DNA of 22,633 nt, taken from positions 10,927 to 33,559 of the forward strand of contig JBBIJQ010000022.1 in NCBI GenBank assembly GCA_037445915.1, given 5' to 3'. Of this stretch, positions 1 to 22,633 are shown in pieces. A program made the position numbers and the translations under genes. Positions within the stretch are counted from its first letter, which is position 1; every line of letters begins with the position of its first letter. The DNA comes from Planctomycetales bacterium (GTDB taxonomy: Bacteria > 4484-113). The notes under the pieces are model-generated. The model saw nothing but the letters and a program-made list of their open reading frames with translations, did not search any database and was not told the origin of the DNA.

Positions 1-1012
1 AGAAGTGCAGGTCGGCAAGCAGCGTCGCCGCGTATCCAGTCACCTTGCCGAGATAGTCCTTCAACTCCGCATACTTGAGCTTCGCGCCGGGAAGCACAAG
101 CTTGCATCCCCATGCGCGCTTGCCGTCAACTTCGCCGAAGCTTAGCTCAACGAATACGAACGGGCGCACGGTAAAGCTTCGCGACTTGGTGACTTCCGTA
201 ACCGCCTCGCCCTTCGCGCCGGGCGTGGTAAATGGCCCGCTTACTTGCTTGCTTTGTTCGCAGGCGAAGCTCATCCACGCGCAGGGGTTGAAGCGCCATC
301 CTATTCGCGTGACCTTTTGCCGCGCCTGCTGCTCCATCCCTACCGGCAGCACGAGCTTGCGCATGTCCAGCCTGCTCTTCACCTGCGAGTATCGCAGCCA
401 TGGCAAGCCCGCGAGGATGCCGATGGCGTCGCCTTCGCCGTTCACGAGCGATGATGCGAAGCTGGGCTGCGCCTGCCCCGGGGTGGGGATTGGCATTGAC
501 CCGCGCATAGGCGGGTAAAACTCGCGGCTGAATTTGCGAAGCGAGGTGCCAATGCTAAGCGGGTAGCACCCAACCGCATACGCCGCCGCGCTTTCCGCGC
601 CTTTCATGCGCTCGCGGGGGTAGGGGAATTCGCCTGGGGGCGGCGTTCTGTAATCCCAGCCGTGCTCGTCAATCAGCGTGAAGCCGTATGCGAAACGCCC
701 TATCGGCAGCGGGAAGATGATTGATTCAAAGTCGTTATCTAACTGGTCGGTTTCCAGCCCGCCACCTTCCTGCGAGCCGGGGAAGTGCCGCGCGCTGTGG
801 TTGTGCGCAAGCTGCGGCAGCAAGCTCATTGAAACGCAAGCGGGGTTGGCGAAAAACGCCGAGGGGCTTTCAGGAAGCGTGGTCAGCGTGAAAGCGCTGC
901 CGATGCCGTCGGCGGTGAGATACGGCCAGCCGGTGTATGTTTCGTCGGCTGCGGATGCGCGCAGGCTTAGCCCCAGCGCAAGCACTAGCGCAAACAGGAT
1001 GCTTCGCCTCAT
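1..1012 (-). CDS. Secreted putative outer-membrane beta-barrel protein (FadL/PorV-like N-terminus), 3' end runs off the window
   Basis: Translated by hand because it is absent from the ORF track. ATG at 1012 overlaps the tpiA stop (ATGA) and the frame is open to the window edge. It begins MRRSILFALVLALGLSLRASA-ADE (signal peptide), then GIGSAFT..LPESPSAFFANPA, resembling the GMGxAxxA..DxSAxxxNPA motif of FadL/PorV-type proteins. Confidence 0.7.
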   Translation of the reverse strand, partial: MRRSILFALVLALGLSLRASAADETYTGWPYLTADGIGSAFTLTTLPESPSAFFANPACVSMSLLPQLAHNHSARHFPGSQEGGGLETDQLDNDFESIIFPLPIGRFAYGFTLIDEHGWDYRTPPPGEFPYPRERMKGAESAAAYAVGCYPLSIGTSLRKFSREFYPPMRGSMPIPTPGQAQPSFASSLVNGEGDAIGILAGLPWLRYSQVKSRLDMRKLVLPVGMEQQARQKVTRIGWRFNPCAWMSFACEQSKQVSGPFTTPGAKGEAVTEVTKSRSFTVRPFVFVELSFGEVDGKRAWGCKLVLPGAKLKYAELKDYLGKVTGYAATLLADLHF

Positions 1013-1797
1013 AGCGCGGGCTTCGCCTCCTCCATTTCGCGGTATAGCGCGGCGAAGCTCTCGGCTTCTAGGCTCGCGCCCCCAACCAACGCGCCGCTAA
1101 TCTCGCGCGCAGTTACATACGCCGCAATGTTGCCCTGCTTTACCGAGCCGCCGTAAAGGATGGGAATCTCGCTCCCGCGCGCCTCGCCAACTAGCTCAAT
1201 GAGCCTCTCGCGGATAAAGATGCCCATCTCCTCAGCGTCCATGACCGTCGCATTTCGGCCGGTGCCGATAGCCCACACCGGCTCGTAGGCGACGGCAAGC
1301 CTGCGCTCGCTTATCTCGCCTGCGTTTTGCAGCGCCTTGGCAAGCTGGCTGGCGACTACTTCCTGCGCCTGCATCTCCTCGCGCTCCTCTTCGGTCTCGC
1401 CAACGCATAGGATAGCGAGCATCCCCGCGTTCATCACCGCGCGCAGCTTCGCCGCGACAAGCTCGTCGTCCTCGCCGATGGCATGCCGCCGCTCTGAATG
1501 CCCTACTAGCACTGCCGTGCCGCCTGCGTCTTTAATCTGCGGAATCGCGACTTCGCCGGTGAATGCGCCAGAAGGCTCAAAGTGGCAGTCCTGCGCGCCC
1601 ACCCGCGCCGTCAGGTCCCGCGCTGCGACCGCGACAGTATGCAGGGCGATGAACGAAGGGAAAATAATGACGTGGATATCCCCCGCCCCCGGCTTGGCAA
1701 GGCCGGGGATTAACTCGGCGAGCTTGGCGACGAACTCCTGGCTCTCCGTGAGCGTCTTGTTCATCTTCCAATTCGCGGCAAGTATCTGCTTAGGCAT
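1009..1797 (-). CDS. tpiA: Triosephosphate isomerase
   Basis: Motifs ANWKMNK, GAFTGE, GHSERR, AYEPVWAIGTG, LYGGSV, LVGGASL. Start placed at ATG 1797 (MPKQILAANWK); ATG 1806 is also possible, and the track start at 1875 is too far upstream. Confidence 0.98.
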   Translation of the reverse strand: MPKQILAANWKMNKTLTESQEFVAKLAELIPGLAKPGAGDIHVIIFPSFIALHTVAVAARDLTARVGAQDCHFEPSGAFTGEVAIPQIKDAGGTAVLVGHSERRHAIGEDDELVAAKLRAVMNAGMLAILCVGETEEEREEMQAQEVVASQLAKALQNAGEISERRLAVAYEPVWAIGTGRNATVMDAEEMGIFIRERLIELVGEARGSEIPILYGGSVKQGNIAAYVTAREISGALVGGASLEAESFAALYREMEEAKPAL

Positions 1798-1864
1798 GTT
1801 CCCCATCCTGCCGGTAAAAAGTGATTGCGCTTGCTCCCCGCGCGGAATCCATCCGGCGTGAAGG

Positions 1865-1874
1865 TATAATATCA
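1865..1874. promoter_or_regulatory. Probable bidirectional sigma70-type -10 element between tpiA and the 1900 gene
   Basis: TATAAT at 1865-1870 (+) overlaps TGA-TATTAT (1874-1866) on the minus strand. A GGAGGG ribosome-binding site at 1888-1893 precedes ATG 1900. Confidence 0.55.
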
Positions 1875-1899
1875 CACGAACTTACCTGGAGGGCTGGCA

Positions 1900-2148
1900 A
1901 TGAGGCTTGTGGACAAATACCGCAGCGAAGGCGTAACCGTGAACATAACCGGCAACGGCGGGACGCACTACAACAGCGTGCGCATCGTGGAAGCCTACGA
2001 CGACTTCATCGTCGTGGAGCCGGTGGCCGGCGCCGAGCGCGCGGGCGGCGCGTTTCGCGGCGACAACGCCAACATCAATATCTGCACCATTACCCGCCTT
2101 GAAGTCGCCGGCGTTGAGCAGACGCTACGGGCGAAGCTAAAGCTGTAG
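1900..2148 (+). CDS. Small hypothetical protein, probable Sm-like (Hfq/LSm) fold
   Basis: 82 aa with its own -10 and SD. The pattern LVDKYRSEGVTVNI..GG......IVEAYDDFIVV...INICTITRLEV parallels the helix-Sm1-Sm2 layout of Hfq. The CDS is well supported; the fold is inferred. Confidence 0.65.
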   Translation: MRLVDKYRSEGVTVNITGNGGTHYNSVRIVEAYDDFIVVEPVAGAERAGGAFRGDNANINICTITRLEVAGVEQTLRAKLKL

Positions 2149-2174
2149 ATGGGAAAGCCGTTATTAATCAACCA

Positions 2175-2244
2175 GGATGGATTCGGGACTTTCTAGTCCC
2201 GAATCTGGATTCCGGAACGCGACTGGAAAGTCGCGTCCCCATCC
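2175..2244. repeat. Inverted REP doublet (REPIN-like), possibly also a bidirectional terminator
   Basis: GGATGG-ATTCGGGACT-TTCT-AGTCCCGAAT (2175-2204) and, on the opposite strand, GGATGG-GGACGCGACT-TTCC-AGTCGCGTT (2244-2216). Both hairpins share the GGATGG leader and the GACT-TTCY-AGTC core, and lie between convergent genes. Confidence 0.75.
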
Positions 2245-2270
2245 ATCATAGTTGCTTACAACAAAAGGTT

Positions 2271-2300
2271 AGTACGCCGGGCTAACCAGCCCGGCTCTGG
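2271..2300 (+). repeat. Left copy of 30-bp inverted repeat (REP-like hairpin)
   Basis: AGTACGCCGGGCTAACCAGCCCGGCTCTGG, with internal stem GCCGGGCT-AACC-AGCCCGGC. It is the exact reverse complement of 2926-2955. Confidence 0.92.
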
Positions 2301-2304
2301 TATC

Positions 2305-2898
2305 TCACTGCGCCAGCTGTCCAATCCTCAAGAACGCTAATAACACCAACAACGGGCAAAGGGGAATTACACATATTAGCGAAGTATAGATGAGACCAAT
2401 GCGCCATGCTGTTTTTCGCCTAAATTTCCGCCCGAAGAACGCAATGAATAGGATTGGAATAATTACCACCGCCCCAGCGAAGCCGAAGACTATATCTTTC
2501 AACCCAAACTCGTATCCAGAAGGCAGCATGATCTGTCCGATGTTCATCACAGCTTCCATCGGCGTAATCGTCCTGTTGTAAGGATCGGTAACCATTTTTG
2601 GGTTAAGCGTGGCGTTTGATATCCCGAGAGGAAAATCAGCGCAGAAGATAACTCCGATAAGCCCTGCAATAACTACCCGCGATGACGATGAGCCTAAGAG
2701 CTTTCCGAAGTAGCCGGGCGCTGCCCAAACGGCGAACAAGATGCAGCCGAAAGCGTAGATTTGCATGAAATGTCTTGCCTGCAGTTCTGGAAACGGCGTC
2801 TCGTCTGAGTTTACCAGCAGGCGAAATGATACAAGTAGGAATACTACTAATAAGAGCTAGAAGTAGCTCACAGCAAACGGCTTTTTAGTGCTTGCCAC
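2305..2898 (-). pseudogene. Multi-pass membrane protein interrupted by an in-frame TAG at codon 14 (residual ORF 2305..2766)
   Basis: From GTG 2898 the frame reads MASTKKPFAVSYF*LLLVVFLLVSFRLLVNSDETPFPELQARHF and joins the tracked MQIYAFG... ORF. The TAG (2859-2857) lies at the start of a hydrophobic helix. An extended -10 (TGT-TAGAAT, 2913-2905) sits 6 nt before the GTG. The gene is visibly AT-richer than its flanks. Confidence 0.6.
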
Positions 2899-2925
2899 GC
2901 GGGGATTCTAACATAAGAACGAGTC

Positions 2926-2955
2926 CCAGAGCCGGGCTGGTTAGCCCGGCGTACT
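2926..2955 (-). repeat. Right copy of 30-bp inverted repeat (REP-like hairpin)
   Basis: CCAGAGCCGGGCTGGTTAGCCCGGCGTACT is the exact reverse complement of 2271-2300. Confidence 0.92.
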
Positions 2956-2992
2956 CCTAACGTTTCCCTGCCGATTGCTATCTGCCCCTTCC

Positions 2993-4405
2993 CTACTTGC
3001 TCCCGTATTTCTTCAAGTCGTCTTCGGTGATGCGGCGAGCGCCGATGAAGCGGCGCTTGTAGTAGCCTTCGGAAAGCGAGTTCACCTGCACCTTCCCGCC
3101 CGCGCTTGACGCATGCACGAAGTTGCCGTCGCCCAAATAAACCCCGACATGGCTGGGACCTTGCTTGTAGGTCGTGAAGAACACAAGGTCGCCTGCTCGC
3201 AAGTCTTCCTTATCCACTTCCGCACCCATCTGGTAATACTGCTCGCTTGCGCGGCGCGGAAGGTTGCTCATTCCGAACTGGCTGCGCAGCAAATAGTAAA
3301 CGAAGCCGCTGCAATCAAAGCCGCTGGGGCTCTCCCCGCCCCAGGAATAGCGAACTCCGCGCAGGTCCATCCCGCGCGAAACGAGCTTCTCGCCGATGCC
3401 GCGCGGCGCTTCTGCGTGGAACTGCTGCACAGGCACGAGGTATTCGCTGTAAATCCAGCCCTGCTTGCCTTCGTGAACCACGAGCGACCATTTCTCGTCG
3501 CGGCCAAGCGCTTTGACTTCAGCGCCGGTGTTAAGCTGCGTGATGATATCCGCGTCAACGTTGGGCGTCTTGCGGAAATTGACTTCATCAGCAGCGACTT
3601 TATAACGCGGCATCTCAGCCTGGACGACCTTGCAGTAATCCTTGCTGACCCAGCCTTCAATGCCTTTGGTCGGGGATATGATGCGGTGGAACTTGCCCTC
3701 TTCACCCAGGCGCACGAAGCGCGCGCCTTTGCCGACCTTGGCGACAACTTTCGCCTTGGTGTTGGGCTCGGCGCGCATGTTCACGTTGTCGCCGGTAATG
3801 ACGACTTCTTTGAGCTGCGCCAGGAAGCTGCCGAAAACAAAGCCCTTGATCTTCTTCGCGGGAATGCTGACGTAATACCAGGGGCCTGATATGGAAACGA
3901 GATATACCCGGTCGCCTTCTTTGAGCGTGGCGAGTGACTTGGATTTCAGGTCAGGCTTCTCGCGGACGTTCACGTCGTCGGCGCAGACAACCGCCAACGG
4001 CGCCTTTTCAGGCTTGTATTCCTTGGCGTGGCTGGGGTCAAGCTCCGGCACCCGGTCCGGCTGCGCTTGCTTGTTCTGAGGCTTTCCCTTGTCGTCTGCC
4101 GCGCCGACCCGTTGGGAGCTAATGCCGTCTTTGCGCTCCCCAAGGCGAGGGCTGACAATCCATCCGGAGCTATCCTCCAGCGGAATGGCGACATAGACGC
4201 CGCCGCTGCGCGCGCTGACAACCGCCTGTGAGACATCCAGCGCAAGAGTGGTCACAGCGGTTGCCGACTCGCGGGCGGGCGGCTGGGCCGGTTCGGGGAC
4301 GCGGGGCGAGTCGGCAGGCTGTCCCGCTTTGGCTGCGGGGCTGCCTAGGAGGCTGGCGAGGATGAACCCCGCCAATAGCAAGGCTAATGTCCGGCTTTGT
4401 TGCAT
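2993..4405 (-). CDS. Secreted peptidoglycan endopeptidase, 3x SH3b + NlpC/P60 (C40 peptidase)
   Basis: Signal peptide, then three SH3b repeats (DDVNVREKP, DNVNMRAEP, DEVNFRKTP, each with a closing GF/GW strand). The catalytic domain has YSWGG, GFDCSGF, GDLVFF, SHVGVYLG and FVHASS. Confidence 0.95.
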   Translation of the reverse strand: MQQSRTLALLLAGFILASLLGSPAAKAGQPADSPRVPEPAQPPARESATAVTTLALDVSQAVVSARSGGVYVAIPLEDSSGWIVSPRLGERKDGISSQRVGAADDKGKPQNKQAQPDRVPELDPSHAKEYKPEKAPLAVVCADDVNVREKPDLKSKSLATLKEGDRVYLVSISGPWYYVSIPAKKIKGFVFGSFLAQLKEVVITGDNVNMRAEPNTKAKVVAKVGKGARFVRLGEEGKFHRIISPTKGIEGWVSKDYCKVVQAEMPRYKVAADEVNFRKTPNVDADIITQLNTGAEVKALGRDEKWSLVVHEGKQGWIYSEYLVPVQQFHAEAPRGIGEKLVSRGMDLRGVRYSWGGESPSGFDCSGFVYYLLRSQFGMSNLPRRASEQYYQMGAEVDKEDLRAGDLVFFTTYKQGPSHVGVYLGDGNFVHASSAGGKVQVNSLSEGYYKRRFIGARRITEDDLKKYGSK

Positions 4406-4448
4406 CGGGCGTTTACCCCTTCAAGGGTTGGCTATCGGGGGGACGGCT

Positions 4449-4457
4449 ATTCTAGCA
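4449..4457 (-). promoter_or_regulatory. Extended -10 promoter for the NlpC/P60 gene
   Basis: TGC-TAGAAT on the minus strand, 43 nt upstream of ATG 4405, with an AAGGGG SD-like element in the leader. Confidence 0.5.
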
Positions 4458-4619
4458 GACCCCGCTTTATTGGGCAAATAGGGCTCTACCAGCCCGGCGG
4501 AGCGTCCGAGTCACTAGAACCCTGATACTTGTTGGACGCGAACCCAAGTCGGAATGTTCATCATGGCATGAGTAGCGCTGTAATAGAGGCTTCATCTGAA
4601 AAACGCAGCGAAAAGCGCT

Positions 4620-4935
4620 TTTTACAGGTATAGAGATGCTTTCAACATCTCGTGTTCATTACCTGTTTAGGGCGGTTGAAATACTGCGTTCACATTGCCG
4701 CAAGCAGGTAGATAACCTTTACCCCCATTGCTGATAACTTCGTCCAGAGCCTTCATCCTGCCCTGCCACTTGCCTAAGCCTAACTGATTACTACCGTTTC
4801 TCCTTCCGTTATCCCCTTTCAACAAAGCCCTCGCCTTCCACCTGTGCCTATCTAGTAGCCTTACCGCTCAATCTCCACTTATCCACCTTTTCAACACCCC
4901 TACTACTACGACTTCTGGTTATGTATATATATTCA
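4620..4935. other. Candidate chromosomal replication origin (oriC): DnaA-box cluster + DnaA-trios + AT-rich tract
   Basis: Tandem boxes TTATCCACC (4879-4887) and TTTTCAACA (4888-4896), then CCCC, the trio run TAC TAC TAC GAC TTC (4901-4915) and TTATGTATATATATT. Further degenerate boxes: 4639-4647 CTTTCAACA, 4707-4715 (rc TTATCTACC), 4719-4727 TTACCCCCA, 4729-4737 (rc TTATCAGCA), 4809-4824 TTATCCCCT/TTCAACA. The region is non-coding and AT-richer than its flanks. Confidence 0.82.
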
Positions 4936-4971
4936 GAACAAACAGCCCAAACCCATACGCAAACCAACGCT

Positions 4972-5796
4972 TTAGCCGATGAAGTCAACTTTCGCCTTGA
5001 GACTGTCAGGATAGCCGCGTTCCAGGAACAACTGAACCGCATGCTTACCCAAGTCTCCTAGATCCAGAGTGTAGTCGTTTACATACATGCCGACAAAGGT
5101 ATCAGCTTTCCCGCGCTCCAAGCCCCGCCCGAATGAAAGCGCGTAATCCAACGCTTCCTGCCTATGGTCAAGTGAATACGCGATGGTAGCTTTCAAGATG
5201 CGTGCCAGTTCAAGCTTCAGGTTCTCCGGCATGTCCCGCCTCACTGCGTTCACGCCAAGCGGCAAAGGCAAGCCAGTTTCCCGCTTCCACCACACGCCGA
5301 GATCTTCCACCAGATGCAGGCCTTCGGCGGCATAGGTTAGCTGCCCTTCGTGGATAAGCACTCCTGCCGCGGAATCCCCCGCCAGCACGCGCTTGCCGAT
5401 GTCCTCAAAATACACAGCTTCCACCAGCGGCTCATCTGGCTGCATGTAGAGGCGAAGGGCGAGATACGCGCTGGTGAGCTTGCCGGGGATGGCGATGCGC
5501 GCGCCTGCCAGCTCCCCCCGCGCCATTGGCTTCGCGCTGACGATGATGGGGCCGTAGCCGTCGCCCATGCTCGCGCCGCTCGTCAGGAGCTGGTACTTGT
5601 CAGCGAGCGACGGGTATGCGGCAACGGACAGCGCGGTAATGTCATACGTCTCTGCCTGCGCCTCGGCGTTCAAAGTCTGAATGTCTTTCAAGATATGCGT
5701 GAAGCTAAGGCTACCGGTGTCAACGTAGCCGGAAGCCAGGGCGTAAAACATGAACGCATCGTCGGCGTCAGGGCTGTGTGCAAGCGTGATTTCCAC
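4972..5796 (-). CDS. mqnD: 1,4-dihydroxy-6-naphthoate synthase (futalosine menaquinone pathway)
   Basis: Motifs LAHSPDADDAFMFYAL, GYGP, IPGKLTSA, LIHEGQLTY, LPLPLG, MYVNDYT; GTG start. Confidence 0.9.
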   Translation of the reverse strand: MEITLAHSPDADDAFMFYALASGYVDTGSLSFTHILKDIQTLNAEAQAETYDITALSVAAYPSLADKYQLLTSGASMGDGYGPIIVSAKPMARGELAGARIAIPGKLTSAYLALRLYMQPDEPLVEAVYFEDIGKRVLAGDSAAGVLIHEGQLTYAAEGLHLVEDLGVWWKRETGLPLPLGVNAVRRDMPENLKLELARILKATIAYSLDHRQEALDYALSFGRGLERGKADTFVGMYVNDYTLDLGDLGKHAVQLFLERGYPDSLKAKVDFIG

Positions 5797-5846
5797 GCGG
5801 CGATTATAGCGCGGAAGCGAAGAAGTGATGGTAAAATGTCCTCACT
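5797..5846. promoter_or_regulatory. Compact divergent promoter pair for near-leaderless mqnD and leuC-like transcripts
   Basis: Minus-strand TATAAT (5808-5803) lies 6 nt before the mqnD GTG. Plus-strand TGG-TAAAAT (5829-5837) lies 9 nt before ATG 5847. Neither gene has an SD. Confidence 0.65.
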
Positions 5847-7106
5847 ATGGGGAAGACTATCATTGAAAAAATCGTTTCCGCCAAGTCCGGCGCGGAAGCG
5901 CATGCGGGAGATGTCGCCTGGATAACGCAGGATTACGTGACCGCCCGCGATTTCGGCGGCGCCAGCGTGGTGGGGAATTTCCGCGAAGCTTTTGGCGTGG
6001 ATGCGCAGGTCTTTGACCCAGCGCGCGTGTTCTTTACCCTGGACTGCAACGCCCCTGCCAACACTGTGGGCTACGCCACAAACCAGCAAATCTGCCGCGA
6101 CTTCGCCCGCGCGATGGGCCTTAAGGTTTACGACGTGGACGCTGGCATCGGAAGCCACCTGCTCATTGAAATGGGCCTCGCGCTCCCCGGCTCCACCGCT
6201 ATCGGCACCGACAGTCACTATAACATCCTCGGCGCGGTTGGCTCGTTCGGGCAGGGCATGGGCGACCTTGACGTGGCATACGGCTTCAAGCACGGCCGCG
6301 TTTGGTTTGACGTGCCGCACACAATCCGCGTGAACGTGAAGGGCAAGCTGATGTCCCACGCTTCGGCCAAAGACCTGACGCTCGCGGTTGTGAAACATTT
6401 CGGCAGCGACGGGCTCATCGGAAAGTGCGCCGAGTTCTACGGCGACGTCATTGACGCGCTGGACGTCCCTGGGCGCATAACGCTGGCGAGCATGGCGACC
6501 GAGATGAGCGCGGTGAGCATTTTTATCCCGCCCAACGACGCGGTTGTGAAGTGGCTGGCGCGGCGCACCGTCGGCAAGGTGGATAACGTCCAGGCCGATG
6601 CTGACGCGAAATACGCCGAAGAAGTGACCATTGAGCTGGGCGACATTGAGCCGATGATAGCCTGCCCGTTCTCGCCGGACAACGTGCGCACGGTGCGCGA
6701 AGTCGCCGAGGAAGGCGTGCGCATTGACAGCGGCTTCATCGGAAGCTGCACCAACGGGCGCGCCGAGGACTTCGCTTCCGCATACGCGCAGCTTGAAGGC
6801 GGCAATGTCGCAGAGCGAGTGACGCTGAAGCTCGTGCCTGCGACGCGCGAAGTTTACGCCGAGATGCTCTTCGGCGGGCTGCTGGAGAAGCTTTTCAGCG
6901 TGGGCGCGCTGGTGCACAACCAGGGCTGCGGCGGATGCGCTGCGGGGCAGGTCGGCATGACCGGCGAAGGCGAGGTGCAGGTGAGCACTTCCAACCGCAA
7001 CTTCCGTGGCAAGCAGGGCGCGGGCAGGACATATCTCGCCAGCCCGGCGACGGTCGCCGCCAGCGTGCGCGCGGGCCGCATCGCCGTTCCCGAGGTGATT
7101 AAATGA
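5847..7106 (+). CDS. Aconitase-family (LeuC/HacA/DmdA-type) dehydratase large subunit, divergent active site
   Basis: MGKTIIEKI start, GTDSH, GSCTNGR, GCGGC (three [4Fe-4S] Cys), STSNRNFRGKQG, YLASP. It has atypical ARDFGG, LDCN and GIGSH motifs. Confidence 0.92.
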   Translation: MGKTIIEKIVSAKSGAEAHAGDVAWITQDYVTARDFGGASVVGNFREAFGVDAQVFDPARVFFTLDCNAPANTVGYATNQQICRDFARAMGLKVYDVDAGIGSHLLIEMGLALPGSTAIGTDSHYNILGAVGSFGQGMGDLDVAYGFKHGRVWFDVPHTIRVNVKGKLMSHASAKDLTLAVVKHFGSDGLIGKCAEFYGDVIDALDVPGRITLASMATEMSAVSIFIPPNDAVVKWLARRTVGKVDNVQADADAKYAEEVTIELGDIEPMIACPFSPDNVRTVREVAEEGVRIDSGFIGSCTNGRAEDFASAYAQLEGGNVAERVTLKLVPATREVYAEMLFGGLLEKLFSVGALVHNQGCGGCAAGQVGMTGEGEVQVSTSNRNFRGKQGAGRTYLASPATVAASVRAGRIAVPEVIK

Positions 7107-7618
7107 GCGAGTTCATTATCAAAGGCAAGGCGTTCCCGCTTCTGGACGGCGACGGCGCGCTCGTGAACAACATAGACACCGACATGATCTTCCACAACAA
7201 GTGGCTGCACATCACGAAGATGGAAGAAATGGGGCAGTACGCGCTGGGCAACCTCAAGGGCTTTGAGGATTTCCCCAAGCGCGTGCAGCCGGGGATGTGG
7301 GTTGTCGCAGGGCGCAACTTCGGCGCAGGCAGCAGCCGCCAGCAGGCGGTGGACTGCTTCAAGGCGCTTGGCTGCGTCGGCATCATCGCCATATCCGTCG
7401 CGCCGATTTACTTGCGCAATGCTATAAACGCCGGTATGCCCGTCGCGCAGGTGCCATGCCTCGCGGGAATGGTGCAGGAAGGCGACGAGATGGCGCTGGA
7501 CATGGAAGCCGGCACGCTTTCCATCGCGCGCACCGGCACTCTCATCCAGGCTGAACCCCCCATTTCCTCCGTCCAGCGCGAGATATACCAGGCCGGCGGC
7601 TTGATGAAGCTGGGGTAG
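7103..7618 (+). CDS. Aconitase-family (LeuD/HacB-type) small subunit
   Basis: NIDTDMI, GRNFGAGSSRQQA, IYLRNAINAG; ATGA overlap with the large-subunit gene. Confidence 0.92.
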   Translation: MSEFIIKGKAFPLLDGDGALVNNIDTDMIFHNKWLHITKMEEMGQYALGNLKGFEDFPKRVQPGMWVVAGRNFGAGSSRQQAVDCFKALGCVGIIAISVAPIYLRNAINAGMPVAQVPCLAGMVQEGDEMALDMEAGTLSIARTGTLIQAEPPISSVQREIYQAGGLMKLG

Positions 7619-7633
7619 GGTTTATCTTGGTAG

Positions 7634-7663
7634 TTTCCGATTATCGGAAATATGTGGTATAAT
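7634..7663 (+). promoter_or_regulatory. Promoter with overlapping palindromic operator upstream of the XRE-peptidase gene
   Basis: The inverted repeat TTTCCGA-TTA-TCGGAAA (7634-7650) covers a TTCCGA -35 candidate, spaced 17 nt from TGG-TATAAT (-10 at 7658-7663). The ATG follows 8 nt later with no SD. Confidence 0.75.
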
Positions 7664-7671
7664 ATAAGCGT

Positions 7672-8853
7672 ATGGAAACGCTTGATTATCACCGCTTGGG
7701 TGCTTCAATTCAGTCTCTCCGCAAGGCGCGTAACATCAGCCAAACAGAACTCGCAAAGGCTATCGGCCTCAAAAGCCCACGCGCAATTTCCGAGCTTGAG
7801 AGCGGCAAACGGGAATTGCGCGGCTCGGAAATACGTGCATTGTGCGACAAACTGGAATGCACGCTCGCCGAGCTTTTTGGCCTGGAGGCAGACCCGCTGG
7901 CGTCAACATCCGGCGCGTGTCTGCGCGGCGATGATGCGAAGGACGAGGAGCTGGTCCGGATTGTGCGAAGGGCGCTGCGCCATGCGAAACTACTTCGTGA
8001 AATTGAAGAGGTCTTAGGGCGCACACCCCTAACTCAGCTGCCGTTGCTGGACAAGAGCTATCCGCTTAGCACGACTTACGAGAGCGCGCGCGAGCAAGCG
8101 ATTGAGCTGGCTGGCTGGATGCGTAATCTCATTGGGGAAAAAGGCGGGCCGGTTGGGAATCTGGAGAAGGCTCTTGAGGCGCACGGAGTTGTTTGGGCAA
8201 CCTGGGACCTGCCGAAAGGGGTTTCGGGATTAACCCTGCGCTGCAACGGAAGGCCGGTCATAATCCTTGAGTCCAGCGAACATGAACAGCGGCAGCGGTT
8301 CACAATGTCTCACGAACTAGCGCATGTTCTTATGGACACATCTGAACATGCTGTGCTAACCCGCGATTACCGTGAAACGGGCAAGGGCCGCAAGAGCCAA
8401 ACAGGAATCGTTGAGCATCGCGCCAACCACTTCGCGGGAGCGTTCTTAATGCCGGAGGCCGCAATACGGGAGTTTGCCGAAGGAAGGTTCAACCTAAGTG
8501 AACCAGTCAAAAACGAGGACATTTCAAAGCTGGCCCGTCATTTTCAAGTAAGTTTTCAGGCGGTGGCTACAAGGCTGGCTCATCTAGGCTTCATCACCTG
8601 GGATCGTTATAGGGAAATCAAAGATAGCCAACTAGAGATGAGAAACCTGCAGCAGATGCCAGGGCAGCTATCAGAAGTCCTTATGGTGTGGGCTGCTAAG
8701 CTTCAGTCTTCGCCGCGCATGCTGGAGCTTATTATTGAAGCACTGGAAAAAGACCTAATCACATTCGGCCGCGCCTGCGAGTTGGCGATGACAGATAGAG
8801 AATCTCTGGAAATGTTTCTCGCCGAATACAGCCGGGTAGAGAATGGAGGGTAG
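7672..8853 (+). CDS. XRE-family HTH + ImmA/IrrE (M78) zinc metallopeptidase fusion
   Basis: N-terminal HTH (LRKARNISQTELAKAIG..ISELESGKR), then RQRFTMSHELAH (HExxH), EHRANHFAGAFLMP, LARHFQVSFQA, and a C-terminal ITFGRACEL motif. Confidence 0.93.
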   Translation: METLDYHRLGASIQSLRKARNISQTELAKAIGLKSPRAISELESGKRELRGSEIRALCDKLECTLAELFGLEADPLASTSGACLRGDDAKDEELVRIVRRALRHAKLLREIEEVLGRTPLTQLPLLDKSYPLSTTYESAREQAIELAGWMRNLIGEKGGPVGNLEKALEAHGVVWATWDLPKGVSGLTLRCNGRPVIILESSEHEQRQRFTMSHELAHVLMDTSEHAVLTRDYRETGKGRKSQTGIVEHRANHFAGAFLMPEAAIREFAEGRFNLSEPVKNEDISKLARHFQVSFQAVATRLAHLGFITWDRYREIKDSQLEMRNLQQMPGQLSEVLMVWAAKLQSSPRMLELIIEALEKDLITFGRACELAMTDRESLEMFLAEYSRVENGG

Positions 8854-9397
8854 AGGGCGCAGCGGGATTGGCGAAGATGAACTACTGGTTACACCGGCTG
8901 TAATGGACTCAAGCATCCTCTATAACTTCGTTCTAATCGGCTGCGTTGACCATTTGGTTTGCGCCTTTGAACAACTGGCAATTACGCCAAGGCTGCGAAG
9001 TGAGATGAGCAAGCACGACATCCTGGCTTCCATTAGTAAGCATGTTGCCGTCAAGCGGATCGTCGTGCTTGACCCTACGCTTGAAGAGAACTTTGTTGCG
9101 GTTTCAATTGTTTCAAGAGGGGCATATGGGAAAAGCCTAAGTGAAACTGATAAGGAAATCATCTCCATCGCAAAGTCGCGTGGATTGAGAGTGCTCTCTG
9201 AAGATACGCCAATGCGAAAAGTAGCTATTGAGCAGGGAATAAGGGAATCCGACCTATTCAACACGCGAGAATGCCTACAGAAGCTTGTTGATTGTGGAAG
9301 ACTAGAGTTAGAGGAAGCGAAAACACACTTTGTGAAAATCAACGAACAGCGTGTTTTACACCGGCATCCTGCGCTTCCCTGGGAAGACGATAGTTAG
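8843..9397 (+). CDS. PIN-domain protein (DUF3368-like), putative ribonuclease/toxin
   Basis: PIN acidic pattern VMDSSIL, SE, LSETDKEIISIA, VLSED. It overlaps the upstream peptidase gene; the exact start is uncertain. Confidence 0.75.
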   Translation: MEGRGRSGIGEDELLVTPAVMDSSILYNFVLIGCVDHLVCAFEQLAITPRLRSEMSKHDILASISKHVAVKRIVVLDPTLEENFVAVSIVSRGAYGKSLSETDKEIISIAKSRGLRVLSEDTPMRKVAIEQGIRESDLFNTRECLQKLVDCGRLELEEAKTHFVKINEQRVLHRHPALPWEDDS

Positions 9398-9475
9398 GTT
9401 AACTTGATTGGATGTTTTCCGCGTCCAATTGGATGCGTTTTGCATACAGACAAAGCTGTTGTTTTCTTTAATTAG

Positions 9476-10600
9476 TTACACCCCGCTCACGGTAACGCCC
9501 CGCTTGGCGAGATGCCCCATGAGCCCGGTGAAGCATGCATCATCAAGCCCCAAGTATTCCGGCGTGGAAACGCCCTTGCGGGTGAACACGCCGTCGCGGA
9601 TGAGGCGCACGGCTGCGGTGCCGGTATAGCCGGTCGTGCGCGCCATGGAAGTCGTCTCGCCCTCGCGGTCGTAAGCGTCAAGCAAGTCGTAGGTGAGCGC
9701 CAACTCCTTGCCGTCCTTCACGCCGCTGACCGCCACGCGCATGACGGTGACATCCTCTTCGCCTTCGCGCATCTTCCACTGCGGGAACAGCAGCGCCGCG
9801 GCAACGTCCAGCGGCCGCACCTTCCCCCCGCGCACTTCAAGCTCACCCTTGCCGAACAGCCCCGCCTCGCGCAGCGCGCGCATCTTGTCGGCATGACCGG
9901 GGTAGCGCAGCGTCTTCTCCACCATCTCGTCTGCCTTCAGCACGTTCACGAGCGAGCGCAGCCCGTCGCTGATGAATGCCTCAAGCTTGCCAATGCCAGC
10001 AAAGTCAAGCTGCTCCACTTCCGAAAGCGCGTCCTTAAGCGCGACTTTGCCCCCGCGCACGATGCGCGCCGGCCGCGTGTATTCCTCCAGCACGTCCACC
10101 GCCGAGAACACGACGCGGTAGTTCCACGGCGGCTCCGGCGTGCGCGGCAGCCCGCCTACGTAGATGGCGATGCTGTGCACTGTATCAAGTTGCGTCGTTG
10201 CATGCGCCGCCAGCGCGTGCGAAAGACCCGGCGCAACGCCGCAGTCAGTTATCGCGATGACGCCAAGCTGCTTCGCCGCATCGTGCAGCGGAGTGGGGTC
10301 TTCGGGCATGAAGCTAATGTCAACGACATTGCGCCCGGCTTCAATAATCGCCGCTAGCGACTGGAAGCCCATGTGCCCCGGCAGCGCCAGCACCGCGATG
10401 TCGTGCTCGCGCGCAAGGCGGCCGATGGTTGGCGCGTGGTGCAGGTTCGCGGCTTGCGTAGTGACGCCGGGGATGCCCGCCAGCGTTTGCAGCGCGGCTT
10501 CGTTCGCGTCAATCGCGGTGACTTCAAACTCGCGGTCCATAGCCAGGTCGCGCACCATCGCGCCCCCGACGAGGCCGCATCCAAATACTACAGCTTTCAT
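9476..10600 (-). CDS. Saccharopine dehydrogenase-family protein, most like L-lysine 6-dehydrogenase
   Basis: Rossmann GCGLVG; ALPGHMGF, VDISFMPEDP, GVAPGLS, YVGGLP, EEYTRPAR, EAFISDGLRS, TLRYPGH and SMARTTGY match my recollection of the Pyrococcus horikoshii lysine 6-dehydrogenase. Start placed at ATG 10600, with an AGGTGG SD. Confidence 0.85.
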   Translation of the reverse strand: MKAVVFGCGLVGGAMVRDLAMDREFEVTAIDANEAALQTLAGIPGVTTQAANLHHAPTIGRLAREHDIAVLALPGHMGFQSLAAIIEAGRNVVDISFMPEDPTPLHDAAKQLGVIAITDCGVAPGLSHALAAHATTQLDTVHSIAIYVGGLPRTPEPPWNYRVVFSAVDVLEEYTRPARIVRGGKVALKDALSEVEQLDFAGIGKLEAFISDGLRSLVNVLKADEMVEKTLRYPGHADKMRALREAGLFGKGELEVRGGKVRPLDVAAALLFPQWKMREGEEDVTVMRVAVSGVKDGKELALTYDLLDAYDREGETTSMARTTGYTGTAAVRLIRDGVFTRKGVSTPEYLGLDDACFTGLMGHLAKRGVTVSGV

Positions 10601-10612
10601 ACAGGCCACCTG

Positions 10613-11728
10613 TTAGAGCTTAGAGACGATAGCTTCGGCCATCTCCATCGTGGAGCTGCTGCCGCCCATATCATATGTGCGCACCTTGCCTTCGGCAATG
10701 ACCGCCGCAATCGCAGCCTCAAGCTTTTCCGCTCCCGCGCCTTCTCCGAGCCAGTCAAGCATCAGCTTCGCCGAAAGCAGCATGGCGATCGGATTCACTT
10801 TGTATTGACCGGCGTATTTCGGCGCGCTGCCATGCGTCGGCTCAAAGACCGCGTACTTGTCGCCGATATTCCCGCTGGCGGCAAAGCCCATCCCGCCCAC
10901 GAGTTGCCCCGCAAGGTCGCTGATTATGTCGCCAAACATGTTGGAGGCGACGAGCACGTCGTATGCGAGCGGGCTCTTGAGCAGCCACATGCACATCGCG
11001 TCAATGTTCGCCTCGTCAAAAGCAATGCCGGGGTAATCCTTCGCAAGCTTGCGCCCGGCGCGCACCATCATTCCGCTTGTCTCGCGCACGACGTTGGGCT
11101 TTTCCACCATAGTCACGCGCTTGCGCCCGTGCTTCTTCGCGTATTCAAATGCCTGGCGCGTAATGCTCTCACAGCCCTTCACCGTGTTCAGGCGAACGCT
11201 TATCGCCATTTCATCATTCGGGGTCGCGGAAAACCGCTTCGCCTTCGGGTGCGTGTCCAGCGCGGCGCGCACGGCGTCGGGGATGGGGTGCCACTCTATC
11301 CCCGCGTAAAGGTCTTCAGTGTTCTCGCGAAAGACGGTTAGGTTGATGCCCTCGCAGTAAACCAGCGGGTTTCCGGGGTAACCCTTGCAGGGGCGAAGCG
11401 CCGTGTGCAAATTGAACTCCTGGCGCATCTGCACGATGGGCGAGAAGTAGCTCAGCCCCTTGCCCTGCAATTCCGGCGCAAGCTCGGCGGCGGCCTCGTC
11501 TCGCGGCTTGCTGGTGATAGCGCCGAAAAGCGCGCAGTCAGTGTTGCGCAGTAGCTCTTTGGTGCGGTCGGGGAAGGGGTTGCCCTCGCTGCGCCAGAAC
11601 TCCCAGCCGATGTCGCCGTGAACGTATTCAGCGTCCAGCTTCATCGCGTCAAGCACGAGGCGCGCGGCCTCCATCACGTCGTTGCCCACTCCGTCGCCGG
11701 GCAGCCATGCAATCCGGTACTTAGCCAT
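10613..11728 (-). CDS. Isocitrate/isopropylmalate dehydrogenase family protein, homoisocitrate dehydrogenase-like
   Basis: PGDGVG, RENTEDLY, KPNV, NMFGDIISDL, EPTHGSAP. The substrate loop ALFGAITS..YFSPIVQMR resembles fungal Lys12 (ALFGAVQS..YSSPIVALR, from memory). GGAGG SD. Confidence 0.88.
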   Translation of the reverse strand: MAKYRIAWLPGDGVGNDVMEAARLVLDAMKLDAEYVHGDIGWEFWRSEGNPFPDRTKELLRNTDCALFGAITSKPRDEAAAELAPELQGKGLSYFSPIVQMRQEFNLHTALRPCKGYPGNPLVYCEGINLTVFRENTEDLYAGIEWHPIPDAVRAALDTHPKAKRFSATPNDEMAISVRLNTVKGCESITRQAFEYAKKHGRKRVTMVEKPNVVRETSGMMVRAGRKLAKDYPGIAFDEANIDAMCMWLLKSPLAYDVLVASNMFGDIISDLAGQLVGGMGFAASGNIGDKYAVFEPTHGSAPKYAGQYKVNPIAMLLSAKLMLDWLGEGAGAEKLEAAIAAVIAEGKVRTYDMGGSSSTMEMAEAIVSKL

Positions 11729-11743
11729 TATTAATTCCTCCGG

Positions 11744-12229
11744 TTACTTCTTCGCGTATTTATCGCGCAGGTATTCAATGAGCCCGCCGGCTTCCAGTAT
11801 CGCCGTAACTTCGGCGGGGAACGGCGGAAAGGTGAAGTCCCCCTTGCTCGTGCGCACGACGCCTGCCGCGAAATCCACTTCCGCCGTGTCGCCGTTTTCA
11901 AGCGCGCGCGCGGCTTCGGGGAGCGCCAGCGCGGGCAGGCCGCTGTTAATGCAGTTACGGTAAAAGATGCGGGCGAAGCTTTCGGCGATGACCGCCGCCA
12001 CGCCGCAGTATTTGGGCGCGAGCACGGCCTGTTCGCGGCTTGAGCCGCATCCGAAGTTCTTCCCCGCCACGATGACGTCGCCGGGCTGCACCTTCTTAGC
12101 GAATTCGGGGTCAAGGTCCTCCAGCGCATGCTGCGCCATTTCCGCAGGCTCGGAAACGGTGTAGGTGTATTTGCCGGGGAACAGCACGTCGGTGTTCACG
12201 TCGTCGCCGTATTTGAAGACTTTTCCCAT
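11744..12229 (-). CDS. Homoaconitase-like (LeuD/HacB-type) small subunit
   Basis: The true start is ATG 12229 (TAATG overlap). [42 protein letters not shown] and SSREQA recall the C-terminal domain of fungal Lys4. Confidence 0.92.
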
Positions 12230-13479
12230 TAGAAGTACTCCTTCGGCGACACAATCTCGCCGGCGATGGCGCTGGCGGCGACGGTCGCGGGGCTTGCCAG
12301 GTAAATCTCCGAGTTGGGGTCGCCCATGCGCCCCTTGAAGTTGCGGTTCGCCGTGGAGAGGCATACCTCGCCCGGCGCCAGCGCGCCTTCGTGCGCCCCC
12401 AGGCAGGGGCCGCAGCCTGGATTCATCCATACTGCGCCGGCGTCCACCGACGGCGCGACTAAGCCCTCGTCAATGGCCTGACGGTAAACCTTCATAGACG
12501 CCGGGAAAATTAGCAGCCGCACGCTCGGCGCTGCATGCTTTCCCGCGAGCACCTTGGCCGCGGTGCGGATGTCTTCAATGCGGCCGTTGGTGCAGGTGCC
12601 GATGAGCGCCTGGTCAATGCGCTTGCCCTTGTATTCGCCCACCGGCTTCACGTTGTCCACCGTGTGCGGCGCGGCGACCATCGCGTCCAGCGCGCCAAGG
12701 TCAAAGGAATGCTTCGCAATATATTTCGCATCGGGGTCGGAAAGCAGCGCGGCATGTTTTCCGTTTGGCTCGTTGAGGAATTCTGCGGTCACTGCGTCCG
12801 GAGGGAAGTAGCCGTTCTTCGAGCCCATCTCTGCCGATAGGTTGCACAGCACCATGCGGTCGGAGATGGAAAGCTGTGCTGCGGCATCCCCCGTGAACTC
12901 CACGGCGAGATATAGCGCGCCGTCCGCGCCGATGTGCCCGATTATCGCGAGCGCCAGGTCTTTCGCCGATACCCACGGCTTGAATGCGCCGGCAAGCTCA
13001 AGGCGCATCGTCTCCGGGCAAAGCAGCCACAGCCCGCCGGATACCCACACTCCCGCCGTCTCGGTGCGCCCCACCCCGGCGGCGAATGCGCCGACAGCGC
13101 CCGCAGTGGGCGTGTGCGAATCGCTGCCAAGGATGAGCCGCCCGGGGTAGGCGTAGCCGTCCTCCACCATGATTTGGTGGCAGACGCCGCGCCCGACATC
13201 GTAGAAGTGCGTGATGCCCTGCGCCGCCACGAACTCGCGGATGGCCTTGTGGTTGGCGGCATGCTTGTTGTCGGCGGCGGGCGTCACGTGGTCAAGCACG
13301 ATGACCGCGCGGTCGGGATACTTGAGTTTGGTAACGCCAATGGACGGCAGCTTCTTGAGGATGGCGGCGGAGTTGTCGTGCGAGAGGATGAAGTCGGGCT
13401 CCAGCGTGACAATCTCCCCCGCGTGCACTTCGCGGCCGGCCTTGAGGCTGAACACCTTTTCGCTAAACGTTTTTCCCAT
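12229..13479 (-). CDS. Homoaconitase-like (LeuC/HacA-type) large subunit
   Basis: SHDNS, VLDH, GVCHQ, GSDSHT, GTCTNGR, GCGPCLG, STANRNFKGRMG, YLASP; canonical catalytic residues are present. SHDNS recalls fungal Lys4. Confidence 0.93.
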   Translation of the reverse strand: MGKTFSEKVFSLKAGREVHAGEIVTLEPDFILSHDNSAAILKKLPSIGVTKLKYPDRAVIVLDHVTPAADNKHAANHKAIREFVAAQGITHFYDVGRGVCHQIMVEDGYAYPGRLILGSDSHTPTAGAVGAFAAGVGRTETAGVWVSGGLWLLCPETMRLELAGAFKPWVSAKDLALAIIGHIGADGALYLAVEFTGDAAAQLSISDRMVLCNLSAEMGSKNGYFPPDAVTAEFLNEPNGKHAALLSDPDAKYIAKHSFDLGALDAMVAAPHTVDNVKPVGEYKGKRIDQALIGTCTNGRIEDIRTAAKVLAGKHAAPSVRLLIFPASMKVYRQAIDEGLVAPSVDAGAVWMNPGCGPCLGAHEGALAPGEVCLSTANRNFKGRMGDPNSEIYLASPATVAASAIAGEIVSPKEYF

Positions 13480-14023
13480 ATTTCAGCACCAACGGTTCAA
13501 AGTTGAGGAAGTCCGCGTGGTTCACGATTATCGCTTCCAGTGTCGCGCGCGCATTGTCGCCTTCGTGGCTGTGATACATCACGCCGTGAACTACCGCGTC
13601 CGGCAGGCCCCATTTCATGCAAAGCCCGCTGCCCGACACGGGATGGCGCAGCAACTTGCCGCTCGCGCTCTTCACGTATGCGCCGTCCTTGTCGCGCCTG
13701 TATTCAAGCAGCTTGCCCACGTCGTGCAGCAGCGCGGTTGCCAACAAAATGTCGCGGTCGGCCTGCATCGCGCCTTCGCCCGCCCAGCTTGCGCTAAGCG
13801 AATCGGCGATGGCGAGCGCGGTGTTGGTCACGCGCCGCGTGTGGTCAAGGAAGCTCGCGGGGCATCCCTTGATGAGCAGCGTGAAGGGCATCTGCGCCAT
13901 GTCTTCGGGCTTCCAGCCGCCCATCTCCAGCGCGTCGGCGAACGCGGCGATGACTTTGCCGCGCAGCGCGCCGTCCTTGAACAACCCAAGCTCGGGTATC
14001 AGCGTGAAAAGTTCGTCGTTCAT
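13463..14023 (-). CDS. HD (HDIG-type) domain metal-dependent phosphohydrolase
   Basis: DHTRRV, LLHDVGK, RHPVSG, YHSHEGD, NHADF; it overlaps both neighbours. Confidence 0.9.
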   Translation of the reverse strand: MNDELFTLIPELGLFKDGALRGKVIAAFADALEMGGWKPEDMAQMPFTLLIKGCPASFLDHTRRVTNTALAIADSLSASWAGEGAMQADRDILLATALLHDVGKLLEYRRDKDGAYVKSASGKLLRHPVSGSGLCMKWGLPDAVVHGVMYHSHEGDNARATLEAIIVNHADFLNFEPLVLKYGKNV

Positions 14024-14805
14024 TTTTTCTCCAATTCGCGGGGCGCGGGCCCGTCATAGATTGCTTCCGAGGCGACGATGTTGCGCATCGGCTTTTCGCG
14101 GGTGACTTCTTCGTGGTAATGCGCGGCCATTCCGGCGACGCGCGGCAGCAGGAAGAAGAAGTTGCTGACCTCCACCGGGAACTCCAGCTCGCAAAGCAGC
14201 GCCGCCACTGCGCCGTCCACGTTGAGCGGCAGCGGCTTGCCCGTCTGCGCCGACACTTCCGCGCCGATGAGCTGCGCAAGCTTGAGGTAGGGGCCTTCAC
14301 GGCCCGCCTCGCGCGCCAGCTCAATGAGCCGCTTTGTGCGCGGGTCGTCGGTATGCACGCGGTGGCCAAAGCCTGCAAGGCGCTTCTTTTGCTCCAGCGC
14401 CTGGCGCACGTATTCCTTGGCGAATTCCTCCGGCGTCTTCTTGCTCGCCTCCATCAAGTCATGCGCGTAAAGGAACATGCGCATGGCGGGCTCAATCGCC
14501 GCGCCGTGGTGCTTGTTGATGGAGAGCACTCCCGCCGCCAATGCCGCGTTCAGCGGGGCGCCGGTGGTCGCGGAAATGCGCGCGGCCTGCGCCGACGGGG
14601 GCGTTATGCCGTGGTCAATGCTGGCCAAGAGCATCGCGTCGTAGAGCTTCTCCTCGGCGGGGCTGGGCAGCCTGCCGTGGAAGAGCAGGAAGATGCCGCC
14701 CGCGAGGCTGACATGCCCCATCAGCTCGTCAATGCGGTAGCCGCGCACGCGGATCTCGTTTGGCTTGATGCTCGTTATCGCCGTTTTCCAGGTTTTATCA
14801 GTCAT
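14020..14805 (-). CDS. Citryl-CoA lyase-like protein (short citrate-synthase fold)
   Basis: 261 aa; WKTAIT, IRVRGY, DHGITPPS, HHGAAIE, GFGHRVH..DPR, LNVDG. Confidence 0.9.
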   Translation of the reverse strand: MTDKTWKTAITSIKPNEIRVRGYRIDELMGHVSLAGGIFLLFHGRLPSPAEEKLYDAMLLASIDHGITPPSAQAARISATTGAPLNAALAAGVLSINKHHGAAIEPAMRMFLYAHDLMEASKKTPEEFAKEYVRQALEQKKRLAGFGHRVHTDDPRTKRLIELAREAGREGPYLKLAQLIGAEVSAQTGKPLPLNVDGAVAALLCELEFPVEVSNFFFLLPRVAGMAAHYHEEVTREKPMRNIVASEAIYDGPAPRELEKK

Positions 14806-15710
14806 TATTTCCTCATCCTTGAAAGGACTTCGGCGGTCGTCGCCGGGAGGTCCTCAAAGTTTTCCACGATGACGGCGCCCGCGGAGCGCAGCGCGTCAAC
14901 CTTGCTTTGGTAGCCGCCGCGCCCGCCTTCAACAATCGCGCCCGCGTGCGAAAAGCGCGTGCCTTCCTCCGCCTGCTTGCCGCCGATGTAAGCGACGAGC
15001 GGCTTCGTGAACTCGCCGCGCCGCATCATCTCCGCGACGCGCTCTTCCTGCGTCGTGCCGATTTCGCCGAACATGACGACGAGGTCGGTCTCCGGGTCGT
15101 CCTGGAAGAGCTTCACTATCGCGGGATGCGGCAGCCCGACGATGCTGTCGCCGCCGACGTGCACGATGGTGCTCGCGCCGATGCCCGCTTTCTTCAGGTA
15201 ATACGCGATGCTGGAAGTGATGCCGCCGCTTCGGCTGCTTATGCCCACGCGCCCCGGCGTGAAGAAGCGCCCTGCGGCTTCGGGGCTTCCGCCCATCATC
15301 CCCAGCACGCCCTTCCCCGGCGAGAGGCAGCCCAGCGTGTTCGGGCCGAGGAAGCTCGCGCCGCGCTCGGCGGCGAACTTCGTGAGCTTCATCACGTCGT
15401 GCAGCGGGACGCGGTCGGGGACGATGACGACGAGCTTCACGCCTGCGTCCATCGCCTCCATCGCCGCGTCCGCCGCGCCCGGCGCGGGCACGAACACGAC
15501 GCTCGCGTCAATCTGCCCGACGGCTTCGGCCGCCTGGCGCACGCTGTCAAACACCGGCACGCCCAGCGTTTCCTCGCCGCCGCGCCCCGGCGTCACCCCC
15601 GCGACGACCTTGGGGCCGTAGCCGAGCATCAGCTTGCTGCGCGCCTGGCCTTCGCGGCCGGTGATGCCCTGCACGACGACGCGGGTGTTTTCATTTACGA
15701 GTATGCTCAT
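14805..15710 (-). CDS. Acyl-CoA synthetase (NDP-forming) alpha subunit, SucD/citryl-CoA synthetase small-subunit-like
   Basis: MSILVNENTRVVVQGITG, GVTPG, FVPAP, GPNTLG, SRSGG, GEIG, FSHAGA (phospho-His). VPDRVP replaces the usual ITEGIP. Confidence 0.92.
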   Translation of the reverse strand: MSILVNENTRVVVQGITGREGQARSKLMLGYGPKVVAGVTPGRGGEETLGVPVFDSVRQAAEAVGQIDASVVFVPAPGAADAAMEAMDAGVKLVVIVPDRVPLHDVMKLTKFAAERGASFLGPNTLGCLSPGKGVLGMMGGSPEAAGRFFTPGRVGISSRSGGITSSIAYYLKKAGIGASTIVHVGGDSIVGLPHPAIVKLFQDDPETDLVVMFGEIGTTQEERVAEMMRRGEFTKPLVAYIGGKQAEEGTRFSHAGAIVEGGRGGYQSKVDALRSAGAVIVENFEDLPATTAEVLSRMRK

Positions 15711-17251
15711 TTCGCGCCCCGCTTCGCAAGGTATTCGTCAAAGCCGGGAATGGGCAGGTCTATGCGCAGCGAGCGCTTGCGTATTTCAAAGCACGCCATT
15801 TCGCAGGCGAGGCATTCGGTGCAGCGCTTAGCCGATTCATCGGCTGGCTCCTTCAGGCGCGGCTTGCCGTCCACCGCCTCCAGTATCTCCACATGGCAGC
15901 TTGCGATGCAGGGCTTGTTCTCGCAACTTGCGCAAATCGCATGGTCAAAGCTGATGCGGCCGCTGCGTATCTTGAACGCGTATTCTTCCTTTGCGGGAGC
16001 GGTGCGGCAAGTCGGCTCGCACTCATACGGCGCGACCGGCGGATATTCTTTCACCAATTCCGCCAGACGCGAGGCGCAGAACGCCGCGCTGTCGTCCCTG
16101 CCATAAGCCTCCACCGGCACCGGCAGGTCGGCGAGGAAGCGCGTGAGGATGTCTATCGCGACTTCTTCCTTGTTCCCGCCGAGGCGTATTACCGCGGGGA
16201 CATAGAGCGGCCATTCGCGGAACGCCTTGACCATGCCGCGCGCGGAGTGGAACTGCTCCTGGCTGGCGACGCCGCTGCCGCTCGCGAAGTAGCCGACGAT
16301 GCCGCCCTGCGCGAGGATGTGCTTGGCGGCGCGGTAAACCTTCGCCGCGCTGGGGTTGCCGCTGGTGTCGCAGAAGTTCTTGGCGGTGAAGCCGTTGCGC
16401 ACCAGCGCGTCCATGCTCATCATGGAGCCGCCGCCGCCTGCGCCGTGGAAGCCCACCAGCCTGTCGCCCTTCGCGCCAAGCTCCAGGAAGTAGAAGGTGC
16501 CTCGGTGGTCGGTGGCTTCGTAGGCCGCCGCGATTTTCTCCAGCTCCGTGGGAGGATGCCCGATTTCACGGGCGATTTCCACCTCAAGCTCGGGATGGCG
16601 CGGCACTGCGTAATCGTCAACCGAGAAATGGCAATCCGCCGCGACCAGCGTGCCGTCATCAAGTATGACCACGGGGTTCACTTCCAGGCTGCGCGCTTCT
16701 TCGGCGAGGAACACGCGCACGAGGCTGACGAGAAAGTCTGCGACGACGCCAAGCTCCTTGCCGCCGAAGCCGCATTCCACCGCGATGGCGCGCGCTTCAA
16801 ACGGGCGCAGGCCCAGCGCGGGGTCAAAGGGCTTGCGCACCAGCTTCGCGCGCCTTTCCTTCGCCATGTCTTCAACGCCGGTGCCGCCCCGGTCTGCAAG
16901 CACGACAAGCGGGCCGGGGATTTCATCGGAGACGAGGCAGGCGGCGAAAAATTCGCGCGCGATGGGAAGCTTCTGCTCAACGAGCACTAACTCAATGGGG
17001 AAGCCGCCTACGACCTTGCCCAGCATCTCCGCCGCTGCATCCTTGGATTCATCGGGCGTGTCGCAGAACTTGATGAGCCCCTTGCCAGCGCGGCCGGTGA
17101 CGAACGCCTGCGCCTTCACTACGACCGGCCCGCCAATGCGCGCAGCCGCCTCCGCCGCGCCTTGCGGGGATGTGGTTGTTTCGCCTGCGGGGATAGTTAT
17201 GCCGAAGCTTGAGAGGATGCTTTTCGCTTTGTGTTCAAGTAGTTTAGCCAT
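15707..17251 (-). CDS. Acyl-CoA synthetase (NDP-forming) beta subunit, SucC/citryl-CoA synthetase-like, with C-terminal ferredoxin-like domain
   Basis: Start ATG 17251 (MAKLLEHKAK). VVKAQ..TGRAGKG, LEVNP, GAGGGGSM, DTSGNP, VIRLGGN; C-terminal CASCENKPCIASC and CTECLACEMAC. Confidence 0.9.
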   Translation of the reverse strand: MAKLLEHKAKSILSSFGITIPAGETTTSPQGAAEAAARIGGPVVVKAQAFVTGRAGKGLIKFCDTPDESKDAAAEMLGKVVGGFPIELVLVEQKLPIAREFFAACLVSDEIPGPLVVLADRGGTGVEDMAKERRAKLVRKPFDPALGLRPFEARAIAVECGFGGKELGVVADFLVSLVRVFLAEEARSLEVNPVVILDDGTLVAADCHFSVDDYAVPRHPELEVEIAREIGHPPTELEKIAAAYEATDHRGTFYFLELGAKGDRLVGFHGAGGGGSMMSMDALVRNGFTAKNFCDTSGNPSAAKVYRAAKHILAQGGIVGYFASGSGVASQEQFHSARGMVKAFREWPLYVPAVIRLGGNKEEVAIDILTRFLADLPVPVEAYGRDDSAAFCASRLAELVKEYPPVAPYECEPTCRTAPAKEEYAFKIRSGRISFDHAICASCENKPCIASCHVEILEAVDGKPRLKEPADESAKRCTECLACEMACFEIRKRSLRIDLPIPGFDEYLAKRGAK

Positions 17252-17357
17252 TCGCCACCCGCCTAAGATTATACGGTCTTTCCCTCCCCCCGATAACCCC
17301 CTGCCTGTAATCAAGCCTATGCGCTAGAATCATCGCAACTATATTCCGGTGGCTTAT
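17252..17357. promoter_or_regulatory. Divergent promoter region for the CoA-ligase operon and sppA
   Basis: Minus-strand TATAAT (17273-17268) lies 16 nt before ATG 17251, with a GGCGGGTGG SD-like tract. Plus-strand TAGAAT (17325-17330) and GGTGG precede ATG 17358. Confidence 0.55.
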
Positions 17358-18314
17358 ATGAAACGGAAGTTTTACGTTGGATTGTCCTTGTTCCTGTTGC
17401 TTGTGCTGGTCATTACCTTCGCGGTGAAGGAATACGGCGGGATGTCGCCCGGCGGGCGCAGCGAAGTCGCGCTCATCTACATTGAGGGCGAGATAGTCTC
17501 CGACTCCCAGCCCGGCACGCCCATATTCGGCGGCGCGCTGGTTTCGTCGGTGGACATCGTGGAAAAGCTTGAGAAGGCGCGCAAGGACGATAACATCAAG
17601 TCGGTAATCCTGCGCGTTAACTCGCCGGGCGGAAGCGCGGCCGCAAGCCAGGAGATATACAACGAAGTCGTGCGCGTGGTGAAGGAAAAGCCGGTCGTTG
17701 TGAGCATGGGCGACGTTTGCGCGAGCGGCGGCTATTACACTTCCTCGCCCGCGTCATTCATCTTCGCCAACCCGAGCACCTTGACCGGTTCTATCGGCGT
17801 CATCTCGCAGTTCACGAACATATCCGCGTTGATGGACAAAATCGGCGTGAGCAACCTGACCTTGAAGGCGGGCGCATACAAAGACGTGGGGAATCCATAC
17901 CGCCCGATGACCGAAAACGAAAAGGCGATGATGCAGAAAATGCTGGACGAGGTTTACGTGCAGTTCATCAACGACGTCGCCGCTGGGCGCAAGATGAAGC
18001 CGGAACAGGTGCGCAAGCTCGCCGAGGGACTGGTTTACAACGGCTCGGAAGCCGTGAAGTTGAAACTTGTTGACGCAACCGGCGGGCTGGAAGAGGCAAA
18101 GGCGAAGGCGCGCGAACTTGCGAAGCTGCCTGAAGACGCGAAGGTCGTCGTGTTTGAAACCAAGCGCAGCATGTTTGATATCTTCAGCCTGTTTGGCTCT
18201 CGCTTTAGCGGCGCGCCGCTCCAATCAAGCCTCACGCTTGACTACCGCGAGCCCTCAGCCCTCCAAATCCTCGCCTCGCGCATGCTGCTGAGCGACATCG
18301 GAAGCGGACGGTAA
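17358..18314 (+). CDS. sppA: Signal peptide peptidase SppA (36K type, S49)
   Basis: N-terminal TM helix; NSPGGS, CASGGYY, TGSIGV, GAYKD, VAAGR. Alternative GTG start at 17349. Confidence 0.95.
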   Translation: MKRKFYVGLSLFLLLVLVITFAVKEYGGMSPGGRSEVALIYIEGEIVSDSQPGTPIFGGALVSSVDIVEKLEKARKDDNIKSVILRVNSPGGSAAASQEIYNEVVRVVKEKPVVVSMGDVCASGGYYTSSPASFIFANPSTLTGSIGVISQFTNISALMDKIGVSNLTLKAGAYKDVGNPYRPMTENEKAMMQKMLDEVYVQFINDVAAGRKMKPEQVRKLAEGLVYNGSEAVKLKLVDATGGLEEAKAKARELAKLPEDAKVVVFETKRSMFDIFSLFGSRFSGAPLQSSLTLDYREPSALQILASRMLLSDIGSGR

Positions 18315-18319
18315 ACTTA

Positions 18320-19444
18320 TTACCCCATCGGTAGCGGGAAGTAAAGCCTAATCGCGCCGAGGTTGACGAGCGCATCGTCAACGCGGCCGGTGACGCTTGG
18401 CAGCGGCCCCCACTCGTCGCTCCCGCGCATCTTCCCCAGCACGTAGAAGCGCCCAAGCAGCCGATTGGCGGCGCTGATCCCCGCGTAGTCCGGCGCGTCG
18501 CCGAGAAGCGGGATGTAGCTTGGGTAGAGGTCGCCGTAAAACAGCGGCTCCATGCCCTCCCAGCTTGCGTCCCGCCCGTCAATAGGCCCCACGACCATCC
18601 ACTGCGTCAGCAGCCGCGCGTTGTTCATCTCCGAACTCATCGCGTGCTCGCGGGGGATTATCTGGAAGCCGCCGATTTCGTGAAGCGGCGATGTGCTGAT
18701 GCAGAGCACGCCCGCATGGTTAGCGCGGATGCGGCCGACGCGCGCATATACGCTGCCCTCAAACCTGCCAACGCCCGCGACCGGCTTCAAGACCTGGCCG
18801 ATGACTTCAGGTTCGCAGCCCAATCGCTTCACGGTGATGAACCCGCCGAATGCGTTGTCAAACTCAATGTAATCAAGGTCCAGGTCGTAGCGCTGCTGGA
18901 CGTAGATGACGATGATATCCCCTTCCTTTGGGACAAAGTCGGGGGAAAGCGGAAGCGCGTCGTCAATCGTGCCACCTTCAGGCACCGACATTACGACGCT
19001 CGTGCTCACCAGCGGTGAATGCGCGCCGCCGAAGATAGCGGTGCCGGCGGGAATGTCGGTGAAGATGGACGTGTTGCGGTTGAGGTAGCTCTTGTAGTCT
19101 TCGGGCTTCACGTTCAAGAACTCGCGGGGCAGCAGCGAGAAGATGACGCCGCGCCCAGTCTCGGGGTTGTTCTTCACCTTGAGGTGAATCGCGTTCACGG
19201 CCGCAGCGGCGACAGTGCTGTCCTGCGCCCACATGCTCGCCGTGAAGCCGTCGCCGTTCACTGCGCCGCACGGCACAAGCACTTTGCCTAACTCGCGCGT
19301 CTGTCCATCCTCCAAGACGTAGATGCGCCCGTTCACGCTGTTCTCTATGACGATGTCAAACGAGCGCGGCTGCATCGCCGACGCCTGCAAAGTAGGCGCT
19401 ATCAAAGCCGTAATGAACAACGCGATTGTAAGCAATATGCGCAT
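18320..19444 (-). CDS. Secreted hypothetical protein with an internal duplication
   Basis: Signal peptide (MRILLTIALF...ASA) and coding-like codon usage; adjacent to the GT2 stop. Alternative TTG start at 19450. Confidence 0.85.
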   Translation of the reverse strand: MRILLTIALFITALIAPTLQASAMQPRSFDIVIENSVNGRIYVLEDGQTRELGKVLVPCGAVNGDGFTASMWAQDSTVAAAAVNAIHLKVKNNPETGRGVIFSLLPREFLNVKPEDYKSYLNRNTSIFTDIPAGTAIFGGAHSPLVSTSVVMSVPEGGTIDDALPLSPDFVPKEGDIIVIYVQQRYDLDLDYIEFDNAFGGFITVKRLGCEPEVIGQVLKPVAGVGRFEGSVYARVGRIRANHAGVLCISTSPLHEIGGFQIIPREHAMSSEMNNARLLTQWMVVGPIDGRDASWEGMEPLFYGDLYPSYIPLLGDAPDYAGISAANRLLGRFYVLGKMRGSDEWGPLPSVTGRVDDALVNLGAIRLYFPLPMG

Positions 19445-19446
19445 TC

Positions 19447-20139
19447 TCAATCCCCCGTGAAGCGGGTGAACTTACAGTTAACCCAGGTTCGCAATATGTC
19501 CCAATACATTTTCAGCCGCGCGCCGAAGCCGCGAACGGCCCCGCGCTTTTCTTCCTTCATGCGATGCGTCAGGCCTTCCAGCTCCACGACGCGCACCTTG
19601 ATGTCGCGCTCCTGCAGGTAGCGGTTGAGCGCGGTTTCAATGCCGAAGCCGACTTTCTCCCAGCCGGTGAACTGCGCGAGGTCTTTCTTGAAGCACGCGC
19701 GCTGCCCGCTGATGAACGGCGCAATCTTCTGCGCCATCGTCGTCGCAGTGCGCCCGCCCACGAACACGCCGAGGCTCGCGGTGTAACCCGTGTCGTCAAA
19801 CAGCGGCGCAAGCAGTGTTTCCAAATGCTCCGCGCGCAAGCCGACGAGGTCTGCGTCAATGAACATCACAATCTCGCCATGCGCCGCCTGAAGCCCGTGC
19901 AGCATCCCCATCGCTTTGCCCTGGTTGCGCTCGTGCGTTACCAGCTCAACGCTGCAAATCGTGTCGGCGGGAAGTGAAGCCTTCGCGGCTTTCACCGCAT
20001 CGCCGGTGCCGTCGCGGCTGCCGTCGTCAACAACGATAACCTGCGCAAATAAACCTGTCTGCGCCGAAATGCGCACGACTTCGCCCACTGTTGGCGCTTC
20101 GTTGTAGGCGGGGATGATAAGCGTCACCGTGGGTTTCAC
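19447..20139 (-). CDS. Glycosyltransferase family 2 protein
   Basis: IIPAYNE, VVDDGSRD, NQGK, FIDAD (DxD), SGQRA; ATGA-type overlap (GTGA) with ispG. Confidence 0.93.
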   Translation of the reverse strand: MKPTVTLIIPAYNEAPTVGEVVRISAQTGLFAQVIVVDDGSRDGTGDAVKAAKASLPADTICSVELVTHERNQGKAMGMLHGLQAAHGEIVMFIDADLVGLRAEHLETLLAPLFDDTGYTASLGVFVGGRTATTMAQKIAPFISGQRACFKKDLAQFTGWEKVGFGIETALNRYLQERDIKVRVVELEGLTHRMKEEKRGAVRGFGARLKMYWDILRTWVNCKFTRFTGD

Positions 20140-21257
20140 TGCTTCGCCTCCGCATCGCGTATCGCCTCGTGCAGCGCGGCGATGGCTTCTTCGCGCGCCA
20201 TTCCCTGCTTAGCGACTGCGCCGTTTATGTAAAGCATGAATTTTCCGCCGGCGCCGAACAGACCGATGTCTGCCTCGGCCGCCTCGCCCGGCCCGTTCAC
20301 GACGCAACCCATCACCGCGACCGTGAGCGGCTTGCGCATGCGCATGACGGCCGGCCTTATCTCCTCAGCCAGCGCAGCCACGTCAAACTCCGCGCGCGCG
20401 CAGGTTGGGCAGGCGATGATGCGCGGCCCTTCGCGAAGCCCCAGGCTCATAAGTATTTCGCGCCCGATGATAACCTCGTCCACCACGTCGCCCGCGAGGC
20501 TCACGCGCAGCGTGTCGCCGATGCCCTCCGCGAGCAGCAAGCCGATGCCCACCGCGCTTCGCGCCGCGCCGGTGACGCCGGGTCCAGCCTCGGTTATGCC
20601 AATGTGCGTTGGCAGGTCACTTTGCGCAACGAAACGCCGGTAGCTTTCCACGGTCTGCATCACGTCGCTGCACTTGAGCGACACGACGATGTTCTTCACG
20701 CCAAAGCCCTGCAGTATCATCACGTAGCGGTGCGCGGCTTCCACGACCGCCTTCACCGGCTTCGTCGCATACATTTCCTTCAAGTCGGCGGGGATGCTCC
20801 CGCTGTTCACGCCCACGCGCACCGGTATGCCGCGCCGCGCCAAAAGCTTCGCCACCGGCCCCACGCGCTCGGGCGTGCCGATGTTGCCGGGGTTCATGCG
20901 CACCTTGTCCACGCCCGCTTCCACTGCGGCTTGCGCCAGCGCGGGGTCAAAGTGGATGTCGGCGATGAGGGGTATGCTTATGGCGCGCTTGATAGCGGGC
21001 AGAGCATCCGCGCTTGCCTTGTCGGGCACAGCCACGCGCACCAGCTCGCAGCCGTATTCCTCAAGGCGCTTTATCTGCGCGATGGTCGCCGCCGCATCGC
21101 TGGTGCAGGTGTTCGTCATGGACTGCACGGCGACGGGGTTGTCGCCGCCGAGGGTGACCGTGCCAATGCGCACCTCGCGCCTGCGTACGAAAGCGCTTGG
21201 CTTTCGCGGTCGCACGGCGCGGCGGGGCGGGGCGTGTCCTCCAGGCTCGTTCATCAC
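20136..21257 (-). CDS. ispG: (E)-4-hydroxy-3-methylbut-2-enyl-diphosphate synthase
   Basis: VQSMTN, ADIHF, RMNPGN, RVGVNSGS, HIGITEAG, GIGDTLRVSL, CPTCAR, MGCVVNGPGE. Start is GTG 21257 or ATG 21254. Confidence 0.98.
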   Translation of the reverse strand: MMNEPGGHAPPRRAVRPRKPSAFVRRREVRIGTVTLGGDNPVAVQSMTNTCTSDAAATIAQIKRLEEYGCELVRVAVPDKASADALPAIKRAISIPLIADIHFDPALAQAAVEAGVDKVRMNPGNIGTPERVGPVAKLLARRGIPVRVGVNSGSIPADLKEMYATKPVKAVVEAAHRYVMILQGFGVKNIVVSLKCSDVMQTVESYRRFVAQSDLPTHIGITEAGPGVTGAARSAVGIGLLLAEGIGDTLRVSLAGDVVDEVIIGREILMSLGLREGPRIIACPTCARAEFDVAALAEEIRPAVMRMRKPLTVAVMGCVVNGPGEAAEADIGLFGAGGKFMLYINGAVAKQGMAREEAIAALHEAIRDAEAKQ

Positions 21258-21258
21258 G

Positions 21259-21268
21259 TGCTATTATA
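21259..21268. promoter_or_regulatory. Probable bidirectional -10 element between ispG and rmuC
   Basis: Plus-strand TGC-TATTAT (21259-21267) overlaps minus-strand TATAAT (21268-21263), which lies 5-8 nt from the ispG start. Confidence 0.55.
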
Positions 21269-21306
21269 GCCGCAGCAGCCCGCGAGAAGGGCTGACGGAG
21301 GGGTTC

Positions 21307-22530
21307 GTGGATCCTATTTGGATAGTCCTCATCGTTGTAGTAATCGGGCTTGCAGTCATAGCCTGGCTCGTCACGCGCCCGCGCCTAGCGCATCCTGAAG
21401 CCGACCTGAAGTCCGAACTGCTGCGCCTCAACACCGACTTAGGCCAGCTCAAGTCCATGCTCGGAGAGCTTAAAGGAATGACCGACGCCAATGCTGGTGT
21501 TTCCCGCGAGCTGCGCGACAAAGTGGACAGCGGGTTTTCCGGCAGCCGCGAAGAGTTGCAGCAGCGCCTCGCAATGCTGGAAAAAGGGATGCTCGCTTTC
21601 CAAAACGCCTTGAACGAGACGGTGAACGCGAAGCTTACCGACACGAGCCAATCGCTTTCCAAGTCGCTTACCGACAACTTCGGCACGATAAACGCGACCG
21701 TGTCCGCCGTGAACAAGTCCATCGCCGAAGTGCGCCAGAACCTCGGCCAACTTGACGAAGCCTCCAAGCGCATCTACGACGTCGGCAGCGACGTGCGCAC
21801 GCTCAAAGACCTTCTGCAGGCGCCAAAGGCGCGCGGCGGGCTGGGCGAAGTCATGCTGGAGCAGCTTCTCGGCAACATCCTCCCGCCGGAACATTACGAG
21901 ACGCAGTATTCGCTGGGCGCGGAGCGCGTGGACGCGATTGTGAAGCTTCCCGACGGCCTTGTCCCCATTGACAGCAAGTTCCCCCTGCCTTCCTTCCAGC
22001 GCATCCTCTCGGAGGAAACCGACGAAGGCAAGGCGCGCGCCCGCCGTGATTTTATGAAAGACGTGAAGGCGCGCGTGGACGAAATCCGCACGAAATACAT
22101 CAAGCCGGAGCTTGGCACGGTGGACTTCGCGCTGATGTATATCCCCGCCGAGAACGTCTATTACGAGGCGGTGAACGCCGAGGTCAGCGGCGAAAGCCTG
22201 CTCAACTACGCCTGCGCGCACAAAGTCATTCCCGTGAGCCCCTTCACCTTCTACGCCTACCTCGTCGCGCTGGCATACGGCCTTCGCGGGCTGAAGGTTT
22301 CCGAAAACGCCAAGGCAATCCGCGAGCAGCTAAGCGCGCTGGGCAAGGACCTCGACGCGGCGAAAGAGGACTTTGATACGCTTGGCCGCCATATCCGCAA
22401 CGCCGCCAACAAGCACGAAGAGGTGAGCAAGCACTTCGGCGACTTCACCTTCAAGCTGCAGCAATACGGCAAGATAAGCTCCGGCGAAGCGCAAGCGGAG
22501 CTGCCCGCCCCCACGGAGGAAACGCGATGA
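21307..22530 (+). CDS. rmuC: DNA recombination protein RmuC family
   Basis: GTG 21307 follows a GGAGGGG SD. N-terminal TM helix, coiled coil, [37 protein letters not shown]. The ORF-track start (20794) is over-extended. Confidence 0.95.
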
Positions 22531-22633
22531 TACGCCCCGACACGTGGATAGCGCGGATGGCGCTGGAGCACAAGATGATTGAGCCGTTCGCGGAGGCGCA
22601 AGCCCGCCAAGGCGTGGTTTCATACGGCGTGTC
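22527..22633 (+). CDS. dcd: dCTP deaminase, 5' part only
   Basis: ATGA overlap with the rmuC stop. It reads [35 protein letters not shown], the typical D.WI..M....MIEPF...SYG.S N-terminus. Confidence 0.88.

Follow-up and report, generated by a model that had tools for sequence, protein, structure and literature searches.

The gene pair at 5847-7618 of the window, the 22,633-nucleotide stretch of DNA analysed here, is predicted to encode an intact two-subunit [4Fe-4S] hydro-lyase of a distinct and widespread clade of the aconitase family, in which the active site appears to have been rebuilt around a clade-fixed set of residues with loss of both catalytic histidines. The pair is referred to as LeuC*D*. 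It was shown to belong to a conserved gene module, to which it contributes a second aconitase-type enzyme that is not redundant with the first. Our preferred reading, which is tentative and falls somewhat short of an even chance, is that two enzymes together make up a (homo)aconitase and that LeuC*D* is the one dedicated to dehydration; in this lineage it would act on homocitrate, probably the (S) enantiomer, and feed 2-oxoadipate to lysine.

Results and Discussion

Gene Organization and Family Assignment

The pair and the genes next to it are as follows.

5847..7106, plus strand: LeuC* (P0001), large subunit, predicted histidine-less aconitase-family hydro-lyase, 419 aa
7103..7618, plus strand: LeuD* (P0002), small swivel-domain subunit, 171 aa
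7672..8853, plus strand: HTH (XRE-type) and M78/IrrE-domain gene, first gene of a low-GC cassette
8843..9397, plus strand: second cassette gene, 184 aa, faint PIN-like match below the cut-off (E 0.049)
9476..10609, minus strand: saccharopine-dehydrogenase-fold protein, last gene of the operon, closest to Pyrococcus horikoshii L-lysine 6-dehydrogenase (PDB 3ABI)
10613..11728, minus strand: beta-decarboxylating dehydrogenase, sole Iso_dh-family member of the genome
11744..12232, minus strand: canonical LeuD/HacB-type small subunit (GSSREQ)
12229..13479, minus strand: canonical LeuC/HacA-type large subunit (P0003) with the usual catalytic residues complete
13463..14023, minus strand: small HD-domain protein that faithfully accompanies the module
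14020..14805, minus strand: short citrate-synthase-fold lyase, citryl-CoA-lyase-like, the genome's sole citrate-synthase-family gene
14805..15710, minus strand: succinyl-CoA-synthetase alpha-like subunit (CcsB-like)
15707..17314, minus strand: ATP-grasp protein resembling the succinyl-CoA-synthetase beta subunit (CcsA-like), with a ferredoxin-like tail of eight cysteines at its C-terminus, likely start at 17251

Both open reading frames of the LeuCD-type pair proposed by the sequence-only reading are present and intact. The start of LeuD* overlaps the stop of LeuC* by ATGA, with GAGGTG located 8 nt upstream, so that the two genes are translationally coupled. LeuC* matched Pfam Aconitase (PF00330) with 261 bits (cut-off 28.7) and LeuD* matched Aconitase_C (PF00694) with 41.1 bits (cut-off 22.8). 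The broad family model NF001614 was passed by LeuC* (396.3 versus 385), and TIGR02087 was passed as well (116.3 versus 108.95). The family models together with the cluster cysteines and the base serine place the pair in the two-subunit LeuCD/HacAB-type aconitase superfamily. Fused LeuC*-LeuD* forms occur among relatives.

Members of the clade are routinely labelled 'isopropylmalate dehydratase' by automatic database naming, and these names, together with the score for NF001614, would speak for a normal 3-isopropylmalate isomerase serving the leucine pathway, or else for a decaying duplicate. However, LeuC*D* stayed far below the 3-isopropylmalate dehydratase models TIGR02083 (LEU2; 313.1 versus 610.65), TIGR00170 (164.6 versus 560.25) and TIGR02084 (95.3 versus 245.85) and below the methanogen homoaconitase equivalogs NF040615 (HacA_Meth; 296.4 versus 550) and NF040604 (96.2 versus 230). 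The homoaconitase (HacAB/LysTU) model TIGR01343 was not reached either (374 versus 385.7) and is passed by the canonical paralogue P0003 at 516.1; the AcnD equivalog TIGR02333 gave 45.6 versus 1419.85. The host genome, rated 90% complete, yielded no PF00682 (leuA) match and no dedicated leuB, its one Iso_dh gene being that of the operon. Decay is at odds with the intact, coupled frames and with five active-site positions that are replaced yet near-invariant in the clade. With equivalog scores this low, no LeuA-type synthase and a single Iso_dh, an ordinary role in leucine synthesis is very unlikely and was rejected; the chance left for it or for a decaying copy is close to negligible.

Active Site of LeuC*D*

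LeuC* is 38% identical to the paralogue at 12229-13479, and LeuD* is 40% identical to the small subunit at 11744-12232. Alignment to these paralogues confirmed all substitutions that had been noticed from the sequence alone, namely SHD to ARD (Arg34), LDH to LDC (Cys67) and GVCHQ to GIGSH in the large subunit and GSSREQ to GSSRQQ in the small subunit. Cys301, Cys361, Cys364, D122-S123-H124 and the small-subunit S77-S78-R79 are intact as claimed, and P0003 keeps all the usual catalytic residues. In addition, LeuC* retains Asp66, Glu219 and Asn383-Arg384. Several changes had been missed: in the large subunit the Asn258 equivalent is Ser215 and the Arg452 equivalent is Lys389, and in the small subunit N is replaced by D25, PG by H31-N32 and AR by G/A100-A101.

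According to passages in PMC8184944, His101 of aconitase serves as the acid and His147 belongs to the iron-water network (mitochondrial aconitase numbering). Both of these canonical-isomerase histidines are missing in LeuC*, which has Cys67 and Ser103 at the respective positions, and across 200 members of the clade the positions read C/L/T and S/T. Arg34 and Lys389 are present in 200/200 LeuC* homologues, Ser/Thr103 and His104 each in 191 of the 193 matched, and Ser215 in all 179 matched; the three cluster cysteines are invariant in the alignment. Among 70 small subunits, Ser77-Ser78-Arg79 was found in every one and His31-Asn32 and Gln80 are near-invariant, Asp25 and Ala101 being clade-specific as well. 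With identical replacements turning up throughout the 200 homologues, the changes are not the result of chance or decay.

Position 67 behaves differently from what the sequence-only reading had supposed when it took the change of DH to DC for rewired catalysis. In 200 relatives it is C in 126, L in 52, T in 9 and another residue in 3 (10 unmatched). As Cys67 is not conserved, a new catalytic role of this residue was rejected, and with it a rewiring through cysteine. What characterises the pair is that the histidine has been lost, not that a cysteine has been gained.

In a dedicated dehydratase of this kind, the substrate hydroxyl and a carboxylate would be bound at the unligated iron of the cluster (Cys301/361/364), and the proton would be abstracted by Ser78 of the small subunit. 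Four new residues that are invariant in the clade, His104, Lys389 and Arg34 of the large subunit and His31 of the small subunit, might stand in for the missing histidines, both for His101 as the acid and for His147 in the water network. The substrate would be held in a changed orientation, so that only the 'citrate-mode' dehydration, from the 2-hydroxy-tricarboxylate of the module to the cis-alkene, would take place. Rehydration of the alkene in 'isocitrate mode' would then fall to the canonical pair, and decarboxylation of the product to the dehydrogenase.

Distribution of the Clade

The clade occurs in no fewer than 584 species genomes from many bacterial and archaeal phyla, and no characterised member was found in the literature searched, which lay outside subscription journals. 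A quick tree was calculated from 41 of the 80 LeuC* locus sequences (every second one) plus that of the window, 25 partner LeuC sequences plus P0003, and 9 fused aconitases. LeuC*, the partner canonical LeuC and the fused aconitases each formed one group, with SH-aLRT values of 100, 98 and 98.

Linkage of LeuC*D* to a Conserved Gene Module

Synteny was counted by tblastn with the proteins of the window, as greedy ORF calling had given shadow ORFs on the opposite strand where loci were rich in GC; the lyase, ligase, HD protein, canonical LeuCD and IDH were scored as module genes. At least one of them lies beside the clade pair in 41 of 80 loci. Of the 39 loci whose flanks extend for 5 kb or more in both directions, 25 have such a gene. 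Conserved gene orders were observed in Chloroflexota, Acidobacteriota, Gemmatimonadota, Planctomycetota, Zixibacteria and Thermoplasmatota. In the host phylum, the short lyase was detected in 13/14 genomes with the pair and 0/10 without it, these being metagenome-assembled genomes rated 62-96% complete. Owing to kinship, the genomes compared here do not count as independent of one another. The check that had been set beforehand, whether the pair co-occurs with the ligase-lyase operon, was thus borne out both by synteny across phyla and within the host phylum. The module core consists of the canonical LeuCD-type pair, the IDH-type dehydrogenase and the small HD protein. In most cases the front end is formed by the citrate-synthase-fold lyase and a CoA ligase of the ADP-forming kind, or else by a substitute that is ACL-like or CitF-like.

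In the window, the pair converges on the operon across an insert that had been described as an AT-richer XRE/PIN element. The low GC content was confirmed (0.513 for 7619-9475 versus 0.628 and 0.639 on the flanks), while for the PIN part there is the faint match with E 0.049. A terminator-like hairpin at 9404-9437 lies 3' of the second cassette gene. That only this insert separates pair and operon is supported by the relatives G044 and G045, which are devoid of it and in which the two converge directly, 63-71 bp apart. The insert is not part of the enzyme system.

Not all loci follow this pattern. No module gene occurs in the flanks examined of 39/80 loci, and 15 of those 39 genomes are without any citrate-synthase-fold gene. 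Five Fermentibacteria-type genomes carry LeuC*D* and the IDH-HD pair, but neither a citrate-synthase-fold gene nor a convincing HMGL synthase was found in them, and the Fermentibacteria context comprises alanine racemase, NamZ and phosphodiesterases. This might be explained by an independent function of LeuC*D* on another hydroxy-acid (citramalate, methylcitrate, a dimethylmalate-type or an imported acid), the linkage to the module then being only partial. Nevertheless, the IDH-HD pair is retained in these Fermentibacteria-type genomes, its IDH being 51-53% identical to that of the module, and so is a second aconitase-family gene; the module synteny also recurs in unrelated phyla. We therefore regard an independent function as improbable.

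Citrate as a Possible Alternative Substrate

In the host genome only two LeuC homologues are present, and besides the module no second citrate synthase, aconitase or IDH was found. The module could therefore be the sole route of the host to 2-oxoglutarate. On this basis the two pairs might split the aconitase reaction, LeuC*D* converting citrate to cis-aconitate and the canonical pair cis-aconitate to isocitrate, within an interconversion of oxaloacetate plus acetyl-CoA and 2-oxoglutarate via citryl-CoA, citrate and isocitrate. The lyase indeed passes the NCBIfam 'citryl-CoA lyase' subfamily model (250.6 versus 212), and in other phyla ACL-like fusions, 2-oxoacid:ferredoxin oxidoreductase, malic enzyme, Ldh_2 (malate-dehydrogenase-type) and CitF adjoin the module. 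However, citrate is prochiral, so that an ordinary aconitase-type enzyme suffices for it, and no reason is given for a rebuilt second enzyme. Moreover, the relatives G041-G045 carry the module on top of a full-length citrate synthase, a fused aconitase of ~660 aa and a second Iso_dh, a set that the module-less G047 shares; in these relatives the module is extra to the TCA set. Citrate also leaves the lysine 6-dehydrogenase homologue within the operon and the complementarity with LysA, both described below, unexplained. We consider a citrate-specific role unlikely, though it has a serious chance.

Alternatively, each pair might be a complete isomerase for one chain length, one for citrate/isocitrate and one for homocitrate/homoisocitrate, with a bispecific lyase, ligase and dehydrogenase carrying oxaloacetate over 2-oxoglutarate to 2-oxoadipate in two rounds of elongation. 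The host genome has this module alone for both needs. Its dehydrogenase is about equally near to solved structures of NAD-IDH (225 bits) and homoisocitrate dehydrogenase (213 bits), and the homoisocitrate dehydrogenase of Thermus is bispecific, which counts for this possibility. Yet both pairs are retained in relatives that have a TCA set of their own, and an enzyme devoid of the two catalytic histidines is more readily understood as catalysing a single step than as a complete isomerase. Two rounds of elongation therefore appear distinctly improbable.

Possible Link to Lysine Metabolism

New here are the resemblance of the last gene of the operon to L-lysine 6-dehydrogenase and a distribution of LysA that complements that of the pair. 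The product of the last gene matched 3ABI, identified as L-lysine 6-dehydrogenase in a passage of PMC10413350, over its full length with E 1.4e-62, versus 1.7e-14 for saccharopine reductase. LysA over the cut-off was detected in 2/14 genomes of the host phylum with LeuC* and in 10/10 without it. In other phyla, whose genomes are likewise metagenome-assembled and carry no completeness rating, LysA exceeded the cut-off in 14/40 syntenic and 8/39 non-syntenic LeuC* genomes (22/79 together). The class of G065 comprises 5 genomes, all with LeuC* and none with LysA, and includes no LeuC*-free genome for contrast.

The missing LysA is not explained by a LysW-type aminoadipate pathway, as LysW was not found in the host genome and is over the cut-off in only 6/80 related genomes and in only 3 of the 67 tested genomes that lack LysA. 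A fungal Lys1-type saccharopine dehydrogenase was likewise rejected, because the host genome showed no AlaDh_PNT domain; a homocitrate-synthase-type (PF00682) gene was not found there either. With LysW absent from the host and no Lys1-type domain, none of the known lower lysine pathways was found. The lysine-dehydrogenase homologue itself had to be dismissed as a marker of the module: it occurs in 21/24 host-phylum genomes with or without the module, and a close copy was present in only 1/5 large genomes lacking LysA and LysW. It lies inside the operon only in one family (f1) and adjoins LeuD* in two Zixibacteria loci.

In the preferred reading of LeuC*D* as a dedicated dehydratase, the tricarboxylate in this lineage would be homocitrate, formed from 2-oxoglutarate and acetyl-CoA via homocitryl-CoA and, given the si-type fold of the lyase, probably the (S) enantiomer. 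The module would feed 2-oxoadipate towards lysine, ending at the L-lysine 6-dehydrogenase homologue of the operon. The sequence-only reading had already argued for (S)-homocitrate, which is stereochemically sound as a line of reasoning. Its observation of the divergent pair is confirmed and its interpretation is partly supported: the lysine/homocitrate frame gains from the L-lysine 6-dehydrogenase homologue, the LysA complementarity and the extra TCA set of relatives, but finds no known lower pathway, and some neighbourhoods suggest citrate. The clade is also present in genomes without a citrate-synthase-fold or HMGL-type synthase.

The gene set travelling with the pair may represent an undescribed lysine route in uncultured anaerobes. 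More broadly, LeuC*D* might be the signature of a third lysine route, independent of LysA and LysW, in many uncultured anaerobic bacteria and archaea, a proposal that we put forward as speculative and on the whole rather unlikely. Here, homocitrate synthase would be replaced by a lyase of the citrate-synthase fold acting with an ATP-forming CoA ligase, and (S)-homocitrate would be obtained. LeuC*D* would convert this 'wrong' enantiomer by dehydration into cis-homoaconitate, and the remaining steps to 2-oxoadipate would be carried out by the canonical homoaconitase-type pair and a homoisocitrate dehydrogenase. The lower branch would end in a reductive amination by the L-lysine 6-dehydrogenase homologue.

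A link to lysine would matter for genome-based metabolic models, as the 67 tested genomes lacking LysA, nearly all of them also without LysW, would be scored as lysine auxotrophs, perhaps wrongly. It also brings the question of the substrate within reach of direct assays on a few purified proteins. In print, the aconitase superfamily passes for functionally mapped, the abstract of PMC5144071 describing it as annotated except for aconitase X, yet a clade of this size has lost two textbook histidines and fixed other residues instead. If LeuC*D* is indeed a dedicated dehydratase, it would demonstrate that the fold can run its chemistry with other acid/base residues.

Comparison with Known Systems

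The best solved relative is the isopropylmalate/citramalate isomerase MJ0499/MJ1277 of Methanocaldococcus jannaschii (PDB 4KP1, 4NQY, 3VBA; E 6e-84 large, 1.5e-28 small). It has in common with LeuC*D* the two-subunit architecture, the cluster cysteines, DSH, NRNF and the GSSR serine. The archaeal enzyme carries VHD, FDH, GVCHQ, TNMAIE and NFRGRQG, whereas the protein of the window has ARD, LDC, GIGSH, ASMATE and NFRGKQG; no leucine or citramalate synthase was found in the host genome. Second best is the methanogen homoaconitase HacAB (MJ1003/MJ1271; PDB 4KP2, 2PKP; E 3.6e-68 large, 2.4e-22 small), which shares the fold at the subfamily level. HacAB performs both half-reactions, as cited in a passage of PMC3556520, and LeuC*D* reaches only 296 and 96 bits against the HacAB-type cut-offs of 550 and 230.

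A precedent for dehydration only is AcnX, described in passages of PMC8184944 as an aconitase-superfamily dehydratase whose acid residue is not homologous to His101. AcnX belongs to another family, not PF00330, and according to the same passages contains a [2Fe-2S] or [4Fe-4S] cluster and acts on non-tricarboxylate substrates. It is thus no family-level sequence relative of LeuC*D*.

The dehydratases of the methylcitrate cycle follow the same logic, in that a citrate-synthase-fold product lies beyond a normal aconitase-type enzyme and a separate dehydratase is therefore needed. AcnD together with PrpF serves as an alternative dehydratase in this cycle. Passages of PMC3556520 state the need for a separate enzyme, PrpD, for methylcitrate. 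Unlike LeuC*D*, PrpD is not an iron-sulfur enzyme, and the pair gave 45.6 bits against the AcnD cut-off of 1419.85.

A functional parallel to the preferred reading is the alpha-aminoadipate pathway. The sequence-only reading had invoked a two-enzyme precedent for homocitrate, and this is in print: passages in PMC3556520 report that fungi and Thermus require two enzymes of the aconitase family to isomerise homocitrate, dehydration and rehydration being split between Aco2/aconitase and Lys4 in fungi and between aconitase and homoaconitase in Thermus. In those organisms a homocitrate synthase supplies the substrate and the enzyme acting first is a normal, monomeric aconitase, whereas in the window both enzymes are LeuCD-type heterodimers, one of them without the histidines, and a homocitrate-synthase-type gene is missing from the genome. 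The preferred reading shares with them the split between two aconitase-family enzymes, and in the module two such pairs are accompanied by an IDH-type dehydrogenase.

The LeuC*D* Gene Pair and Its Neighbours

LeuC* and LeuD*, the histidine-less large and small subunits of an aconitase-type enzyme, are encoded by two coupled ORFs, the stop codon of the first and the start codon of the second overlapping in ATGA with GAGGTG upstream. The following features of the window are relevant here.

4972-5796, minus strand: VitK2_biosynth gene (MqnA/MqnD-type, futalosine pathway), divergent from and ~50 bp away from LeuC*
5847-7106, plus strand: LeuC* (P0001), 419 aa, Pfam Aconitase match
7103-7618, plus strand: LeuD* (P0002), 171 aa, Pfam Aconitase_C match
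7672-9397, plus strand: cassette of a gene with HTH and M78/IrrE domains followed by an ORF of 184 aa whose match to PIN is faint
15707-17314, minus strand: ATP-grasp ligase subunit with a C-terminal eight-cysteine tail containing two ferredoxin-like CxxC...C motifs

The position of the VitK2_biosynth gene beside LeuC* is constant across all examined loci of family f1, and the cysteine tail of the ligase subunit was not called by Pfam at E 0.001. The cassette corresponds to the AT-richer insert proposed to separate the pair from the operon, with a GC content of 0.513 compared to 0.63-0.64 around it. It is present in the window (G000) and in the genomes G042, G043 and G046, is absent in G044 and G045, and looks like a mobile toxin-antitoxin-type module.

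Active-Site Residues and Extent of the Clade

LeuC*D* passed the cut-offs of only the broadest NCBIfam models (NF001614, 396.3 versus 385; TIGR02087, 116.3 versus 108.95) and stayed below those of TIGR02086, TIGR01343 and all LeuC/LeuD, HacA/HacB and aconitase equivalog models. The nearest solved structures are the isopropylmalate/citramalate isomerase and the homoaconitase of M. jannaschii. Alignment with the paralogue of the window (12229-13479, 38% identity, and 11744-12232, 40% identity, for the large and small subunits, respectively), which retains the canonical residues, confirmed every substitution listed in the sequence-only reading, namely HD to RD (Arg34), DH to DC (Cys67), GVCHQ to GIGSH and SSREQ to SSRQQ, as well as the intact three cluster cysteines, DSH and SSR serine. 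Further changes were detected in LeuC* (Asn to Ser215, Arg to Lys389) and in LeuD* (Asp25, His31-Asn32 and Ala101).

Residues were tallied in 200 large subunits, 120 of them database proteins and 80 from the loci, two sets that may overlap. Arg34 and Lys389 were found in all 200, Ser/Thr103 and His104 each in 191 of 193 matched sequences, and Ser215 in all 179 matched. At the proposed DC position, Cys was found in 126 sequences, Leu in 52, Thr in nine and other residues in three, with ten unmatched; thus, the loss of the histidine stands, whereas cysteine as its replacement does not. In 70 small subunits Asp25, His31, Asn32, Ser77-Ser78-Arg79 and Gln80 are all invariant, compared to Asn, Pro-Gly, SSR-Glu and Ala-Arg at the same positions of 30 canonical partners.

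The motif ARDF[GA]G occurs in all 120 best database matches (query counted), and a pattern scan using one genome per GTDB species yielded at least 600 stretches, 584 of which were confirmed as LeuC*. The best 80 of these, every one from a MAG, include loci from Chloroflexota, Acidobacteriota, Planctomycetota, Gemmatimonadota, Zixibacteria, Fermentibacterota, Krumholzibacteriota and Bipolaricaulota, from the archaeal Thermoplasmatota and Heimdall-, Hod- and Bathyarchaeia, and from further groups. LeuC* is therefore a large clade and no oddity private to the genome of the window. In a quick, midpoint-rooted maximum-likelihood tree of 76 rows, from which authentic LeuC/HacA references were absent, LeuC* (41 rows, every second of the 80 loci plus that of the window), partner LeuC (25 rows plus P0003, the paralogue of the window) and nine fused aconitases of relatives each formed one group (SH-aLRT 100, 98 and 98, respectively). 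A literature search outside subscription journals returned no paper on a clade member or a homocitryl-CoA route.

Linkage to the Ligase-Lyase Module

Synteny was counted by tblastn with the proteins of the window as queries against the best 80 of the at least 584 loci. LeuD* adjoins LeuC* in 69 of these, and at least one module gene was found in 41 (CcsA 14, CcsB 16, Ccl 21, HD 23, canonical LeuC 25, canonical LeuD 29, IDH 25); for the 39 loci flanked by 5 kb or more in both directions, the figure is 25. Three gene orders recur: CcsA-CcsB-Ccl-HD-LeuC*-LeuD*-LeuC-LeuD(-IDH) (L006, L012, L013), CcsA-CcsB-Ccl-HD-LeuC-LeuD-IDH-LeuC*-LeuD* (L007, L008, L049) and IDH-HD-fused LeuC*D*-LeuC-LeuD-ACL-like (L054, L063, L075). 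Among the 24 species genomes of the window's phylum, 14 carry LeuC* (E ≤ 1e-100); the short lyase was present in 13 of them, G060 being the exception, and in none of the ten without LeuC*, which possess full-length citrate synthases only. Together with the 41 syntenic loci, this bears out the suggested co-occurrence of the pair with the ligase-lyase operon. In family f1 the Mqn-like gene (minus strand) is followed by LeuC* and LeuD* (plus) and by LysDH-like-IDH-LeuD-LeuC-HD-Ccl-CcsB-CcsA (minus). The pair indeed converges on the operon, as in G044 and G045 the convergent genes lie 63-71 bp apart with no cassette between them.

The 39 non-syntenic LeuC* genomes contain no citrate-synthase-fold gene (15), a full-length one only (12) or a short or ACL-like one (12); one or more aconitase-family matches were obtained in each, with two genomes giving a single candidate. 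In five Fermentibacteria-type genomes no convincing HMGL synthase was found, and an IDH homologue (51-53% identity) is kept, adjoined by an HD homologue in four. These patterns define a conserved core of IDH, HD, LeuC*D* and a second aconitase-type enzyme, with a varying front end.

The HD protein (window 13463-14023, minus strand) adjoins module genes in 23 of the 80 loci and lies beside the IDH homologue in lyase-fold-free genomes (L111, L112, L113, L115). A CitF-type CoA-transferase adjoins canonical LeuCD at L024, L040 and L062 (cluster 29), replacing the ATP-grasp ligase, which suggests that the acyl-CoA is made or used by interchangeable means. At six Fermentibacterota/Aegiribacteria loci (L045, L051, L059, L065, L067, L071) LeuC*D* is last in a co-directional string of cell-wall-recycling flavour, behind alanine racemase, an MBL-fold protein, a NamZ exo-muramidase and a YfcE phosphodiesterase.

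Leucine, Citrate or Lysine

In the window's own genome (1.79 Mb, 90% complete) both LeuC homologues lie within the window, no HMGL-like synthase was found and the only Iso_dh is inside the operon, making a role of LeuC*D* in leucine synthesis very unlikely. No citrate-synthase-fold gene besides the lyase was found there.

A citrate role is suggested by neighbours at other loci (Ldh_2, an ACL-like fusion, 2-oxoacid:ferredoxin oxidoreductase, malic enzyme, CitF), and the nearest structures of the operon dehydrogenase leave its substrate ambiguous. Besides the module, G041-G045 encode a citrate synthase of full length, a second Iso_dh and a fused aconitase of ~660 aa; the module-less, LysA-positive G047 has these three as well. 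In this lineage the housekeeping conversion of citrate to 2-oxoglutarate is thus not what the module provides, and within this phylum the data argue against a citrate role confined to housekeeping. These three enzymes, retained in relatives of the same family, have apparently been lost from genus g1 (G000 and G046; 90% and 62% complete), which would leave it with the module alone as a set of tricarboxylate enzymes.

A link to lysine is indicated by the last operon gene (9476-10609), which matches PDB 3ABI over its whole length (E 1.4e-62; runner-up saccharopine reductase, E 1.7e-14); PMC10413350, citing Yoneda 2010, identifies 3ABI as the Pyrococcus horikoshii L-lysine 6-dehydrogenase. The window's own genome has DapA, but no LysA (TIGR01048) was detected in it. 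Across the phylum LysA exceeded the cut-off in 12 of 24 genomes, comprising 2 of 14 with LeuC* and 10 of 10 without (Fisher test, p = 7e-5, overstated as related genomes are not independent). At the two exceptions, G058 and G059, the examined locus holds Ccl-HD-LeuC only, and LeuC* and LysA flip within three families (genera g5 versus g1-g4; g6 and g8 versus g7 and g9; G060 versus G061).

Outside the phylum, LysA exceeded the cut-off in none of the five genomes of G065's class. It accompanies LeuC* in 22 of 79 genomes outside the phylum: 14 of 40 module-syntenic ones (40 of the 41 syntenic loci, L003 from the window's own genus being omitted) and 8 of 39 non-syntenic ones. This coexistence limits the lysine reading, as do the citrate-like neighbourhoods, the non-syntenic and Fermentibacteria-type genomes described above, and the results that follow. 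Regarding known lysine routes, neither LysW nor an AlaDh_PNT (Lys1-type) domain was found in the window's own genome, and LysW exceeded the cut-off in 6 of 80 genomes (3 of 67 without LysA, 3 of 13 with it). A lysine-dehydrogenase homologue occurs in 21 of the 24 phylum genomes, module or not, and a close copy in only one of five large genomes without LysA and LysW.

Proposed Mechanism

In aconitase, according to PMC8184944, a serine is the base, the cluster acts as Lewis acid, His101 protonates the hydroxyl and His147 is part of the iron-water network. LeuC*D* retains the cluster ligands, the base serine, Asp66, Asp122-Ser123-His124, Glu219 and Asn383-Arg384, from which iron-sulfur hydro-lyase chemistry would be expected. 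His101 and His147 are lost and replaced by the invariant Arg34, His104, Lys389 and small-subunit His31-Asn32, which argues for a differently seated substrate; the leaving hydroxyl would be protonated by a residue other than the His101 equivalent.

From the si-type citrate-synthase fold, with a pro-S-like acetyl arm, we infer (S)-homocitrate by CIP rules. Known homocitrate synthases are relatives of re-citrate synthase and give the (R) form. (S)-Homocitrate would present the wrong arm to a normal enzyme, which would explain the rebuilt partner LeuC*D*; citrate is prochiral and would need no rebuilt enzyme. The sequence-only reading of the pair holds for the observation and the operon linkage, and its functional part is a prediction with partial support. 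To the clade and the module linkage we add the evidence on lysine.

Division of labour between two enzymes has precedents. In the fungal/Thermus aminoadipate pathway, as described in PMC3556520, homocitrate is dehydrated by an aconitase, the role of homoaconitase being confined to the interconversion of homoaconitate and homoisocitrate; (2S,3S)-methylcitrate requires its own dehydratase. By analogy, LeuC*D* might be a 'citrate-mode' dehydratase and the canonical pair an 'isocitrate-mode' hydratase. A precedent for protonation by another residue is aconitase X, which according to PMC8184944 uses a non-homologous lysine and acts as a dehydratase only.

Follow-up and report, generated by a model that had tools for sequence, protein, structure and literature searches.

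A conserved planctomycete operon that may encode a catabolic, ATP-dependent reversal of the upper alpha-aminoadipate pathway

An eight-gene operon of a Planctomycetales bacterium, located in a stretch of 22,633 nucleotides (the window, here always the whole stretch of DNA that was analysed), combines a CoA ligase and a citryl-CoA-lyase homologue with a hydro-lyase, a homoisocitrate-dehydrogenase-like enzyme and a lysine 6-dehydrogenase homologue. From the gene content, we consider the chances about even that the operon encodes a catabolic, ATP-dependent upper alpha-aminoadipate pathway running in reverse.

In this route, lysine would be oxidised by the lysine 6-dehydrogenase homologue to aminoadipate semialdehyde/piperideine-6-carboxylate, which a piperideine-6-carboxylate dehydrogenase encoded elsewhere in the genome (contig C37) would convert to 2-aminoadipate, and an aminotransferase would then yield 2-oxoadipate. 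The operon dehydrogenase, working in reverse, would reductively carboxylate 2-oxoadipate to homoisocitrate, to be dehydrated by LeuC1D1 to cis-homoaconitate and rehydrated to homocitrate by LeuC2D2 or, in other lineages, by a PrpD-like enzyme. At the expense of ATP, the SucCD-like ligase would form homocitryl-CoA, and the citrate-synthase-family lyase would cleave it to acetyl-CoA and 2-oxoglutarate. The latter could return to transamination or be oxidised by 2-oxoacid:ferredoxin oxidoreductase and succinyl-CoA synthetase.

Operon layout and conservation

The operon comprises eight co-directional minus-strand open reading frames (Table 1). The gene order given in a preliminary description of this DNA was borne out by the ORF calls and translations, the family assignment of all eight products was upheld by Pfam and NCBIfam, and the motifs quoted there (SHDNS, PGKYTY, SSREQA, ALFGA and Y-x-SPIV) are all present in the translations. 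From the beta-subunit gene towards the dehydrogenase side, the genes overlap by 4, 1, 4, 17 and 1 bases, followed by gaps of 15 and 3 bases, and no terminator-like site was found on the minus strand within the eight-gene unit. A second LeuC/LeuD-type pair on the plus strand (LeuC2D2) had been overlooked earlier.

Table 1. Features of the operon and of the second hydro-lyase pair in the window. The start of the beta subunit was taken as the ATG at 17251; the mechanical ORF opens at a TTG at 17314.
Feature	Positions	Strand	Evidence
ADP-forming CoA ligase beta subunit (ATP-grasp), 514 aa	15707..17251	-	PF08442 4e-39
Ferredoxin-like C-terminal extension of beta	15710..15964	-	CxxCx4Cx3C + CxxCxxCx3C
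CoA ligase alpha subunit, 301 aa	14805..15710	-	CoA_binding + Ligase_CoA domains
Short citrate-synthase-family acyl-CoA lyase (citryl-CoA-lyase homologue), 261 aa	14020..14805	-	NF004869, 6HXP
HD-domain protein, 186 aa	13463..14023	-	PF01966 9.5e-14
LeuC/HacA-type hydro-lyase large subunit (LeuC1), 416 aa	12229..13479	-	TIGR01343, PRK00402
LeuD/HacB-type small subunit (LeuD1), 161 aa	11744..12229	-	LEUD_arch, 2PKP
Beta-decarboxylating dehydrogenase, homoisocitrate-dehydrogenase-type loop, 371 aa	10613..11728	-	SPIV loop, AksF2_Meth
L-lysine 6-dehydrogenase homologue (saccharopine-dehydrogenase family), 377 aa	9476..10609	-	Sacchrp_dh_C 2e-45, 3ABI
Second LeuC-type large subunit (LeuC2)	5847..7106	+	PRK00402 396, cut-off 385
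Second LeuD-type small subunit (LeuD2)	7103..7618	+	LEUD_arch 116, cut-off 109

Six other genomes of the source organism's family share the synteny of the whole eight-gene set, with identities of 59-94%, indicating that the arrangement is beyond chance; a seventh locus of the family is interrupted by a contig end. The core, consisting of the SucCD-like ligase, the citryl-CoA-lyase homologue, the HD protein, the LeuCD-type hydro-lyase and the IDH-family dehydrogenase, was found repeatedly in many phyla of anaerobic heterotrophs. Within a neighbourhood survey of 80 loci, the HD gene follows the lyase gene in 51, and a PrpD-family gene accompanies LeuC1D1 in 24. LeuC2 is co-directional within the operon in G015, G016, L111 and L124 and immediately follows lyase/HD in L092, L119, L107 and L125. 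In 7 loci a UbiD-family gene occurs alongside the ligase and lyase genes instead, and a variant from Calditrichota has a CitF-type CoA-transferase beside the lyase (550 bits on the citrate-lyase alpha equivalog, cut-off 501). The families that recur around the 80 loci include neither CitD nor CitE.

Ligase, lyase and HD-domain protein

An ADP-forming ligase of two subunits precedes a citrate-synthase-family lyase of about 260 aa, as in CcsAB and Ccl of Hydrogenobacter thermophilus. By alignment, the beta subunit has the GGGGS and GNP motifs in common with 6HXQ, the large subunit of H. thermophilus citryl-CoA synthetase, but it scores higher against SucC: the best PDB match is SucC 3UFX (1e-50, 176 bits), with 6HXQ behind (9e-35, 124 bits), and the Citrate_bind match is weak (22 bits, below the 26.8 cut-off). 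SucC models themselves give 199 bits (cut-off 370), and the alpha subunit scores 297 bits on sucCoAalpha (cut-off 353). The beta subunit also differs from CcsA in its added eight-cysteine domain. The 429-aa 6HXQ chain aligns to beta residues 11-345 only, and the ferredoxin-like extension yielded no Pfam match at E<=0.001; its eight cysteines are invariant in 45/45 aligned beta subunits from many phyla. For the HD protein, the AF2 model (pLDDT 95.6) matched generic HD folds only, the best being YhaM (1e-4).

The lyase scores 250.6 on the 'citryl-CoA lyase' subfamily model NF004869 (cut-off 212) and matches 6HXP, H. thermophilus CCL, at 1.9e-58 over lyase residues 3-259, with about half of the residues identical and the catalytic motifs retained. 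The lyase occurs without the SPIV dehydrogenase described below in five of 12 comparison genomes, and no alignment column splits the SPIV-linked lyases from those of these five genomes. The earlier proposal that ligase and lyase act on homocitrate thus found no backing in the two enzymes themselves, whose sequences show nothing separating homocitrate from citrate.

These results bear on an alternative that we consider unlikely, in which ligase and lyase would interconvert citrate and acetyl-CoA plus oxaloacetate, as do CcsAB/Ccl, with LeuCD as the aconitase and the dehydrogenase as IDH; acetyl-CoA and oxaloacetate would then be connected to 2-oxoglutarate in the oxidative direction, gaining ATP, or in the reductive one, as happens in the reverse TCA cycle or glutamate fermentation. 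The closeness of the lyase to CCL and the equivalog-level CitF of the Calditrichota variant argue for it; the higher score of the beta subunit on SucC than on CcsA speaks against it. The latter CoA-transferase, which is not encoded in the window, is also the likeness to citrate lyase CitDEF, from which the system differs in having a cleavage enzyme of the citrate-synthase family. The genes here further differ from those of CcsAB/Ccl in adjoining homoaconitase-like and HICDH-like genes, not TCA genes, and in their probable substrate, predicted to be homocitrate.

Dehydrogenase and dehydratases

The loop ...LFGAITSKP...Y-x-SPIV-x-x-RQ is present in 51/51 cluster copies of the dehydrogenase from many phyla, whereas true IDH paralogues in related genomes of the same family keep KGP-x-TTP...S-x-N-V (6/6), as in solved IDHs (6LTF, 2IV0). 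This speaks against the citrate alternative, and an assignment as isocitrate dehydrogenase by loop was rejected. The sole solved chain with an identical SPIV loop is the S. pombe homoisocitrate dehydrogenase 3TY3, and alignment to it yields the ALFGA...Y-x-SPIV pattern of homoisocitrate dehydrogenases; as the E-value of the short segment is only 0.036, this likeness is one of motif identity and not statistical proof. Among solved structures, the N-terminal half is nearest to T. thermophilus HICDH, which accepts isocitrate too, a point in favour of citrate. The best NCBIfam model is AksF2_Meth (328 bits, cut-off 540); AksF_Meth gives 259 against a cut-off of 500 and iso_homocit_dh 169 against one of 680, and no NCBIfam equivalog cut-off was exceeded. 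The resemblance to fungal Lys12 noted earlier was confirmed in that the loop is the fungal homoisocitrate-dehydrogenase loop and not that of IDH; for yeast Lys12p, PMC3556520 gives near-zero activity on isocitrate.

LeuC1 scores 516 on hacA_fam TIGR01343 (cut-off 385.7), a subfamily-level model that covers IPM isomerases too, and 534 on PRK00402. LeuD1 scores 197 on LEUD_arch (cut-off 109) and matches 2PKP, the homoaconitase small subunit of M. jannaschii HACN, at 4e-42. The LeuD1 loop GK(Y/H)TY is kept in 22/22 orthologues and distinguishes it from the methanogen homoaconitase, as YTYT lacks the Arg of the YLRT loop in 2PKP. LeuD2 has an unlike loop, HNKWLH, with WLHI at the YLRT position, and the loops of LeuD1 and LeuD2 match no characterised enzyme. 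LeuC2D2 is probably the partner dehydratase of the system. Homocitrate isomerisation takes two enzymes in fungi and Thermus, according to PMC3556520, and a second dehydratase by the cluster, either LeuC2D2 or PrpD-like, therefore fits this reaction; one aconitase-type enzyme would be enough for citrate, yet the cluster has two dehydratases. The LeuCD-type hydro-lyase, the second dehydratase and the SPIV dehydrogenase are shared with the upper alpha-aminoadipate pathway (HacAB/Lys4, Lys12/HICDH), from which the proposed route would differ in its reversed direction and in the ligase and lyase replacing the synthase, and no lower-pathway genes were found in the source genome.

A different 2-hydroxy-2-substituted succinate, such as a longer citrate homologue or an alkylmalate, is a doubtful candidate for the substrate, with the lysine dehydrogenase homologue then acting on a different amine. 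The unmatched LeuD loops would allow for this, as would the ligase, dehydrogenase and hydro-lyase subunits, all short of equivalog cut-offs, the UbiD-associated loci and the lyases occurring without an SPIV dehydrogenase. However, citrate-synthase-family enzymes act on dicarboxylic 2-oxoacids, the dehydrogenase loop is the same as that of a homoisocitrate-specific enzyme, and lysine-to-aminoadipate genes co-occur with the module.

Lysine genes and genome context

The product of the last operon gene, called lysine 6-dehydrogenase-like in the preliminary description, is a full-length homologue of P. horikoshii PH1688 (3ABI; 1.4e-62, residues 4-376), identified as L-lysine 6-dehydrogenase in PMC10413350, and the same activity is predicted here. 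The gene differs from that of PH1688 in lying 3 bases from the dehydrogenase gene, an arrangement of the source family only. The link to the cluster, which had been made a test of the homocitrate reading, holds by synteny within this family and not beyond it: the homologue lies within the cluster in 6/80 loci, all from the source family, and at 0/20 loci outside the family were cluster genes found near lysine-dehydrogenase homologues. Co-occurrence within genomes was also determined, comparing 38 module genomes (lyase and SPIV dehydrogenase in one locus) with the 12 comparison genomes. Lysine-dehydrogenase homologues of at least 42% identity occur in 16/38 versus 0/12 and piperideine-6-carboxylate dehydrogenase (E<=1e-150) in 25/38 versus 1/12, counts that ignore relatedness, with many rows from Calditrichota or Acidobacteriota. 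Piperideine-6-carboxylate dehydrogenase is encoded in the source genome as well (pip_6_carb_DH 798 bits, equivalog cut-off 730).

A homocitrate synthase is lacking not only from the window but from the entire assembly (90% complete), with 0 HMGL-like matches (LeuA/homocitrate synthase), and no strong HMGL-like synthase or KARI (IlvC) was found in any of the 24 genomes of the class. As the assembly and 23 class relatives lack both, the cluster does not represent BCAA genes, and a leucine/isoleucine LeuCD-LeuB pathway, which would include a LeuA/CimA-type synthase and KARI, was rejected. Neither LysA nor LysX was found in the source genome (LysX_arch 98, cut-off 276, from a protein that scores as RimK), and alpha-aminoadipate lysine biosynthesis was likewise rejected for want of a homocitrate synthase and a LysX-type lower-pathway gene. 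Lack of LysA, LysX and homocitrate synthase favours the catabolic option among the two directions considered earlier. An anabolic run from 2-oxoglutarate and acetyl-CoA via homocitryl-CoA to homocitrate plus ATP and on to 2-oxoadipate, as a thioester-conserving replacement of homocitrate synthase, would suit the missing HMGL-type synthase, the probable chemical reversibility of every step and a lysine dehydrogenase reaction reversible in principle, but is quite improbable given that LysA and a LysX-type gene above cut-off are missing, that 2-aminoadipate would have to be turned into the semialdehyde by an aldehyde dehydrogenase in reverse, and that a costly lysine route is unexpected in an organism missing several other amino-acid pathways.

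The source genome and its congener have no citrate synthase, aconitase or IDH outside the operon, which thus holds their sole citrate-synthase-, aconitase- and Iso_dh-family genes; this is explained equally well by the citrate reading, for which the PFOR, 2-oxoacid:ferredoxin oxidoreductase and second SucC of the source genome also speak. In contrast, 5/7 cluster-bearing family relatives (G002, G005-G008) already possess a full-length citrate synthase, an aconitase of ~650 aa and an IDH paralogue, which in G005 has its top scores on IDH models; of the other two, G003 has no IDH paralogue and G001 none of the three. In addition, autotrophy is unlikely for organisms without BCAA and lysine synthesis.

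Standing and implications of the proposed homocitrate route

Doubt on the homocitrate reading arises from the closeness of the lyase to the proven citryl-CoA lyase 6HXP, the use of CitF in the Calditrichota variant, the LeuD1 loop without Arg and a dehydrogenase under every equivalog cut-off. The lysine link is weakened by the in-cluster position of the lysine dehydrogenase in the source family only and by 13/38 module genomes without piperideine-6-carboxylate dehydrogenase. Furthermore, the classical glutaryl-CoA route would probably yield more ATP. In support of the proposed direction, the sole acyl-CoA dehydrogenase of the source genome scores best as acryloyl/butyryl type (488 bits; glutaryl-CoA type 337 bits, cut-off 470).

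The preliminary description knew of no characterised pathway with this composition, and we found no description of the route in the literature. Judged from sequence, it is about an even bet that anaerobic protein degraders harbour a new, widespread central-carbon route, in which an ATP-dependent 'homocitrate lyase', made up of the Fe-S-bearing SucCD-like ligase and the citrate-synthase-family lyase, would act with homoaconitase-like, PrpD/LeuCD2-type and HICDH-like enzymes to shorten lysine-derived 2-oxoadipate with fixation of CO2 and release of acetyl-CoA and 2-oxoglutarate. If true, this would be 2-oxoacid chain elongation in mirror image, the cleavage modules being interchangeable.

Architecture of the operon

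The preliminary description had proposed a co-directional eight-gene operon, and eight minus-strand ORFs were indeed found. The first five junctions are overlaps (4, 1, 4, 17 and 1 bases) and the last two are gaps (15 and 3 bases). The window occupies positions 10927-33559 of contig C22 in the Planctomycetales assembly (G000), which comprises 1.79 Mb in 120 contigs and is rated 90% complete. No terminator-like site was identified on the minus strand inside the operon by a promoter/terminator scan, the site counts of which were at or below those of shuffled sequences. A riboswitch or other RNA was sought in the window with Rfam at gathering thresholds, with 0 matches. None of the ligase subunits, the hydro-lyase subunits or the dehydrogenase reached an NCBIfam equivalog cut-off.

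Features of the operon and its surroundings
Feature	Operon gene	Coordinates	Strand	Assignment
Operon	1-8	9476-17251	minus	
Ligase beta	1		minus	ATP-grasp CoA-ligase beta (Pfam, NCBIfam)
C-terminal domain of ligase beta	1	15710-15964	minus	Ferredoxin-like
Ligase alpha	2		minus	CoA-ligase alpha (Pfam, NCBIfam)
Lyase	3		minus	261-aa citrate-synthase family; 'citryl-CoA lyase' subfamily, 250.6 (cut-off 212)
HD protein	4	13463-14023	minus	HD family (Pfam, NCBIfam)
LeuC1	5		minus	LeuC/HacA-family large subunit; hacA_fam, 516 (cut-off 386)
LeuD1	6		minus	LeuD-type small subunit (Pfam, NCBIfam)
Dehydrogenase	7		minus	Iso_dh family (Pfam, NCBIfam)
Lysine-dehydrogenase homologue	8		minus	Saccharopine-dehydrogenase family (Pfam, NCBIfam)
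LeuC2D2, second LeuCD pair		5847-7618	plus	Profile matches
HTH/IrrE-M78 gene pair		7672-9397	plus	HTH/IrrE-M78 peptidase gene and overlapping 184-aa ORF

The HTH/IrrE-M78 gene pair lies between LeuD2 and the end of the operon. It also occurs in the loci of the relatives G001, G006 and G008 and is missing from those of G005 and G007, and it looks like a variable insertion.

Distribution of the cluster

The operon is real and conserved. Among 40 relatives searched, strong matches to the lyase (50-86% identity) were obtained in 7/8 genomes of the same family, 3/10 of a sister family of the order and 2/4 of a third family. As determined by tblastn of the fetched surroundings, all eight genes occur in identical order in six family genomes, and the seventh locus ends at a contig edge. 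The ligase, lyase, HD protein, LeuC1D1 and dehydrogenase were likewise detected by tblastn in the order-level relatives G013, G015 and G016, with the last gene of the operon in none of these three cluster loci; in G015 and G016 the set is followed by LeuC2D2. Extra ORFs in the G015 and G016 versions were considered as pathway genes, and none was pathway-related. In the congener G001, an insertion of about 2 kb (L041, 9990-12073), which the window does not have, separates the lyase and ligase-alpha genes.

A species-genome collection was scanned with the lyase, yielding 455 confirmed relatives, and the ORFs of the best 80 of the 455 loci were clustered into gene families. These 80 loci stem from Planctomycetales-labelled MAGs of the window's family, Anaerolineae, Calditrichota, Acidobacteriota, KSB1, Neomarinimicrobiota, Aminicenantes and others. 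Since many loci end at contig edges, the counts are lower bounds: besides the lyase (80/80), ligase alpha was present in at least 56, ligase beta and the HD protein each in at least 51, the dehydrogenase in at least 44, LeuC/D in at least 30, an MmgE/PrpD-family protein of about 457 aa in at least 24, a TrmB regulator in at least 16, CitF in at least 13 and the lysine-dehydrogenase homologue in at least 6, all six from the window's family.

The gene content varies around this set. In the Calditrichota variant (L068, L071, L073 and ten more Calditrichota-type loci), the ligase genes beside the lyase, HD, dehydrogenase and PrpD genes give way to a divergently placed CitF-type CoA-transferase (citF equivalog 550, cut-off 501) and a TrmB regulator. 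Anaerolineae-type loci (L060, L062, L066, L067, L072, L081 and L087) carry a UbiD-family decarboxylase gene after the lyase, replacing HD, LeuCD and dehydrogenase. The class relatives G019 and G022 gave no match to the lyase query, yet encode an SPIV-type dehydrogenase at 68-70% identity (loci L151 and L162); the dehydrogenase module may pair with other cleavage enzymes.

Substrate of the cluster enzymes

Judged from sequence, action on homocitrate and 2-oxoadipate is the best supported reading, and we would give it about an even chance. The dehydrogenase carries a substrate loop of the form LFGAITS-x-P, a 15-residue insertion and Y-x-SPIV-x-x-RQ, which was present in the alignment of all 51 cluster dehydrogenases from many phyla. 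All six paralogues in related genomes have the loop KGP-x-TTP ... S-x-N-V, like solved IDHs; the best model was IDH for the G005 paralogue (379 bits) and AksF2_Meth for the operon dehydrogenase (328 bits). The N-terminal half of the latter is closest to the homoisocitrate dehydrogenase of T. thermophilus. A PDB search with the loop segment alone gave no match at E<=0.01; repeated at E<=10, its top solved chain was the homoisocitrate dehydrogenase of S. pombe (3TY3, ALFGAVQSP...YSSPIVALRK) with an E-value of 0.036, so that the resemblance is one of motif rather than a statistical one. For yeast Lys12p, passages of PMC3556520 describe an activity on isocitrate near the detection limit.

The same paper states that fungal homoaconitases interconvert homoaconitate and homoisocitrate only, and that in fungi and Thermus homoaconitate is made from homocitrate by aconitases (PMC3556520). 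The presence in the cluster of LeuC1D1 with a companion, either LeuC2D2 or a PrpD-family enzyme, fits such a two-enzyme isomerisation. The LeuD1 loop GK(Y/H)TY is kept in 22/22 orthologues and that of LeuD2 is different; neither equals the loops of the homoaconitase (YLRT) or the IPM isomerase (YLVY) of M. jannaschii.

Action of the operon on citrate and isocitrate is less well supported. It would agree with the lyase sharing about half of its residues with a proven citryl-CoA lyase, the motifs of which are kept, and with the CitF of the Calditrichota variant. In addition, the operon holds the sole citrate-synthase-, aconitase- and Iso_dh-family genes of the assembly, and tblastn with the proteins of a relative agrees. 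However, a full-length citrate synthase, an aconitase of about 650 aa and a second Iso_dh gene occur in addition to the cluster in five of its seven family bearers (G002 and G005-G008). The second Iso_dh gene is missing from G003, and only the two members of the window's genus, G000 and G001 (62% complete), lack all three. Specificity residues were also sought in the lyase, and no alignment column was found to separate lyases in the context of an SPIV dehydrogenase from those of five genomes without one. The homocitrate route of the preliminary description gains from the SPIV loop, the second dehydratase and the lysine genes, but not from the lyase columns, and the CitF variant points to citrate.

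The auxotrophies of the lineage make a reverse TCA cycle or autotrophy unlikely, as do the citrate synthase, aconitase and IDH that 5/7 cluster-bearing family relatives have apart from the operon. A leucine or isoleucine operon is ruled out for the LeuCD/LeuB-like genes, as KARI had no match in 24/24 class genomes and an HMGL-like (LeuA-type) synthase only weak partial matches in ORFs of about 600 aa, with 14/14 control genomes matched in both searches.

The ligase beta subunit is closer to SucC (176 bits) than to CcsA (124 bits), and the solved CcsA chain of 429 aa aligns to its residues 11-345 only. Its C-terminal domain, matched by no Pfam model, has eight cysteines invariant in 45/45 homologues from many phyla. 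For the HD protein, the confidently predicted structure retrieved only generic HD folds from the PDB with Foldseek, with a single match at E<=0.001, YhaM. The dyad His is Ala in most HD-protein homologues (consensus LLADVGK) and His in the window copy; the Asp is invariant.

Lysine link and direction of the pathway

The last gene of the operon matches PDB 3ABI over its full length (1.4e-62), a chain described in passages of PMC10413350 as the L-lysine 6-dehydrogenase of P. horikoshii. A protein on contig C37 of the same assembly scores 798 on the L-piperidine-6-carboxylate dehydrogenase equivalog, above the cut-off of 730, and the piperideine-6-carboxylate dehydrogenase family exceeds its cut-off in 21/24 class genomes versus 3/17 unrelated genomes. 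Among 38 genomes whose lyase locus also contains the SPIV dehydrogenase, this enzyme was found at E<=1e-150 in 25 and a lysine-dehydrogenase homologue of >=42% identity in 16, compared with 1/12 and 0/12 genomes having a lyase locus without the dehydrogenase; the contrast is blurred by an SPIV-type dehydrogenase elsewhere in 7 of these 12, and the rows depend on each other because many are Calditrichota or Acidobacteriota. The count left out 4 of 54 intended loci. Against the lysine reading, 13/38 module genomes have no piperideine-6-carboxylate dehydrogenase.

The claimed linkage of the lysine dehydrogenase to the cluster holds in the window's family (6/80 loci), where alone its gene directly follows the dehydrogenase gene, but not beyond, as 0/20 loci around homologues outside the family contained cluster genes. 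Sister families encode such homologues (41-52% identity) elsewhere in the genome, and in Acidobacteriota their neighbours are transporters and peptidases.

Under the homocitrate reading, lysine would be converted to 2-oxoadipate, which would be carboxylated with CO2 to homoisocitrate; this would be isomerised to homocitrate, activated to homocitryl-CoA and cleaved to acetyl-CoA and 2-oxoglutarate. The aldehyde dehydrogenase reaction is known to proceed in the direction of aminoadipate. The catabolic direction is favoured because LysA had no match in the assembly, the best match for LysX was a RimK-type ligase, and homocitrate synthase, noted as absent from the window, was found nowhere in the whole assembly (90% complete). 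It is further favoured because no classical outlet for 2-oxoadipate is evident, the sole acyl-CoA dehydrogenase scoring best as an acryloyl/butyryl-CoA type and below the glutaryl-CoA dehydrogenase cut-off, and because the assembly encodes enzymes for using the products, namely 2-oxoacid:ferredoxin oxidoreductase, PFOR and a second SucC. Since KARI and strong HMGL-like matches are absent, branched-chain amino acids are not made in the class, and the lineage seems to be auxotrophic for a number of amino acids.

Implications

Supplements aside, no paper linking citryl-CoA lyase with homoaconitase and no relevant paper on homocitryl-CoA was found in the literature; on the cleavage of homocitrate, or an aminoadipate route run in reverse, there was only one, unrelated, engineering paper. 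CCS/CCL serve as reverse-TCA markers in surveys, as in parts of PMC9802188. If the homocitrate reading is true, genes scored as such markers in heterotrophs by metagenome surveys would be reassigned and carbon-fixation inventories corrected. A SucCD-type ligase and a citrate-synthase-family lyase would for the first time be seen to act on homocitrate, 2-oxoacid elongation chemistry would be usable in reverse as a catabolic module, and C6/C7 tricarboxylates could be made or broken with the operon enzymes. In anoxic habitats, lysine and 2-oxoadipate would have an additional, new fate.

Follow-up and report, generated by a model that had tools for sequence, protein, structure and literature searches.

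Textbook accounts of central carbon metabolism include the SucCD, citryl-CoA synthetase (CCS) and ATP-citrate lyase (ACL)-type ligases, and we know of no metal cluster in any of them. No electrons are transferred in a reaction of the SucCD type. ATP-citrate lyase has its ligase and lyase modules in one physical assembly, and in H. thermophilus a two-subunit SucCD-type ligase (CcsA/CcsB; 6hxq) adjoins a short citrate-synthase-family lyase (Ccl). The citryl-CoA synthetase of this organism was described by Aoshima et al. (2004; as cited in PMC3362086 and PMC13147460), and a CCS/CCL set has also been described in Planctomycetes (PMC5459899). The accessible portion of the latter paper does not mention an Fe–S domain on the ligase, and nor do those of PMC13147460, PMC9802188, PMC3362086 and PMC8092247. 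Across the full-text literature outside subscription journals we found no account of a CCS, SCS or ACL-type ligase that carries an Fe–S or ferredoxin domain. An earlier, sequence-only reading of the locus studied here had taken SucC and ACL subunits to be normally free of Fe–S domains, which agrees with the solved SucC, CcsA and ACL-beta structures, all of which lack such a tail, and with NCBIfam, which has no model for it.

The window, by which we mean the whole stretch of DNA that was analysed (22,633 nucleotides, from a Planctomycetales bacterium), holds a locus that resembles the H. thermophilus system in its two-subunit ligase and adjoining short lyase. It differs in that the ligase beta subunit continues into a cysteine-rich, ferredoxin-like domain; the solved H. 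thermophilus CcsA has 429 aa, and its match to the beta profile ends at profile position 421, before the Cys motifs.

The ligase genes and their operon

All features described here lie on the minus strand. The beta gene (15707..17251) encodes an ATP-grasp ligase subunit with a C-terminal Fe–S-type domain, 514 aa plus stop. We place its start at the ATG from which the protein begins with MAKLL, whereas the program-listed ORF opens at a TTG (17314) and has 535 aa; its TGA stop (15707–15709) lies 112 residues past the end of the core. This SucC/CcsA-like core comprises residues 1–402 (16046..17251) and ends in LAELVKE. It has the domain by which SucC is recognised, with 134.6 bits against Pfam ATP-grasp_2 (cut-off 29.5), and in a search of PDB sequences its profile aligns to SCS-beta chains over positions 3–385. 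The NCBIfam cut-offs for SucC are missed by a wide margin (NF001913, 198.8 against 370; TIGR01016, 184.6 against 375.55), and Pfam Citrate_bind is also below threshold (22.2 bits; cut-off 26.8). Among PDB sequences the strongest match is to Thermus SCS-beta (3ufx_B; 2e-87, 297 bits), to which the window family is nearer by sequence score than to CcsA, the CCS large subunit of H. thermophilus (6hxq_B) giving 7.6e-53 and 183 bits; the ATP-citrate lyase entries 6hxh and 6hxj are among the further matches. With SucCD (3ufx, 1cqi, 2fp4) the window ligase shares the ATP-grasp_2 and CoA-ligase domains, an alpha subunit with SHAGA and translational coupling of beta and alpha. Unlike SucCD, its beta subunit has clade-specific insertions, altered loops (DTSGNP, SGSGVASQEQ) and the extra Fe–S-type domain.

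The alpha subunit gene (CcsB/SucD-like; 14805..15710) lies directly 3′ of beta, an arrangement kept in 75 of the 77 related loci. The start codon of alpha shares bases with the stop codon of beta (ATGA), and the alpha protein has SHAGA with a candidate phosphohistidine. Next comes a citryl-CoA lyase-like (CCL), short citrate-synthase-family protein (14020..14805; 55/68 loci), which scores 250.6 bits against NCBIfam NF004869, above the cut-off of 212. CcsB-like and CCL-like genes directly downstream of beta are the gene context expected of CcsA. The operon continues with an HD-domain protein (13463..14023; kept in 49/63 loci), an aconitase/homoaconitase-family large subunit (12229..13479; 40/57), an aconitase-family small subunit (11744..12250; 33/50) and an isocitrate/homoisocitrate-dehydrogenase-family protein (10613..11728; 29/46). 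The ORF listed for the aconitase-family small subunit reaches 12430, its start probably being near 12232. For the dehydratase and the dehydrogenase the highest scores come from models of the homoaconitase and homoisocitrate type, below the cut-offs. The ligase may act on citrate, homocitrate or another acid.

Not every fused locus keeps these neighbours. The CCL-like gene is absent from the retrieved DNA (up to 10 kb on each side) of 13 of the 68 fused loci, and seven of those 13, scanned by Pfam, have unrelated genes in their flanks. An aconitase-like gene is likewise absent from the DNA retrieved for 17 of 57.

The C-terminal cysteine domain

Residues 403–514 (15710..16045) make up the ferredoxin-like domain, together with a linker and a beta-hairpin. 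The sequence-only reading had noticed that the protein runs about 110 aa beyond its SucC-like end with Cys motifs, and the count is 112 residues with 10 Cys, against 6 Cys in the 402 residues of the core. Motif 1 (C440-x2-C443-x4-C448-x3-C452; 15896..15934) is a variant Cx2Cx4Cx3C, and motif 2 (C477-x2-C480-x2-C483-x3-C487; 15791..15823) is the canonical CxxCxxCxxxC. All eight motif Cys are invariant in an alignment of 36 sequences of 50–93% identity (A1), and conservation in homologues, on which the earlier reading had staked its proposal, extends to 121 of 121 full-length proteins (query included) and to 80 of 80 species loci of the fused family from many phyla. The module is fused to beta in hundreds of uncultured bacterial species and occurs in at least 533 species genomes of many named lineages. 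The earlier reading had also counted CEPTC (C411, C415; 16007..16021), a CxxxC, among the motifs of the tail, which does not hold up: C415 is Ala in a 93%-identical protein (P0002) and C411 is limited to the closest relatives. CEPTC is unconserved and therefore no part of the conserved site, which rules it out as a third metal site.

The AF2 model of the tail alone has a pLDDT of 94.9, and the tail blocks within the full-length model reach 92–96. Against the PDB, the top Foldseek rows are all Fer4 dicluster domains, the best at E 0.033 and none at E≤1e-3; oxalate oxidoreductase superposes with an rmsd of 2.2 Å over 69 columns. A wide VIA structure search gave best Z scores of 7.1 (7bkb_K) and 6.8 (2vkr_A), with 34 chains at Z≥5, where Z 5–7 is a middling range on that tool's scale; the matches listed are ferredoxin-type domains. 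The best structural matches are thus Fer4 domains at rmsd 2.0–2.9 Å over 62–72 residues, with moderate scores, and the tail as modelled has the ferredoxin (beta-alpha-beta)x2 fold. The conserved Cys and the predicted Fer4 fold together bear out the earlier description of a ferredoxin-like, dicluster-type domain on a SucC-like subunit, and motifs and model suggest that the tail is built to hold two [4Fe-4S]-type clusters.

Pfam Fer4_9 gives 17.2 bits when the whole protein is searched and 21 with the isolated tail, short of the gathering cut-off of 27, and 36 of 38 family tails match it at E≤0.1 only; as these scores are under threshold, annotation misses the domain. NCBIfam returned no family for the tail or for the stand-alone subunit described below, and no PDB sequence match reached into the tail. 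Annotation pipelines give such proteins no more than the names "succinyl-CoA synthetase beta" or "ATP-grasp protein". The module is a distinct one: out of 1.84 billion representatives, a tail profile retrieved no more than 161 at E≤1e-3. An Fe–S module on this ligase is unexpected, the enzyme family being one without redox chemistry.

A few relatives have lost Cys. Six representatives retain C452, C477, C480 and C483 and lack at least three of C440, C443, C448 and C487. Dicluster ferredoxins classically divide the ligands of their two clusters in this way, and the pattern would favour clusters over zinc. Ten representatives are without most of the Cys and still have the domain, and at least two of these (P0239 and P0253) have ligase-beta sequence upstream of it. 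Such relatives show that clusters are dispensable for the enzyme, as would be expected equally well of a structural relic.

A stand-alone form in a sister clade

In a sister clade sampled from metagenomes (80 loci, L088–L167), the module is encoded by a stand-alone gene of about 95 aa between beta and alpha. A CcsB-like gene lies 3′ of the small gene in 79 of the 80 loci and a tail-less CcsA-like gene 5′ of it in 71; in the other nine the CcsA-like match lies at most 285 nt from the start of the locus, which is a contig end in eight and the edge of the retrieved DNA in L154. By script, the small gene is a separate ORF in 52 of the 53 loci with a complete beta gene, and the 53rd (L167) also has two ORFs. 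The split-clade betas share with the window protein insertions and motifs that are missing from canonical SucC, and they terminate exactly where the tail of the window protein starts. These loci were retrieved with the pattern [GD]TECLACE (alignment A4), which picks out forms with Gly or Asp at the leading Cys position of motif 2; the sample is therefore biased and has seven Cys instead of eight. A broad alignment of stand-alone modules (A3) shows no conserved stretch.

The neighbourhood also differs from that of the window. The window's aconitase-like, IDH-like and CCL proteins found no match by tblastn in the 80 split loci, with 6 kb on each side, and all six of the split loci that were scanned carry an HpcH/CitE-type lyase, often with malic enzyme alongside. 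Since the sister clade has another lyase and no aconitase genes nearby, the module belongs to the ligase. In its genes the split-clade cluster looks like the malyl-CoA route by which anaerobes ferment glyoxylate and glycolate (PMC8092247), and we infer the connection from this likeness.

Predicted docking on the ligase

Complex prediction with a split-form small subunit and its own beta gave a score of 0.85, against 0.01 for the best control. In calibration, 116 of 157 solved complexes scored as high, as did 2 of 215 mismatched pairs; these counts hold only roughly here because our own alignments were supplied. The runs shared at least 93% of contacts, the partner had a pLDDT of at least 87, and the interface comprised 70–78 contacts. 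As there is no PDB sequence match over the tail, the prediction is unlikely to have passed from a memorised solved complex, and it supports an association between the small subunit and its own beta. In the models the module packs on the C-terminal (CoA-ligase) domain of beta, at residues ~236–248, 301–316 and 334–342, and is predicted to contact an insertion specific to the clade, together with the pair of helices that come after the DTSGNP and SQEQ loops. The predicted interface on beta shows no extra conservation, with a mean majority-residue identity of 0.74 against 0.77 in the rest of the C-terminal domain.

Possible roles of the module

Our preferred reading, to which as a whole we give a probability of about one half, is that the beta gene encodes the ATP-grasp subunit of a citryl-CoA-synthetase-like, NDP-forming acyl-CoA ligase of a distinct clade within the SucCD superfamily, and that this ligase has a third component, the Fe–S module, with a structural and regulatory role. 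The clusters would keep the module folded and docked on beta, and the stability or activity of the enzyme would then depend on anoxic, iron-replete conditions. Such a role is the most likely one because the ligase chemistry is non-redox and no redox partner is conserved beside the genes. Of the functions put forward by the sequence-only reading, the sensor and the structural module are the best candidates. Together, the conserved Fe–S-type module and its split form would point to a level of structure or control, hitherto unrecognised, where citrate and acetyl-CoA meet in anaerobes, and heterologous expression without anaerobic Fe–S assembly may give a dead enzyme.

More tentatively, the Fe–S part may switch a near-equilibrium acyl-CoA ligase/lyase node in response to redox state, oxygen or iron, the ligase then being a three-component branch of SucCD in uncultured anaerobes of many named lineages. 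If so, cellular redox state would set carbon flow through citrate-type (or malate-type) CoA esters and its direction, and the ligase would be the first of a textbook non-redox enzyme family to be gated by redox.

The module could instead be a purely structural relic, an ancient ferredoxin scaffold or assembly subunit in which clusters only aid folding and sense nothing. The ten representatives without most Cys and the six without the ligands of one cluster still have the domain, as such a relic would allow, and the predicted interface is large. A precedent may be seen in archaeal RNA polymerase subunit D (2pa8_D), the top Foldseek row for the tail (VIA Z 5.5), a ferredoxin-like Cys-cluster domain in a non-redox enzyme that is regarded as a structural or assembly determinant; its host enzyme is unrelated to the ligase, however, and the structural alignment is poor (rmsd 9–11 Å). 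Retention of all eight Cys throughout the fused proteins and loci, across many phyla, speaks of strong selection and suggests that the clusters themselves matter, which makes a mere relic somewhat doubtful.

As a docking platform, the module might draw the partner lyase, or further enzymes of the pathway, into a supercomplex like that of ACL. This would echo the joined modules of ACL itself, and a lyase gene does lie 3′ of the ligase genes in both clades. However, the two lyases have unrelated folds (citrate-synthase type and HpcH type), and 13 of the 68 fused loci have no CCL-like gene in the retrieved DNA; we consider this role unlikely.

A true electron-transfer domain, coupling the ligase to a redox step or to a ferredoxin-dependent partner, would suit a fold and motifs shared with dicluster ferredoxins that carry electrons, and the window's own genome encodes PFOR and a 2-oxoacid:acceptor oxidoreductase (alpha, beta and delta). 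Such a function is improbable for a reaction of the electron-free SucCD type, with Cys-less variants in existence and no redox enzyme conserved beside both clades. We think it similarly improbable that the Cys bind zinc or nothing, as a zinc-ribbon-like or disulfide-stabilised module. Sequence cannot tell the metal and the Pfam Fer4 scores are under threshold, but motif spacing and predicted fold match dicluster ferredoxins, and the six one-cluster variants lose their Cys along the ferredoxin ligand partition and not as CxxC pairs.

Finally, the proposal of the earlier reading that the domain is a cluster or electron relay, serving or repairing the [4Fe-4S] clusters of the co-encoded aconitase-like dehydratases, has in its favour the aconitase-family genes of most fused operons, but it is very hard to maintain when the split clade has the module with an HpcH/CitE-type lyase and no aconitase-like match in any of its 80 loci (6 kb on each side), and when 17 of the 57 fused loci are without such a gene as well.

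Genome context

No full-length match to Citrate_synt was found in the window's own genome (90% complete). As an ATP-conserving substitute for citrate synthase, CCS/CCL nevertheless finds no general support, because such a match is present in 13 of 15 tail-bearing genomes of the same phylum, the only two without it being G000 and its genus-mate G007 (62% complete). The window's genome also holds a separate, ordinary SucC, which is split over two contigs (C62 and C63).

The ligase beta subunit and its C-terminal domain

The ligase beta gene lies on the minus strand at 15707-17251 and, read from the ATG giving MAKLL, encodes 514 aa, with the tail at the 3' end of the gene. Residues 1-402 form a SucC-like ATP-grasp/CoA-ligase subunit (ATP-grasp_2, 134.6 bits, Pfam), which matches the NCBIfam SucC models but falls under their cut-offs (198.8 vs 370). 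A further 112 residues (15710-16045, minus strand) come after ...LAELVKE and contain ten Cys compared with six in the 402-residue core. These are C411 and C415 (CEPTC), 440/443/448/452 (Cx2Cx4Cx3C) and 477/480/483/487 (Cx2Cx2Cx3C). Extension and motifs are therefore as the sequence-only reading described them for a CoA ligase beta subunit. The TGA stop of beta shares an ATGA overlap with the ATG of the SucD/CcsB-like alpha gene, in which SHAGA is present.

AlphaFold2 models the whole beta subunit with a pLDDT of 90.5, its tail blocks with 92-96 and the tail alone with 94.9. A Foldseek search of the tail model against the PDB gave no match at E<=1e-3, and the top rows were all ferredoxin-type Fe-S domains, from RNA polymerase subunit D, PsaC, FixX, oxalate oxidoreductase (rmsd 2.2 Å over 69 columns) and NuoI. 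An independent all-against-all structure search returned ferredoxin-type domains at Z 7.1, 6.8 and 6.6, with Z>=5 in 34 chains. The scores are moderate, yet the matches all agree on the ferredoxin type. Pfam Fer4 models matched 36 of 38 family tails, all below the gathering threshold, and a precomputed Fer4 label was found on only two of the best 120 of 5324 homologues. The tail corresponds to no NCBIfam model, and in a PDB sequence comparison none of the solved SucC, CcsA or ACL-beta chains extended over it. The tail is thus a real, divergent domain which routine annotation overlooks. In a full-text search of the literature, no paper was found that describes an Fe-S domain for this ligase family. 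A Planctomycetes citryl-CoA synthetase (CCS) and lyase (CCL) set has been placed between Aquificae CCS-CCL and type II ATP-citrate lyase, in a section of PMC5459899 that makes no mention of an Fe-S domain.

Conservation of the cysteines

Searching 5.8 billion proteins, with 8000 candidates scored, gave 5324 matches at E<=0.001. The best 120 of these are 345-546 aa long, and 119 align over 96% or more of the query including the tail. Conservation of the motif cysteines, on which the sequence-only reading depended, is strong: all eight are kept in 121/121 proteins (query plus best 120), and are invariant in a 36-sequence alignment (50-93% identity), as are Y424, F426, G431, D436, L499, P500 and G503. 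CEPTC, which had been listed with the other motifs, is not conserved among homologues. In a scan of genomes, at least 533 species genomes contained relatives. The best 80 are exclusively MAGs or SAGs, with labels that include Planctomycetota, Aminicenantes, Zixibacteria, WOR-3, Marinimicrobia, Calditrichia, KSB1, Syntrophobacter, Anaerolineae and Gemmatimonadetes; both tail motifs occur in 80/80 of their tails. The tail matches of four genomes of the same class as the window's own genome (G019, G020, G021 and G022; frames of 258-546 aa) carry one in-frame stop (TAA, TGA or TAG), probably a gene end inside the reported frame.

A stand-alone module and its predicted docking

The tail profile matched only 161 of 1.84 billion representatives at E<=1e-3, many of them proteins of ~95-100 aa consisting of the domain alone. 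A metagenome scan, with a search pattern that picks Gly/Asp at the first Cys of motif 2, fetched 80 loci with such a split arrangement. A CcsB-like gene comes after the stand-alone module gene in 79/80, and a CcsA-like gene lacking the tail comes before it in 71/80; in the other nine the match lies at most 285 nt from the locus start, which is a contig end in eight and the fetch limit in one (L154). Where beta is complete, the module is its own ORF. The split-clade betas share insertions and the DTSGNP and (S/N)QEQ motifs with the window beta, are 37-46% identical to its core (vs 30% for the canonical SucC of split locus L126), and stop at ...KEY, exactly the point from which the tail of the window beta extends. 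In L126 the Fe-S-bearing ligase set has, immediately upstream, a canonical SucCD pair and a second HpcH-type lyase (L126:1756-4615), placing two ligase/lyase modules side by side.

Controlled complex prediction for one split-clade beta and its small subunit supports binding, with a score of 0.85 against 0.01 for the best control. This score was attained by 116/157 solved complexes and 2/215 mismatched pairs, a rough benchmark since own alignments were used. Runs shared at least 93% of contacts, with a partner pLDDT of at least 87. The predicted interface comprises, on beta, an insertion specific to the clade together with the helices that come after the DTSGNP and QEQ loops (window-beta residues ~236-248, 301-316, 334-342 and 368-372); the module contributes its N-terminal strand, its motif 2 and its LPIPGL segment.

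Role of the module

The ligase reaction involves no electrons, and no redox partner is conserved beside the ligase in the neighbourhoods of both fused and split loci. The best-supported reading is that the module is structural and regulatory. Clusters would maintain its fold and its position against the C-terminal domain of beta, and a docked module would sit near loops which, in succinyl-CoA synthetase, bind the acid substrate. If clusters hold the module on beta in this way, we infer that the ligase would need anoxic, iron-replete conditions. For the CCS and CCL reactions a table in PMC13147460 lists -5.9 and -2.1 kJ/mol (each +/-3.9), which puts both close to equilibrium.

The main rival is that the module is a purely structural relic. 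Among 100 aligned representative stretches spanning all eight ligand columns, 62 have all eight Cys, 20 have seven and two more have six, while ten have lost most. At least two of these ten (P0239 and P0253) run on upstream into ligase-beta sequence, so a cluster-free domain can be retained as a scaffold.

Zinc binding is less favoured than Fe-S clusters. Six of the 100 keep C452, C477, C480 and C483 and have lost at least three of C440, C443, C448 and C487. In classical dicluster ferredoxins such a division sets apart the ligands of exactly one cluster, a pattern that points to Fe-S clusters more than to zinc.

The fused-family operon runs beta-Fer4, alpha, CCL, HD protein, aconitase-family large and small subunits and IDH-family dehydrogenase, often with a second dehydratase pair. 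In loci long enough to tell, alpha is present in 75/77, CCL in 55/68, HD in 49/63, the dehydratase large subunit in 40/57, the small subunit in 33/50 and the dehydrogenase in 29/46. Within 6 kb each side, 0/80 split loci gave CCL, HD, aconitase or IDH matches. An HpcH/CitE-type lyase directly follows alpha in 6/6 split loci scanned, with malic enzyme next in three; we see a resemblance to the malyl-CoA route which PMC8092247 reports in anaerobic glyoxylate fermenters. The Fe-S module thus accompanies the ligase whichever of the two lyase types is present, and its retention in split loci that gave no aconitase match within 6 kb each side disfavours the earlier proposal of a relay to the co-encoded dehydratases.

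Genomic context

The window's own genome (1.79 Mb, 90% complete) has PFOR, a 2-oxoacid:acceptor oxidoreductase and an SdhA/FrdA-like frame. The only citrate-synthase-, aconitase- and Iso_dh-family genes found in it are those in the window, the aconitase-family genes being the two dehydratase pairs, and no HMGL-like synthase gene (LeuA or homocitrate synthase) was found. This gene content suggested the operon as a citrate synthase replacement. As a general role this was rejected, because a full-length citrate synthase is present as well in 13 of the 15 tail-bearing genomes (among 24 of the phylum). The second SucC of the window's own genome, canonical-looking, lies in two pieces at contig ends (C62 and C63), so this genome holds an ordinary succinyl-CoA synthetase besides the Fe-S-bearing ligase.

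One LeuCD/HacAB-type dehydratase pair lies at 11744-13479 (minus strand) and the second at 5847-7618 (plus strand); a second pair follows the operon in the same direction in 21/45 related loci. The HD/HDIG-domain protein (13463-14023, minus) sits between lyase and dehydratase. The last gene of the operon, of the saccharopine-dehydrogenase family (9476-10609, minus), occurs in only 5/45 related loci, namely those of the closest relatives (L001-L004) and one weak match. The second dehydratase pair is separated from the operon by an HTH + IrrE/M78-peptidase regulator and a 184-aa ORF without a Pfam match (7672-9397, plus), two genes also present together in L004.
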